64,000 nucleotides of DNA, from NCBI GenBank assembly GCA_949358305.1, contig OX442314.1, positions 25,110,001-25,174,000 of the forward strand. The letters run 5' to 3'. Both the position numbers and the translations under genes were made by a program. How positions within the stretch are numbered: position 1 is the first letter of the stretch; each line of letters opens with the position of its first letter. The notes below the pieces were generated by a model that worked only from the letters and a program-made list of their open reading frames with translations, had not been told where the DNA came from and searched no databases. This document shows, piece after piece, positions 1 through 64,000 of this stretch. The stretch is from Strigamia acuminata (taxonomy: Eukaryota).

Positions 1-750
1 TGACATTTTTAACAATTTTCTCAAGATTTTGAGGTTTTTAAGTGTATTTTCTTAAAAATCCTGCAAGTTTTGTACTGTCACGATTAATTCTGTTGGTATA
101 ATTAATTCTAAACAATATCGCGCAAAAACTAATTCGCGCAATAGTAATGGGCAAAGTTCGTAGATTTCCCTAAACGTTGTTTCCTTCAAATGTGGACATC
201 CAGAAACTCAGGAAACCTAATACTCGCGTTTGACTAACATAATTTATATTGGACAGTTCCTTGCTTACGACGGGTGTTTGTAGGCATAAAAGAATGAAAG
301 CACGATGATATGAACCTAGAGTGGAAAGGGGATATCATCGGGCAGTGATAATATAAAAGATGTCGGCATTGAAAATAGCGCAATAGGGTTAGATGTAGGA
401 GCGCTTGTTGAAGGCGCAAATAATAGAGGACTAAATCTAGATGTTACTAAAGGAGAATGGTGTTATCCAGTAGAGAGCATAAGAAGAAGTGATTAAACTT
501 AGGATGATTGGAAAGAAGAAAACTCAGTCATGTGACTGGTCAGATCAATTAGAGAAGGGGGTGGAAAGGTGAAAATAGGAGTTCAATTGTAGAAATAATG
601 ATATGCGCATCATCCAGATTGCGCATTCATTAACTGAAGATGAGTAAGCGAGATGAATCATCACGAGTGAGAGAAACAAGAAAATATTATAAGAAATAAG
701 ATTGGGTTATTCTAAAATAAAAATAGGCGGGTAGACGTGCCCGTGACAGT

Positions 751-968
751 ACATTTTCTTAAAAATCCTGCAAGTTTTGTACATTTTCTTAAAAATCCTG
801 CAAGTTTTGTATATTTTCTTAAAAATCCTGCAAGTTTTGTACATTTTCTTAAAAATCCTGCAAGTTTTGTACATTTTCTTAAAAATCCTGCAAGTTTTGT
901 ATATTTTCTTAAAAATCCTGCAAGTTTTGTACATTTTCTTAAAAATCCTGCAAGTTTTGTATATTTTC
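751..968. repeat. 30-bp tandem repeat (ACATTTTCTTAAAAATCCTGCAAGTTTTGT), ~7 copies; one further unit near 45-73
   Basis: Head-to-tail units differing only at one C/T; explains the repetitive ORFs at 707-1162. Confidence 0.95.
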
Positions 969-2129
969 TCAGTTGCTTTCACATTTGCATTCATATTTGA
1001 CAAATAATAGTATTGCAAACTCATTTCATTACACATTTTACAAATTGTATTATCATTTGCAATCCAATAGCATCTGTTACAAAATGCATTCTCGTGAAAC
1101 CTAATGCATTTCAAAATACATTGCAATACATTGCAATATAATTGCAATGTATTTCTCAACAATATGGGTTAAAGGCGGGTGTTAGACCATTGAATTTTCG
1201 CCAGATAATGAATGAAGAGATTTATAAATAGAAGTTTGTTACCAATTTTTTTTTAAATGCTAAAAAATTAATTTAAACTGGTACAATCTTTTTTTTAGTT
1301 TTAATTTTTTAGTTTTAATTTTTTTTTCGTAAAAATTTCTCATTAACCTTCTTAATCTATGAGCTGTCTGAAGAAAATACTTTAATTAAAATTTCTACAC
1401 ACTTTTTTTGAGATGGTGAAAAATCTCGTGTCAACTTAACTGATTTTTAGCTCTAACCTGATACTCAGAAAAAAAATGTTTTTTTTTTAACCTTTCCCAC
1501 AAAGAAATAACAACTTTTTACTTCTTTTTTTTAAAAAAAAAAAGTGACATCAACTAAGTGTTTCTATTAATGCTAATTTAGACAGAAGAGTGTTGGATTT
1601 AAAAAAATAATAATAATATGAAAATAGTAGTTATCTTATCATTAGAGTTTATTGAGCCCTTCATTTTGCTTGACCATACATCTCCAGGCATGCGAAAACT
1701 TCTCGGCTGAGCGCCCATTTATACAAGGGAAACCAATCAGGAAAGAATTAATGTGATTAACAGAAAAAGTCTTTTACAGTCAAGGCGAATTACATATAGT
1801 CCAATGAACAATGATGCAAGAAAAGTTATAAAAATGGGGTAAAACAAAAGAAAGTGTGTTATCGGTTCTTGAAAAAAGTTTTGAGTTGTTTATTTATTGT
1901 TGTAGTTTGAGTTTGTTTTAAAGACACTAAATTGTCCATTAACACATCATTTTGATATATTGCGCTGCATTGTTGTGAGTTGGGTAGCTATGTTTGTTTT
2001 ATACAGTTTATTGAACTTTGTTGTTGTCTTAGTTGAGCCTTGTTGACTTTTGGTTGAGCATTGTTGTTTTATGGTGATGAGCTTAGTTATATCTTAGATT
2101 GATCTTAATTGTAATTTACATGACATACA

Positions 2130-2325
2130 ACAATTGTAGTATTTTTTACCTGAGTATAACAATTGTAGTATTTTTACCTGAATTACAGCAATTGTTGTAT
2201 TTGTACCTGAATTACAGCAATTGTTGTATTTGTACCTGAATTACAGCAATTGTTGTATTTGTACCTGAATTACAGCAATTGTTGTATTTGTACCTGAATT
2301 ACAGCAATTATTATATTTTTAACTG
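2130..2325. repeat. 29-bp tandem repeat (AATTACAGCAATTGTTGTATTTGTACCTG), ~6-7 copies with degenerate ends
   Basis: Directly visible repeated unit. Confidence 0.9.
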
Positions 2326-5300
2326 AGATACTCGAGAATTTAGAGTTTAAATAACTTGTTCATTTCATTGAAAGAGGGCGCTGATACATTACAGAGCTTC
2401 AACTAACATTTCTAGGCCGCCATATCTGTTGCTAAGGAGAACTCAATTTTCTGTTGTGTGTTGTGATTAGCTGAGATGATCACCCGATCAGGGCCTTTGT
2501 ATCAACAAAGTAGTGAGACATTGACAATAAGAGAGTTTTATCTTCTCTCAATAGATGCGATCTAGATCATCTGATCCAATCCTACTTGATTACTCACCAA
2601 CTGTCGCTTTATTTAACCCTTCAGAATAGTGGTTAATAAAACCTCTGATCTTCTCAAAAAAGATTCCGAGCTGCAACATAGAACTACGTGGGGAGGGAAT
2701 TGTATATTGTGTTTTTAGTGCCATCTCTTGATGGGAATTCTTTCTATTGTGGTACTGTTTATTCCTGGAAGTGTTTTCTATTGTGGTATTGTTTATTCTG
2801 GTTATTACTTCCGTCACATGAATAGTGTTGGTGGTGTTGTCCTCTTAGACTTAGTTCTGTGACCAACTAGCCACTGCCAGTCGGCACTGGCAACATTAAG
2901 TAGAGGATCCTCAGCAGCTCCTACGACATATCATTGGAGCTGCGTCCTGATTGAATCAAGGTCTTTTTGTGGTTTGACCGCCATCTTAGAGACAGTTCAA
3001 TCGCCAGTCCCATGGTGACTGGTTGTGAGAGCACTAGAGACTGGCATCACAACATGAGGCGAGATCGCTCGCAAGTCCGAAATGCTGTATCAATGTATCA
3101 GGCAATGCTAACCAACCATGCTGCCCATGGGGTCCTCGACCACATGGTCAGCGGTTGGATTGGGTTGCTGGGTTGCTGCAATGGTGTCCAAACGCCCCAT
3201 GGTCCTCCCCTAGCCATGAGGCGACCGACCGCCACTCACAATTGTGTGCCCGTCCAGGATATTTTGAACCTAATGACAGAAATTTTCATTTCTTCATATA
3301 AAAAAAAAATACAATTACCTTGGATGAGGTTAGAAACGTTGTTTTAACTCTTTCTCTCTAAAATCACTCTTCCTGCCTGGAGTTGTCAACTAGAAACTTT
3401 CCCAGGTCCACTCCAGGGAACCAGTCACACCTATCTTTTGTATGGATCTCTGGGACTCAAATGATCCAGTTTACCTCCTGGCCAACCGGCCAGCACCAAC
3501 TTTTTCATCGTGGAACAAAAACCTTGTACCATAGTGCCATCATGGTGACTTGCTTTAAAAATGCCTGTTCTATATCTACCACAGTTCACCATGCTGATTA
3601 TTGACAAACCTGCGAGTTTGGAGCGCTTTCTGGCCCTTGTCCAGTGCCATCTTTAAACAAACCATCGCGAATCTGCACTGCTCCTCAACCAGCACTTAAT
3701 TTCAACATTGCAAATGACATTATTACAGCCTGAAAATGCTGTATTTTTCTTCTTGAAATACAGCAATTGATGTATTTTAGTATACTGTATATTAATGATA
3801 TGAATTTTGATATATTATGTGGCACTCAGCTGTCTTGAGTAACTGCAAGTTAGTTTTAAAAAAAAATCAGGCGTTTAAATCAATTCCACACGATATAAAA
3901 GTATGACGTGAATGTGATAACTGCTAGTGATAATTTTTGTGTACTTGCACAATTTTTATTCTCAACGCATTCCTTGCAGACATTATCTTGCCAAAGTCAG
4001 TCTCTCCAGCACACACACACACACGCAACCCCTTTCGCCACGTCAACAGATAACACATGGATATTCTTTCTATGACATTTTCTTGACACACAATTTATCA
4101 GGAATTGTCAGAAAAATGTCTTGGAACCAAAAAATAATAATCATAATATAACTGAAGTAAAAAAAATGAAAAAAGAGAAAAACAATTTGTTTGACACTTG
4201 AGCAAACAATTATCATTAGACATAATAATTATTATAGCTAACAGGCAAATGAAAATTTATGTTTCTATCTTGATTGTTACAATGTGCTTGCCTCGAGGAA
4301 ATTTAAACCTTTTGATGTACTTACTGAGATAAGGTTCATGTGAATATAGTTTCCGGGAGTAAAATGGAGAATAAAGTTTAGCTTTAATGATTTCATGGTA
4401 CGCAATAAATGCGAAATGTCTGTAAAGCGAAATTGCAAATTGGCACGTGGCTGGTTTATGATGGGCTGATTTTTTAAAGGCATAGATTATTTAGTAACAA
4501 AACCATCACAGCAAGATTGAAAGGTGATGCACACTCCCCATAATATAATCATCATAACACTTAAGAACGGTATAACTACATTATTGTATACTAATTTTTT
4601 TTCTAACTCTTAATTTAGTTCAAGGCGATAATAAATACTTTATAATTATAACTGTCATTTTTGCAATACAGAAATTTAGACCTTATTTATATGGACAGAA
4701 ATTTTATGCGATAACGGACCGTGCGGCATTACAACGGCTAAAATATGTGCGAAATCCAAATGGATGTCTTGCCAATTCCTCGCTAAATCAGTGGCAGAAC
4801 TAGTGCCCACCTGTAGTATAGTATGTCTATTCTAAAAAAAAAAAAACATACCATAGTTTAAATTCAAGGGGGGGAGCAAATATATTTTTCCAGCAGAGCC
4901 GAAAATTTGAAGTTTTGCCACTGCACGAAAGCGATGTGATAGCAATAGCGATAAGACGCAAACACCATTTCCATTTCAGCAACAAGCAAAAATTTGCTCG
5001 TTGCAAGCGAGCAGCGTCATTTTTGCGAGATATTCGCCGTTATGGAAATTAGCTTATTGAGTTATGTGACAGCAGGGTTTCTATAGCACTCCGTAAATCC
5101 TCTCATTGTGCGCGGGTCCCCATTAGATGATGGGTCTCTAACAAAACGCGGGGAAATTTAAATGTTGTAATCTAAAATGTAGTTTGTCTATTTCGTTATT
5201 CGTTGACTCATTAAATGTTATTTTCTTTGATGCTATCCCCTTTAAAGATGGTAAAGACTCAAGACGAAAAGCAAAAAAAAATTGCATCTACGCTATCTCA

Positions 5301-7450
5301 CATTGTATTCACTTCATATTGCACGACAGTCATTCCCTCATCACATTATATTGAACCGAAATATCTCGACTCCAGTCACATGCGTTTTCTGGAACACAGC
5401 CAGACTCTGTTGTTACGGCAACAGGAGAATATAGGAGAAAGGAGGGGAAAGAGGATTTGATAGATAAATTGGCTCAGGAAAAGACCCCTGACTACAGCTG
5501 TCAATTTTATTCACTCTTTACAGGTCAGTTTTGAACTCGTTTAAGAACAATATAGTGTGTAAATGTTGCGCAACGAACAAATCTAAAACAGCGAGATTTT
5601 GTTTTATTTTTAACTTTGGGGCTTTGCTTTGACAACCACAAAGTGAAAGGAAACTGTTAATTGCTTCTGAGTGAGTGACGAATGGCGATGTAAAATTTAG
5701 GCCTATTCATTAACACGTAATAAAACAGCTGTTTTTAAAGGGATTTTTTTTTTTTCTAGGTTTTAAAATTGGGGTCTTGAGTTTTTTTTTTATTTTGTTG
5801 AAAAATCGTGATCATTAACCAACACTTCTGCTAAAACCTTTCTAAATCCAAAATGGCATCCATCTTGTCAGAAAAACCAATAAGTATGATAATGAATAGT
5901 CAACCAATCCATAGGGATGGATCCTCTAGTGACAAGAACAAATCTCGATTCTAGAATGAATCAAAAACAATCTTGGTCGCCTGGTAACAAACAATTTCAA
6001 CCAAAAAAAAAATATTTATATTTTTAACAAAAAAAAAAAAAATAACAATAACAATAAAAATAAAAATAAATCCCAAAAGGACTTAGAAGTTTGTTATCAA
6101 GTAGGTTTAATTTCATGCCCCGTTTAGTTGCATGTACATTTAAAAGCCATTCATTTAAGATTTCTATCTTTTTTCCCTATCTTTTATCAGCTAGTTGCAA
6201 GCCAAGCCACTTGTAGTAGAATCAAAGGATTTCCAAGTTTGCTACATAGGTCGGCCAAGCCAAAATAATAAAAAAAAAATTCTAGGTAAATCATTAAATG
6301 ATTTCTTGATAAAACCTTAGGAGATAAAAAGAAAATGTTTTTTTTTTATCCAAAAACAGCATCATTAGTTTGCTAGGTACAAACGTCTTTATTTTTTAGC
6401 CAAATTTTGATGATGATCCGCTTACATTTTGTACGGAGTTTTCGAATCGTGCTGCGGCGGAAAGCCAACCTCCAACCGCATGAAAAGCAACCATGGCTGC
6501 TTGTAGTTATTGAAAAAAAATGTATATTTAACAATCTTCATTTTTCTAAAATTTTAGACTTGTTTCTATTGCTATTGCGATTAGTTTAGATAATTGACTC
6601 TACTCTACTATAATGGCTAACCTTACACATAAAAACTTCACAATTTTCTAAGTTGCGACGGTTTTAAAAAAGGAATTGAAATAAATTAAAGATTAAGTAT
6701 AAAATAAAAAAAAATAAAAATCGTCGGCTTTTGAGTGTGTCGAAAAATTTATAGAATGCCAAGTGAAGAAGAGTCGCAACACTCTGAGTCTGTCGTTTTG
6801 GCTCGAAATCTTTCCAATAGCAAACCCATAACTTATGCATCAGCACATCAACGAAGTGTAGTTATACGTTGCCTTTTTGAAGCATATCACGCTCCAAAGT
6901 AGGCCTCATTTAAACCTAACAGCACTCCTCAGTCCATCAGTCAAAGGCTAAGGAAGTGCATTAAATCGAGTAGCAATCCGAGTCTCGACTTGAAAATAAC
7001 TTTTAAGAGCGTTCTTATGTTCAAAATTGTCATGATGAGAATTGTCAGATAAACCCAAACTTAAAACTTAACCCGTGCCTGCCTCGCACGAGAAGAAACA
7101 CTTTAATTTTCCAGTAGTTTCCAAGTTCAAAGTGTTTTATTTTCCTCCTACAATGCGCGTACAATGTCCACAACTTCCATTTTCCTTTTAGTTTAGACAA
7201 AAACATCGCAAATAATTCAAAACCGCCACACTCAACGCCATCCTCTTAATAGTTAAAACGATAAAATTTGGATCACAAAATTTTAAAAATAGAATTGTAT
7301 TTTTAAAATTATATATATATATTTTTTTTAAAATTATAATAAATATTAATTCAGTGTTTAAATGAGTGGAAATTCGACGTTTCCGAGCGGAGTCGCACTT
7401 CGATCGCATTTTCACCGCTAGATTCCGCTAGTGCCTACCTGCTGTTTCTA

Positions 7451-7457
7451 TATAAAA
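7451..7457 (+). promoter_or_regulatory. Candidate TATA box of the TMTC1-like gene
   Basis: TATAAAA ~165 bp upstream of ATG 7619 in a locally CpG-richer stretch. Confidence 0.4.
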
Positions 7458-7618
7458 CCTCTTGCATCCCTCTTGCTCTATTCTTCAAACCTAGTCGCGA
7501 GGAACCGTCGTTCCAAGACGCACGATTGAGCTGAAACGGTTCTGTCACGTGGCCAAACACTGCATTCAACGAGAAAGCGAAAAAAAAAATTTAAACCGCT
7601 AATTTAATTTCGTTTGAA

Positions 7619-10600
7619 ATGGCATTTTTAACTTGTTTGAGTTACATGGTGACAACTTTAGTCTCCGTTCTATGTTACATCAATTCGCTGGATGGAGACT
7701 TTGTTCACGATGACATTGCGGCGATCAAAAACAATCCTGATGTGATGCCGGACACCAACATCGGGGATCTCTTCTGGAATGATTTTTGGGGGAGATCGAT
7801 GTCCGATCCGAATAGCCATAAATCATACAGACCAATTACTGTGTTGACCTTCAGGTAAGAAATAAAATTCGTTTTTTATTTCTAGTTTTTTTTTTTTTTT
7901 TTGTAGAAAAATTGTATTTTTTTATTATTATTTTTTTATTTTATTTTTTTTTTCGAAAAAAATTAATAATTTGGGTGGAAAAAGGATTTTGTTTGTTTTA
8001 TAAAATGGTTTCTCAATCATTTGTTTCTCTGTAAGTGATTGGTTTTTAATAATAAATAAAGCTGTCCATATACACTTAGTGGACAATGATGGATGACTAA
8101 TGTTTGTAGTGCCACCTAGAAACCAATTCATCATGAGTTTGTGGTATGGCCAAACTGATTTGTTTTCATGTGATCAAGTTTTATAAACAAAAGGAGACAC
8201 AAATTGTTTCGAAAATATATTGGAACAGCCACTTTATACGAGGGTGTACTTTTTTTTTGGTAATTTGATTTGTCGATTAGTCACTGCGAAACGTCAAAAA
8301 ATGCAAAATCAGGACAATTTTTAATGCTGTTGTAGTGTGTGTTTACTTTTTTGCCCCCTGGAGCTTCGCTGCATTACCCGCAGAAATGACAACTTAATTG
8401 AAATCGCATTTTTTTTTCTACATTGTGGTCACATACAAGGAATTATAGAAAAAATGTATGAGTTTTGTTTATCTACGTTTCTATAAAATAACATTTTTTT
8501 TTCTGAAATTTCAGTAAAAAAAATAATAATAATAAAACTCGCAAAATCTTTTGAAAATTTCAATAAAATTTTTTTTTTTTTTTTTTTTTTTACAAAATTT
8601 TTATCAAACTCTTTGAAATGCTGACCCATCTTTTCAAACTGTTTTATTGAGTTTTGTAACTGACAACACTGAAATGATAATTTCAAAAATGATTCTCCCC
8701 GTTATTCCTACGGGAAGTAATATATATATTTTTTTTAAGCAATACAACTCAAATTCTATAAATCCTCAAGAATAAATATCAAGCAATGTCCACATTTCCT
8801 GTTCTAAAACTCCAATCTCGACTTTTATTGAGATTCATCTTTCATCTTTCATTTCCCCATTGGTTTAGCATGGCCATATTAACTGTACACCCACAATCAG
8901 CAACTCCAAACCCTTGAAACCATCTAAATATAGGCTTTACTTTTTTTGAGTGAAGGAAAAGGAGGAGGATTCAAAAAGATGAGATCTTAACATACAATTT
9001 TCCTTCTTGAAACCCACTTATTTTTACCAGGAAAAGAAAAACACATTTCTCACCTAAATATAGTCACACACTTATTCCAAAAATTTAATCTTTAAGGAAA
9101 ATTATAATAAACATAATTTGAAAACTTTTCAATTAACTGGAAAGAAAGACCAAGTTTTATGTATCAGGAAATAAAGAAAGCGAGAAAAAAGAGCCAAATT
9201 ACTTTCCTCTTCAAATAAAAGACTCCACAATAGCCATAATTACTGCAAACCACAATCCTGATGCATTGCTTACAAAATTCATTTATCCAGTCTTGCACTG
9301 CAATCTCTGTAGGTTATTAGGTGGGTGCTATGACTGAAAATAATGTAATAAACACAGCATAGGCTACATGGGAAGAAGAAAAAAATCTAGATTACACTCA
9401 AGCCTATTAAGGCGGGGCTTTGTTAATTGTTAGTACCGCTGTTTCCCACTAGAGGGCTACTGATAATGGATAGGCGAGGATGTGTGAGTGGAAATATAAG
9501 TTGTGAGAATTTTGGTGATGGTATCCTCGTTCCTGAAGAAGACAAAATTATTTTTAATAGTGTACAGTGAAAGGGGTTTGTCGCCTTCATTCAACCCTGT
9601 GTCACATGCCACAGATTGAAAATGATAAAATAAATTGAGCAATTTTTACTCAACTTAGCGCATGATGGTGTGTATTCAAATTCTTGTTTTAAAGCGTGTG
9701 TTAATTGCTGCAATATGGCATGCAATAATGCCAATAATTACAAGTGATAATAGAAACAATAATGAGGGTATTAAGAGTTGCAAGTGCTAAACATTCGGTG
9801 GATTCACAACTGATTTGCATTCCGCATTTTCAACATTGGGTGAAAAAAACAAAAGAGCGATTCAAAAATGAAATTAACAAATGCGAACTCCCGAAATAAT
9901 AATGTTCTTTATTATTATTATTATTATTGTTATTATTATTATTTTGTCTTTGCTATATGATAAGCTGAAGTCAGTGTGAATCATACGAATAGCGTGACTA
10001 AGCTGTTAAGTGGTGATCGTGGTGTCGACTTGTAAAGTATCGCATTGATGCATTTTGATTTGTTCGTTTGCTATTAAGCGCGTTCAAAATTTTTGTCTTT
10101 ACCGTTTCTATAAATGGAATGGTCATTAAAAACAGTCAAAAACTATCGCCAAAAACCGCAAAAACAAAAACGAAGCTGGAGTTGTTTTAGAAATGGTTTA
10201 TGCCGGGTTTTAGTTTTAACAACCAAATTCAAAATGGCCACCTCGAAAATTACATCGAGGGGTCAGACTTGTAAGTGTCGTAAATACTTTCATGCGAAGC
10301 ATCCATCTCCAAAAATGTGAGTAAATGCTAAATTGTGTTCAAATAACCGGGTCACAGCCACAATTTATCGGTTGAACTGGAAAAAAGGAGTTTTTATACA
10401 CCATGTACTTGCACGATCGAGATGCAGAAACGATGTAACAAACAGGCCTAAAAATATTCACGGTTAGGCACGTTTTTGCACACCGGCTGTTTATGTAAAC
10501 GATATAAACAGAAACTTTGAACGCACCTAAGTAGAAACAACATGTTGTTATCTATCGTGCTTCTTTCTCCAAATTCGTGAACATTACAATGGCCACCTGG

Positions 10601-13600
10601 TGGCTGAGTGTCACGGATAAATAAAAGATGTCCTTCTCGTAGGCTTAAAACTGTTCTACTGGAAAATTAGAAAGAAACGGGAAATTTTATGGAAAAACCG
10701 TTCAACTTTACGTTTTCCCACAAGTGTTGAAATAGAAATAGAAAAATTCACGTTTATTGCATGGTTTGGTTGGTTTAGAAGGTGAACTAAACACTCAACT
10801 AACCGCATGTCCCGTTTAAGGTTGTCCGCACGAAGAAATCGATTAAGAAACAGTGGGGTGTGTTTTTAAATCAGCGGTTTCTATTCAGGTCGAGTCATTT
10901 GAGCAGTTTAATTATATTTAATTAAATCATGTAATTACCGCACTTAAGGCAATTACAATGCCTTGCTTGAAACTTCACCGCTCTTCACCACCACACCGAT
11001 ATTCCAAGGTATACAAAACCACTCGTGTTTATAAGGTGGATCAATCTACTTTCATACCTTTTATCAAGCAATTTGCTCCATTATAACCAAAACCTATAAC
11101 AGCTGCAGTCAAAGTTGTTCAAATGGTTTGTGGTGTTTCTAAGAGCCAAAAAACATGCGAGATCAGCTAAAAGCGAAACTTTGAATGCACGTCACAATGG
11201 AAAATCGAAATGCCAATACTAGATTTCTGTACAACAACAACTAAAACGTAAAGATATTAGATATAAAAAAAAAGAAAAAAAATATATAAAAAAAATAAAT
11301 AAAAGCAACTTTGACAATCTGTCTAACGTTCAATATCGGAACAACTCAACTCGGCGAGAGTAAACGCCATTTAATCCAGCATTTTGCGTTTACTCTTGTG
11401 ACAAGCTACATTTTGTTGCTCATAGAACTTTTTTTTCGACTTGAACGACAACCGTTGACAGCTGAGAGAATATACGATAATTTGATATCATTTGATTTCT
11501 CTCCCTGTCAGCGAATTGCGACTCCAACTTCAACCTCACAGACAGGGGGGGATAGTGATAGCAAAAGATTCTACTTCCCCACCTGCACTAACACTATTTT
11601 ATCATCGCACAAGTCTTTCAAACAATCTATTTGACGTCCAACATACTTCATACCACATAGAAATTCGATTTTTTTTATTTTTACGTGTCAGAATGTGTGA
11701 TTATACATGATTTATCCATAATGGATATTTGATCTCGTGTCGTCGGCCCGGAACTCGTGGGATTACTGGTTAATCTAGTTAACTGTTTATTTTATTTGCG
11801 CGCTTTTTATCTTTGCAGGTTTAATGTGGCGATTGACGGCTTGCAGCCTTATGGGTTTCATGTTGTCAATGTTATTCTACATGCGTTGGTCACGTTTTTG
11901 TTACTCAATTTGACGCAAACTTTGTTCGGATGGCGCTGGTTGGAGATGATGCTTGTGGGTCTGCTCTTTGCAGTTCATCCCATTCATTCCGAAGCGGTAA
12001 GTTAAAAATTTATACTAAGTTTAAGTTGCGTCTAACAATTTTGTGCGTTCTCGAACAATTTTTTTTTTTATTAAACACTTTTTGTTGCGAGTCGAGCAAA
12101 ACTTTAAAATGCGTAATACCGTACTGCCTCGATTTAACGCCGGGGCGTTTATTCATTTTTTCTAGTTGACCCCCCCGGCGTTCATTCAAAGCCCGGCGAT
12201 TATTCGCGCCGGGCGTCTACCCGAAAAAAAAAAATTGGAAAGCCACTCATTGCTAGCTATTCTTCGATGTTTCGACCAAAAGACCTCTCAAAACGTTTAA
12301 AAAACGTTTCAACCCGGCGTTTAAACAAACCCGGCGTTCATTTAAGGCCGGCGTTTATTGCCATTTCGTCCTCAGTTTGCCCGGCGCTTAATCAGGAGCC
12401 GGCGTTTAGATACGACCGGCGTTAAATCGAGGCAGTACGGTAATTTAATGATGCAATATCTTGTTATGGTAATTGGCTCGTGTTTTTTTGTTTGTTAATA
12501 TTTTATGAAATTTAAGTGAGTTTCATGAATGTACAAGATTTTAATTCGTTTAGCAAATACAGAAGGAGATTAATAACCTTTGGGGCCCCAGACATCTTGA
12601 GGGCCCCACTGGGGGCTCAAAGCGTGAAATTGGATCATTCCGTGTGATATAAAAGTACTTTGTTCAGTGAAAAAATTTATTATTGACAAAATAATAGAAA
12701 ATTGGGCCCCCTAAATCTTGGAGCCCTCTGGTAGTAATCGGGGGTGCAGTGCCTACGCTTGACAGCGGCACGCGAGCCAAGGGGGGCCCACGATAAGGTG
12801 TTTGCCTACAATTCCTGTTTTTCATAGTTTATGTTGTCCATTAAGTTTATAAAAAATCACCGCTGTTCGGATAACCGGTCGTCCGCTTAACCGATGTTTG
12901 GATAATCGGGGTTTTACTGTACCGAAAATAGTGTTGATAGTGTGTAAAACACACTATCAACAATGTGTAGGAACGGGCCTACAAGTTCAGCTTATATTTG
13001 AACACTCATAAAGACTCTTTGTAGGAGGCGCCTGGCACCCTTCTCTGCCTGGCGTTCCTCTTTGCCCGGCACCCCGCTTTGCCCGGCACCCCTTTGTTGC
13101 AGCCCAGTTAGCCCAATGGTAAAGGTGGGCCTGGGTACTGGCTTTCTTCGGTAAATTGCAGACTGACATGAGATGCTTGTGCTGAAAAAACTACCGGTAA
13201 TCAGTTTAATTTTGACGTAAAATTGTAGGAATCGTGAAATAGTAGAATTCTTTTTGTAAAGCTGGAGAAAGATTTAAAAGAATATTAGTCTCAAGTGCTG
13301 TAAATGCTGCTTTGATTGAAGCAAGGCTGTTTCCAGAGTCAGCAAAAGTTTTGCTGTAATTATGACACGATTATGCACTCATTAACCTTTTTCACAAAAG
13401 TTTTATGAACAAAAGAAATTCAACCTGAGACAAGAATAAATGAAAATGCAAATTACGCTAGGAAAGTTAAGTTTTGGTAATTATAACTCATTACACAACT
13501 TATGAGTGAAAGCTTAATTTTCTGAAATTACACTTTGTGTAATTCATGTCAAGTCAATATACATACTGAAGGAAGAAAACACCTTTATTTCTGCGCAGGA

Positions 13601-16600
13601 ACATAAGAAATTAATGACAGTCAAGCTGAATAAGGAAGTCTATTATTGTTTTCTTTAACTTATGAATACTTTACCTGGTTGCAGCCCCGAAGAGTCAGTG
13701 CAAGTTTGTAAAAACAAGGAAATAATTAAGTAAATGGAACCGTCAACGTGCATTTCCCAAATCCTTTTTGTTTTCATCTGTCTACTTGACTCAAATGTCA
13801 TTTGAATAATGTTATTTTTCCATTATTTTCCAAGTGTCTATTTAGTTAAACAAATGTTTCTTTGAAGATGCCATTACACGAGTAGATGGCTTTCTCTCTC
13901 TCTCTGTACATGCACTTTGAATTGTATTCAGCTTGCGATAGGAGAAAAAAATGTTAGCACCCAGTTTTTATAAGTCCAAAATAAACATTAGAAATTCAGG
14001 TGTTGAAAAACAACAACAACTTTGTGTCTAACGATGAAAACTAGAATAACAGGGATTAACATACTTAAGCGAATTTTCATTGATTTTTTCTTTTGTTTGT
14101 TATTGTGAAAACAATATAAATTTTAAATGTTCTTTAGCATTTTTATCTAATGTTTTTAATTATTTATTTCAAATAATTAGGTGTCTGGAATAGTTGGCAG
14201 AGCAGATGTTTTGGCCTGTTTGTTATTTATCGGAGCGTACATGCATTACTTGAGGTAAGTAAATAAGGAACAAATGAAAGATAGGTTTGTGAGGGTGGAC
14301 GGACGCTATTAGGGCGCGGGTCATTCCGATGGCGTGATACGTTGAGGAGAAAATAACAGAGAGAGGTGTGAACAGAGCTGAAACAATTGATGCGTCTGGC
14401 CAATCAGATGGTTTCAATGAAACTTGGAATTGGATCTAGTTCTAGAACTAGTTCTAGAATCCGAAAATGGCGGCCTGTTTGCAAGAATTAACCATGTGGC
14501 AAAGTTTCGCCAACCAGATGTGAATCGACGAGAGTTGGAGTCGATCGTGATTGGTTGGCCCGCGAGACCCTTTCTTGCATTGTGTCGCTTATGGTACTTC
14601 AACTTGGAGTTGAAGCAGGAATTGGCGTCAACGTCAAAAATTTTTGGACGCAAGCAGCTTGCGTTGCGTCAGTTTTCGTGTGTTGCGTCTAGTGTGAACA
14701 CAAGTGTGACTCTATACTCGAGTTGCACTCAAAAGGGCACCTCACAATATGTACTCCCATTGGTCGAGCCAGTTTACTGGTGTAGTGATCCGGAAAAGTA
14801 GACCCAAACACCAAAATTGCATTACAATATACAGACATTGTAATCGATTGCCTAGGCAACGGCCTAAAATTCAAACTTCCAGACGATGTAAGCAATAAAC
14901 ACAACAAACATGAGTTTGACATTTTTTAATGTGTAAAACTTCATTTTAATGATGGAAATAAGATTTTTTATTAAATAAAATCAAAATAACATTAACTAAA
15001 CTAGTCATAACAATCACAACAATAAATAAAAATCAAAACTACTTCTCCTAGTAGTAGTATACAGTCTGGAGTTAGTAGTAAACTGGCTCGACCAATTGGA
15101 GTACACATTGTGAGGTGCCTTTTTGAGTGCAACTCGAGTATAGCTTAAGCGGTAAGCGTCACCATGGTGAACAACAGTGTAGAAGGGCCAATCTAAACAC
15201 GGCCAACACAAGACTGGTCTCTCAATGATAGTTGAGACCTTTTATAGTTTATTCTTGCACCGTTCTGCCTGCACCTCTCCCAGAGGTGACTTCCAGGACC
15301 GGCAAATCCTCCAGGTGGGTGGAGTTGCACTTGGTTAACCGGCGGTCACAAATTCGTGGGTTGAAAATAAAAAGGGAAAATCGTAATTTATTTAGCAGGA
15401 GCTCGATTGATCAAATGAGATTTAGCTCCAACGCACGGATTGTTAGCACTAATGGATTTTGCCTTTAATTAAAAGGCAGTGGCTACGTTGATGTCAGACA
15501 TGAACGTATTATTTTAATGATGCGCTGCGATTGCTTGAGATTTATTTATGTCGGTTCGTTTCCTCAACGCATGTTTTCTCAAGACTATGTTTCGAGGTTT
15601 TATCTTCTATTTTCTTACATTTGGGGGGTTAAGGCGGGCCGTAGCCCCCCTTGACCCCTCAAATCTAACCTTATTCGTTTTTTATTCGTATTTTTTTGTA
15701 TTTTCATCAATGTATCTCAATGCATCTCGCAACCAATCATAGCACGTCATGAAAATAATACGTTAATGTCGGACATGAACGTAGCCACATAGCCTTCCTC
15801 GCTGTGGAATACACAGATAATGCGTCTTAGCGAAACTTTTGGGATTATAACATGAAGTTAAGATGCTCAAAAAGTAATGCCAGTCAGTGCCGGATTATCT
15901 ATTAAGCCACTAACAAATAAGCCTGGTTTAGGCACCCAGGTGAAATTATCAACTGAACAAGAAAAAACTTAGAGAATTTTCCACTTACGGTTGTCTTTAT
16001 TTGTTGAAACCTAGGATTCGTGTATACCTAATATCTAAATGTTTTTGGCTTTTTGTGGCAACTAGAAATTGGGCCATAAAGCGTCACTGAATATGTGGTA
16101 ACAATGTCACTATTTTTCATTTTAGAAGTATAGAATTTGATATTTCAACCATTGGCTCAATCCCAAAAACTCAAAATTGGCAGAAGCTTTCTATCAGTTT
16201 ACTCTTCAGTGGGTTTGCTATGCTAACCAAGGAACACGGCCTTACAATATTAGGCGTTATGTTGTGTCATGAACTTTACATTGGATGGAAAGCTTATCGC
16301 AGGTAAGTTTATACTTTTGCTTTCAGTTGTAATTGTAATTGTGTCAGTAAAGGACAATTTTCACAGAAAGAAACAACTTTTACCATTGAGGATGTGGTTA
16401 CCGATGGCTCAACGCGTGTTATTGATACTCTCAGCAGTAAGTGCAATAATAATGAGAAATTGTTTCTTTGTAGAGGTATTGGAATGGATGTCACTTTTTT
16501 TTTTTTAGTCTTTCTTGTTACTTGTGTTCAGAATGAAAATTCTAAATAATTCGTTGCCACAATTTTCTGATCAGGACAATCCGGCATCATTTTCACCACA

Positions 16601-17192
16601 TTTTAAAACTAGGTAAAGTAGATTTGAGTATACTCTAACTCACTATAAGTTGGGCCTTTCTCTCATTGGCCGAGTAATTTCACTTGCGTAGTGATACAAA
16701 AAAATAGTCCAAACCACTAAAATTGCACTTGATGTACAGACATTGTAATCGAAAAACATTGCATTATAAAATACAAATAAATTTAAATCATTTTAACTAT
16801 TATAATAATCAAAAAAAATTTTAAAATACAAAACTACTTATCCAGGTGGCAGTACACAGTCTACAGTTAGGAGTAATGAGGTTCGCCCAATGGGAGAAAG
16901 GCCCAACTTATAGTGAGTTAGAGTATAGGTGCCTTTGTTTTCATCAAACAGAAATGTTAATGATTTTTTTTCAGATTTCTGACATATGCATACTTAACAG
17001 CATTTAATTTTTGGTTATTACTTTCACCATTGACATTATCTTATGACTGGCAGCTGGGAAGTGTACCGCTTGTAGAAAATGTTAATGATCTTCGAAATAT
17101 GTGGACATTACTGTTTTACATTATTCTACTACTTATCCTTTGGAAAATCTTCAGTCAAACAGAAGTAGGAAAATTAATTTTAATTTGTATTT

Positions 17193-17227
<35 letters not shown>

Positions 17228-20200
17228 TTTGTCTATTTATTTATTTTCCAGGAAGACGAAGAATTTGTAATTTTTGCTAGTTTTATTTTGCTCGTTGTTC
17301 CATTCTTCCCTGCAAGCAATTTGTTCATAACTGTTGGTTTTGTAGTAGCAGAACGCATACTTTACATTCCTAGGTTATTAGCCTTCCAGAGCTTCTCATG
17401 TGTTTCCAATAACTGCTTTCAATTATTTCTTTCAGCCTGGGTTTCAGTATATTGGTTGTTCATGGAGTTTGCCGCATATCTCGTCGTTGCAAAAACAGCA
17501 AACAAATCATCTATGCAGCGTTTATTATTTTAATATCTATTTTTACATTGAAAACATTCATAAGAAACAAAGTGTGGCATTCAAGAGAAACTCTTTTTCA
17601 GTAAGTCTTCAGTAAGTTTCATTTAGGATTAGAATCACATATTCACATTTGTAGTCACATTTGAGCTTGTACTCTGACATTTTGCCACACTCAACTAAGT
17701 AAATGGTTAATACAAATTGTCATTTCAGGTCGGGATTAGATGGTATGCCTTACAATGGAAAAATGCATTACAATTTTGCAAATTTGCAAAAAGACTTAAA
17801 CCACACCGATTTAGCTATTAAACATTATCAAATTGCCTTAAGGTGAATATTGTTAATAGGTGCGTTCAAATTGTTAAAAGGAGAATTCACGTCTTCTTTT
17901 TTTCCTTTTCCATGGGTCACTTAAAGTGACCCATGGAAGTGACTCACTTATGAATCAATGCCTTTTATTAACACAAGAACGGCCGGAATTTTCTTCTACC
18001 TAGAACGGCCGAAACGGGTCCTAATTGTCCAAAACTAATTTTATTTTTAAATTTCTTGAGCAAAATTGTTTGTTTTATAATTAAGCGTTCTCTGCTGCCC
18101 CATGGGGCCCTTCTCCTTCGAGAACTGCGAGAACTTATAAATCTGCTTCTGATTCATGGGACCCCCCCCAAGCCTTAATCCGGCCATGGGCCTTAATGCA
18201 TAAGTTACTTGTTTATGGAAGATAAGGAGGTCAATTGGTACCTTATGCTTAAGTGACTTATGATGCATAACTTTTATAAATGATGAAGAAAAATTTCGGT
18301 ATTTCTGCCATCTGCAAGGCATTTAAGGAGAATAAGCCACTCATTTTCCTAGAATTGAATGCACCTAATGTTAACTAAAAATCCAAAATTAAAATAAATT
18401 TATTTTAGTTTATGGCCACGTCATGCTAGTGCCCATAATAATCTTGGAACTCTAGTAGCCAATAGGAGCACAGCTGCTCATCATTTTCATAAAGCTATCG
18501 AGATCAATCCTAGACATCTTCGCGCACATTATAATTTAGGAAGTTTATTGCAGTAAGTTAGTCTTCTATGTTCTGTCCCGATACAACGTTGTCCTATTTC
18601 CAATTAATTGAGCCGGATTACGCCTAGACTGTGCTCTACTACGCGGAAAAGTAGTTCTGTTTATTTTCAATGAATTTCAGTGTAAAAAGTGATTAGAATG
18701 ATGGATTTTATTTATTTGGTAATAAAATATTTATTTCATTTGGCAGGTAAACAAAGGTTTAGTTTTTTTATTGGTTGTTTTGCCTAGCTAGATAACAATT
18801 CTGGTGTTATGGACTACTTTTTGTACCACTACACCAGTGATACGGCTTGAATTAGGACAACGTTGTATCGGGACAGAGTATAGGGAGTAAGATTTCTTGT
18901 GGAATTTGTCATAAGCATTTTTTGTGCTATTGCTTAGAAGCGAGAACCCAGCTCGATCAATTCAACTTCTGGAACGTGTCTTGGAGTTGGATTCTTACAA
19001 CAAAGATGCATCAACACTTCTTGCAAGACTATACACAGATGAGGGTCGTTTACAAAATGCAGAACAAGTACACCAAACCTTATTGATAGTTTATCCAAAA
19101 GATGCAGATGTTTATAATGAGTATGGTCTCTTTTTACAAAAATATGGTAAAAGTTAATTTTATGTGAAATCATTGTCCAAGTAGAAAGATTAATTGAGTA
19201 AATTTGTGTTTTAGGTAGGGGCAATGAAGCGTTGCATTACTTTCAACGAGCTATTAGCTTGCAGAGCAATCACACAATGGCTTTGGTGAATGCTGCTCGT
19301 TTGCTTCGTATTTTACATTACACTGGACAAGCGGAGGATCTGTATCAGAGGTAAATGATAAGTTGTTAATCAAAACTACAAAATAATTCCAAAATGAATT
19401 ATAGGATTATTTTATATAGAGCTCTGGAAGTACAAGAACACCCACTCGTTTTGAGCAACTTGGGAATTTTATATTTGAACACGGGAAGATATTCAGAAGC
19501 AAAAAGCATTTTTGAAAAATTTTTAGCCAAAGATCCGGAAAATTTGGAAACTCGAGTTTATTATGTGAGCATTGATTTGTGAATGCAGTAAATCAATTTA
19601 TTGATATATATTTTTTTTATTCTGCAGGCTCAAGCTCTCATCAGACAGAGAAATTACAAGAATGCAGAAGATATATTGCTTAAAATCATTGATAAAAATC
19701 AGACTTATCGTGAAGCAATACATCAACTTGCTAATTTATATTTTCATATGAATAGAACAACTGAGGTGAGAACTGTTTCTAAAACTTTGAAAGAAGGAAA
19801 CGTCTGCTGCCAGAAGAAAATTACATGGCATTCTAACATAACATAGTCAGTGCTGGATTACCGAATAAGCAGTGTTGTATCTCGTTCATCAAATCGCGAA
19901 CTAGTTCAAGTTTGCGTTCATCACCATGTGAACTAGTTCACATTCGCGAACTTGAACCAATAGTTCAGTTCACTTTTCAAATTTTTTTTTAAAAAATTGA
20001 AACGTTTTTTTTATGTTTTGTGGTATGCAGATGAAAAAAAAAAAACACTTTATTTTGTAAAGCAGTCGTTTTCATTGCTTTTAATGATGAATACGACTAA
20101 TTTTGCCATTTTCGTTGTAAAAAGTGATCACATTGAATGTTTTGATGATGAAAACGTCATCAAAACGTTTAAAACCAATACAAAAAGTTACGTTTTTGCG

Positions 20201-20801
20201 ACGTTACGTTACATTTTGAACCGAAGCATTTCCTTCTCCAATAGACAATACCTTTGAAGAATTGCTGTAATAATAAGTAAATTAAAACTAAAACTTGATT
20301 ATTTGTTACAGGCACTAACATACATACTTCAAATCTTAAAAAATTGTTCATTTGATGATGTTATGTGTGGACAAGTTTATGCTGATTATGGAAGCATTCT
20401 CAGGAATTTAGATGACTTAGATACTGCTGCAGAAGTATGAATAAATACCAAAATTATGACTCACATTTTAACACATTTGTAAAATATTTTCAGAGTTATA
20501 GAATGGCAATTCAAGTGAATCCCAATCTATCTCATGCACATCTTAATCTTGGTGTAATTTATCACTTGAAGGTTTTTATTTTAATAGAATTATTATAGTT
20601 TTTAAAGCTGTGTCCAAATTTATTATAATTTTACTGACTGTTTTATTGCAGCAAGATTTCCAGCACGCCTGGCAACATTACAGAACAGCACAATTGCTTG
20701 AGCCCCACAACCAACTCCTTTTAGACAATATGGAGAAACTCAGAAGAACAGAGCTCAGACTAGCGGCATCATTAGGAAACAAGGAAGGGTCGTGTAGCTG
20801 A
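7619..20801 (+). CDS. TMTC1: Protein O-mannosyltransferase TMTC1-like (multi-TM GT-C domain, DUF1736, TPR repeats), ~17 exons
   Basis: GT-AG exons incl. 7619-7854 (FVHDD...DFWG...SHKSYRP), 11819-11996 (HPIHSEA), 14181-14254 (VSGIVGRAD), ~16126-16302 (KEHG), ~16509-16611 (DNPAS), ~16975-17163 (LSYDWQLGSVPLV), ~17252-17371 (GFVVAERILY), then TPR exons to TGA 20801. LSYDWQxGSxPLV and HYNFAN...RHASAHNNLG match my recollection of the TMTC1 paralogue. Confidence 0.9.
12119..12440. mobile_element. TA-flanked MITE (Tc1/mariner/pogo-type), TIR CCGTACTGCCTCGATTTAACGCCGG
   Basis: Perfect ~25-bp TIRs, TA on both sides, many internal CCGGCGTT motifs. Confidence 0.85.
14366..14709. mobile_element. Truncated copy of the non-autonomous element at 26367-26793
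   Basis: Colinear similarity from GTGTGAACAGAGCTGAAACAATTGATG to TCTAGTGTGAACACA with ~26462-26790. Confidence 0.8.
14717..15138. mobile_element. TA-flanked MITE, CTC...GAG family, TIR CTCGAGTTGCACTCAAAA
   Basis: ~40-bp imperfect TIRs, TA both sides; interior related to 16633, 18571 and 29698 elements. Confidence 0.85.
15479..15788. mobile_element. MITE-like inverted-repeat element (GTGGCTACGTT...AACGTAGCCAC)
   Basis: ~35-bp imperfect TIRs plus further internal inverted similarity; TSD unclear. Confidence 0.7.
16633..16923. mobile_element. TA-flanked MITE, CTC...GAG family, TIR CTCTAACTCACTATAAGTTGGGCCTTTCTC
   Basis: Perfect 30-bp TIR, TA both sides. Confidence 0.88.
17859..18365. mobile_element. 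TA-flanked MITE, TIR GGTGCGTTCAA (family shared with 29388-29507)
   Basis: TA-GGTGCGTTCAA ... TTGAATGCACC-TA; internal palindrome CCATGGGTCACTTAAAGTGACCCATGG. Confidence 0.7.
18571..18878. mobile_element. MITE, CTC...GAG family (interior in reverse orientation), TIR TCTGTCCCGATACAACGTTGTCCTA
   Basis: Perfect 25-bp TIR; interior is the reverse complement of blocks in 29698-29914. Confidence 0.85.
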
Positions 20802-21150
20802 AGTCACGAAGATATTAATGCAGAGAATTATTTTTACAAACTAATACATAGAGAACTGTATGCTTTTGCATGAGAAATAGTTTAATGAAATACACCATCA
20901 GGCATTAGTTTATTATTAAGAACATACACACTACGACACATTAGTTGTTATAGATTGTAAATTAAGAAAATTAGTAGGACTGAAATGAAATTTGTGGAAA
21001 ATATTGTAGTGTGTTATAATATAAAATAAAAACTAAAGCGGCTCCCCCCACTTAAAACGCCAATTTGCCGCTTTTACGAAGTGTGGTGATGCTTTTGTTC
21101 ACACTGTGTCCACACTTTCAGTAGACCAAAGGGGATTAAGGGAATGAAGC

Positions 21151-21246
21151 CAAGGCTGGACTGGAAACAAATTTAGTACCGGGAAATCTGGACGAACCAG
21201 GCCACAGGGACAGGCTACGGTAGCCTGCCGGGCCAGTCCAGCACTG
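21151..21246. mobile_element. Very short hAT-type MITE with 8-bp TSD AATGAAGC
   Basis: CAAGGCTGGACTGG...CCAGTCCAGCACTG flanked by AATGAAGC at 21143-21150 and 21247-21254. Confidence 0.88.
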
Positions 21247-22867
21247 AATGAAGCAGCGGATAACATCTATAATACTGAATACAAAGGGGTCTTGCGATTT
21301 CTAATGAGATTCAAGGGTCCCTGAATTCCACCAATCCTGGTTAGGAGGGTATGGATAATCAGATCACATGATTTGAATACTCATCACGGTTAGAGGGTTA
21401 GTTAATCTTCTGGAATGTAGAACAGAATGACCACATCTTGTAATTGCAGTATTTTTTCGGCCTGCGATGAACCATGAACCAAGGAAAACATGGACACGTA
21501 TCCACATGTTCAATACGTTTTGCCACCGATGGCACCACATAATGTATAGCCGCACAGTATTCTGGGATGACAGCAGGTAACAAACATGCTTAGTTGGCAA
21601 GCAATGCATAACACGTAATTTCTGTCATCCAATTAGCGCGCAGACAACGAATCAATAGGAAATAACACGAATACATTTCCATATTGAAATTGTGACTGGT
21701 ATGGTCTTCGCTAGTGCAATCAGGGGACTGAAGACACTACAGTCAGCGCACGGTATCTTGATGCTAAATTCGTACTGCGCATCCCATTCTGCGCAGACGA
21801 TTTTCTAATTCCTGTTGTTATTTAGCAGTATTAAGCCTATTATTAGGCCTAATAATGCTAAAATAAAGTAAACATTCGTGTCGTACTCACCTACAACCAG
21901 CGTATCCGCTCATGGAGGCTGCGCTATGGAATCCGCCATAGCACTGAGTATCAACGTGATGAATGGTGAGGGGTACAGAGTCCAACCCGGGACACATCCT
22001 GTCCCTCTGATGAATACCTTCTCCTCGGCAACAACTGTACACACGTCCTTTTCAGTCCATGTCCAGTGCTACTCTCTCCACTCCTCTTCTTACCACACCA
22101 CTCCACTCCCTCCTCCCCCAGGCTGGGTCAATCACCCACAGAGGGGATGACCTTTGGGGCCGTATGGCGGTGTGTGGCAGTGCCGCAGGTCACCCAGGTG
22201 GCCAAGCAGTCACAAAATGCTTGCTGAAATGTTAGTGTTATGGTTTGGGGGTTCATTAGGCGAAGGGCTTAGGAATTTTGGCCTTTATTGAAAGTGCAAT
22301 AAATTGTAAAAAATACCAATTCCTTCCTTCAATTACTAGAAATTGTTGCTTCACTTTTCAACAAAATAGCGTTTCTTGTTTTACGGCTAAATTTATAAAG
22401 AGATGGCTTATCTTATGAGGCACAGATGAAGGCTAAATATGTCAGGGGACTCCGTAAGGTTGCAGTTGTGCACGGAAAATCTAACTTACTAATGTAGTCG
22501 TGGCCTTGTTACGTCGTCAAATAAAGGGTTGGCCTTGTTGACGTGGGTCGCTGGGGTCGCAATTAGCTATTTCAACATATTAACCTGAAATGCTCTTGTT
22601 TGTAACTGCGGCTGAAAAGAACAAACAATCTGCGTTGTTTCATTTTGACCTGGGCATTGAACCACAGACCTCGTGATTGCCGGTCAGGTGCAAGCTGCAA
22701 GCCCAATTATGTTATCTATAACTTCACTAGAAACACATGGTGAAAGTCCCAACGGTCACAAGCTTAACACACCAACACGTTTCTATTCTAGAGTACAGAG
22801 CTAAAAGCTGACAGGCATACATTACTAATTAGAAATTTAAACTTTTCTTCTTTAATATTCCTGGTAA

Positions 22868-23453
22868 GGGGCCGTGCGTAAATTACGTAACGCCTGGAGG
22901 GGGGGGGGGGGTTTCAAATTTTGTTATGGGTTGTTACGACGGGGAGGGGGGGTTCTTAAAAATGTTACGCAACAAAAAGTGAAAATTTGACTTTTATTGT
23001 TTCAATTTATTATTATTGCAAATTTTAAATTTTTGTAAAAAAAATTTAATTTTTGAAATTTTTTTTTACATTTTTGAAATTTTGTTTTGATTTTTGAAAA
23101 TTTGTTCAAATTTTTGTAAAAAAATTTAAATTTTTGTAAAAAATTTTAAATTTTTGTAAAAAATTTTAAATTTTTGTAAAAAATTTTAAATTTTTGTAAA
23201 AAATTTTAAATTTTTGTAAAAAATTTTAAATTTTTGTAAAAAATTTTAAATTTTTGTAAAAATTTTAAATTTTTGTAAAATTTTGTATTATAAGCTTGTA
23301 TCAAAAATTTTTTTTGGGGGGGGGGAGGGGGGTGGTAAGTTTTGTTACGTAATATTCTAGGGGGGGTTTGTGGATTTGTTACGACCTTGTTACAGGGGGG
23401 GGCGGGGGTCTAAAAATCGAAAAATCAGCGTTACGTAATTTATGGACGGCCCC
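22868..23453. mobile_element. PIF/Harbinger-type (Tourist-like) MITE with TAA TSD, containing a 20-bp tandem array
   Basis: TAA-GGGGCCGTGCGTAAATTACGTAACGC ... GCGTTACGTAATTTATGGACGGCCCC-TAA; (TTTTTGTAAAAAATTTTAAA)n at ~23110-23285. Confidence 0.88.
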
Positions 23454-25906
23454 TAATAAGTAAAACACACCAGAAATTTTAAGTTAATACTGTAAGTGCT
23501 CTCATTGAGTGTTTTAAATAAATAAATAAAACAAATAAAATAAAAATAAAAAACATCAGAGATGAATATTCGTTCTGTGTTAGTATGAGATGATTGAAAT
23601 TGGCGCGCTTTTTCTCTTGATTGATTGTCAAGCCCAAGCGCTATACCACACCACGTGACGTTGGCAGTTACGAGTTACTCAGCAAATAGTTTTCATGAGG
23701 GGTCATTAATTGACTGTGTCAACACTTTCTTTCACTGCTTTCCAATTAATTGCACTCATTTTTACTACTGGCTGCGAAATTACGAAATTATTAAACAATT
23801 ATGTCCACTGACCACTGACCAGCGGTCGAAATATTGATGATGATGAGTTAAATTGAATAATTTAATTCAACAAATCCATCGACTCAGTATTTGAAACAGA
23901 GCACAAACAAACAAACAAACAAAAACAAATTCTTGCCCACTGAACAGCTGTCAAGACACCTGGTGATTCAATTACACGGAATGGAAACAATTAATGACGA
24001 TATGAAAAAAGAACATCGCAATTTCTAATACTAAATCAATGAGGTAATAATTTGTAATTTGACAATTTCCCCGCAGATAAATTGTGACGCAACTGAAGTT
24101 TGTACACCGAGAGAGGGAGCACCTTCCATTCTATCATTGACGACTCAGCTCTGCCGCGTGGAGGTTGTTTTTTTTACTTTTCCATCTGTTCGCAAAGATT
24201 ACACTTTGATCAAAAGACAGTGACGTCGTCTAAGAATGGAGCAGAATGTAACAGTCATGAAAATATGTGAAAGGAAATAAACTGGGGTAAGTTTTCACTT
24301 TTCAATCACTTTTTTCGACCATTTTTGTTTTTTAATTTGGAAAAGTTTTGAAGGAAAAAAGTTTGCATTTCCTCTGGGATTGTCTGCGGATAAATTATTT
24401 GTGAGTTTATTAGTTGGTAAAAAGAATTGCCAAATATACATGGAAGCCATTATGTGATAAAACACCCCAGGAAGTTGAATTTCCTTTATTTTTTTTTCCT
24501 AATTATACTTTTTTTTATTTTACTTTTTGCTGTGTTGGAGTTTTTTGAAAGGTATACCAAGAATCACATTGATTTTAACTCATCAGGGCAGATGGAATTG
24601 GGCCAACACACCCACAGAATAATAAATTATTTCATGTATATTGGGGACTCGCACACACTGACTCACAATACGTTGGAAAAAATAGTTGATAACATTAAAG
24701 TTCAGAGAAATTTATCATTTAATGACATTTCTGTATACTTGAGGCACCAGATGTAATATTTTACATGTTAAAGTTTACATTTAGACTGGTTTAAAAAAAT
24801 ATAAACAAGTTTAAATGATTTTATGAATGCGTTTAGTCGAAAATGTCACACAGATGTTAATAATCAATCTTGTGAGTAATTTAATTGGGTGAAATCACAA
24901 GAAAAATTAAACCGGGATTTCTCTAGAATTGTATTTTTTTTTGGAAATAACAGAAACCCAACAAACCGGAAGTCCTTTTTAATATTTTTCATTTTCACTC
25001 GTTATCGCATTAAATATCAAATAAAAAAAAGGAAAACAATTTATGTTTTATATTTTTTGTTCAATTTTTCCATCGTTATATAACGCGACTGGATACCGCG
25101 ACAAAATGCATTCTCTCTGCAAACAGAATATAAAATATAAAAAAAAATATAAAACAGTTTGATCAAATTTTCCTGCAGTTTAATTTTACACAAATTTAAT
25201 GACTGTATATCGTCATCATCATTTCCTGCTAATTGTACAGAACACCTACAGTGCACCCTGAACCGCAAACATCTATCTCACGTGGTGTATTTTTTTATTA
25301 AGATAAGCCACGTAGAACCATAAAAATTTTCATACACTTTATCGACATTTTTAGCAATAAATATATATATTTTTAAGCAGCATTTAAAGAAACGTCAGAA
25401 TTAATCATTTGCGAGTTTATTCACTGCAAAAGTGTTTTTTCAGTGCTGCAACTTGGGGTCATTGAACCTCTAGTGTGCTGGGAATTGAAAACGAGACGTC
25501 GATCAATACATAGCTTAATCCCACTCATTTCTCTATAAGACCACCTGCATGGAAAAGTGTGAATGGAAACAAAGTTAGCACACAATAAACCTCAATTTTT
25601 AAACTAGTTGTTGTGATTTTATTGCCACTTGAAGGAATTATCCAAATATGCCTTTAATTTTCCAATACCCTCCAAACCATGTGAAAAAAACATGTAAGTT
25701 GTAATTATCTCGTCGGTTTATCATGTTAATTTTGAGTTACGAGTAAACATGCGTGTTTTAATATTATCGTGTGTATATGGCACAATGTGGCATCATGCAC
25801 GCACTATTTTCACCACCAACAGCTGAGTGCCAGATTTTTTCAAGGAACTGAGTCATTTGTTGATGTATCACTGTTAATTTATTTTAAATTATTTTTTTTT
25901 TCAGGA

Positions 25907-28900
25907 ATGATGGTACTGCAGCTAGATGCTTGGACCAAGTACTTGATAGTACTGTGCTGTGTTGGGCTGGTAGCAATTACTGCGGTTGTTGTGGTCTGCT
26001 TTGTTAATCCGTTTTGCCCTATAAATCGTGTTGTCAACCGCGATGTTGAAAAGCACAAGAAAAGTGGTAAGTTTTGGATGTAGTGATGTAAATAACTATT
26101 GTAATGGTATCTAGGAAACGTACCGTAAATCCTCTTATTGTGCACTCGCGCACTATCGGGAAAATAAAATCTATCTTGCACTTCATAGAGATTCGCGAAA
26201 AATGAGAGGATTTACGGTGTTTAAAGAAAAAGAGAACAGAATGGAAATTGAATCCGTGCTAGTGGTCGTGCATAGTTATTCACCAATAAATATGTAACAA
26301 ATCAAGTAATATCGGAAGCAACATAAATATTGTCAAACTTTTGTGTGCTAATAACTTGTAAAGCTAGGTTTACACTTGTGTTCACACTAGGGGCGACGCA
26401 ATGCAATGCATGGAAAAATTAGTATAACACAACACAGAGTCTGTTCACACTGTAGGGCATGTGTGAACAGAGCTGAAACAATTGATGTTATGTTTGGCCA
26501 ATCAGATGGTTTCAATGATACCTGGAATTGGATCTAGTTCTAGAACTGGTTCCGGAATCCGAAAATGGCGTCCTGTTTGCATGTGGCAAAGTCTCGCCAA
26601 CCAGACGTGAATCAACAAGAGTTGGAGTTGATCGTGATTGGATGGCCGCAAGATCTTTCCTTGCGATGCATCGCTTACTTCAACTTGGAGTTGAAGCAAG
26701 AATTGGCGTCAACGTCAAGAGTTTTTGGACGCAAGCAGCTTGCATTGCGTCAGTTTTCTTGCGTTCCGTCTAGTGTGAACACAAATGTGAACCTACCATA
26801 ATGTGCATCTGCACAGTGAAATGATATTATAGGACAAAACCCACTTATAATTTATATCTTCAACTGAAAACTTTTGAAGTTATGTCCAAAGAAAAGTCAT
26901 AGCGGCTTTGGCACAAAATAGAAAGAATTCAATTTAAAGGCGAAGATTAAATGCACTCAGACGAACAAGGCAGCCACCTAGGGCCACGTGCTTACACCCT
27001 TGCACACTGGCGACCCGGTATATAGCGATTGAGAGTCAGTTGGGACCAGATACCCCTAGGAGTAACTTTTAGCAGACTTGTCAAAAAACTTGAGCTGTCA
27101 CTGCCCTTGCATCATTCTCATGCTGGTGCCCTCACTTTGTGTGCAAACTCCCGCACCCTGCTTGCACTTTTGTCATCTAGGGCCACCATTGCATTTAATG
27201 AACAATTTGAGTGTAATGAGTCATAGTTTTACTCTCTTGGGTACTAAAACAACAATCATTGCCATACAGGAGTGAAAAATTACTACGCAACATGGAGTCT
27301 GTGATTTAGTAGCCATTTTTTCGCAACGTAATGCTTGTTAGTTTGATTTCTTTCACTCTGTTTCGCTTTGTGTCCCAGTTAAGGCGTGGTGAGTGCAAAC
27401 TGAGCAGCGGAATTGCCTCGCTGCATGAACAATTCTGTTGGAATCCCTAGGCGACGAAATGAACTGACCACTCTAGTTCGCTTCTGGAATCTAAATGGTG
27501 GCTTGGATTTCAGTAATCAAAGTTTTTAGAATTGTATTCTTTTTGTTTTTTAGGTAAGAAGGAGAAAAAGCCGAGCTTTGGCGTAGCAGAATTTGGAGAC
27601 CCAGTTGAATTGACTAAACTTAATGCAAAAGTGCATACTAAATATGGAAGTCCTTTGCCTTCCTATTACGCTCCAGGTTTTGATTTAAAATATCCACCAC
27701 CGACGACAGTGTATGGAAAACGTTTCTACGCCAACACTACAACTGATTCTTGCTACAGTAGCATGAGTCCAACTACTGAGGGTGGTTCAAGACCCACGTC
27801 ACCTGTTTCAAACATAGTGAGAATTTGTTTGTTTGTTTGTTTGTTTGTTTGTTTGTTTGAAAGCTCAATGATTCAATTTTAAATGTATTTTTATTAGGTC
27901 GACGAAATGGATACTTCATCCACCAATTCTCCACCAAGCTTAACTGAATCTGACCTAAGTCAATTTTATGGAAGTCTATCAGTTGTTTTGAAGTATTCAC
28001 TCTTGGAGGAGTCCAATACAGGACAATTAGTTATTAATTTAGGGGTGATTAGGATAGTTATTGTGATAAAAGTTTACGGAGTTATTTAATGTCTTGGTAA
28101 ATATTTGTTTTAGGATGCACATAATCTTCCTGGACGAGAATATTCTATTTCTACGTGTGATCCTTTTATTCGAGTCGTTATCTTGAAAGCGAGAACTCGT
28201 TTAAGAAAATCACGGTCACATTATATGATTTTATCCGAGTTTCAATCATCAACGGTTAGACGAACAAGACATCCGTCTTTTAAGGAGAGTTTCACCGTGG
28301 AATTAACAAAAACTGACATCAAAGTAAAAAATATTTTAAATAGCAAGTGTCCACTGACAGAAAAAATGCTTTGTTTCAAAATGCCTATTGATAGGTAAAA
28401 ATTAAAGTATTCGTAGTCATTGGCAGGGCTGGACTGGGTACAAATTTAGTATCGGGAAATCTGGATGGGTCGGGCCACAGGGACGGGCCGTATTGGGCCT
28501 GCCAAGGGCCATCGGGCCACAGGGACGGGCCGTATTGGGCCTGCCAAGGGCCATCGGGCCACAGGCCACCGGGAATTTTCCCGGTAGCTTGCCAGGTCAG
28601 TCCAGCACTGGTCATTGGCATAGCAATCGGATTTGCAGTGCATGCGTGGACATAGCCTGGGAGGCTCATTGAGGATGAAATGAGACTTTTTTGACTTTTG
28701 GAGGATGGAAATTCTATCTACGGCTTTACTAAAAAGCCAATCAACCCAACTTGCTCACAGTTCCATTGATTTCTTGCTATATCACTGCTCGTTTAAATTT
28801 TCTGCTTACAAAGGAGAGTTTTCTCAGATACGCCATGTTACATTTTTTCTTGTCTGTGGACGTGGTGACCATCGATGGTGTCAAAATAAACTGGTCTTTT

Positions 28901-30638
28901 AGACAGTTAATAATCCAACAGAGGTGGTTGCCATCACTGTGCTTGTTACTGGTTAATTTGTTAATGCTTTTATTACATCTCTGCAGGAATGTGCGTTGAA
29001 ATTTTTAATCTTCGATCGCGATAAATATGTAAACCCATCACAAATAGCCGAAGTAATGTGCCCTTTAACAGAACTTAGTTTGCAAACTGCTCCAGCTGGA
29101 ATTCCACTCTCTTTGGAACTTCAGGAACCACACCAGAATAATGGAGAGCTTCTGATTGGACTTAGTTATTTACCAACGTCTGAAAGACTTTCTATCAATG
29201 TTCTTCGAGCGATGAATCTAAAATATGAAATTGTAACCACAAACGTTGAAAGTTTAAGTAAGTTCTGTTTGGCCCACACAGCATTTTGATGGACAGTCGT
29301 GGTCATAAAAATCGTCCCAGTTCAGCTTGAAACTCAGCAGAATGAGTATTTTCAGCTGTATCCACCAGGTAGTCCAAAAACACACTAGGTGCGTTCAATC
29401 TTAAATGGATTTCTTTGTTTTCTTGATTTCGGGAGACCGGAAGTGACGATTTTTACGTCATAAAATCAAAATTGGATTTCCAAAATCCATTTACGATTGA
29501 ACGCATCTACTGATTTGTTGTAAAAAGTTGACATTTAAATGATGTCACTTAATCACCTTCACATCATGGGTTTAGATGATTGTGTAACATCATTGAAATG
29601 TCAATTTGTCACAACATATCAGTAGGTTTTTGGCTCTATTCAAAACCGCCACTTTTTATCACAACTACAATTTTTGTTTTTCATTCATCACATTATACTC
29701 AAAACCACTCCAAGGTTGATCTATTTCACTGGTGTAGTGGCACAAAAAAGTAGTCCAAAACACCAGAATTGTAATCGAACTCCAGACATTGTGCTCCATT
29801 ACCAACATTGTCAAAGTTGATGCTTTGTCACAGAACTACTTTTCCACGTAGTAGAACACAGTACAAAGTTAGGCGTAAACAGGCTAAATAGTTCAACCTT
29901 GGAGTGGTTTTGAGTATAGTTTAATGTAACGAACGTGTCACTAACCCAAAAAGAAAATGCAAAAGGAAGGAAAGTGACCCGATTGCTATCTTTTGCAAAA
30001 GTATCTTTTGGATGTCGTATTCTAAGTCATTATTGGTGTCCAAAAGAAAGAAAATGAAAGATTTGTCTTTCCTATTGCAAATTGGACGCCTACTGATTTT
30101 GGTTCCAAGTATTAAAAAGGATGGAGTGCACTAAAACAATTGCTTAGATCTGTAGCCGGCCCTATTTTGGATACAATATCCTTATTTTTAATATTTATAT
30201 TTAATATTTATAACCAAAAGACGTTTGGGGATATTCTAGTGCTGTGAGGGTGTTTTGTTGATAATACTATATATTCGTTTTATTTAATTATTTTTAGATG
30301 CTGAAGTTCGAGTTTTACTTTTGGCCAGTGGAAAGCTAATCAAAAAGAAGAAGACTCCAACAGTGTGTGGAAGCAATAGTCCTAATTACGATTGCAGCTT
30401 GTCTTTCGATATTCCATTAATAGACTTGAATCAAGTTGTCTTTATTGTCGCTGTTGCTCATCGAGCTGAAGCAGTTTCAGAATCTGATGACAGTTTACGT
30501 GGAAAGCCGAGTCGTCACGGTAGTTACATTGGAAAGGTGTTTTTAGGATCACCGATACAATCACAGTCTAGAAGCCACTGGCAGGCCATGCTTACATCAC
30601 CAAGACAACAAGTTTCCAGTTGGCATGTATTGAGATAA
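25907..30638 (+). CDS. Synaptotagmin-like protein (N-terminal TM anchor, linker, tandem C2A/C2B); probably an atypical, weakly Ca2+-binding subtype
   Basis: Exons ~25905-26066 (TM LIVLCCVGLVAITAVVVVCFV), ~27554-27816, ~27899-28044, ~28114-28323 (AHNLPG...CDPFIRV...TRHPSFKESF), ~28988-29257 (FDRD; GELLIGLSYLPTSERLSI), ~30298-30638 (KKKKT...HWQAMLTSPRQQVSSWHVL). Confidence 0.85.
26123..26218. mobile_element. Tiny CCGTA-terminated MITE remnant
   Basis: TA-CCGTAAATCCTCT ... AGAGGATTTACGG, 13-bp TIR. Confidence 0.6.
26367..26793. mobile_element. Non-autonomous DNA transposon, TIR GGTT(T/C)ACA.TTGTGTTCACACTAG
   Basis: ~23-bp TIRs, TA adjacent on both sides; second partial copy at 14366-14709. Confidence 0.8.
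27318..27475 (+). repeat. Interspersed repeat, partial copy of the 32290-32500 element
   Basis: Shared AATGCTTGTT.GTTTGATTTCTTTCACTCTGTTTCGCTTTG...CCAGTTAAGG...GACGAAATGA. Confidence 0.75.
28424..28610. mobile_element. hAT-type MITE with 8-bp TSD GTCATTGG (same family as 21151-21246)
   Basis: CAGGGCTGGACTG...CAGTCCAGCACTG; GTCATTGG at 28416-28423 and 28611-28618; internal 42-bp tandem duplication. Confidence 0.9.
29388..29507. mobile_element. TA-flanked MITE (GGTGCGTTCAATC TIR) inserted into the left arm of an older hairpin element spanning ~29372-29635
   Basis: ~25-bp TIR; flanks CCAAAAA..CTA[insert]CTGATTTGTTG pair with CAACATATCAGTAGGTTTTTGG. Confidence 0.75.
29698..29914. mobile_element. 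TA-flanked MITE, CTC...GAG family, TIR CTCAAAACCACTCCAAGGTTGA
   Basis: Near-perfect ~29-bp TIR, TA both sides. Confidence 0.88.
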
Positions 30639-30871
30639 TTGTGAAAACTGGACTTGGAAGAAAAATATAACAAAAAAAAATTGTATGTTTGTAGTTAGGA
30701 TTTTATTTAACTAGCGAAATGTACGCACTCTAACTGAGGTTGTGAAATTTAGTTCTTTCTTGGTTTGATTAATTTTATATTGTGTAAAATAAGTTTGGCA
30801 TTTGTCATATTTGGTAAATTATTTTTCGAGTTACAAGTGTACATTGGCACTGAATTGAGGCTTTGTGTATA

Positions 30872-31284
30872 CCGTATATCTGCGGTTAGTACGCGGGCCT
30901 CTAATAGCCCGCGGACCTCAAATTGCGCGCGGGGCAAATTATATTTTGGCCAATAACACGCGGGCCTTGAATTGCGCGCGGGCACACAATTGGAGGCCCG
31001 AAATGTGCCAAAAAAGGATGACAAATGACACGTTTTTCATACGTTTCGGCAGAAAATTACCGAAACGTGTGGAAATCGTTTCAATTGTCACACCTTTTTA
31101 GTGTTTTTCGTTGCCAATACGTTCAAAAAACCCACCATCGGCCAGTCGGCCGATGCTGGGTGGAAATAGCCCGCGGGCCTGTAATAGCCCGCGGGCCTGT
31201 AATAGCCCGCGGGCCTCTAATACCACGCGGGTCAAAATATTTTTTTGCAAATAGCGCACGGGTGCGCTATTTACAGATATACGG
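30872..31284. mobile_element. TA-flanked MITE, TIR CCGTATATCTG, with 18-bp subterminal repeats (AATAGCCCGCGGGCCTGT)
   Basis: TA-CCGTATATCTG ... CAGATATACGG-TA. Confidence 0.82.
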
Positions 31285-31854
31285 TATTTCGTAATGGACG
31301 TAGGAATGTAAATGCACTTGCAAATCGAGAAATAAGACATAGGATTTAAGAATACGATGTATATTATAAACATTTTTGTAAAGATATAACTGACTGTTGT
31401 TGTGGGATCACAAATCATGATGAAATATTAAAATGTTTTATTTATATATTCAAATTTGTTTTAAAGTGTACATATCTATTGTCCTGGTGAAAAACAAATA
31501 AAATCAAACCGATTTTCTTTTTAGGTTATCTGTTTATCGATTTTTCTTTATATTTGATTTGCAATTCGAAATTTCACTTCCCAGCAGTATCCAAAGTGCT
31601 CCAAATTGCCACCAGATGGTGCTAATGCGCATTCACATCCGCTGTAAACATCCGGTTTGTCATGGTATATTTCCAGCTCGATGTATCCGCCACTTTTGAA
31701 CTTCATTTTTCCATTATGCGGAAGTTTACAAAACATCTCAAGTGCCTTTAAAGGACGATGTGCAACCCTACTTTACGAGGATGCACCGTGTGTTATCTAA
31801 ACAGGAAACAAAACATGTTATTTTTATTTATATTTACGTTTTTCTCCCCTTTAG

Positions 31855-32926
31855 AGTCAAGGATTCATTGTGTCTGCAGTGCGCCGTCACTTCCGCCAGT
31901 CAAGACGAATTAATAACTTACATCACACCTAAACCATTCACCAAACTACCGATAGGTGTCCACGGGATGCCAAATGCTGCAGCGAACACGATGAAAAACA
32001 TCAAGTTTCTGTATTTTACAAATGTCGAAGAAATTCGCAATTTTCTGGCCGATATTAAACAACCGTTTCCGAGTTTAATCGTTTTAGACCGGTTAGATTT
32101 TTACCTCGCACAATTCGGGGTAACGAGAAATAAAAATGTCAAATTTGGACATTGAAATGTCGATGTTTTCTTAGGATAACGATTGGGATTGTGAGGTCGC
32201 AAAATTACTAGCTCTTTTAATCGATACGTCACATTTCATCGGCGAGCAAAGGTAATAAGGATTTCCTGCGGGATTGTGCAGCTCAAGTTTCCAGTCCTGG
32301 TTCCAGGGTTCGATCATTTCTTCGCCGTTTTTTCGTAACGAAATGCTTGTTGGTTTGATTTCTTTCACTCTGTTTCGCTTTGGGTGTTCCAGTTAAGGTG
32401 CGGTGAGCGCAAATTGAGCAGGGCACTTGCCCTCCTGCATTAATAATTTAGTTAGGATTGATCGGTGACGAAATGACATGGCCCGACCTCTTGGTTCCTT
32501 GGGATCTGTCATGTATTTGAATAATTTTTTTTAATCAGATTGTACGCGGGAATTTGATTTTGTTGCAGAGGTCAAACGTGTCCTTTGGTGGCAACTTATG
32601 CAAATGAGGATTGTACGAGTAAAAAGAATATATGGAAATTGTTTTTCACGCATCTATGGACAGTTCAGTGTAGGTATTTTGTCGGGAAATAGATTTAAAT
32701 CGTTAAAAATTGTATTTTTATTTTAGATCTTGAAGCGGAAAAGAAATACAATCTGAACATCAGTGGATTTGAGAATTTCGAGTTTAATTATAAAATAAAA
32801 TTTTATTTAAAAGAAAATCAACTGTTTTTGGACAAGTTATACGAAATAAACGAATTTTTGGCTTATTTTGCATATTTTTACCACATTTTCAGTTTTGTGA
32901 GAGAAAAAAACCGGTTCGGATATTAG
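31855..32926 (+). CDS. SWSAP1: SWSAP1-like RecA/RadA-fold ATPase (Shu complex); first exon and start unresolved
   Basis: Exons ~31855-32119 (ITYITPKPFTKLP..HGM...IKFLYF...PSLIVLDRLDFYL), ~32175-32251 (AKLLALLIDTSHF), ~32569-32669, ~32727-32926; motifs recalled from SWSAP1; Walker A looks degenerate. Confidence 0.65.
32290..32500 (+). mobile_element. Possible tRNA-derived SINE in the SWSAP1-like intron
   Basis: B-box-like GGTTCGA near 32306 followed by the body shared with 27318-27475. Confidence 0.45.
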
Positions 32927-33374
32927 CTCAAATTCTTCCTCGGCAGACATTAAACCGGAAGTATTGCAACTGTCAAATATGACGCTTGCATTATAAGTCA
33001 CCATAGCAACACGTGCATGACGAGACATCTAGTGTTTGAATGGCTCGGCTCGTTCTTTCTGAATAATTGTGTACATTTCGGAGTTTGGAACTAAACTTTC
33101 TGAAGCTGTGGAAAAGAGAATTTAAAGTGAGAACAAACGGTTTTAAATGCAAAAAGTGTGCATGCGTGTGCTTCAAACGGTGCATTTAATTAATTAAGTT
33201 GATAATTTTTTTAGAATTTTAACCTTTTTGCCGGTTGTTACTTTTATTGGCCCATTTTTAGGCTTATTGTGCAAAAGAACAACTGGAATTTTTTCCACCC
33301 CAATCAATTCCTTCATATTTATAACACAAAACATTCCCCTCAATTAAAATAAAACCTATTATTATTACTTTAAC

Positions 33375-33408
<34 letters not shown>

Positions 33409-33474
33409 GAAAATTTTATTTTTTTTTCGAAATCTTTAACATTTAAAAATTTTCAATATTTCTACAGAATCGGA

Positions 33475-35099
33475 ATGTCAACCGACATGGACACCAATAG
33501 AAAAGGCAAGGTAAGTACTAAAACCCGAAATCGAAAGCAAAACTCGAAAATGACGCCATTTTAATTTTAATGATTCCAGCTCCAGATGGATTGCGAGCTC
33601 GAAACAAAAGTAACTCGCAGAAACTAGACAATAAGTTGTCGGGTATCTAAACGAACGATTTGTGCATTAATTGTTTGATTGTTTGCCAGCCCCCATGTCC
33701 GCCAACCCCATGTCCACCAACCCCATGTAGCCCCAGACCGATGGAATGTATCAAAATAGAAGCTCACAAGTGTAAAACCGCTGGTTCGGCCATAGTTGGT
33801 TGTGGTATGAACGGCAATACTCCGGGGTTCTGGGAGAGCATGAAACCTACCGGGGATTTGATGTATGCATTTGGGTTTATCGCATTTCCGCATCTGGGTG
33901 GCATTGGAGCTGCCGTAGTTATCAATAAAGAGATTAGCGAGTGGTACGAAGGAGTAAGTACAAGTAGAAGTAGAAGAGAAAATGGAAATTGAAGAGGTTT
34001 AAAAGTGACCGTTTGTTCGTTTTCTTGTAGAATGCTAAAAAACCGAGTTGGACGCCACCAAGCTGGGCCTTCGCTCCAATCTGGACGGCATTGTATTCAA
34101 CTATGGGATACGCATCGTACTTAGTTTGGCGCGACGGCGGTGGATTTTGTTACGGGCGAGCGAAAGGGCCTTTACTTCTCTATGGAACCCAACTAGCTCT
34201 GAACTGGGCATGGCCGTATATTTTCTTCAAGTCGCATAACTTGGGCGCAGTAAGTTTAGTCTACTAGTACTAGTTGTACTTGTATAGTGACATTGTTTTG
34301 TGTTTTGTCTTTGCAGGCGTTGACAACTGCTGGTGCGCTGTGGTTTTTCGTTGCTGCAACAACATGGGCTTTCTGCCCAATCAATCAAGCAGCTGGTTGT
34401 CTTATGATGCCATATCTACTGTGGGTGACATTCACTGGGGCAATTAATTTCAAAATTTGGCAGGATAATGGTGAAGATGACGGCGACTCTGGCAGCCAAA
34501 AAACCGGCGGAAGCCAAAAATCGAGCCAAAAGACCGGAAGCGGGAGCCAGAAAACCGGATCTGGATCCGGATCCGGGAGCCAGAAAACCGGAGCCGGGAG
34601 CCAGAAAACCGGAACCGGGAGCCAGAAAACCGGAGCCGGAAGCCAGAAAACCGGAGCCGGGAGCCAGAAAACCGGAGCCGGGAGCCAGAAAACCGGAGCC
34701 GGGAGCCAGAAAACCGGAACCGGAGCTGGGAGCCAGAAAACCGGAGCCGGGACCCAGAAAACCGGAGCCGGGAGCCAGAAAACCGGAAGCCAAGCAGGCG
34801 ATGGCTCTCCGAGCCGGGGCGGCAAAAGCGCCACTCAGGGCGGCGGGTCGAGCCGGGGCGATGCGAGCCAAGCTGCAAGTCGCCCCAGTCAAGGCGCTGC
34901 GAGTCGCCCGAGCCAAGGTACTAAACCAGGTAGTCAAGCGCCTGGCAGCCAAGCTGGTAGTAAGGCGGCGACTAATGCGGGCGGCGAGAGCGGTGAGGAG
35001 GGAGATGAAGGAGATGAGGAGTTGGAAGAAGAAGAAGAAGATACCGCAGCAGGAACGATTGGCCCGAACCAAATTGGTACCGATGACTCAAAAATATAA
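33475..35099 (+). CDS. TSPO: Translocator protein (TspO/MBR family) with long N- and C-terminal extensions
   Basis: Exons 33475-33510, 33580-33609 (less certain), 33690-33953, 34031-34249, 34317-35099, all phase 0; WY...[51 protein letters not shown]. Confidence 0.9.
34490..34790 (+). repeat. Coding 21-bp minisatellite (GGGAGCCAGAAAACCGGAGCC) encoding (GSQKTGA)n
   Basis: About 13-14 (S/T)QK units within the TSPO last exon. Confidence 0.95.
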
Positions 35100-35850
35100 A
35101 ACGATTTTCCACCGACATTTTACGATTTTCTCTTTTCTTTTGAGATTAAAAGTGAACACTGACGATATTTAAAGAATTGAAACATTTTGCCTTTTGGATT
35201 TCCGATGCCGAGCCGTAAAATTATTCCGCAAGAATTTGCTATGTATTGAAAGTCGAGTAAATTGCTTCAAGTTTGTGCCGTGTATACAATAGCAGTACGA
35301 ATCGATTATTTCTGGCAATTTGAAAACCATGTTTAGAAAATTTTATGTCGAGTTATATCAAATAATGTGCCATGATATGAAGAAAGGAAAAAATTGATTT
35401 TTAAAAATATAAACGGTCAAATTTATAAGAAAAAAAATAGCATTTTTTTATGTTTTATGAAGAAGTAATAATTAAAAATTGTATAAAAAAAAGATGAAAA
35501 ATTTTATTGAATTGACTTTTTATTTTATTCTTTATTTCATTTTTTTTTTTTACTTTTTATTTTTGTTTAATTACTGGCAGCTACACTCGATCTCATGTTT
35601 TACAATTACAAATTTACAATGAATAAATCTAATTTCGGTGGATAATAACTTTTCTATCATTTATTTCACACAACAATTTATTTTTCAATCACTAAACAAT
35701 AAACATTCGACTCATGTAAATCGCCATTTCAAAAATGTTGAGCCAAACAAACACCAGATGTCTCTAAACCACTCGTTACTATAGTGATTTCTAATGCCGA
35801 AATTCGATTGGACGATCCCAACCGGTCCCAAACTCACATAAAAACCGCAT

Positions 35851-36000
35851 TGCGCATGCGTCAAGTTTTAGGGAGGATTACTTCCGGTATAATGTCAGTC
35901 GCTTTGGAGTATGGTTGTTGACCCAACATGTTTTGAACCAGGAAATCAGCGCTTTAACTCCGTATTATTGGTGTGTGCTTTCTAATGGCGATGGTATTAG
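35851..36000 (+). promoter_or_regulatory. Housekeeping-type promoter and non-coding first exon of USP6NL
   Basis: NRF1/ewg-type TGCGCATGCG 35851-35860, ETS-type ACTTCCGG 35880-35887, donor AG|GTAAGA at 36000/36001. Confidence 0.5.
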
Positions 36001-36345
36001 GTAAGACACTCGTAATCATTGTCTTTTTAATCGGATTCAAAGGCGGGAAACGAGTTGAATGGGCCTGTCTTGGAACTGTGCATAAACTATGCATAATGGT
36101 TGTTGTTGTTCAAGCTTCACGTATTCGCATTTTATTCGTCGTTTTGTGAGTTTCGCTTCTCGAAAACTATTTTAATTCATTTATAAATTGAATTTTTAGT
36201 TCACTAATTTATTTTTCGAAGGATTTTTTGTATTTTTGTATTTTTAATTAGTTTTTATTCATTTTTTTTTTAATTTTTAGGTCAACTGAACTGTGTATCA
36301 TCAGATACGAGGAATTATAAATATTAGATTGCCAACACTGATAAT

Positions 36346-39300
36346 ATGAGTATGTATTGTTTGATATCCTACTGAATTAGCAATTAATTGCTGGTTTTGT
36401 TAATTGTTTTTTTTTATAGGTTCACACGATTTAACGGAAGACGATTACTATGAAAAAACTGCTCAGGAACGACAACAAATTGTTGAAAAATATGATTTGG
36501 TGATTTGGTTTTGGTTTAGAGTGTTTGAAATTATAATAATTTGGTTGTTTTTAGGGACACATGGAAGATGGGAAACACATAGATCCGTGGGAAGACCCTG
36601 CGTACGAAGTGTACCATGTTACGGACCGTTATGGATTTTTGCAGTAATTTTTTTTTATTATTTAAAAAAAGTAAATATTGGTTTGATGATTTTTTTTTTT
36701 TATTTTTTTTAATATCAAAGAGATCGACGTCTTCCACGGAAATTAGATGCGGTTGAAACAAAACAGCGGGAAGTTGAAATGGAGCGAGTTAAGAAATGGC
36801 TGAAGATGATTATTGGTTGGGATAAATATCAGAATAATGAAAAGGTGTTAATTTTAGTTTGTTTTATATTTTCTTTTGTTAAAAAATTGAAAGAAAATTA
36901 AAAATAATTGAAAGAAAATTAAAAAAAATGGAAAGAAAATTAAAAATAATTGAAAGAAAATTAAAAATAATAGAAAGAAAATTAAAAATAATTGAAAGAA
37001 AATTAAAAAAAATTTAAAAAAAATTGAAAAAATTGAAAGAAAAATAAGAAAATTGAAAGAAAATCAAAAAAAATGAAAGAAAATCAAAAAATTGAAAAAA
37101 AAATAATAAAATTGAAAGAAAATCAAAATAATTGAAAGAAAATCATAAAAATTGAAAGAAAAATAATAAAATTGAAAGAAAATCAAAATAATTGAAAGAA
37201 AATCAAACAATTGATAAGGAAATAAAAAAACAATTGATAAGGAAATAAAAAAAAATTGAAGGAAATAAAAAAAAATTGAAAGAAAATCAAAAAAATTGAA
37301 AGAAAATCAATAAAATTGAAAGAAAATCAAAAAAAATTGAAAGAAAATCAATAAAATTGAAAAAAAAATCATAAAAATTGAAAGAAAATTATAAAACATT
37401 CAGCAAAAAAATTTGAAAGAAAATTTAGCAACAATCTTATTACGTTTAAATTTTTATTTTATTTTAGTTATTTCGGCGTGTATATAAGGGAATTCCTGAC
37501 AAAGTGCGCGGTGCAATTTGGTCGAGACTTTTGAATTTGAATCGTGTTAAGGAGGAACAAGTTGGAAAATATCAGGAAATGAAAGAAAGGGCGAAGAAAT
37601 ATTCCCCCGATATCCGCCAAATCGACTTAGATATTAATAGAACGTATAGGAATCACATTATGTTTAGAGAAAGATATGGCGTAAAGTAAGTTTGAGTTGG
37701 TTGAAGAATTTTTGGTTTTGTTTGGTAATATATTTTTTTTTTTTGGTTTTAGGCAGCAAGCATTATTCCACGTATTAGGCGCTTATTCAATGTACAATAC
37801 TGTAAGAGACATAGATTGAGTGGTGGAGCTACAATGGGTATTTGGGGCCTTGATAGTTAAATTTTTTTAAAAATTGTGATTTTTTTAAAACGTTTTCGAA
37901 ATTTTCTCCAGAAAAATCGTTATTCTTCCAGGAAAAATTACTTTTTTCAGGATAATTATTATTATTTGCTCGAGAAATCAGAATTTGTCTAAAAATTTAA
38001 CTTTTCTTGGTAAATTATTCATTTTTCTCAAGGGTTTTAGCATAAAACTCGGTTAATTGGTCCCAATTGCTGTCTACGCCTTAAATATGTAGTTACACCA
38101 CTAAAACTACTTTTAGTTTGCATTACATTTGCATTAATCGACAAAATAAAATTAATTACCCTCCAAATTAAACCTGAAAATGATTTCAATGTAAATGAAA
38201 TGCAAAATTCATTCATAAAAACCAAAGAATTTATTTTTATTTATAAACAACAGGAAATTGGATATTGCCAAGGTATGAGTCAAATTGCTGCATTACTCTT
38301 AATGTACCTAAACGAAGAGGTGAGATATAACCCAACACTTAATAATAATAATTTTCAAAACTTAACACTAAAATTCCCTTCACTTTATTGTATTAGGATG
38401 CATTTTGGGCCATGTCACTCTTGATGAGCAATCAGAAGCATGCTATGCATGGTAGGTGCTAAATTCCATCGTTTATCAATTATTTTTTTGACATTTATCT
38501 TATCAAACAGGATTCTTCATTCCGGGATTCCCAAAACTCTTACGTTTTCAAGACCACCACGACAAGATTTTAACGAAATTTTTACCCAAATTAAAAAAAC
38601 ATATGGTAAAAAAAAGAATTAAAAATTAATAAATTAATAATTAATTAATTAATCGTTGGTTTCTGGTTGTTGACAGGACAAGTACGAAGTATCGGCTAGT
38701 TTATATACACTTAAATGGTTTTTCCAGTGTTTCCTCGATAGGGTATGTCCTCAAATCGACATGAATCAAATTACAACCCTAAATAATTAAATAAATTCAT
38801 TAAGGTTCCATTCACACTAACTTTACGCTTATGGGACGTTTATGTATTAGATGGCGAACGAGTCTTAACCGGAATGTCTTATAATTTACTTAAAATGCAC
38901 CGCCGTGAGTATATTTGTATTTGTATTTGTATTTTATTTTACTTTATTTTTTGTTTGAAATTTGAGGTCAACTGATGAAACGTGGAATGGAAGACATGGT
39001 GCACTACCTCCAAACGCAACTGGAGCGCGATTTCGGCTTCGACGACGACCACGTGATAGAAAGCCTGCACTCGTGCATGGAAGAGCTGAAAAAGAACAAA
39101 CTGGACCTTCCCCCGCCCGCCCAACCGGGCGAACTCCCTCAGCGACCCTTCGGTCTCTTCGTGGAACCGACCCTCGAACAACGACTGGCGCGCCAAACCA
39201 TGCTGGCGCTACAGATGAACGGTAATGGCAAATCGCCCAGTTCAGTACTCCGTAACAAGGATCGTAATTCGTATAGCGAAGCGGCATCCAAGTTGTCTTA

Positions 39301-39901
39301 CGATCCTTCCATCGACGACGTTAGCGTCATTGAAGGCTCGCGCTGCAGTTCCATCGCCGGTACCTCGCGAACTTCGACCGCCGACTTGTCGCTCATATCG
39401 AACATGACGCTAAGTCAGCCAAACATCAACGACGAAGCCGCCGCCATCGGCGAACACAGCAGCGATAACGACGACCGTGCAACGCCCACAAGCTTCGTGA
39501 GTGTCGCATCGCAGCCGTTCACGCAGTCCGCCGGCTCCACGCCGCTCGGTGGCGCGCCGAGGCTGAGCAACGGAAGCGCCGATCTAGTTTTTGATGGAAC
39601 CGAAGCGCAAACGCCCAAGTTTGGTCACACGCCCGACACCGTGCGCATCTTCGTGCCGTACGACAGCTCGCCGAGCGAGGCGATGGTCACGCCGCCGGAG
39701 AGCGTGTCGCCGCAGCCGTGGGCGCACAAGGACCCGAATAAGATTACGATCAAAATCGAATTGAAGTCTCCGTCACTGCCTTCCGAATCAACGAATAATT
39801 CTGCATCGAAACCGGTCACGCCGCTCGATGCGGCGCCCGCCGTCACACTCGTCCCGTTTCGCATCGAATCGCATTCGGCCGGCCGGCTCGATTTGAAATG
39901 A
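36346..39901 (+). CDS. USP6NL: USP6 N-terminal-like / RN-tre, TBC-domain Rab-GAP, ~13 coding exons
   Basis: IVEKYD...[45 protein letters not shown] (Arg finger); [18 protein letters not shown] (Gln finger); [29 protein letters not shown]; disordered last exon 38967-39901. Confidence 0.92.
36885..37425. repeat. Degenerate ~19-21-bp A-rich minisatellite (AAAATTGAAAGAAAATCAA) in a USP6NL intron
   Basis: Visible periodic array; similar units recur in 42140-42600. Confidence 0.85.
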
Positions 39902-41720
39902 AATAATAACTCTACTTACCATTCCATATCAGTCTTCGTAACTTTGTTTTTTCTCCATTTTATCAATTATTCCGTTCATTTGGTGTCGAAATGTCTCGAA
40001 CTCGATGGATATCATAATTATGTCGATTTTCTACGTCGAATCGATCGGTTTTTAGTTTACCGCGCAGCTTCGACTCTTTGATTTTAAGTGTTTAAAATTC
40101 AATTTTATAATTTCGTGATTTGAGATGTTGTTTATATGTGACAATGTTGGGTTTAATTTATTTGAATTTGAATCAATTGTATTTATGTGGTTTTTGAGTT
40201 AGAATGACGCGGGGTTTGAGGAATTGTGTCGGAAATATTTAATTTATACGCAAACTATGCAAGAAATTGTTAGAAATGTGAATTATTTTGCGCTTTGCTT
40301 GATTCCTATTCAATTGCGAGCTAAAACCGTTTTGCATTGCGTAAACGGTTCTAAAGATATTAATTAATTAATTCCAATAACGTGCCATTGGACGCTTTGG
40401 TGAATCAAATTTAGTGCTCAAATTAGTATAAATTAATTTAATTTTTTTATATTGAAACTATTAAACCAAAGAGATTTTTTTTTTATTGTTTTTTCTTTTG
40501 TTTTCGAAGGTCACAATAAATGTGCGGTCGAAATTTCAAGTATTTGATTTGCCTGTGCCTTTGTATAGTCAAAAAATTTCAACGTTTACGAATGAATTGT
40601 CGAAGTATATATAAATTTTAATCATTTTTAGGGTAAAATGATGAATTTGAAACGTCAGAAATATTAATCGCTACTACTTAAATCGATGTAATCTTATTTT
40701 TTCTTCATATTTTACTCAATAGTCCAATTTTTTATCTTTACTTATCATCATGTGTTTGGCAGCTTTATCTTAATTTTGTGGCCTCTATAAAGGGATATGT
40801 TCAAATTAATTTCAGTATTTAAGAACAAATTTATCATTAATTATATTTAAAAACAAAAAAATGTATTTATTTAAGTTAAATTTAAACTGCAATAAGAGAA
40901 GATTGAAAACAGGTTTTGTGTGTGATTGATTGATTGATTGATTTTTAGTTAACATAAAATGTGGTTCCTGCAGAGTTATTTTTAAATTGGATGAAATATA
41001 TTTAGATTTTTTTTATTCTATTATATTTTCATTTTTATTAGGTATTAATACGAGTGAAATAATAACTTAGATGAAGGTTTAAACAAATGTATTTATGCTC
41101 TAAACAATCCATAATTGCAATAAATTATTAATGGAAAACGAAATCAATAATTTCATTACTTTTCCACGAACGAGACGATAATAAACTTTGTTATTGATAA
41201 ATTAAACACATAAAACTCGATGTGAAACGACCAGCTTGGATTTAAACTAAACTACCGAGTGCGCACAAACGTCTGGTGCATACAGTCCCGATTTATTAAC
41301 CCTAATCGGTTTTCAACATGGCGGACATTTTGCATCTCATTTGCAAACATCGTTTTTCATTTCTCGACGACTTAAAACCACGAAATAATTGTGAATATCT
41401 TTTTAATAACTCGTATTAAGTCGATTTATATTACGAGCTGAAAGATTAAATGAATAAATAAATAAATAACGGAAATTAGGAAAAACAACATTTAATTAGG
41501 GAAGGGTTTACTGGCAGGATTGTGTACATTTTACAAAGCTGATCATTACAAATATAAAAAAAATGTTACATTAGGGGTTTCCTATGCTTTATGGTATAAA
41601 TATATTATGTGGCAATGAAACTTTATACATAATGCCGATGAAATTAAAAAAGAAAATCAATCTATATTAAGAAAATAACAAAATATAAAACATTTAGCTG
41701 TTTATTTTATTTTTTTTAAA

Positions 41721-43262
41721 TTAATTCATATTGCCATTGATGCCCATACTCTCATCTATGTGCAGTCCGTCGTTGGACGAGTCGGTTTCAGCGTTACGAT
41801 ATGCATTTGAATTCGTTTTGTATTGCGTAAACGTTTCCATGTAATTGGCGATTCGTTCTTGGACCGCTAAACTCTTCTTCCGTAGCTCGATTTCCTCCAT
41901 TTGCAGCTTATGACTTCGTTCTGTGGCGACCGCAAACTGTTGATTCAATCTCCGCTGTTCCTCCAAGATGAGATTGAGTAATTTTGACTGTCGATCGGGC
42001 GAATTGCTCCTTCGTTGTAAATTGGGATTGTCTCGGTTATCAGTGTCGGAAGTCCCCGGCGGAGATAAAATGGAATGTGCAAGGTTGGACACGGTTGAGT
42101 TGTCGTACGAAGAACTGTTATCACTCAATCTAGAAAAATAAAATTTCAACAAAAAATCAACAAAAAATCAACAAAAAATCAACAAAAAATCAACAAAAAA
42201 TCAACAAAAAATCAACAAAAACTTAACAGCAAATTAACAACAAATCAACAAAAAAATAAAAAAAAATAAAAATTAATTTACAAAATAAAAATAATAAAGA
42301 AAATAATAAAGAAAATCAAAAAAATTGAAAAATCAAAAAATTGAAAGAAAAACAAAAATAAATTTAAGATAATTAAAAAAATTGCCAAAAAAAATCAAAA
42401 GAATTAAAAGAAAATCAAAAAATTCAATAAAAATCACAAAAATAAAAACACGAAAATTTACCAAAAACTAAAAAAAAATTACCAAAAAACCAGAAAAATT
42501 TACCAAAAACTAAAAAAATTTAGCAAAATTTACAAAAATTTACCAAAAACTAGAAAAATTTAACAAAAACCTAAAAATTCCAGCAAAAATCATTGAAATC
42601 TCACATTTTTAAACTGTCGTTGTCATTATCACCATCACCCTTCTGCGTATCTTCATCGACTACAGATCGGACATCACTGATCGACAAAACTGGGTAATTT
42701 GGTTCGGATTCATTATCGAGCATCCTCCTGCTACTAGCCGAATCGCTCTGCCGCGGCAACGGGACGATAGTTATACTGTGTTCGCTGTTTGGCGGTGTCG
42801 TGAATGGCATTTCTAACTGCGAATGATTTTCAAATTTATGCAACAACGTGAAAACATCATCCACTTCTTTCCAATATTTCCAATTCGACGGTTTTCCCGT
42901 ATTTCTTAATTTACACTGCTCCTTCCTACAAAGAACAAAAAAATTTTAAAAAAAAATTTAATCCCAAACCAAATAAAACCAAATTTTTCTCCTTTTCTCA
43001 ATTAATTTTACCTGTAATCAGCCGCTAAATTAGCTATCTTGGTTTTGACTTCTCGGGGGGTCCTTTTGACACCGAATTGCGACAATTCATCGGCTAATTT
43101 CTGATATACGTGATAATTTCTTTTGATGCCTTTCAAATGCCGCACGTTTGTTTTCCAGAAATGGATGAGCTGCAAAGTGTCCTGCCGACACCAATTTTCG
43201 GTCCTCTTGCGCACGAACGAGTGGTAATTCTGTTGGAATTGTTGCAATTTGTGCTGATCCAT
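41721..43262 (-). CDS. Myb/SANT-like (trihelix/MSANTD-type) DNA-binding protein with C-terminal coiled coil, 3 exons
   Basis: Exons 43262-43012, 42925-42605, 42129-41721 with GT-AG ends and matching phases; W...DT..LI..W...N..VY..LA..L...G..RT..EV.TKI.NL...YR + TG.PS.W.YW..VD. Confidence 0.85.
42140..42600. repeat. A-rich intronic tandem repeats (AACAAAAAATC 11-mer; AAAATTTACCAAAAACTA-like units)
   Basis: Visible arrays in intron 2 of the Myb/SANT gene. Confidence 0.8.
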
Positions 43263-44482
43263 TTGCTACGATTACGGCTTAGAAAATTTTCATACAACAG
43301 TCGCACAAAAGGAGGAGAAAAAATTCAGAATCATCTCGTTTTGCCATTATCATCATCTCGGTTTGATGGTGACGAAATCGAGCGCGGATCAAAGGGGGAA
43401 AATATGAAAATTTGGTGCGTCATTCTGGTCGTACGAGTTGATTGGGTCGATTCGCTTATAAATAAAACATAAATCAAACAGAGTATTGTAATTTCTGAAT
43501 TAATTGAACTCGTGAAATATTAAACTGCTTGATTCGTTGTGTGCTTGTGATTTTTAAAGGCTTTTATTTAACTTGACTTGAATGTTTATGTGTGTGTGTT
43601 TGTTTCAACTTCTGGTGTTGCTAGCGCCACCTAGCGGAACCTGTATAGTATAATGGAGGCCGAAATGTTCGCCCGGATACTTTTTTTGATTGTTTCGGTA
43701 TCAAAAAAGAGTTCTTTAAATTCTGAAACTGGACCAAACCAGGTTAAAATAAAAATTCCTATCTGTCCATATATTTTGTTTTTTAATATTGTTAAGAAAA
43801 AGTTCTTTATTAAAACGTTTTTTGGCACGATCACAGCAATCTGCGTTAGTAGCGCACTCTGGCGGCGATTTGAAGCACAAATATAAAAGCCTTTTTCGAA
43901 AAACTTGGTTTTTTTTTAAAAAAATAACGCGAATTAAATTAATATTTGAAAAGTGTTTAATTGTAACTTTTTGTAGTTTTATTTATTTACTTGTTTATCT
44001 TTACTTGTTTAATGTCAGGTGCGGAAGAGGAGAAAAAATGAATGGAAATCGATGAATAAATATGAGAATGAAAGAAATCAATAAGTTCTTGGTAATCAAC
44101 GATTATCGCCGTTAAACGTGAGTTTCTCTTTCTTTAAATGTTTTACAGTTTAATTAATATACGTTTAATAGAGTATAATTTTATAAAAGTATCTTTTTCC
44201 TCCATTCTAAATGTTTTAATTTTTTTTACCGATTCGATAGTTTCCACAAATTGTCACTAGTCGTTGCTGGCGGCTTTGGTACGAAAAATTATGTTAAAAA
44301 TCAGTCTTTGTGCTTCGCTTTGTGCCGACTGCCAAACAAAGGTGTTGTTGCTCGTATGTTTCGACTGTGCGACCAAACTAGTTTTTATTACGCATTATAC
44401 GGTTGTTTTTACATCTGCCCCAATGTTTGTCATTGTTAGGTTGCCTTGATTTCATTTGTTTGTGTTGTGTGTGGTTGTTTTC

Positions 44483-44559
44483 GGTTAGGTTAGGTTAGGT
44501 TAGGTCAGGTTAGGTGAGGACCTAGGTTTAGGTCTAAACCTAACCTAACCTGACCTAAC
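44483..44559. repeat. Interstitial telomere-type repeat, (TTAGG)n facing (CCTAA)n
   Basis: TTAGG x4, TCAGG, TTAGG, TGAGG ... CCTAA CCTAA CCTGA CCTAA. Confidence 0.9.
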
Positions 44560-44730
44560 TTGTTATTCAAACAAACATTTCAATATTGTCATCTTTGTGA
44601 TAGCATTAATATCACAGCATAACTGCAATTAACTATTTTTAGATATTAGTTTTATTGTAAAGCTTGTTGTTATTCCTGGTTATTACTCACCATAGGTACG
44701 ACAATTTATTAACTTTAAGTTGTTAATACT

Positions 44731-45341
44731 TGTCGTAACCTTGGTTCCGGTAAATAAACTTACACAATATCTTACTAATAACACCCTTTATTTCACACTT
44801 GTAATAATACAATAATAATACTTAACAATGTGGTCTCGGATCCTTGTTGGCGGATACGATTTGTTGCTGCACGGCAGTCTTACACGTGGCTTCTACTGTT
44901 GTCTAGGGTAATGGCGTCTGGCGAAACACGTGTTCGCAAACGCTTCGCTTCGATAGATATTACTATCGTAGTATTGCTACGATAAATATCTGTGACTGTG
45001 ATTTATAGATGAATTTGGCAACGGGCATCGATCCTCTATCAATCCGGTAAAACGGCCTGACGGTGAGGTGGTGATGCTAATGTTGCTCTGGTATCTATAA
45101 AGTGGGGGTTTCCGGTCAGACACGGGTTTAAATAGTGGCTGGACCGGAAATGACGTATTTGCATAAATTCGGGGAATTATGCAAATCTATGACGTTGTCA
45201 CGTCAGTCCCGCAGAAACGGTAAAACTAGTATAGCTAGTTTCCCTGCAATAATCTGACAATCATTTTACTATCAATATTAAAATTACTATTTATTAGGTT
45301 ATGATTAATTAAAACACTTTTGTGACCTCGTGGTCACCACA
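44731..45341 (-). repeat. 3' LTR (611 bp)
   Basis: Identical by eye to 55527-56137; minus-strand AATAAA at 44787-44792. Confidence 0.97.
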
Positions 45342-45343
45342 CG

Positions 45344-45353
45344 TCCCCTCCTC
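45344..45353 (-). other. Polypurine tract
   Basis: Minus strand GAGGAGGGGA-CG immediately before the 3' LTR. Confidence 0.9.
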
Positions 45354-45414
45354 AGCAATGTTGTTGGGGGATTTACAATAAAACAACAAACATTGCGAAA
45401 ACTCAAAGTTGGAT

Positions 45415-48343
45415 TTAGTTCGTTTCTTTCTCTGATGATCCCTGGGGAACGTCCGGAGGCGGAGGTGGAGGTAATTCTTCGGTTGCAGGTGGTTCAGCCA
45501 TCTCCGAAGTTGCTGGTTTAGTGAGCGGCGGAGTAGAAGTCAGGCGTGACGAGCGATCGCTTGGGTCCTCGAACTCCCCGATGAAGTATCGATCGTGGCC
45601 GCCAACTGGTTCGTAGGGGGCGCCGACTCGTTCATGTACCCAGATACGCGAGAGGAAGGGGGCCAGGCCTTGGTTGGTATGGTGGATCTTCTGGGCCTCG
45701 GCCGGATTCGTCGGGGCGCGGTGTGCACGCAGCAGACGTTGGTGCTGAATGAAATCGACGCCTGGACCCGCCTCTAGAGTTCGCTCCATCCATAAGTAGA
45801 GCGAGTGGCCGTGGTCGCTCGATCGCTTGATCTGGTTCTTCGTCTTCTGGGTCATCGTCAAACTCGGGTAGTAGTGTTTGAGTTGTGCGTCGATCGGAGG
45901 CAAAGGTTTCGGCTCTAATTTTTTCTTGGGCCGCAGGATCTTCGGTTTTGTTTTCGTCTTTCGGACGACTACTTTCACGCCTTCGATCGGAACCAGTCCG
46001 TCGGGGAACTTTATCGTCTCCTCTGGAGTGACTGCTGGGACTGTCTGGCTCGCCGGAGTCTCAGGAAGGGGTTCGTTGGTTAGTACGACTGGTTCGCTTT
46101 GTGGTACAGCCACAGCTCGGACTACCTGGTATGATCGTTCTGGGTCGGCATCTTCTGCAATTAATTGCGCGCGGACCTGGATACAGGAAGGAACCAATTT
46201 TAGCCATCGCTCGACGAGAGCGGGAGGCAGCTGAAAACTTTCATGTGCGACGACCGCCCAGGCTGCCAGTGCCACACGGGCGTTTCTAAACGTAGATGCG
46301 GCCAGCACTAGCGACATCATGTCGGTGATTACGACTGTCGTTCGTGCCATTCGTGACGGGTGATCTCGTCCAGGGCTGTTGGTGAACTCGATGGCCGCGC
46401 TTCGGATATTCGTCACGGCGATCTGCATCGTTCTGGCTTGGTAGTCATCGATGTCGGACACCATCTCTTTTGCTTGCTCGATCGTGGTTGTATCGAGGAA
46501 CGACTGTAATTCACACGATGTTGGATCAAACTGGGTTGTGGCTCGAATGTCCGAAGATCTGTTATTGGGGGGTGGTCTTGAAGGCGTTTGATTGCTTTCG
46601 TCGACTCTAACCACGGTATCTTGTCTTGAGTTAATTAAAACTCGTTGAACGTCGGGTTCGGGCTCATCCCAAACAATCGGTGTTCTCAACGTAGAAGTCT
46701 CGCTTCGCGTTTCTTCCGGTACGGCTGGGAAAATTGGTCCAAAACGATCTTGTCGTCGTTTGAGTTGTTCAAAGGGACTCAGCGATGTCGGGGCTCCGAT
46801 GACCACAGTTTTTCGGAATGCGCTGGGCAGACTAGAAGGCACGCTGGTGGCTGGCTTTGTCGGTGTTTTGATGAACACACTTGGCACCGAAGTTATGCTC
46901 ATTTCGATCGATTTAGTCGGCCGGTAGACAGGCTTCGATTGTTCATTCTTGGCCTTCAGGACTGCTGCTACCATGTCGGCTTCGGTATATTTTCTCTCTT
47001 GTTCCGGTACGATCATCGGCTCTACCGATTGTTTGTCTTCGATTGTCATCGGCACTTCTTGACAAACTTCTACTTGCAAAGTCTCTACCTCATCGACTCC
47101 ACGCGATTTCTCAAAGTGTCTCCATGTTTCTGCTCGTGGCCTCGACAACCTGAGACATCCGCGTTGGTTCGGTCGATTTCTGGAGTAGCGGTATGTCTCG
47201 ACCTCCCGTGGCTTCTCGACTCTGGGCTCTCGTCGCGGCGAGGGTTCTCGAGCGTGTCGGTAATAAACTCGAGGATGAGACTGCGATCGATCGTGCGTGT
47301 TGTACGACGTGCTTGGCTGATCCAGGCGTCGTCGCTTGTTGTCGTGTGTGTGATTTAATAATTCGCTCGAGAGTCGCTTCTCCGCTTTCTGTCGCTTGCG
47401 CCCAAAGATGCCCAGGTAGTGGAGCTGGTGCATCGCTTTCTGTGAGGTGATAAATCCGTGTTCGGGTCGCCAATTGGGAACGTCTGGTCTTTCTCCTCGA
47501 ACCTGGCTTAACCAAGTTTTTATCTCATCTGTCGAATACCCTGCTGGTTTCAGTATTTTGAAGAGATCTCGATACGCCGTTCGTCTGACTTCGTTGTAAT
47601 AGTCTCTGTGAATTCGTCGGCGTTCTTCGTCTGTAGCGGCGTTCTGCCACTTCTCGAGGACGGCCCACTCTTCAGACCCGCTTGGATAGTCTTTTTCCAA
47701 AAACTTGTTTGGGAGCGGTGCTGGTGCGTCGTCGCGTTCTGGAATTTCAGCCCTCAGTGCGTCGCGCATCTTTTCTGGGAAGTAGTGTATCAGGGTCTCC
47801 TGACTCGCCCAGAATCGCGATCGGGCTCTGGATGCGGTGAGCCGAATGCGCCATGGGCCGGCATCGACGTCGTCTTCTAACGCTCTTCGAAATGGAGTCG
47901 GGATCTCGCTCCTCCAGAGTGTGCCCGAAGATACGTTTTGTGGATCGATGGGTCCCCACGTAAGTTGGTGTTCCGGCTGAGGAATGAATAATAAAATTAG
48001 ATTTTGTCACATTCCGAATTTGGATTCAAGATGGCGCCATGGTCGACCATGTGCTTTTTTACACGTGTTGAATTTTTTTAATAAAGGTTTTTTTTCGTAA
48101 TTTTTTGTATTGTTGAAATAAAGATGTTTTCTTTTTACGAGTATTGTTTCACGTGTTTCTCGTGGTTTAGCCACGAATTAAATTCTTTGTTAAATTTACC
48201 TTTTCGTTACTATCGGGCTTTTCCCGATTCTCTTCTGGTTCAACTTCGTCCCATCTTGCGGGATCGTTCCACTCGTCTTCGCTTGGGTCCCGATCCATTT
48301 CTTCCTCCTCGTTGTCGGGTGATTGTTTCCAGTTTCTTCGCAT
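45415..48343 (-). CDS. Retrotransposon ORF3, unknown function; predicted exons 48343-48200 and 47976-45415, ~901 aa; not env-like
   Basis: The 784-aa ORF stays open 69 codons upstream of Met 47769 to an acceptor CTAATTTTATTATTCATTCCTCAG| at 47977; a 48-codon upstream exon starts TCAAAAAATG (48343) and ends AAG|GTAAAT; both junctions phase 0. Confidence 0.75.
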
Positions 48344-48590
48344 TTTTTGATTTAATTAGTTGGTTGCGATTTTTGTCAAGCACCTGTTTGTCGTCGTGAC
48401 AGAACGCGGAGTGCAAAGTTGAAAGGGTAGTCGAGGTTAAGTATCTTGATTGGCTTTCGTATGTAATACGTAGTTGATTGTTGGAGTCTCCTTGTGATTG
48501 TTTTTGTCTCTAGGAGGTCGGGGTAATTACGTCATATTGTTTTGTCGCTTTTGATTGGTTATGCCAACCATTTTGGATTTTGTTGCTTTA

Positions 48591-51500
48591 TCATGTCCTC
48601 CCGGCGATTTTACCGTCCTTTATAAACGGGTTTGGTACCTTTTTTCTTGTACTTTGTCGTATTATAGGTTTCGGTATTTTACTTCTCGATCGTGTGGATC
48701 TTTTAGTAATCTCTTTTTCTTTTTCAGGAGTTTTAGGAGTTTTTTCGTTAACTGCTGCTTCCTCCCCTCCTAAATTTCCATCTGGGGCGCTAGTTAGTTC
48801 GGCGCTGTCTGGAGTTGCGTGAGTCGTATTTTCGTTCAAGTCTGAAACAGTGGCGATGTCGTCGAACATATCTCGTATTGTGGGCGATGGAGATGGCTGC
48901 GTTTGGTCCTCGGCCCATTCTTCTTGTGGAAATTCCGGCAAGTAAGGCGTCAGTTCTCGAGCGTGGATTGATCGAAAATTTACATTATCGGCCAAACGTT
49001 GCAGAGAAAATGCGTTCCCGCCGTGGGCCTTGGTAATTACGTATGGGCCGTCTCGTTTGTCGGCTAAGCCGGCATGAATCCCTTTATCTGCACTGGATAA
49101 AATGTGAGTGTCCTTCCATACGAGATCGTTGATTTTGAAATTACAAAATTGTGTGTTCTTTTCAGACTTTTTCACTCGTTCGCGCATGTCAAACACATGT
49201 GACATCATATGTTGGTAGGTTGCCGAAATTGCTTGTTCTAGTTGATGTACGTAAATGTGAGGATTTTTTGGATCGACTTTTCGAATTCCTTCTGGGATGC
49301 GTGGATCCCAGGGCACTCGTAGCTCTCGAGCGAAGTTGAGATAAGCCGGGGAAAAGCCGCGGTTTCTCGAAATGGTCGTTCGGATGCTAAATGCTATTTC
49401 TTTAAGGAACTCGTCCCACTTGGAATGTACGTCTGTGAAAATAGCAAGCGCATATTTTATGTCGCGGTTGAGTCGCTCCACAGGATTAGCCCGTGGGTTA
49501 TACGTTGAAGTAAATGATGGTTGAATGTCGAATTGATTGCAGAAATCCTTGTATAACCTTGATGCGAATTGTGGGCCATTATCGGAAATTAATTTCCGCG
49601 GGAAGCCAAAATGTAACGCGACTTCGTAGAGGCACTGGATTATTTTCTGCTTAGTCGGGTGGGCCATCGGATACATCGGATACAACTCTGGCCATCCTGT
49701 TGCGACATCCATGATCACGAGTATGTATTTGTGGCTATTTGCACTTGTTATCTTAGGACCCATAAGGTCTACGCTCCAACAATCAAAGGGGGCGAACGGT
49801 CCAAGTGATAAATTCTCGTAGTTAGCCTTATTCCGAGGCTTGCAGGCTTGGCATCGTGGACAGTGTCGTATGAATCGTACGATGTCCCTTCTCATTTCGG
49901 GCCAATAGTACAGTTGACTGGCTCGATAGAGAGTCCTTGCCACGCCGGCGTGTCCGGCTAGAGGGTGGCCGTGTACCATCCACAGAATTTGTGTTCGAAC
50001 TTTTCTCGGAATTACGACTTTAATTGAACTCCCTGACTCTGTCAAGTCGTCCCGAAAGTTCGGATGGTACTTTAAAAGTAGGCCATCGTCTATCAGATAA
50101 GCGGAAGCCTTAATTTTGAACTCTTCTCTGGATTCTTCGCTGTAGACGTCGCTAGGGAAAGTCTCGTTGGTCAAGTAGTCATAGAACCTTTTACAGAAGG
50201 CGGTGTCGTTCTTCTGAGCTTCGATGAGTTCCTCGCGAGTAGGTGGGACACAGTTCGTGCCTTTACTCACGTGTGTAACGAAAGCTCGCACAAATTTATC
50301 CGAGATTCTGGGTTGGATGGATAAGTCGTAATTTGGTCTGGCATCTTTTGCCGATTGATACGCCCTCATCCAATATCCGACGTATTTTTCATCGGAAGAT
50401 TCCAACTTTTCTTTCGGCAGTTCATTCTGTTTTCTGAATTCCCACTTCCTGATCGGGGTGGGACAGTAAGCTATCCGAGAATCGTCGTCGCCGTCGTCGT
50501 CTGGCTCGTCGGGTTCTGAGGCGGGAGCTCTAGAGAGCGCGTCGGCGACTGTGTTGTACTTCCCTGGTTTATATTCGATTTGTAAGTCGTAAGCCATGAG
50601 CTCTAATTGCCATCGAGCCATCCGACCCGACGGTTCTTTAAGGCCCATGAACCACCTCAGTGCTTGATGGTCAGTCTGGACGGTAAATTTTGTGAATTCG
50701 AGGTAAGGCCTGAATTTACGGACTGCCCATACGATTGCCAAGCATTCGAGCTCTGTTGCTGAGTAATTTTTCTCGGCGGCCTGAATTTTCCGGCTGATAA
50801 AGATCGTGGGTACTTCTTGATGTATGCCGTCGATTTCGTGCATTTGCATCAACGCAGCCCCCAATCCGATTTTACTCGCATCCGTATGTAAGATAAATTC
50901 GCGATTCAAGTCGGGAAGAGGGATGGTTTTGGTGTCGATTAGCATTTGTTTGATTTTGTCAAACGCTGCTTCGCAATGGCTGGTCCAGTTAAATTTGATT
51001 TCGGGGTCTTTCGGCGGGTCCTCCTTTGGATTTATTTTCTGGACAGTCTTTAAAAGATCGGTGATTGGGGCCGCGACTTCCGCTAAATGTGGCAGGAGTC
51101 GGCCGAAGAAATTTACCATTCCTAAAAAACGTTGTACCCCTTTCACGTCCGTAGGTGCTGGAAAATCGGTGATTGCTCGTACTTTCTTTGGGTCTATGGA
51201 TAAGCCATTGACTCCAACTTTGTATCCAAGAAACGCAAGTTCTTTTCGGCAAAACTGGCTCTTTCCGGGGTGTATGTGGAGTCCGGCCTTTGCTAAACGA
51301 CGTATTACTTCGTCGATATGTCCGATGTGTTCGTCAAAAGTCTGGGAAACAATAATAATATCGTCCAGGTAAGCCCAGGCGTATTTATGTAGCGCGTCGC
51401 CCAAAACCTTCTCGATTAATCGTTGAAATGTTGCCGGGGCATTTACTAGGCCAAATGGCATGACATTAAACATTAATCTGCCCATCGGGGACCAGAAAGC

Positions 51501-53027
51501 GGTTTTTTCTTTGTCTTCGGCACGGAGTTCGACCTGCCAATATCCTTTCGACAGATCCATCGTTGTTACCCATTTAAATGGGGCTAATTCTCGAAGAATA
51601 GCTTCGATTGATGGCATCTGGACGGGGTCGATAACGGTAATGGCGTTTAGAGGTCGATAATCGATACACAGTCTGGGTTCCGATCCTGCACGCATGACGA
51701 GCACGATTCTCATCGCATATTCTCCTAATGCCTCGGACACTATCCCCTTGTCCAGCAAGTCTTGACAGATCGTCTTGACGATTTCGCGTTTTTGGGGGTT
51801 CATGCCCTTGAATGGAACTCGTACTGGCTTATCCGTACTTAATTCTATTTCGTGTTTTACGTAATTTGTCTTTCCCGGTTCTTTAGTCAGGATTTTTCGA
51901 TGTTTTTGTAGCATTTCTTCAAGTAATTTAGTCTGGGTTTCTCCTAGGTTCGCGTCCATGGCCAAATTGTGAGCCAAATTTCCTTCTTGGAGTCGGGCGT
52001 TAAAAGATTTGAAATCGTAATCTTGTACGAATTGCTTCAAATTTCCGCCTTTCCATTCGTCCTCTTCGTCGTTTGAATCTAGGAGTTCGGTAGGTACTGT
52101 CATTAGTCGGGGGTCCTCGCGTTTATCGATATAGTTCCAGGACCTCGTTATGGGGTTGGGCTGGATCTCCATTATGGCCATGATGTCCATACCCAAGAGT
52201 AGGACCGTGTCGTAGGTTGGTAAAACGATGAAAGGATGGGTTATTACGCCTCCCTCCCATATGACTTTTGTTGTCAGTACCCCTACTGGACGCACTTCTC
52301 CAGCAGCGGTTTTTACGGCCACATTTTCGCTTATTCCCCGTAGTTTGTCGCGTTGTTTTTTGTCCAATGACTCGTATAGATCTGAAGAGATAAAGGACCG
52401 GTCGGCTCCCGAATCCAACAAACCGATGAATTTTTTGTCGTTAAACTTGATTGTTAACATTGCGAGTGAGTCCTTCCGCTCTTTAGCCAAATTACAATGT
52501 AAAATGCGTTTCTTTCGAGGTGGGGCCTCCTCGTAGGCGTGAGGTAATTCTTGGAATGTTTCGGCTATTTTTTCGCCGTCCGCCGTATTAGTGGTTGGGC
52601 CACTATATTCGCGTTTTTCTGTGGTGAAGTAAGCCGTAGCAAAATAAACGACCTTTTTCTGTAATTCTTTTATTTGTTTTTCTAACCAATTGGTGTTTAT
52701 CCATTTGGCTTTTAATTCGTCTTCCGAACTTGAGTCGCTAATTTCTTTATTATTTGTTTCAATTTCTTTCGATTTTTTCTCTTTTAATTTGAGTTTTAAT
52801 TTGACTACTTCTTCCGTAATTACTTCGTTAATTGCCTGGTTAATTGTCGTATTCGTGGTAAATTTTGGGGTTTGGTCTTCCGGGCGTGCAGACAGATTTA
52901 TTATTTTTTCTCTGTCTGCTTTAACCAGTTTTTTGTCAGTTCTTCGAATTTGGCTGTTAGCTTTTCTAACAATGCGTCGTTTTTGGCGGCTTCCTTCTCC
53001 TCCTTCCTCTTTTTTCGTTTTGGACAA
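48591..53027 (-). CDS. pol: Pol polyprotein (protease, RT, RNase H, integrase), expressed by -1 frameshift
   Basis: LLDSGAD; LCIDYRPLN, DLSKGYWQ, MPFGL, YLDD; TDAS, ELE, TDHQAL; H-X6-H...CPRC; VDLMG/SDNG/VER; GPY motif; uninterrupted. Confidence 0.97.
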   Translation of the reverse strand: MSKTKKEEGGEGSRQKRRIVRKANSQIRRTDKKLVKADREKIINLSARPEDQTPKFTTNTTINQAINEVITEEVVKLKLKLKEKKSKEIETNNKEISDSSSEDELKAKWINTNWLEKQIKELQKKVVYFATAYFTTEKREYSGPTTNTADGEKIAETFQELPHAYEEAPPRKKRILHCNLAKERKDSLAMLTIKFNDKKFIGLLDSGADRSFISSDLYESLDKKQRDKLRGISENVAVKTAAGEVRPVGVLTTKVIWEGGVITHPFIVLPTYDTVLLLGMDIMAIMEIQPNPITRSWNYIDKREDPRLMTVPTELLDSNDEEDEWKGGNLKQFVQDYDFKSFNARLQEGNLAHNLAMDANLGETQTKLLEEMLQKHRKILTKEPGKTNYVKHEIELSTDKPVRVPFKGMNPQKREIVKTICQDLLDKGIVSEALGEYAMRIVLVMRAGSEPRLCIDYRPLNAITVIDPVQMPSIEAILRELAPFKWVTTMDLSKGYWQVELRAEDKEKTAFWSPMGRLMFNVMPFGLVNAPATFQRLIEKVLGDALHKYAWAYLDDIIIVSQTFDEHIGHIDEVIRRLAKAGLHIHPGKSQFCRKELAFLGYKVGVNGLSIDPKKVRAITDFPAPTDVKGVQRFLGMVNFFGRLLPHLAEVAAPITDLLKTVQKINPKEDPPKDPEIKFNWTSHCEAAFDKIKQMLIDTKTIPLPDLNREFILHTDASKIGLGAALMQMHEIDGIHQEVPTIFISRKIQAAEKNYSATELECLAIVWAVRKFRPYLEFTKFTVQTDHQALRWFMGLKEPSGRMARWQLELMAYDLQIEYKPGKYNTVADALSRAPASEPDEPDDDGDDDSRIAYCPTPIRKWEFRKQNELPKEKLESSDEKYVGYWMRAYQSAKDARPNYDLSIQPRISDKFVRAFVTHVSKGTNCVPPTREELIEAQKNDTAFCKRFYDYLTNETFPSDVYSEESREEFKIKASAYLIDDGLLLKYHPNFRDDLTESGSSIKVVIPRKVRTQILWMVHGHPLAGHAGVARTLYRASQLYYWPEMRRDIVRFIRHCPRCQACKPRNKANYENLSLGPFAPFDCWSVDLMGPKITSANSHKYILVIMDVATGWPELYPMYPMAHPTKQKIIQCLYEVALHFGFPRKLISDNGPQFASRLYKDFCNQFDIQPSFTSTYNPRANPVERLNRDIKYALAIFTDVHSKWDEFLKEIAFSIRTTISRNRGFSPAYLNFARELRVPWDPRIPEGIRKVDPKNPHIYVHQLEQAISATYQHMMSHVFDMRERVKKSEKNTQFCNFKINDLVWKDTHILSSADKGIHAGLADKRDGPYVITKAHGGNAFSLQRLADNVNFRSIHARELTPYLPEFPQEEWAEDQTQPSPSPTIRDMFDDIATVSDLNENTTHATPDSAELTSAPDGNLGGEEAAVNEKTPKTPEKEKEITKRSTRSRSKIPKPIIRQSTRKKVPNPFIKDGKIAGRT
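52888..52934 (-). promoter_or_regulatory. Programmed -1 ribosomal frameshift signal
   Basis: A_AAA_AAC in the gag frame (52934-52928), 8-nt spacer, 9-bp stem GCAGACAGA/TCTGTCTGC; pol lies in the -1 frame. Confidence 0.85.
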
Positions 53028-55441
53028 TCTCTTCTCCAGTGTCCCACCTCGTTACAGTAATTACAAGGTTTTGTGGTGGAGTTATCTGTTTTCGGGTACG
53101 GTCGTCTCACGAACTCTTTTTTCTCGTAGGGTTTTTCGCTTTTTGGGTTGTGGTGCTCCGTTTTATTCGCGGTCTTCATTCGGGGTCGGTAGCTGGGGGC
53201 GATTTCTTTCCCCATGTTAGCGTGGAGAATCTCTTCTTCTTGTTGGCTATCGCTGGTATCCCCTCCTGAGTTTTGCTCGGAGTTATTTTCTTCACTTTCC
53301 CTCCCTTCTTCGAGATTAGTTGCGTCGGAGTTCGTACTGGCTCTGTAAGCTTTTGGAGCCGGTATTGGGTTCGAGGCGGTTTTATCGTTCGCCTTTTTCT
53401 GGGGTGCGGCCTCGATTTCTCCGTTTAGGAAGCTACGCGACTGGATTAGTCTCCCTGCGTCATGATTTTTCGCATGAATCCGTTGTATGCGGAGCTGCGT
53501 TTGTGTTCTTTGCTCGGGCGTCAGGGCTTCCGTATAACGGTCGTCCACTTCTTCGTGATACTCGTTTACAAATTTCAATAGTTGTTCGAAACTGTCGGCT
53601 GTCGGCGCGTTCATGTCTCTCAGTACTTTCTTCGAAGTGTCGTTTAATCCCTTTTCGAAGATTACGTTCTGTGCATATTCGTCGAGTGGCGTATCCAACT
53701 CGTTGAACAGACTTTTGGCTCGTCGGAAGTAGGCTCGTAATTCTTCTCCTGTGGCTTGCTGCATGAGACTGACTCTCTGCCTAATTTCTTTTTGCGTCTC
53801 GCCGTACTGACTGTTGAAAGCGACGACAAATTGCTCCCAAGTTTTCAATTTTGCTTCCACGTACCAGGCTCGAGCTTCCCCTACTAACATTTCTGGCAAC
53901 CCCTTCGCCACCATCTCGTCGGGTTCGGCTCCGAGCCGCGAAATGGTGAGTGCCACTTCGTCGAGGAATTTATTCCCGGCTCTCCAAGTCCCGTCGAATC
54001 TCATTAGCCGCAGCTGTGACCATTTTATGTTTCGGTCTTTTTGTTCTAAGGCCCATTGATCGGCAGAATACTTTCGAAGAAGGCTCTCGTTCTGCCTTGG
54101 TCGATTTCTTAGATTTCGGTTTTGATTGATTTGGGAGTCGGCGCGTGCCCGCTCCTCGAGTGCTCTCAATCTAGCTTCCATTATGGGATCGGCTTGGTAT
54201 TGGTTCCCACAGTTCGGGGACGCGGCTCCGTTTTGTGGCGCGAATCGGTTGAAATTGTCGCTGGCTGAGTTTGGGTCAGTCAAGGTCGGTGTTGTCGAGT
54301 TTAGCTGAGACTCGGTCAGTCGCGTTCCGGGGGGGAAAATTCCATTTATGGCTGTTCCATTTAGGACCCCGTTCTTCTGTCCGATCAAAATTGTCGACTT
54401 TCTTCCGCCGTAGAGTTGCGATTTTAGTCTTGCGGCTTCTCGGTCGGCTTCGTTGGCGGCTTGTATTTTAATTCTTTCCGCCTCGTTTGCTGCGTCGACG
54501 TTGGCTTGTACCGTCTGGATATCTTCGAGGCTTGGCATTGCCAACCTGTTCCGTCCTTGCTGGTTTCTTAGCTGATTTTGTTGATTTATCAGTCTAATCA
54601 TCTCTGCGTTAGGATCCTTTGGCGTTTGACTGGTGTGGCCAGCCCTAGTAGCGAAGGATTGTGCGATTGCCCACGACTGTTGACCCTTATTATTTCGGCG
54701 ATCCTGTTGGAAAGCTTCCAGAAATTCGTTCTGGATTTCGACTGGCTCGTCCACTATACTATCCCATCCTTTAACGTTGATCCCTTTCGAGCTGAGGGAA
54801 TCGGCCTCGCTTTCGTCGTCGGCGTCGGACGTTCGGGTGGAATCGTAGGAGTCCGTCAATTGATTATTTGTTTTTTGACGTTTTACGCTTTTTCGACCCC
54901 TTCTAAGGGCTCGTTTCTCCGCTCGTTCTTTGGCAAGGCGAATGATCATGTTCATCTGTGCCAGCGGGTCCCCTTCTTCATCGTAAGGGATTCCCTCCAG
55001 TCGAGCGAGTTCATACGCTTCCTTACAGCTATCGATTTGGGATTTCTTCGAATTATAACCGTGCGTGATCGTGATACGATTACTCTGGTGATTATCCCGA
55101 TTGTCGAATAGGTTATACCCGTTCTGACTTTGTCCGGATTCTTCCTCCTCTTCTTCGACTTCTTCTTCGATTCGCTGATTTATCGGCGTTTTATTGGTTG
55201 GGTTTTTGCTAGCGGGTACTTTACTAGCCGGCGTTTTTTCGGTCGGCACATTCTCGGGTGGTTTTTCCGCGTGGTTTTCGTTGACTGGTGTATTTCCAGT
55301 CGTTTTTTCCCTCGTCGGCTCCGGTGGCTGCTTTTCTAACGCTGGACTAGCTAATGCTTCGGCCCTTGCCTTGGCGGATTCCATGGCTTTTCTTCGGGCG
55401 CTTGCGGTTGAAGGGTTTCGATTTTTCCCGCTTTTCGTCAT
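52901..55441 (-). CDS. gag: Gag (~846 aa from ATG 55441): long disordered N-terminus, capsid-like domain, CCHC knuckle
   Basis: GEARAWY...TWEQFVVAF...Q..GEELRAYFRR; CNYCNEVGHWRRDC. Confidence 0.93.
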   Translation of the reverse strand: MTKSGKNRNPSTASARRKAMESAKARAEALASPALEKQPPEPTREKTTGNTPVNENHAEKPPENVPTEKTPASKVPASKNPTNKTPINQRIEEEVEEEEEESGQSQNGYNLFDNRDNHQSNRITITHGYNSKKSQIDSCKEAYELARLEGIPYDEEGDPLAQMNMIIRLAKERAEKRALRRGRKSVKRQKTNNQLTDSYDSTRTSDADDESEADSLSSKGINVKGWDSIVDEPVEIQNEFLEAFQQDRRNNKGQQSWAIAQSFATRAGHTSQTPKDPNAEMIRLINQQNQLRNQQGRNRLAMPSLEDIQTVQANVDAANEAERIKIQAANEADREAARLKSQLYGGRKSTILIGQKNGVLNGTAINGIFPPGTRLTESQLNSTTPTLTDPNSASDNFNRFAPQNGAASPNCGNQYQADPIMEARLRALEERARADSQINQNRNLRNRPRQNESLLRKYSADQWALEQKDRNIKWSQLRLMRFDGTWRAGNKFLDEVALTISRLGAEPDEMVAKGLPEMLVGEARAWYVEAKLKTWEQFVVAFNSQYGETQKEIRQRVSLMQQATGEELRAYFRRAKSLFNELDTPLDEYAQNVIFEKGLNDTSKKVLRDMNAPTADSFEQLLKFVNEYHEEVDDRYTEALTPEQRTQTQLRIQRIHAKNHDAGRLIQSRSFLNGEIEAAPQKKANDKTASNPIPAPKAYRASTNSDATNLEEGRESEENNSEQNSGGDTSDSQQEEEILHANMGKEIAPSYRPRMKTANKTEHHNPKSEKPYEKKEFVRRPYPKTDNSTTKPCNYCNEVGHWRRDCPKRKKRKEEKEAAKNDALLEKLTAKFEELTKNWLKQTEKK

Positions 55442-55506
55442 TTTGATAGTTTGCAAATGTCAAACCGTAAGATATGTTTATTTAAAATAGTCTGATTAGT
55501 CAAACT

Positions 55507-55524
55507 ATCCCGGACAGGCCCCCA
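55507..55524 (-). other. Primer-binding site, tRNA-Pro type
   Basis: TGGGGGCCTGTCCGGGAT, 2 nt after the LTR; 16/18 to the canonical tRNA-Pro PBS TGGGGGCTCGTCCGGGAT. Confidence 0.85.
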
Positions 55525-55526
55525 CG

Positions 55527-56137
55527 TGTCGTAACCTTGGTTCCGGTAAATAAACTTACACAATATCTTACTAATAACACCCTTTATTTCACACTTGTAA
55601 TAATACAATAATAATACTTAACAATGTGGTCTCGGATCCTTGTTGGCGGATACGATTTGTTGCTGCACGGCAGTCTTACACGTGGCTTCTACTGTTGTCT
55701 AGGGTAATGGCGTCTGGCGAAACACGTGTTCGCAAACGCTTCGCTTCGATAGATATTACTATCGTAGTATTGCTACGATAAATATCTGTGACTGTGATTT
55801 ATAGATGAATTTGGCAACGGGCATCGATCCTCTATCAATCCGGTAAAACGGCCTGACGGTGAGGTGGTGATGCTAATGTTGCTCTGGTATCTATAAAGTG
55901 GGGGTTTCCGGTCAGACACGGGTTTAAATAGTGGCTGGACCGGAAATGACGTATTTGCATAAATTCGGGGAATTATGCAAATCTATGACGTTGTCACGTC
56001 AGTCCCGCAGAAACGGTAAAACTAGTATAGCTAGTTTCCCTGCAATAATCTGACAATCATTTTACTATCAATATTAAAATTACTATTTATTAGGTTATGA
56101 TTAATTAAAACACTTTTGTGACCTCGTGGTCACCACA
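55527..56137 (-). repeat. 5' LTR (611 bp)
   Basis: TG...CA; candidate TATA (TATTTAAA, minus) at 55923-55930 with octamer, ETS and CRE-like motifs upstream. Confidence 0.97.
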
Positions 56138-56929
56138 TACTACATTGCAAAATTTTAAGTTTATTAGTGTTTGTTTTTAAGTCATAGGTCAATATTATTT
56201 TGTTATCTATTTCTCGCCATTTTGCACGTGAGGCAGATTAAACATGTGATTTCACATTGCTCTGCAAGCCATCGAGGAGCGGCAGACTGATGGTCACAAC
56301 TCATTGATGGTGAGTTGGAGATGTTGCAGATGTGTAAATGTAAACTGCGTCTAACAGGACAATCCTCTAAACGCAAATCGAAACCAGTGCAAGCAACGGA
56401 AATGGAGACCATAGTGGAATTTATGATGCCACGAAATAACAATAAAAACACAATAAACAAACCACCTCCCAATGTAGTTAGTTCTACGTTACAGCACAGT
56501 TACTACGACTTGAAACACTATGAATTTTTTACCGTTTATTTTAGAATATCCGAAGCTGGTGCATCGTGTATAATTTACGCATATTTTACGGGCCCCCAAA
56601 AATGCAGAAAACTTAAAAAATCAAAAATTTGTACATAAGCAAAAATTAATTTTATTTCGGTTGAAATTTTGTGCATTTTTACAAATACAATACAAATACA
56701 ATACAAATACAAATACAATTCAAATAACAGTCTCCATTTATTTTGATTTCGGCTATTCAAACGATAATGTAATCTTTAAATCGTGTGGTAAATCGACAAA
56801 CGCGCTCTATTTTTTGTTATTTTAATAACGAAAAAACTTCTCACTTATAAGATAAACCTAGATAAACAATTTACAAAAGTTAATTAAACATTAAACATTA
56901 ATTTTGGTTCTCCCCTCCATAAATCGTGT

Positions 56930-56945
56930 GGCTCTAAAAAGAGCC
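56930..56945 (-). terminator. Histone 3' stem-loop of H2A copy 1
   Basis: GGCTCT-TTTT-AGAGCC-ACA followed by purine-rich ATGGAGGGGAGA (HDE-like). Confidence 0.9.
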
Positions 56946-56990
56946 GATCGCTGCATCTTATACAACGAAACCGTATTCTCTTCCAAGCTT

Positions 56991-57374
56991 TTACTTCTTG
57001 TCGGTCTTATCGGTCTTCTTGGGCAAAAGAATGGCCTGAATGTTGGGTATAACGCCACCCTCCGCAATCGTAACACTCGACAACAACTTAGCGAACTCTT
57101 CGTCGTTGCGTATGGCCATCTGGAGGTGTCGAGGAATTATCCGCGACTTCTTGTTGTCTCTCGCGGCGTTTCCAGCTAACTCCATAATTTCGGCCACCAG
57201 ATACTCCAAGACCGCAGCCAAGTAGACCGGAGCTCCAGCACCGATACGATCGGCATACTTTCCCTTGCGGAGTAAACGATGGATTCGACCTACGGGGAAC
57301 GAAAGACCGGCGCGCGAAGACCGCGATTTGCTCTTCGACTTGACACTGATGTTTCCTTTACCTCGACCAGACAT
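56991..57374 (-). CDS. H2A: Histone H2A, divergent, intronless, 127 aa (copy 1)
   Basis: MSGRGK...[22 protein letters not shown]...[14 protein letters not shown]...[15 protein letters not shown]...LLPKKT. Confidence 0.96.
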
Positions 57375-57612
57375 GACTGTATATGTATGAAAATCAAATG
57401 CTGAATGACAATCAACCAAATGAAACCGACTTGTGTAGTCAGTTTTGAGATACCTGTGAGCCAATCACAGGCCACACGAGTCCAGAACGATCTTAAAACG
57501 TCACCAACCAATAGTATCGTTGGACCCTACCGGTAGTGGTATTGTCATTTGACTGTTGGACACGTAGGATTTTGATTTTAAAATTGTGTTTTGTTTATTT
57601 TATTAGTTAATC

Positions 57613-57744
57613 ATGGGTTTGGGCAAAAAGAAAAAGCCAGTGGAAATCAACGCAGAAAGCAAAAAGCACTGCATACTCAATTCGAATGTCCGTTTGTAAT
57701 CAACTGTGTAAATGGAGTCTTCAATTGTAAAATGGAATTTCAAG
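57613..57744 (+). pseudogene. ELOF1/Elf1-like zinc-ribbon pseudogene fragment (copy 1)
   Basis: MGLGKKKKP.. then, after frameshifts, RRKQKALHTQFECPF / CNQ and NGVFNCKMEFQ, echoing ELOF1 L.TQF.CPFCNH...G...C..C.E.FQ. Confidence 0.55.
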
Positions 57745-57824
57745 GTGAGACACATCAGTACAGGTTTTCCTTATACTGTAGTTCTTTTCCAATTTGTTCC
57801 AGATATTTAGTTGCACATTTTTTT

Positions 57825-58697
57825 TTTTCATTGTTGGGAGCACTGGCGAATTACCCGTCATCCTGCTGACTTAATGACGGTTAAGCCACTGGGTCTTCGC
57901 TGAATTTAATACCAGCTCCTTGTCACAAGCGCGGTTAGGCTTACCAGGACACCTTGATGAATTGATATCCATCAAACCAAGCATGAAACTAAATTCCTTG
58001 GCGTCTGCTTCTGTTGCCGTCTTCAACACGATGTCATGATGAGTGAAGGTAGACCACGTTGTGTTTTCCATCTTTCTGATTTCGATTTCGATTAAGTCAA
58101 CAAGATGACGGGTAATTCGCCAGTGCTCCCAACAATGAAAATTCGAGTCGTTCAGCTATACCGTGTTGTTGTAAGAATAACTCTATTGGATCAAGCAATA
58201 AATGGGCAATCCATCATTTCAGGGACCACGGAATAAGAGGCATAAGGAAGTGTTTCGAGGGTGGTTGAATGAGGATGTTTAGGTTAGGTTAGGTTAGGTT
58301 TAGGTTAGCCAGCGCCATTCACTGACACGTGACGCCATTTTGTTTTTAGATGGTCGTTCTGCTAATCCGGGAGTTTGTTCATTTCCCAAAATGGCCGAAT
58401 GGGTAATTTTGAAAAAGTGGGGGTTAAGAAAAGTGAAAGTGGGGGTAAATCGAATGGGCCTCCGTTGACGGCGAGCATCGTTTGGCATCGTTTAAAGTCG
58501 CCCGGGGGTATTGGAAGTGGGGGTAAGGGCAAGAAAAAATAGGGGGTTATTTTAAAAGTCTCGTTTCAATATGGGGAGTTGAATGATATATGACAATGGT
58601 AATTTGGGAAAGTGGGGGTAAAAAGTGGGGGTAAATCGTATGGGCTCCCGATGGCGGTGGGCACCGTTTGGCATTGTTTAAAGCAGTTGTATGTCTC
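57825..58697 (-). mobile_element. Probable truncated DNA-transposon end: subterminal ~62-bp direct repeats, TTAGG array, short transposase-like ORF inside a 51-bp inverted repeat
   Basis: Direct repeats ~58436-58497 and ~58621-58683; (TTAGG)n 58279-58308; ORF 58071-57871; IR 57825-57875 / 58091-58141. Confidence 0.45.
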
Positions 58698-59582
58698 AAT
58701 TCGCGGGTGCAAAACTCGAAATGTCAATTTTCTCCACTTCCTGTCTGTCGGAACCGGTGGAAGAAAGAGTGGTGAGCGATGTTGTTGTCGTGGTTACGTC
58801 TATTCGCGGAACCCACGAGTCGCTCGGTTTTGTCACCGGTTCAGGAAGTATCGGCGCAATGCTCAGAAGACCGACCGAAGGTGCCAGCGACAGAGATATA
58901 TTTGGTTCGGTGCCGAGAGATACCTGCAAAGGACGGCTGCTGAATAAACTAGGACTTCTATCACCAGCACTCGAATCGTCTAAAGAGGATGGTAGTGGCT
59001 CGTTGCCCTCAATGACCGTACGCCATAATCCACGAGAGTCCAAGACCGCTTCCATCTGCATTTGCTGCTTTAAAGGGAAATGAAATCCTCGTGTGTGTTG
59101 GCGCCTCGTCGTCCGTCTTGTCGTTGCTCGCGAATCGTACATTGCTCGTACACTCGTATCGCCCGTCGAATAGCGTAGAAACCTCGCTCACTCGTACCGC
59201 ACGTCAATTCGCGTAGGAACTCGCTCACTCGCACACACCCGCACTCGTACGTACGCTTCGCCGTTCGTTTGCTTGATTTACCGTCGCTCCCAGATCACTC
59301 ATCGTTCACCACCTTGTTGCGATGCCGAAAAGCCCACGGGAGAATGTTTGGCCATTCGTTCACGTATACCGGTATACGTTTTTATTTTATTTTTTTGCTG
59401 CTCACCAACCGTCCGTCATTCACACCGAGCAAACCATTCCTCTGCTACCACTTGTAAGAATAAAACTGCTCGGTTTGTTGAATGAACATAAATAAACTTT
59501 AATTTGCTTTCCATTCACCGCTAGTTACATTGTCAGCCATTTGTGTACAAGGCGACGTCAAAATGCAATAAACTCATTTACA
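58698..59582 (-). mobile_element. Ty1/Copia-like remnant: LTR end, initiator tRNA-Met PBS, gag N-terminal fragment
   Basis: Minus strand ...TTACA-AG-TGGTAGCAGAGGAATGGTTT (59450-59431), tRNA-iMet complement with one extra A; QMEAVLDSRGLWRTVIEG resembles the Copia gag N-terminus; outer LTR limit (59582) uncertain. Confidence 0.7.
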
Positions 59583-60145
59583 ATAATAATATCAACGATT
59601 ACGCACATTACCCACAAGAACAGACGTACAAAAAGAATTATTTACTGGTCTATGAGTGATTGCAAAGAATAGATAAATGCAATGTAACAAAGATATCTGG
59701 TAACACAAACTCTTAAAGTTAATATCACTTGTAAATTGTGACTACGCTTGCAAAGTCATTCAGGACTTGTGAGAGAAGTGCAGGCGCTACAATTAAAATA
59801 AATTGTGTATTTCTTTATTTTTGTATGTACAAATTATTTTTGTTTGCTGTTTATTAATTTGATTGTATTGTAGAGTAATTTTTAATTCGACAATGAGAAA
59901 AAATAGCGTGGAGAAAATTCTCTCAAATGTTTTTGCAAAATTTATAATAGCGTAAACACAAGTCAATTTCAACAAGAAATGTTAGCGCGGCAATTTAGAT
60001 TCATATTCTAGAACTGTGGAATTGAGATGACGTAGGATTTCTGAAAAATTCAGTTTCCATTTTACACCAAAATGTGAAACTAAATATCTGGAACAAATTG
60101 GAAAAGAACTACAGTATAAAGAAAACCTGTACTGATGTGTCTCAA

Positions 60146-60278
60146 CTTGAAACTCTATTTTACAATTGAAGACTCCATTTACACAGTTGATTACAAAACG
60201 GACATTCGAATGGAATATCCAGCGCTTTTTGCTTTCTGCGTTGATTTCCTCTGGCTTTTTCTTTTTGCCCAAACCCAT
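60146..60278 (-). pseudogene. ELOF1/Elf1-like pseudogene fragment (copy 2)
   Basis: MGLGKKKKPEEI, then a shifted frame reading RRKQKALDIPFECPFCNQLC. Confidence 0.6.
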
Positions 60279-60523
60279 GATTAACTAATAAACAAAACAC
60301 AATTTTAAAATCAAAATCCTACGTGTCCAACAGTCAAATGACAATACCACTACTGGTAGGGTCCAACGATACTATTGGTTAGATCTCGTGTTGGTGACGT
60401 TTTAAGATCGTTCTGGACTCGTGTGGCCTGTGATTGGCTCATAGGTATCTCAAAACCGACTATACAAGTCGGTTTCATTTGGTTCATTGTCATTCAGCGT
60501 TTGATTTTCATTCATATACAGTC

Positions 60524-60907
60524 ATGTCTGGTCGAGGTAAAGGAAACATCAGTGTCAAGTCGAAGAGCAAATCGCGGTCTTCGCGCGCCGGCCTTTCGTT
60601 CCCCGTAGGTCGAATCCATCGTTTACTCCGCAAGGGAAAGTATGCCGATCGTATCGGTGCTGGAGCTCCGGTCTACTTGGCTGCGGTCTTGGAGTATCTG
60701 GTGGCCGAAATTATGGAGTTAGCTGGAAACGCCGCGAGAGACAACAAGAAGTCGCGGATAATTCCTCGACACCTCCAGATGGCCATACGCAACGACGAAG
60801 AGTTCGCTAAGTTGTTGTCGAGTGTTACGATTGCGCAGGGTGGCGTTATGCCCAACATTCAGGCCATTCTTTTGCCCAAGAAGACCGATAAGACCGACAA
60901 GAAGTAA
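60524..60907 (+). CDS. H2A: Histone H2A, divergent, intronless, 127 aa (copy 2)
   Basis: Same as copy 1 except TIAQGGVMP versus TIAEGGVIP. Confidence 0.96.
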
Positions 60908-60948
60908 AAAGTTGGAAGGGAATACGTTTCGTTGTAGATGCAACGATC

Positions 60949-60964
60949 GGTTCTTTTTAGGGCC
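60949..60964 (+). terminator. Histone 3' stem-loop of H2A copy 2, with two U-G wobble pairs
   Basis: GGTTCT-TTTT-AGGGCC-ACA, then ATGGAGGGGAGA. Confidence 0.8.
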
Positions 60965-61238
60965 ACACGATTTATGGAGGGGAGAATCAAAATTATATGT
61001 TACAATAAATAAAAATAAATTCGATTTTTAATTAACTTTTGTAAATTGTAAATTGTTTATTGTTTATCTAGGTTTATTTTATAAGTGAGAAGTTTTTTCG
61101 TTATTAAAAACAAGAAACAATAGAGCGCGTTTGCCGATTTACCACACGATTTAAAGATTAAATTATCGTTTGAATAGCCGAAATCAGAATAAATGGAGAC
61201 TATGTTATTTGAATTGTATTGGGCCGATACAAAATGTA

Positions 61239-61396
61239 CAAAATGTACAAAATAAGCAAAAATTAATTTTATTTTGGTTGAAATTTTGTGCAATTTTTGT
61301 TACCAGTGCCGGAACAAACATTCCGGCACTGGTAACAAAAATTGCACAAAATTTCAACCAAAATAAAATTAATTTTTGCTTATTTTGTACATTTTG
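61239..61396. repeat. Perfect fold-back: 76-bp arms, 6-nt loop
   Basis: 61239-61314 is the reverse complement of 61321-61396; loop CAAACA. Confidence 0.93.
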
Positions 61397-61654
61397 ATTT
61401 TTTAAGTTTTCTGCATTTTTGGAGGCCCGTAAAATACGCGTAAATTATACACGATACACCAGCTTCGGATATTCTAAAATAAACGGTAAAAAATTCAGAG
61501 TATTTCAGGTCGTAGTAACTGTGCTGTAACGTAGAACTACATGGGGAGGTGGTTTGTTTATTGTGTTTTTCTTGTTATTTCGTGGTATCGTAAATTCCAC
61601 TATGATTTCCGTTGCTGGCACTGGTTTCCATTTACGTTTAGAGGATTGTCCTGT

Positions 61655-61795
61655 TAGACGTAGTTTACATTTACACATCTGCTACATCTCCGACTCGCCA
61701 TCAATGACTGTGACCATCCTCAACAGTCTGCCGCTCCTCGATGGCTTCACTTATCGTGACATCTTCTGATTTATTCATCTCACTACACCTTACAC
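61655..61795 (+). pseudogene. Fragment of the neighbouring LRR gene (mirror copy at ~56266-56350, minus)
   Basis: RSLHLHICYISDSPSMTVTILNSLPLLDGFTYRDIF* versus LRSLHICSTSVSPSMAVTILNRLPLLESFTYHDVF in the 62840 ORF. Confidence 0.8.
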
Positions 61796-62244
61796 ATGGA
61801 GATTCCATTTTTATCGTTGAAAACTCCTCTTTTGTTTATTCGCATACGACCGAACACGTTAACGTTACAGAACTGGAAGTCTCGTCACACGTTAGGGGCC
61901 GCGAGAATACAAGAGACCCTCATACGAGATTCCAATACATTGGAGCTAGGTGACACAAAATAATGACAATTAAGTGGTAACCCTTGTCAACACTTCGATG
62001 TTTCCATGCTACAGGGAGTAGATTGTAAACAATTTGACATGACCATTGTTCAGACTCAAGAATTGATCACCCATATCCACCTTTTAGGCAAAAGCGTCAT
62101 AACATAAGATGATGCACTTGATCTACATCATGTAGGTCGTTCATAGAAAAAAACATGACTTCATTCATGAATACCACAAGAAAGAAAAACTCCATTATCA
62201 CAACAAAAAGCTAAAAGATATAAACCGGTATACAAAAATCAAAA

Positions 62245-63748
62245 ATGTTATTTACTCTAAAAAACATCTGCCTGCGACACGTTTCTCGCATGATATTTCA
62301 AGTCTGGAATTTCAATCGAAGTCAAACCACTGCACAGAAAGTTGCAGAGTTGAAAATACAAACGAAGGATTACTTCCATTTCCGTGAGACAATCTATAAT
62401 ATTAATGAGAATTACACTCTAAAAGAAAACCAATATTCTTTCAACAGCTGTTCACATATCTAAAGCAATCCTGGATTACATGTACTTGAAATGGGGCTAC
62501 TTCACAATCGGCCACGCAGTCTGGCTCCTGGAATCCAGATCTCCAATACTCAACCTCTGGTTTTGGCGCGACAATATAAACATGGAAGATTTATCCCTAT
62601 TAATATCACCTGAATCTAAAAAAGTAAAAAAAAAAAATTAAATCAAAATAAATCCAGGGATCCCTGGATCCGCCACAAACTAAAAGACGATAATTTATTG
62701 TCCCAAAAATCAGAATCTACAAGAATTAATAATCCCGCGACCGGTCGAGAAGATCCAAGCAGTTTCATCGTTCACCAACCTCAAAACACTCAATTTAACG
62801 AACAACACCGTAAACACGAGCAAAGACATCAAGAACCTCTTGTTGCAATGCCAGAATCTCACCAACCTCAACATGGAAGGTTGTGTGCAAGTCGGAAACA
62901 AACTATTCAAATCTTTAATCAAAATGAAACCCATTAAGAACAACCTACGAAGTTTACACATCTGTTCCACTTCCGTCTCGCCGTCGATGGCCGTGACCAT
63001 CCTCAACCGCCTGCCACTCCTCGAGAGCTTCACTTACCACGATGTCTTCGGATTCCTTCACCTCAGACACAACAAAAAGAACAAAATCGGCGACAATATT
63101 CACAATTTAAGTCTCGGGCACTTGAATTGCACTTCGTCCTTCCCAACGGGAAGGAAATTCGCGCCTGCGCGCAAGGATTTCAATTCTCTCAAGCAAGTCG
63201 AGTTGATTTTGCCTCAAAATTGCGAGTTGAAAGCGCTTAAGAGCATTTGCGAGAACTGCGCACATCTGGACGCTTTCACGCTTTGGTTTACGTCGGAGAG
63301 CGTAACTTCGAGCATTCAACCAAAAAAGAACTTCGACGATATCGTACGGTCGGTGTTTATACTCGGCGAGAACGAAACGTTCCCCATCAGCCAATTGAAG
63401 TTGATTTCTGTGCAGCACGTCGAGTTGAATTTCCTCTTCTGCAAAATGCCAAATCTGATAAAACTGTGTCTGGAAAACTGTAATATTTGCACTGAATACG
63501 ACCGGAGGATCGGTAAATCGCTTTCTAGTCTCTACGTGAACAATCTGCGCATTTTCGACGTGCGGGAGATCCTAATGCGATGTCCGTACCTGGAGGAATT
63601 GGAATTCGCGCATATTCAAATGCAGTCGGCGCTGTTCAGTGGGATCAAGTTGCCGTGTTTAAAGAAATTCTCTGTCTATCAATGTATGGGCCCGCCATTA
63701 GATTCTGTCAATGTCATAATGACTTATTTTCCAAAACTACTCGCGTAA
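62245..63748 (+). pseudogene. Leucine-rich-repeat (RNI/FBXL-like) gene with N-terminal BC-box-like motif; 5' part appears disrupted, 3' ~300 codons open
   Basis: CQNLTNLNMEGC, LRSLHI, MPNLIKLCLENC, CPYLEELEF, LPCLKKFSV; MLFTLKNICLRHV at 62245; stop at 62463 and an A-rich interruption near 62617-62680; AATAAA after 63748. Confidence 0.6.
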
Positions 63749-64000
63749 AAAGTGTTTGTGAGTGCAATAAAAATAAAACAAAATAAAAATAAAACAAATT
63801 ATTTTTATTTACAAAACTATGCAATGAATGATAACTTTTTACATTTACATTTTTAGATTTTTTTTACTTTAAGAGTTTATACATTATTATTTTTGTTTTC
63901 GCTTAGTGTCTGTTCTATTTAAATAAAAGCGTGAAAAAACCGAGGACTCCGGTTTCGTGTCCGGGCGATCGTTTTGCGCCGTCGTTGTCTCGTTCGGCGG

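Follow-up and report, generated by a model that had tools for sequence, protein, structure and literature searches.

A predicted two-exon orphan gene in the envelope position of a young Ty3/Gypsy retrotransposon

Introduction

The closest described counterpart of the gene reported here is CERV, a protein of the C. elegans element Cer1. As its published description presents it, CERV is a spliced nuclear protein of 517 residues in which three structured domains are joined by flexible linkers; it is partly encoded after integrase, was formerly regarded as env, and unspliced Cer1 RNA depends on it for export (PMC10309623). Additional genes in a comparable position are on record from other hosts. 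The sections of the literature used here, which include text on GyDB (PMC2238898), describe extra sense-strand ORFs that plant elements carry downstream of pol and ahead of the 3' LTR (aORF-3S; PMC7264820), non-envelope ORF3s of the GDSL and DEDDy types in bdelloids (PMC5408684) and extra non-envelope ORFs after pol in giant planarian elements (PMC6431247).

The element that we describe lies in a 64-kb window (the whole 64,000-nt stretch of DNA analysed) and carries a third gene, ORF3, between pol and the polypurine tract. Like CERV, ORF3 is predicted to encode a large, spliced, non-envelope Gypsy accessory protein with its last exon after integrase, a candidate nuclear localization signal and structured domains separated by linkers, and, as the available text on CERV also reports, no homologue outside its own host group (PMC10309623). 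However, CERV is assembled from five exons, the first ones taken from gag, whereas both ORF3 exons lie 3' of pol and have nothing in common with gag. CERV also has a Cys loop (M domain) and a G-protein-like G domain, whereas ORF3 has no Cys cluster and no significant fold match, its C-terminal models are weak, and its intron is dispensable. These distinctions come from the published description of CERV, in the parts used, rather than from sequence comparison; having no gag-shared exons, ORF3 is not a CERV member.

Errantivirus env genes, such as those of gypsy and ZAM, are likewise sense ORFs between pol and the 3' LTR that need a subgenomic RNA, according to the passages that we drew on (PMC13524379, PMC13486581). 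ORF3 differs in that it lacks a signal peptide, an anchor, a furin site and any match to the F/gB families, and in having its own ATG exon and an internal intron; the element is not an errantivirus in the envelope sense. The plant aORF-3S and bdelloid ORF3s resemble ORF3 as family-wide ORFs of the envelope slot, often of unknown role and typically with spliced messages, but those in the sections covered are membrane-type proteins or recognisable enzymes, whereas ORF3 is familyless, ~900 residues long and has an intron of its own. The main text of the bdelloid paper uses the word 'intron' 0 times (PMC5408684). In Oikopleura Tor3b and Tor4b, as in our element, pol and the third gene are set apart by a stretch where an internal promoter could lie, but the Tor third genes, as described in the portion consulted, are membrane glycoproteins, unlike ORF3 (PMC4402516). 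Finally, the MDG1-group proteins sORF1 and sORF2 are non-envelope accessory proteins of insect Gypsy elements, and sORF1 is nuclear; in the preprint text used they differ in being 70-110 aa long, encoded upstream of gag and unspliced (bioRxiv 10.1101/2025.03.14.642691).

A sequence-only reading of this DNA had proposed a 'complex' retrotransposon. That proposal needs a qualification: 'complex' retrotransposons with spliced or nuclear accessory proteins were already known, CERV (PMC10309623) and sORF1 (bioRxiv 10.1101/2025.03.14.642691) among those described in the sections used. Non-envelope third genes are a known kind; the ORF3 protein and its internal, dispensable intron are unmatched by anything that we found. 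Within the part of the literature covered, we found no account of an animal Gypsy element whose ORF3 starts from an ATG exon of its own and is split by an intron.

Results and discussion

A complete and recently inserted Ty3/Gypsy element

The element runs on the minus strand from 56137 to 44731 (11,407 nt) and is complete (Table 1). Its LTRs, primer-binding site, polypurine tract, target-site duplication and order of gag and pol are those of a Ty3/Gypsy LTR retrotransposon, and the primer-binding site resembles what we take to be a tRNA-Pro site. Pfam matches in pol (RVT_1, RT_RNaseH, Integrase_H2C2 and rve) follow the Gypsy-type order PR-RT-RH-IN, and a slippery heptamer (52934-52928) lies within the gag/pol overlap. 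The presence of an intact Gypsy element, as first read from the sequence, is borne out by the identical LTRs, the target duplication and the open gag and pol. Contigs of public runs X1 and X3 join 44725 to 56137 and are otherwise identical; this empty-site allele indicates that the insertion is recent. The element is intact, young and polymorphic, and public runs contain many related copies, with identities from >99% down to <90%.

A search with RT/RH gave 5619 of 7953 candidates at E<=1e-50. The nearest RT-RH identity among the sequences retrieved is 48-50%, and the element sits on a long branch in a tree built from 115 of 120 hits. It groups with support 98 in a set of 10 sequences whose sole named member is a tick protein, in a tree that holds no named clade references. 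A search of viral contigs with RT found none, and the capsid region of gag had 0 homologues among 971 candidates. The part of gag before the capsid region (55441-54000) is unusually long (~480 aa) and of low complexity.

Table 1 Features of the element and of the predicted ORF3 gene
Feature	Position	Strand	Details
5' LTR	55527..56137	-	611 nt, TG...CA; TATA-like site at LTR base 335, AATAAA at 550 (motif scan)
3' LTR	44731..45341	-	611/611 identity to 5' LTR
Primer-binding site	55507..55524	-	2 nt inside 5' LTR
Polypurine tract	45344..45353	-	read from sequence
Target-site duplication, 4 nt	44727..44730	-	twin at 56138-56141
gag	52901..55441	-	846 aa; Retrotrans_gag Pfam E 1.1e-7, one CCHC knuckle E 1.7e-5
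pol (PR-RT-RH-IN)	48591..53051	-	open; -1 frame relative to gag
Spacer / 5' untranslated region	48344..48590	-	acceptor-like sites ending 48510 and 48384
ORF3 exon 1	48200..48343	-	144 nt, 48 codons, ends AAG/GTAAAT, phase 0
ORF3 intron	47977..48199	-	223 nt, GT-AG, phase 0; CTAAT at 48000-47996, T-rich tract
ORF3 exon 2	45415..47976	-	853 codons + stop
Donor-like site TGT/GTAAGT in U5	55554..55562	-	intron would start 55559; candidate first donor, inferred

Gene model and splice signals of ORF3

The sequence-only reading had split the third gene into two exons around a 223-nt intron with a CTAAT motif and a CAG at 47977, and had divided exon 2 into 69 and 784 codons; these positions all hold on the minus strand. 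The first Met of exon 2 is codon 70, which leaves 784 codons, and the 69 codons before it contain no ATG. The exon 2 frame stays open for another 10 codons upstream of the acceptor (863 aa from stop to stop), also without ATG, and the joined exons give 901 aa. None of 5000 shuffles kept the 853-codon frame open, and chance cannot account for it. Taken alone, the 69-codon extension was open in 402 of the 5000 and exon 1 in 680, so that open frames by themselves do not prove either piece.

Of the 15 acceptor-like sites that the element contains, the one at 47977 has the highest T content, and it is similar to three host acceptors within the window; the donor at 48199 is one of two in the element that match 8 of 9 consensus positions. 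Splicing best explains why a coding stretch without ATG should start at an acceptor and why the coding exon before it should finish at a donor of the same phase. We therefore consider it very probable that the two exons are joined in this way, which would be the simplest route to translation of both.

The intron is also predicted to be structured. It folds better than 199 of 200 shuffles (z -2.65), with hairpins that cover the donor, the branch and the pyrimidine tract. A listed variant at 48008 changes a G-U pair of the 3' hairpin to A-U, and the common variant at intron position +6, described below, breaks a pair in the donor hairpin. The spacer upstream of exon 1 does not fold above shuffles (31 of 200 were equally good), and a CRE-like hexamer common to the LTR and the spacer is frequent, with 32 matches in the window. 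Inside the intron, a conserved palindromic stretch (48020-48055) is matched by contigs from other places in the genome, which then diverge. It holds what we presume to be a YY1/Pho-like motif and is possibly a promoter or RNA element.

Family copies preserve the reading frame on both sides of the intron

Contigs from two runs of two studies, whose variants come from a few subfamilies, were compared with 47760-48420, and the counts that follow refer to the 40 of 42 variants and 12 of 18 indels listed. All five listed variants in exon 1 are synonymous third-position changes (P 0.0024 against 0.30), and 15 of the 19 listed in the 69-codon extension are synonymous (P 3.5e-5); under neutrality, transitions are expected to be silent in 30-32% of cases. 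Together the two pieces have 20 synonymous changes among 24 listed variants (P 3e-7 against 0.32), a share similar to that in gag and pol (21 of 27), and the rough pN/pS is 0 for exon 1, 0.13 for the extension and 0.14 for gag and pol. The 12 listed indels all fall outside coding sequence: each is in the intron, in the 5' untranslated region or in the run of A that precedes the ATG. The middle of the intron is variable and its 3' part, with the branch-like CTAAT and T-rich tract, is conserved. None of the variants listed alters the ATG codon, the GT, the CTAAT or the AG, and the loose ends of diverged copies retain the branch-like motif and the T-rich tract. Most other copies carry A rather than T at intron position +6 (48194), which makes a weaker donor.

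Thus exon 1 and the ATG-less extension are, on the pattern of variation, coding and constrained in one predicted common frame. The acidic 48-codon exon, its shared phase and a length of ~901 aa for the exons if joined are confirmed as originally proposed, with coding indicated by the five synonymous changes. The related copies, with splice signals untouched in the listed variants and mostly synonymous change in exon 1 and the extension, give no sign of neutral decay there. On the whole, ORF3 has good support as an orphan gene of two exons carried by an active element.

The same variants bear on whether the exons are joined at all. Exon 1 could instead be a separate ORF of 57 codons, given that its frame reads through the donor and meets a stop 9 codons later, and exon 2 could use another donor or a non-ATG start; phase-0 donor-like sites are available at 53110, 51446, 51116, 50270 and 48983, several of them in pol. 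However, the sole listed variant in the 9 read-through codons (48194) alters an amino acid, whereas the five upstream are all silent; the stretch between the exons is rich in indels; and the donor and acceptor, 223 nt apart and in phase, are among the best of the element. We regard this reading as most improbable and retain the spliced model.

Diverged copies (82-86% identical) also hold pieces of ORF3, and these are as diverged as their pol, which indicates that the third gene has travelled with the family. Neither of the 2 listed DNA joints skips exactly the 223-nt intron, in contigs of a kind that drops rare variants. In organisms B and C, 0 contigs cover the intron region, which is not proof of absence. 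X1 and X3 contain a diverged copy that lacks 422 nt (47842-48263), so that the intron is gone together with part of exon 1 and the beginning of exon 2. As a splice (a skip from 47841 to 48264) it was rejected, having no GT-AG, and it is a DNA deletion.

The ORF3 protein is predicted not to be an envelope

Exon 1 is acidic, with 19 Asp/Glu among its 48 residues (40%), and has three Trp. It is followed by a helical domain, two basic clusters (exon-2 residues 192-219) and an Arg-rich stretch, and then by a Ser/Thr/Pro linker, a second helical block, a Lys-rich stretch, a third block and a Pro-rich acidic tail. Hydropathy and sequence agree with the sequence-only reading of a protein with NLS-like basic clusters and neither signal peptide nor clean membrane anchor: the N-termini are hydrophilic (judged by hydropathy only) and the best 19-residue hydropathy is 1.27. 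There is no furin site (R-x-K/R-R), and the 4 Cys in 853 aa are scattered and form no Cys frame. An NES-like pattern, which is permissive, has 10 matches. Judged by these features the product is not an envelope and is likely soluble.

A highly diverged or decayed envelope or fusogen would suit the position between pol and the polypurine tract and the one mildly hydrophobic stretch of the protein (exon-2 residues 543-590). Set against this are the features just given, a search of Pfam envelope families, including F-type and gB-type fusogens, that gave none for ORF3 at E<=1, and an N-terminal third that is conserved rather than decaying. We find an envelope origin scarcely credible.

AlphaFold2 predictions from the single sequence gave a mean pLDDT of 39.1 for the whole of exon 2 and 59.4 for its residues 51-219. 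A helical region at residues ~60-160, ahead of the basic clusters, is partly confident (pLDDT 70-84); weak helical blocks lie near residues 490-600 and 695-770, separated by long disordered linkers. Three domains are predicted on this basis, at exon-2 residues ~1-215, 480-630 and 685-815. Fold searches gave no match at E<=0.001 (best Z 3.9), a result by which neither a new nor a different fold is shown.

Homology searches with ORF3 were negative throughout. We found 0 homologues among 7108 candidates (near lengths only) and 0 among 1,835,955,588 representatives at E<=0.001. None of 12 pattern matches in viral contigs resembled ORF3, exact look-ups of its sequence gave 0 of 4, and no ORF3-like piece was present in 120 retrieved Pol-type proteins or 22 metagenome loci. 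Pfam gave only the sub-threshold families DUF6235 and TetR_C_6, NCBIfam and PHROGs no significant match, and PDB sequences best E values of 0.23 and 1.2; ORF3 and gag had no blastp match at E<=1. No RNA-binding domain, and no sequence or fold link to CERV or Rev, was found in Pfam, PDB and fold searches. A homeodomain-like helix, seen by eye, was unsupported by Pfam, PDB sequence or fold search, and for actin-nucleator-like motifs Pfam gave neither WH2 nor any related domain with E thresholds of up to 1-10. By sequence, the ORF3 protein is without a family in all libraries searched, in keeping with the original description of a non-envelope protein of no recognised family.

Such an orphan fits an arms-race protein, and the spliced gene could encode an antagonist of host defence that counters silencing through small-RNA or chromatin pathways, in a family that is diverse and recently active. 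The middle part of ORF3 tolerates amino-acid change: among the 40 of 1488 rows listed for the ORF3 body, 5 of 9 visible variants are non-synonymous and 4 synonymous (P 0.37), a count that by itself gives no evidence of constraint in this part. However, nine variants are too few for positive selection, most of them lie in predicted linkers, and no silencing-linked domain was found. An anti-silencing role appears quite unlikely.

Possible expression and function of ORF3

ORF3 would require a subgenomic RNA. This RNA could reach exon 1 by splicing from the U5 donor (55559) to the acceptor-like site at 48510 or 48384; alternatively, an internal promoter in the spacer (48344..48590) might drive it. 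There is no ATG in the leader from the TATA-like site to the U5 donor-like site, or between the two acceptor-like sites and exon 1, so the exon-1 ATG would be the first ATG by either route. The 223-nt intron would then, in all likelihood, be removed from the ORF3 message. Its removal from genomic RNA leaves all genes and priming sites intact. Because it is dispensable for gag, pol and ORF3, yet is retained in DNA copies, the RNA that is copied appears to be unspliced.

The basic clusters would probably carry the protein to the nucleus, where its helical and Arg-rich N-terminal third might bind element RNA or chromatin. By analogy with Rev and CERV, we tentatively propose that ORF3 may be a nuclear accessory regulator that shifts output toward full-length, unspliced RNA. 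In the feedback that we envisage, quite possible but far from assured as a whole, default splicing would first make the regulator, which would then favour full-length RNA and its nuclear exit. The weaker donor in most copies and the folded splice signals count against this proposal, since weak splicing in cis could alone leave enough unspliced RNA without any protein. Simple retroviruses leave unspliced RNA by weak splicing alone, and all spliced LTR elements as a rule package their unspliced RNA, for which they need no accessory protein. From the persistence of the intron, the sequence-only reading had argued for a 'complex' retrotransposon with a regulated accessory protein; the constrained, two-exon, non-envelope gene on which that claim drew stands, but unspliced packaging by itself does not call for an accessory protein.

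The same spliced nuclear protein could instead be a transcriptional transactivator of the LTR, working much like Tas of foamy viruses or Tax of HTLV. Exon 1 would then activate transcription, and DNA would be bound by the helical domain next to the basic clusters. The acidic, Trp-bearing exon 1 has no listed amino-acid change, and the partly confident helical region precedes the basic clusters. In the sections used, Tor elements have an internal promoter for the third ORF (PMC4402516), and MDG1 sORF1 is described as a nuclear, helix-turn-helix-like accessory protein (bioRxiv 10.1101/2025.03.14.642691). However, no match to a DNA-binding family or fold was found, and the homeodomain-like helix lacks support, so that a transactivator seems unlikely.

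Alternatively, ORF3 might be a cytoplasmic, particle-associated or trafficking factor that is not a fusogen. It could, for example, be an adaptor to actin or to motors with whose help capsids reach the nucleus or pass from cell to cell. It occupies the envelope slot, and its acidic Trp-bearing N-terminus and poly-Pro acidic tail are reminiscent of actin-nucleation promoter motifs. Cell-to-cell spread without an envelope exists, as the available text on sORF2 describes (bioRxiv 10.1101/2025.03.14.642691). Against such a role, the Pfam search for WH2 and related domains was negative, there is no membrane anchor, and the paired basic clusters point to nuclear import; we hold it very unlikely.

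In its widest form, the proposed Rev/CERV-like reading would mean that a 'complex' retrotransposon arose independently in an animal. A deep lineage within Gypsy would have made a new ~900-aa nuclear regulator family and would express it, in the manner of tat/rev or tax/rex, from an RNA spliced twice to join the LTR leader, the ATG exon and the main exon; the dispensable intron would be both switch and response element, through which this protein licenses unspliced genomic RNA for export and packaging. We consider this whole picture doubtful.

An intron that can be lost harmlessly should vanish at the first reverse transcription of spliced RNA, yet this one persists across subfamilies ~15-18% apart, and the element offers a compact active system for studying how retroelements sort spliced from unspliced RNA. 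ORF3 would also represent a large protein family that is absent from every library searched. If it is Rev/CERV-like, gene regulation in the retroviral style would have been invented independently once more outside retroviruses. Envelope-slot ORFs of animal Gypsy elements can be given the wrong start and the wrong function when internal introns are ignored.

Genomic neighbourhood

Genes near the element in the window are TMTC, TspO, RabGAP-TBC and H2A, which mark the host as an animal, plausibly an arthropod. The TspO/MBR exon (34260-35099) continues in frame into a GC-rich 21-nt tandem array (~34492-34814). A high-copy dispersed repeat with TTAGG-type pentamers (44437-44560) lies beside the 3' LTR. 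In the U3 of both LTRs (45186-45318 and 55982-56114), contigs of X2, X3 and X6 skip 131 nt with GT..AG ends on the sense strand of the element; what is skipped might be part of U3 that has diverged, or else a piece resembling an intron that was lost. Adjoining the 5' LTR is a large inverted duplication (56301-57821 and 60069-61707), with arms 89-99% complementary, that holds two H2A genes of divergent sequence (57374-56991, minus strand; 60524-60907, plus strand). A 354-aa open frame at 62684-63748 has weak matches to leucine-rich repeats of the F-box type, and a 113-nt piece of it is repeated at 61670.
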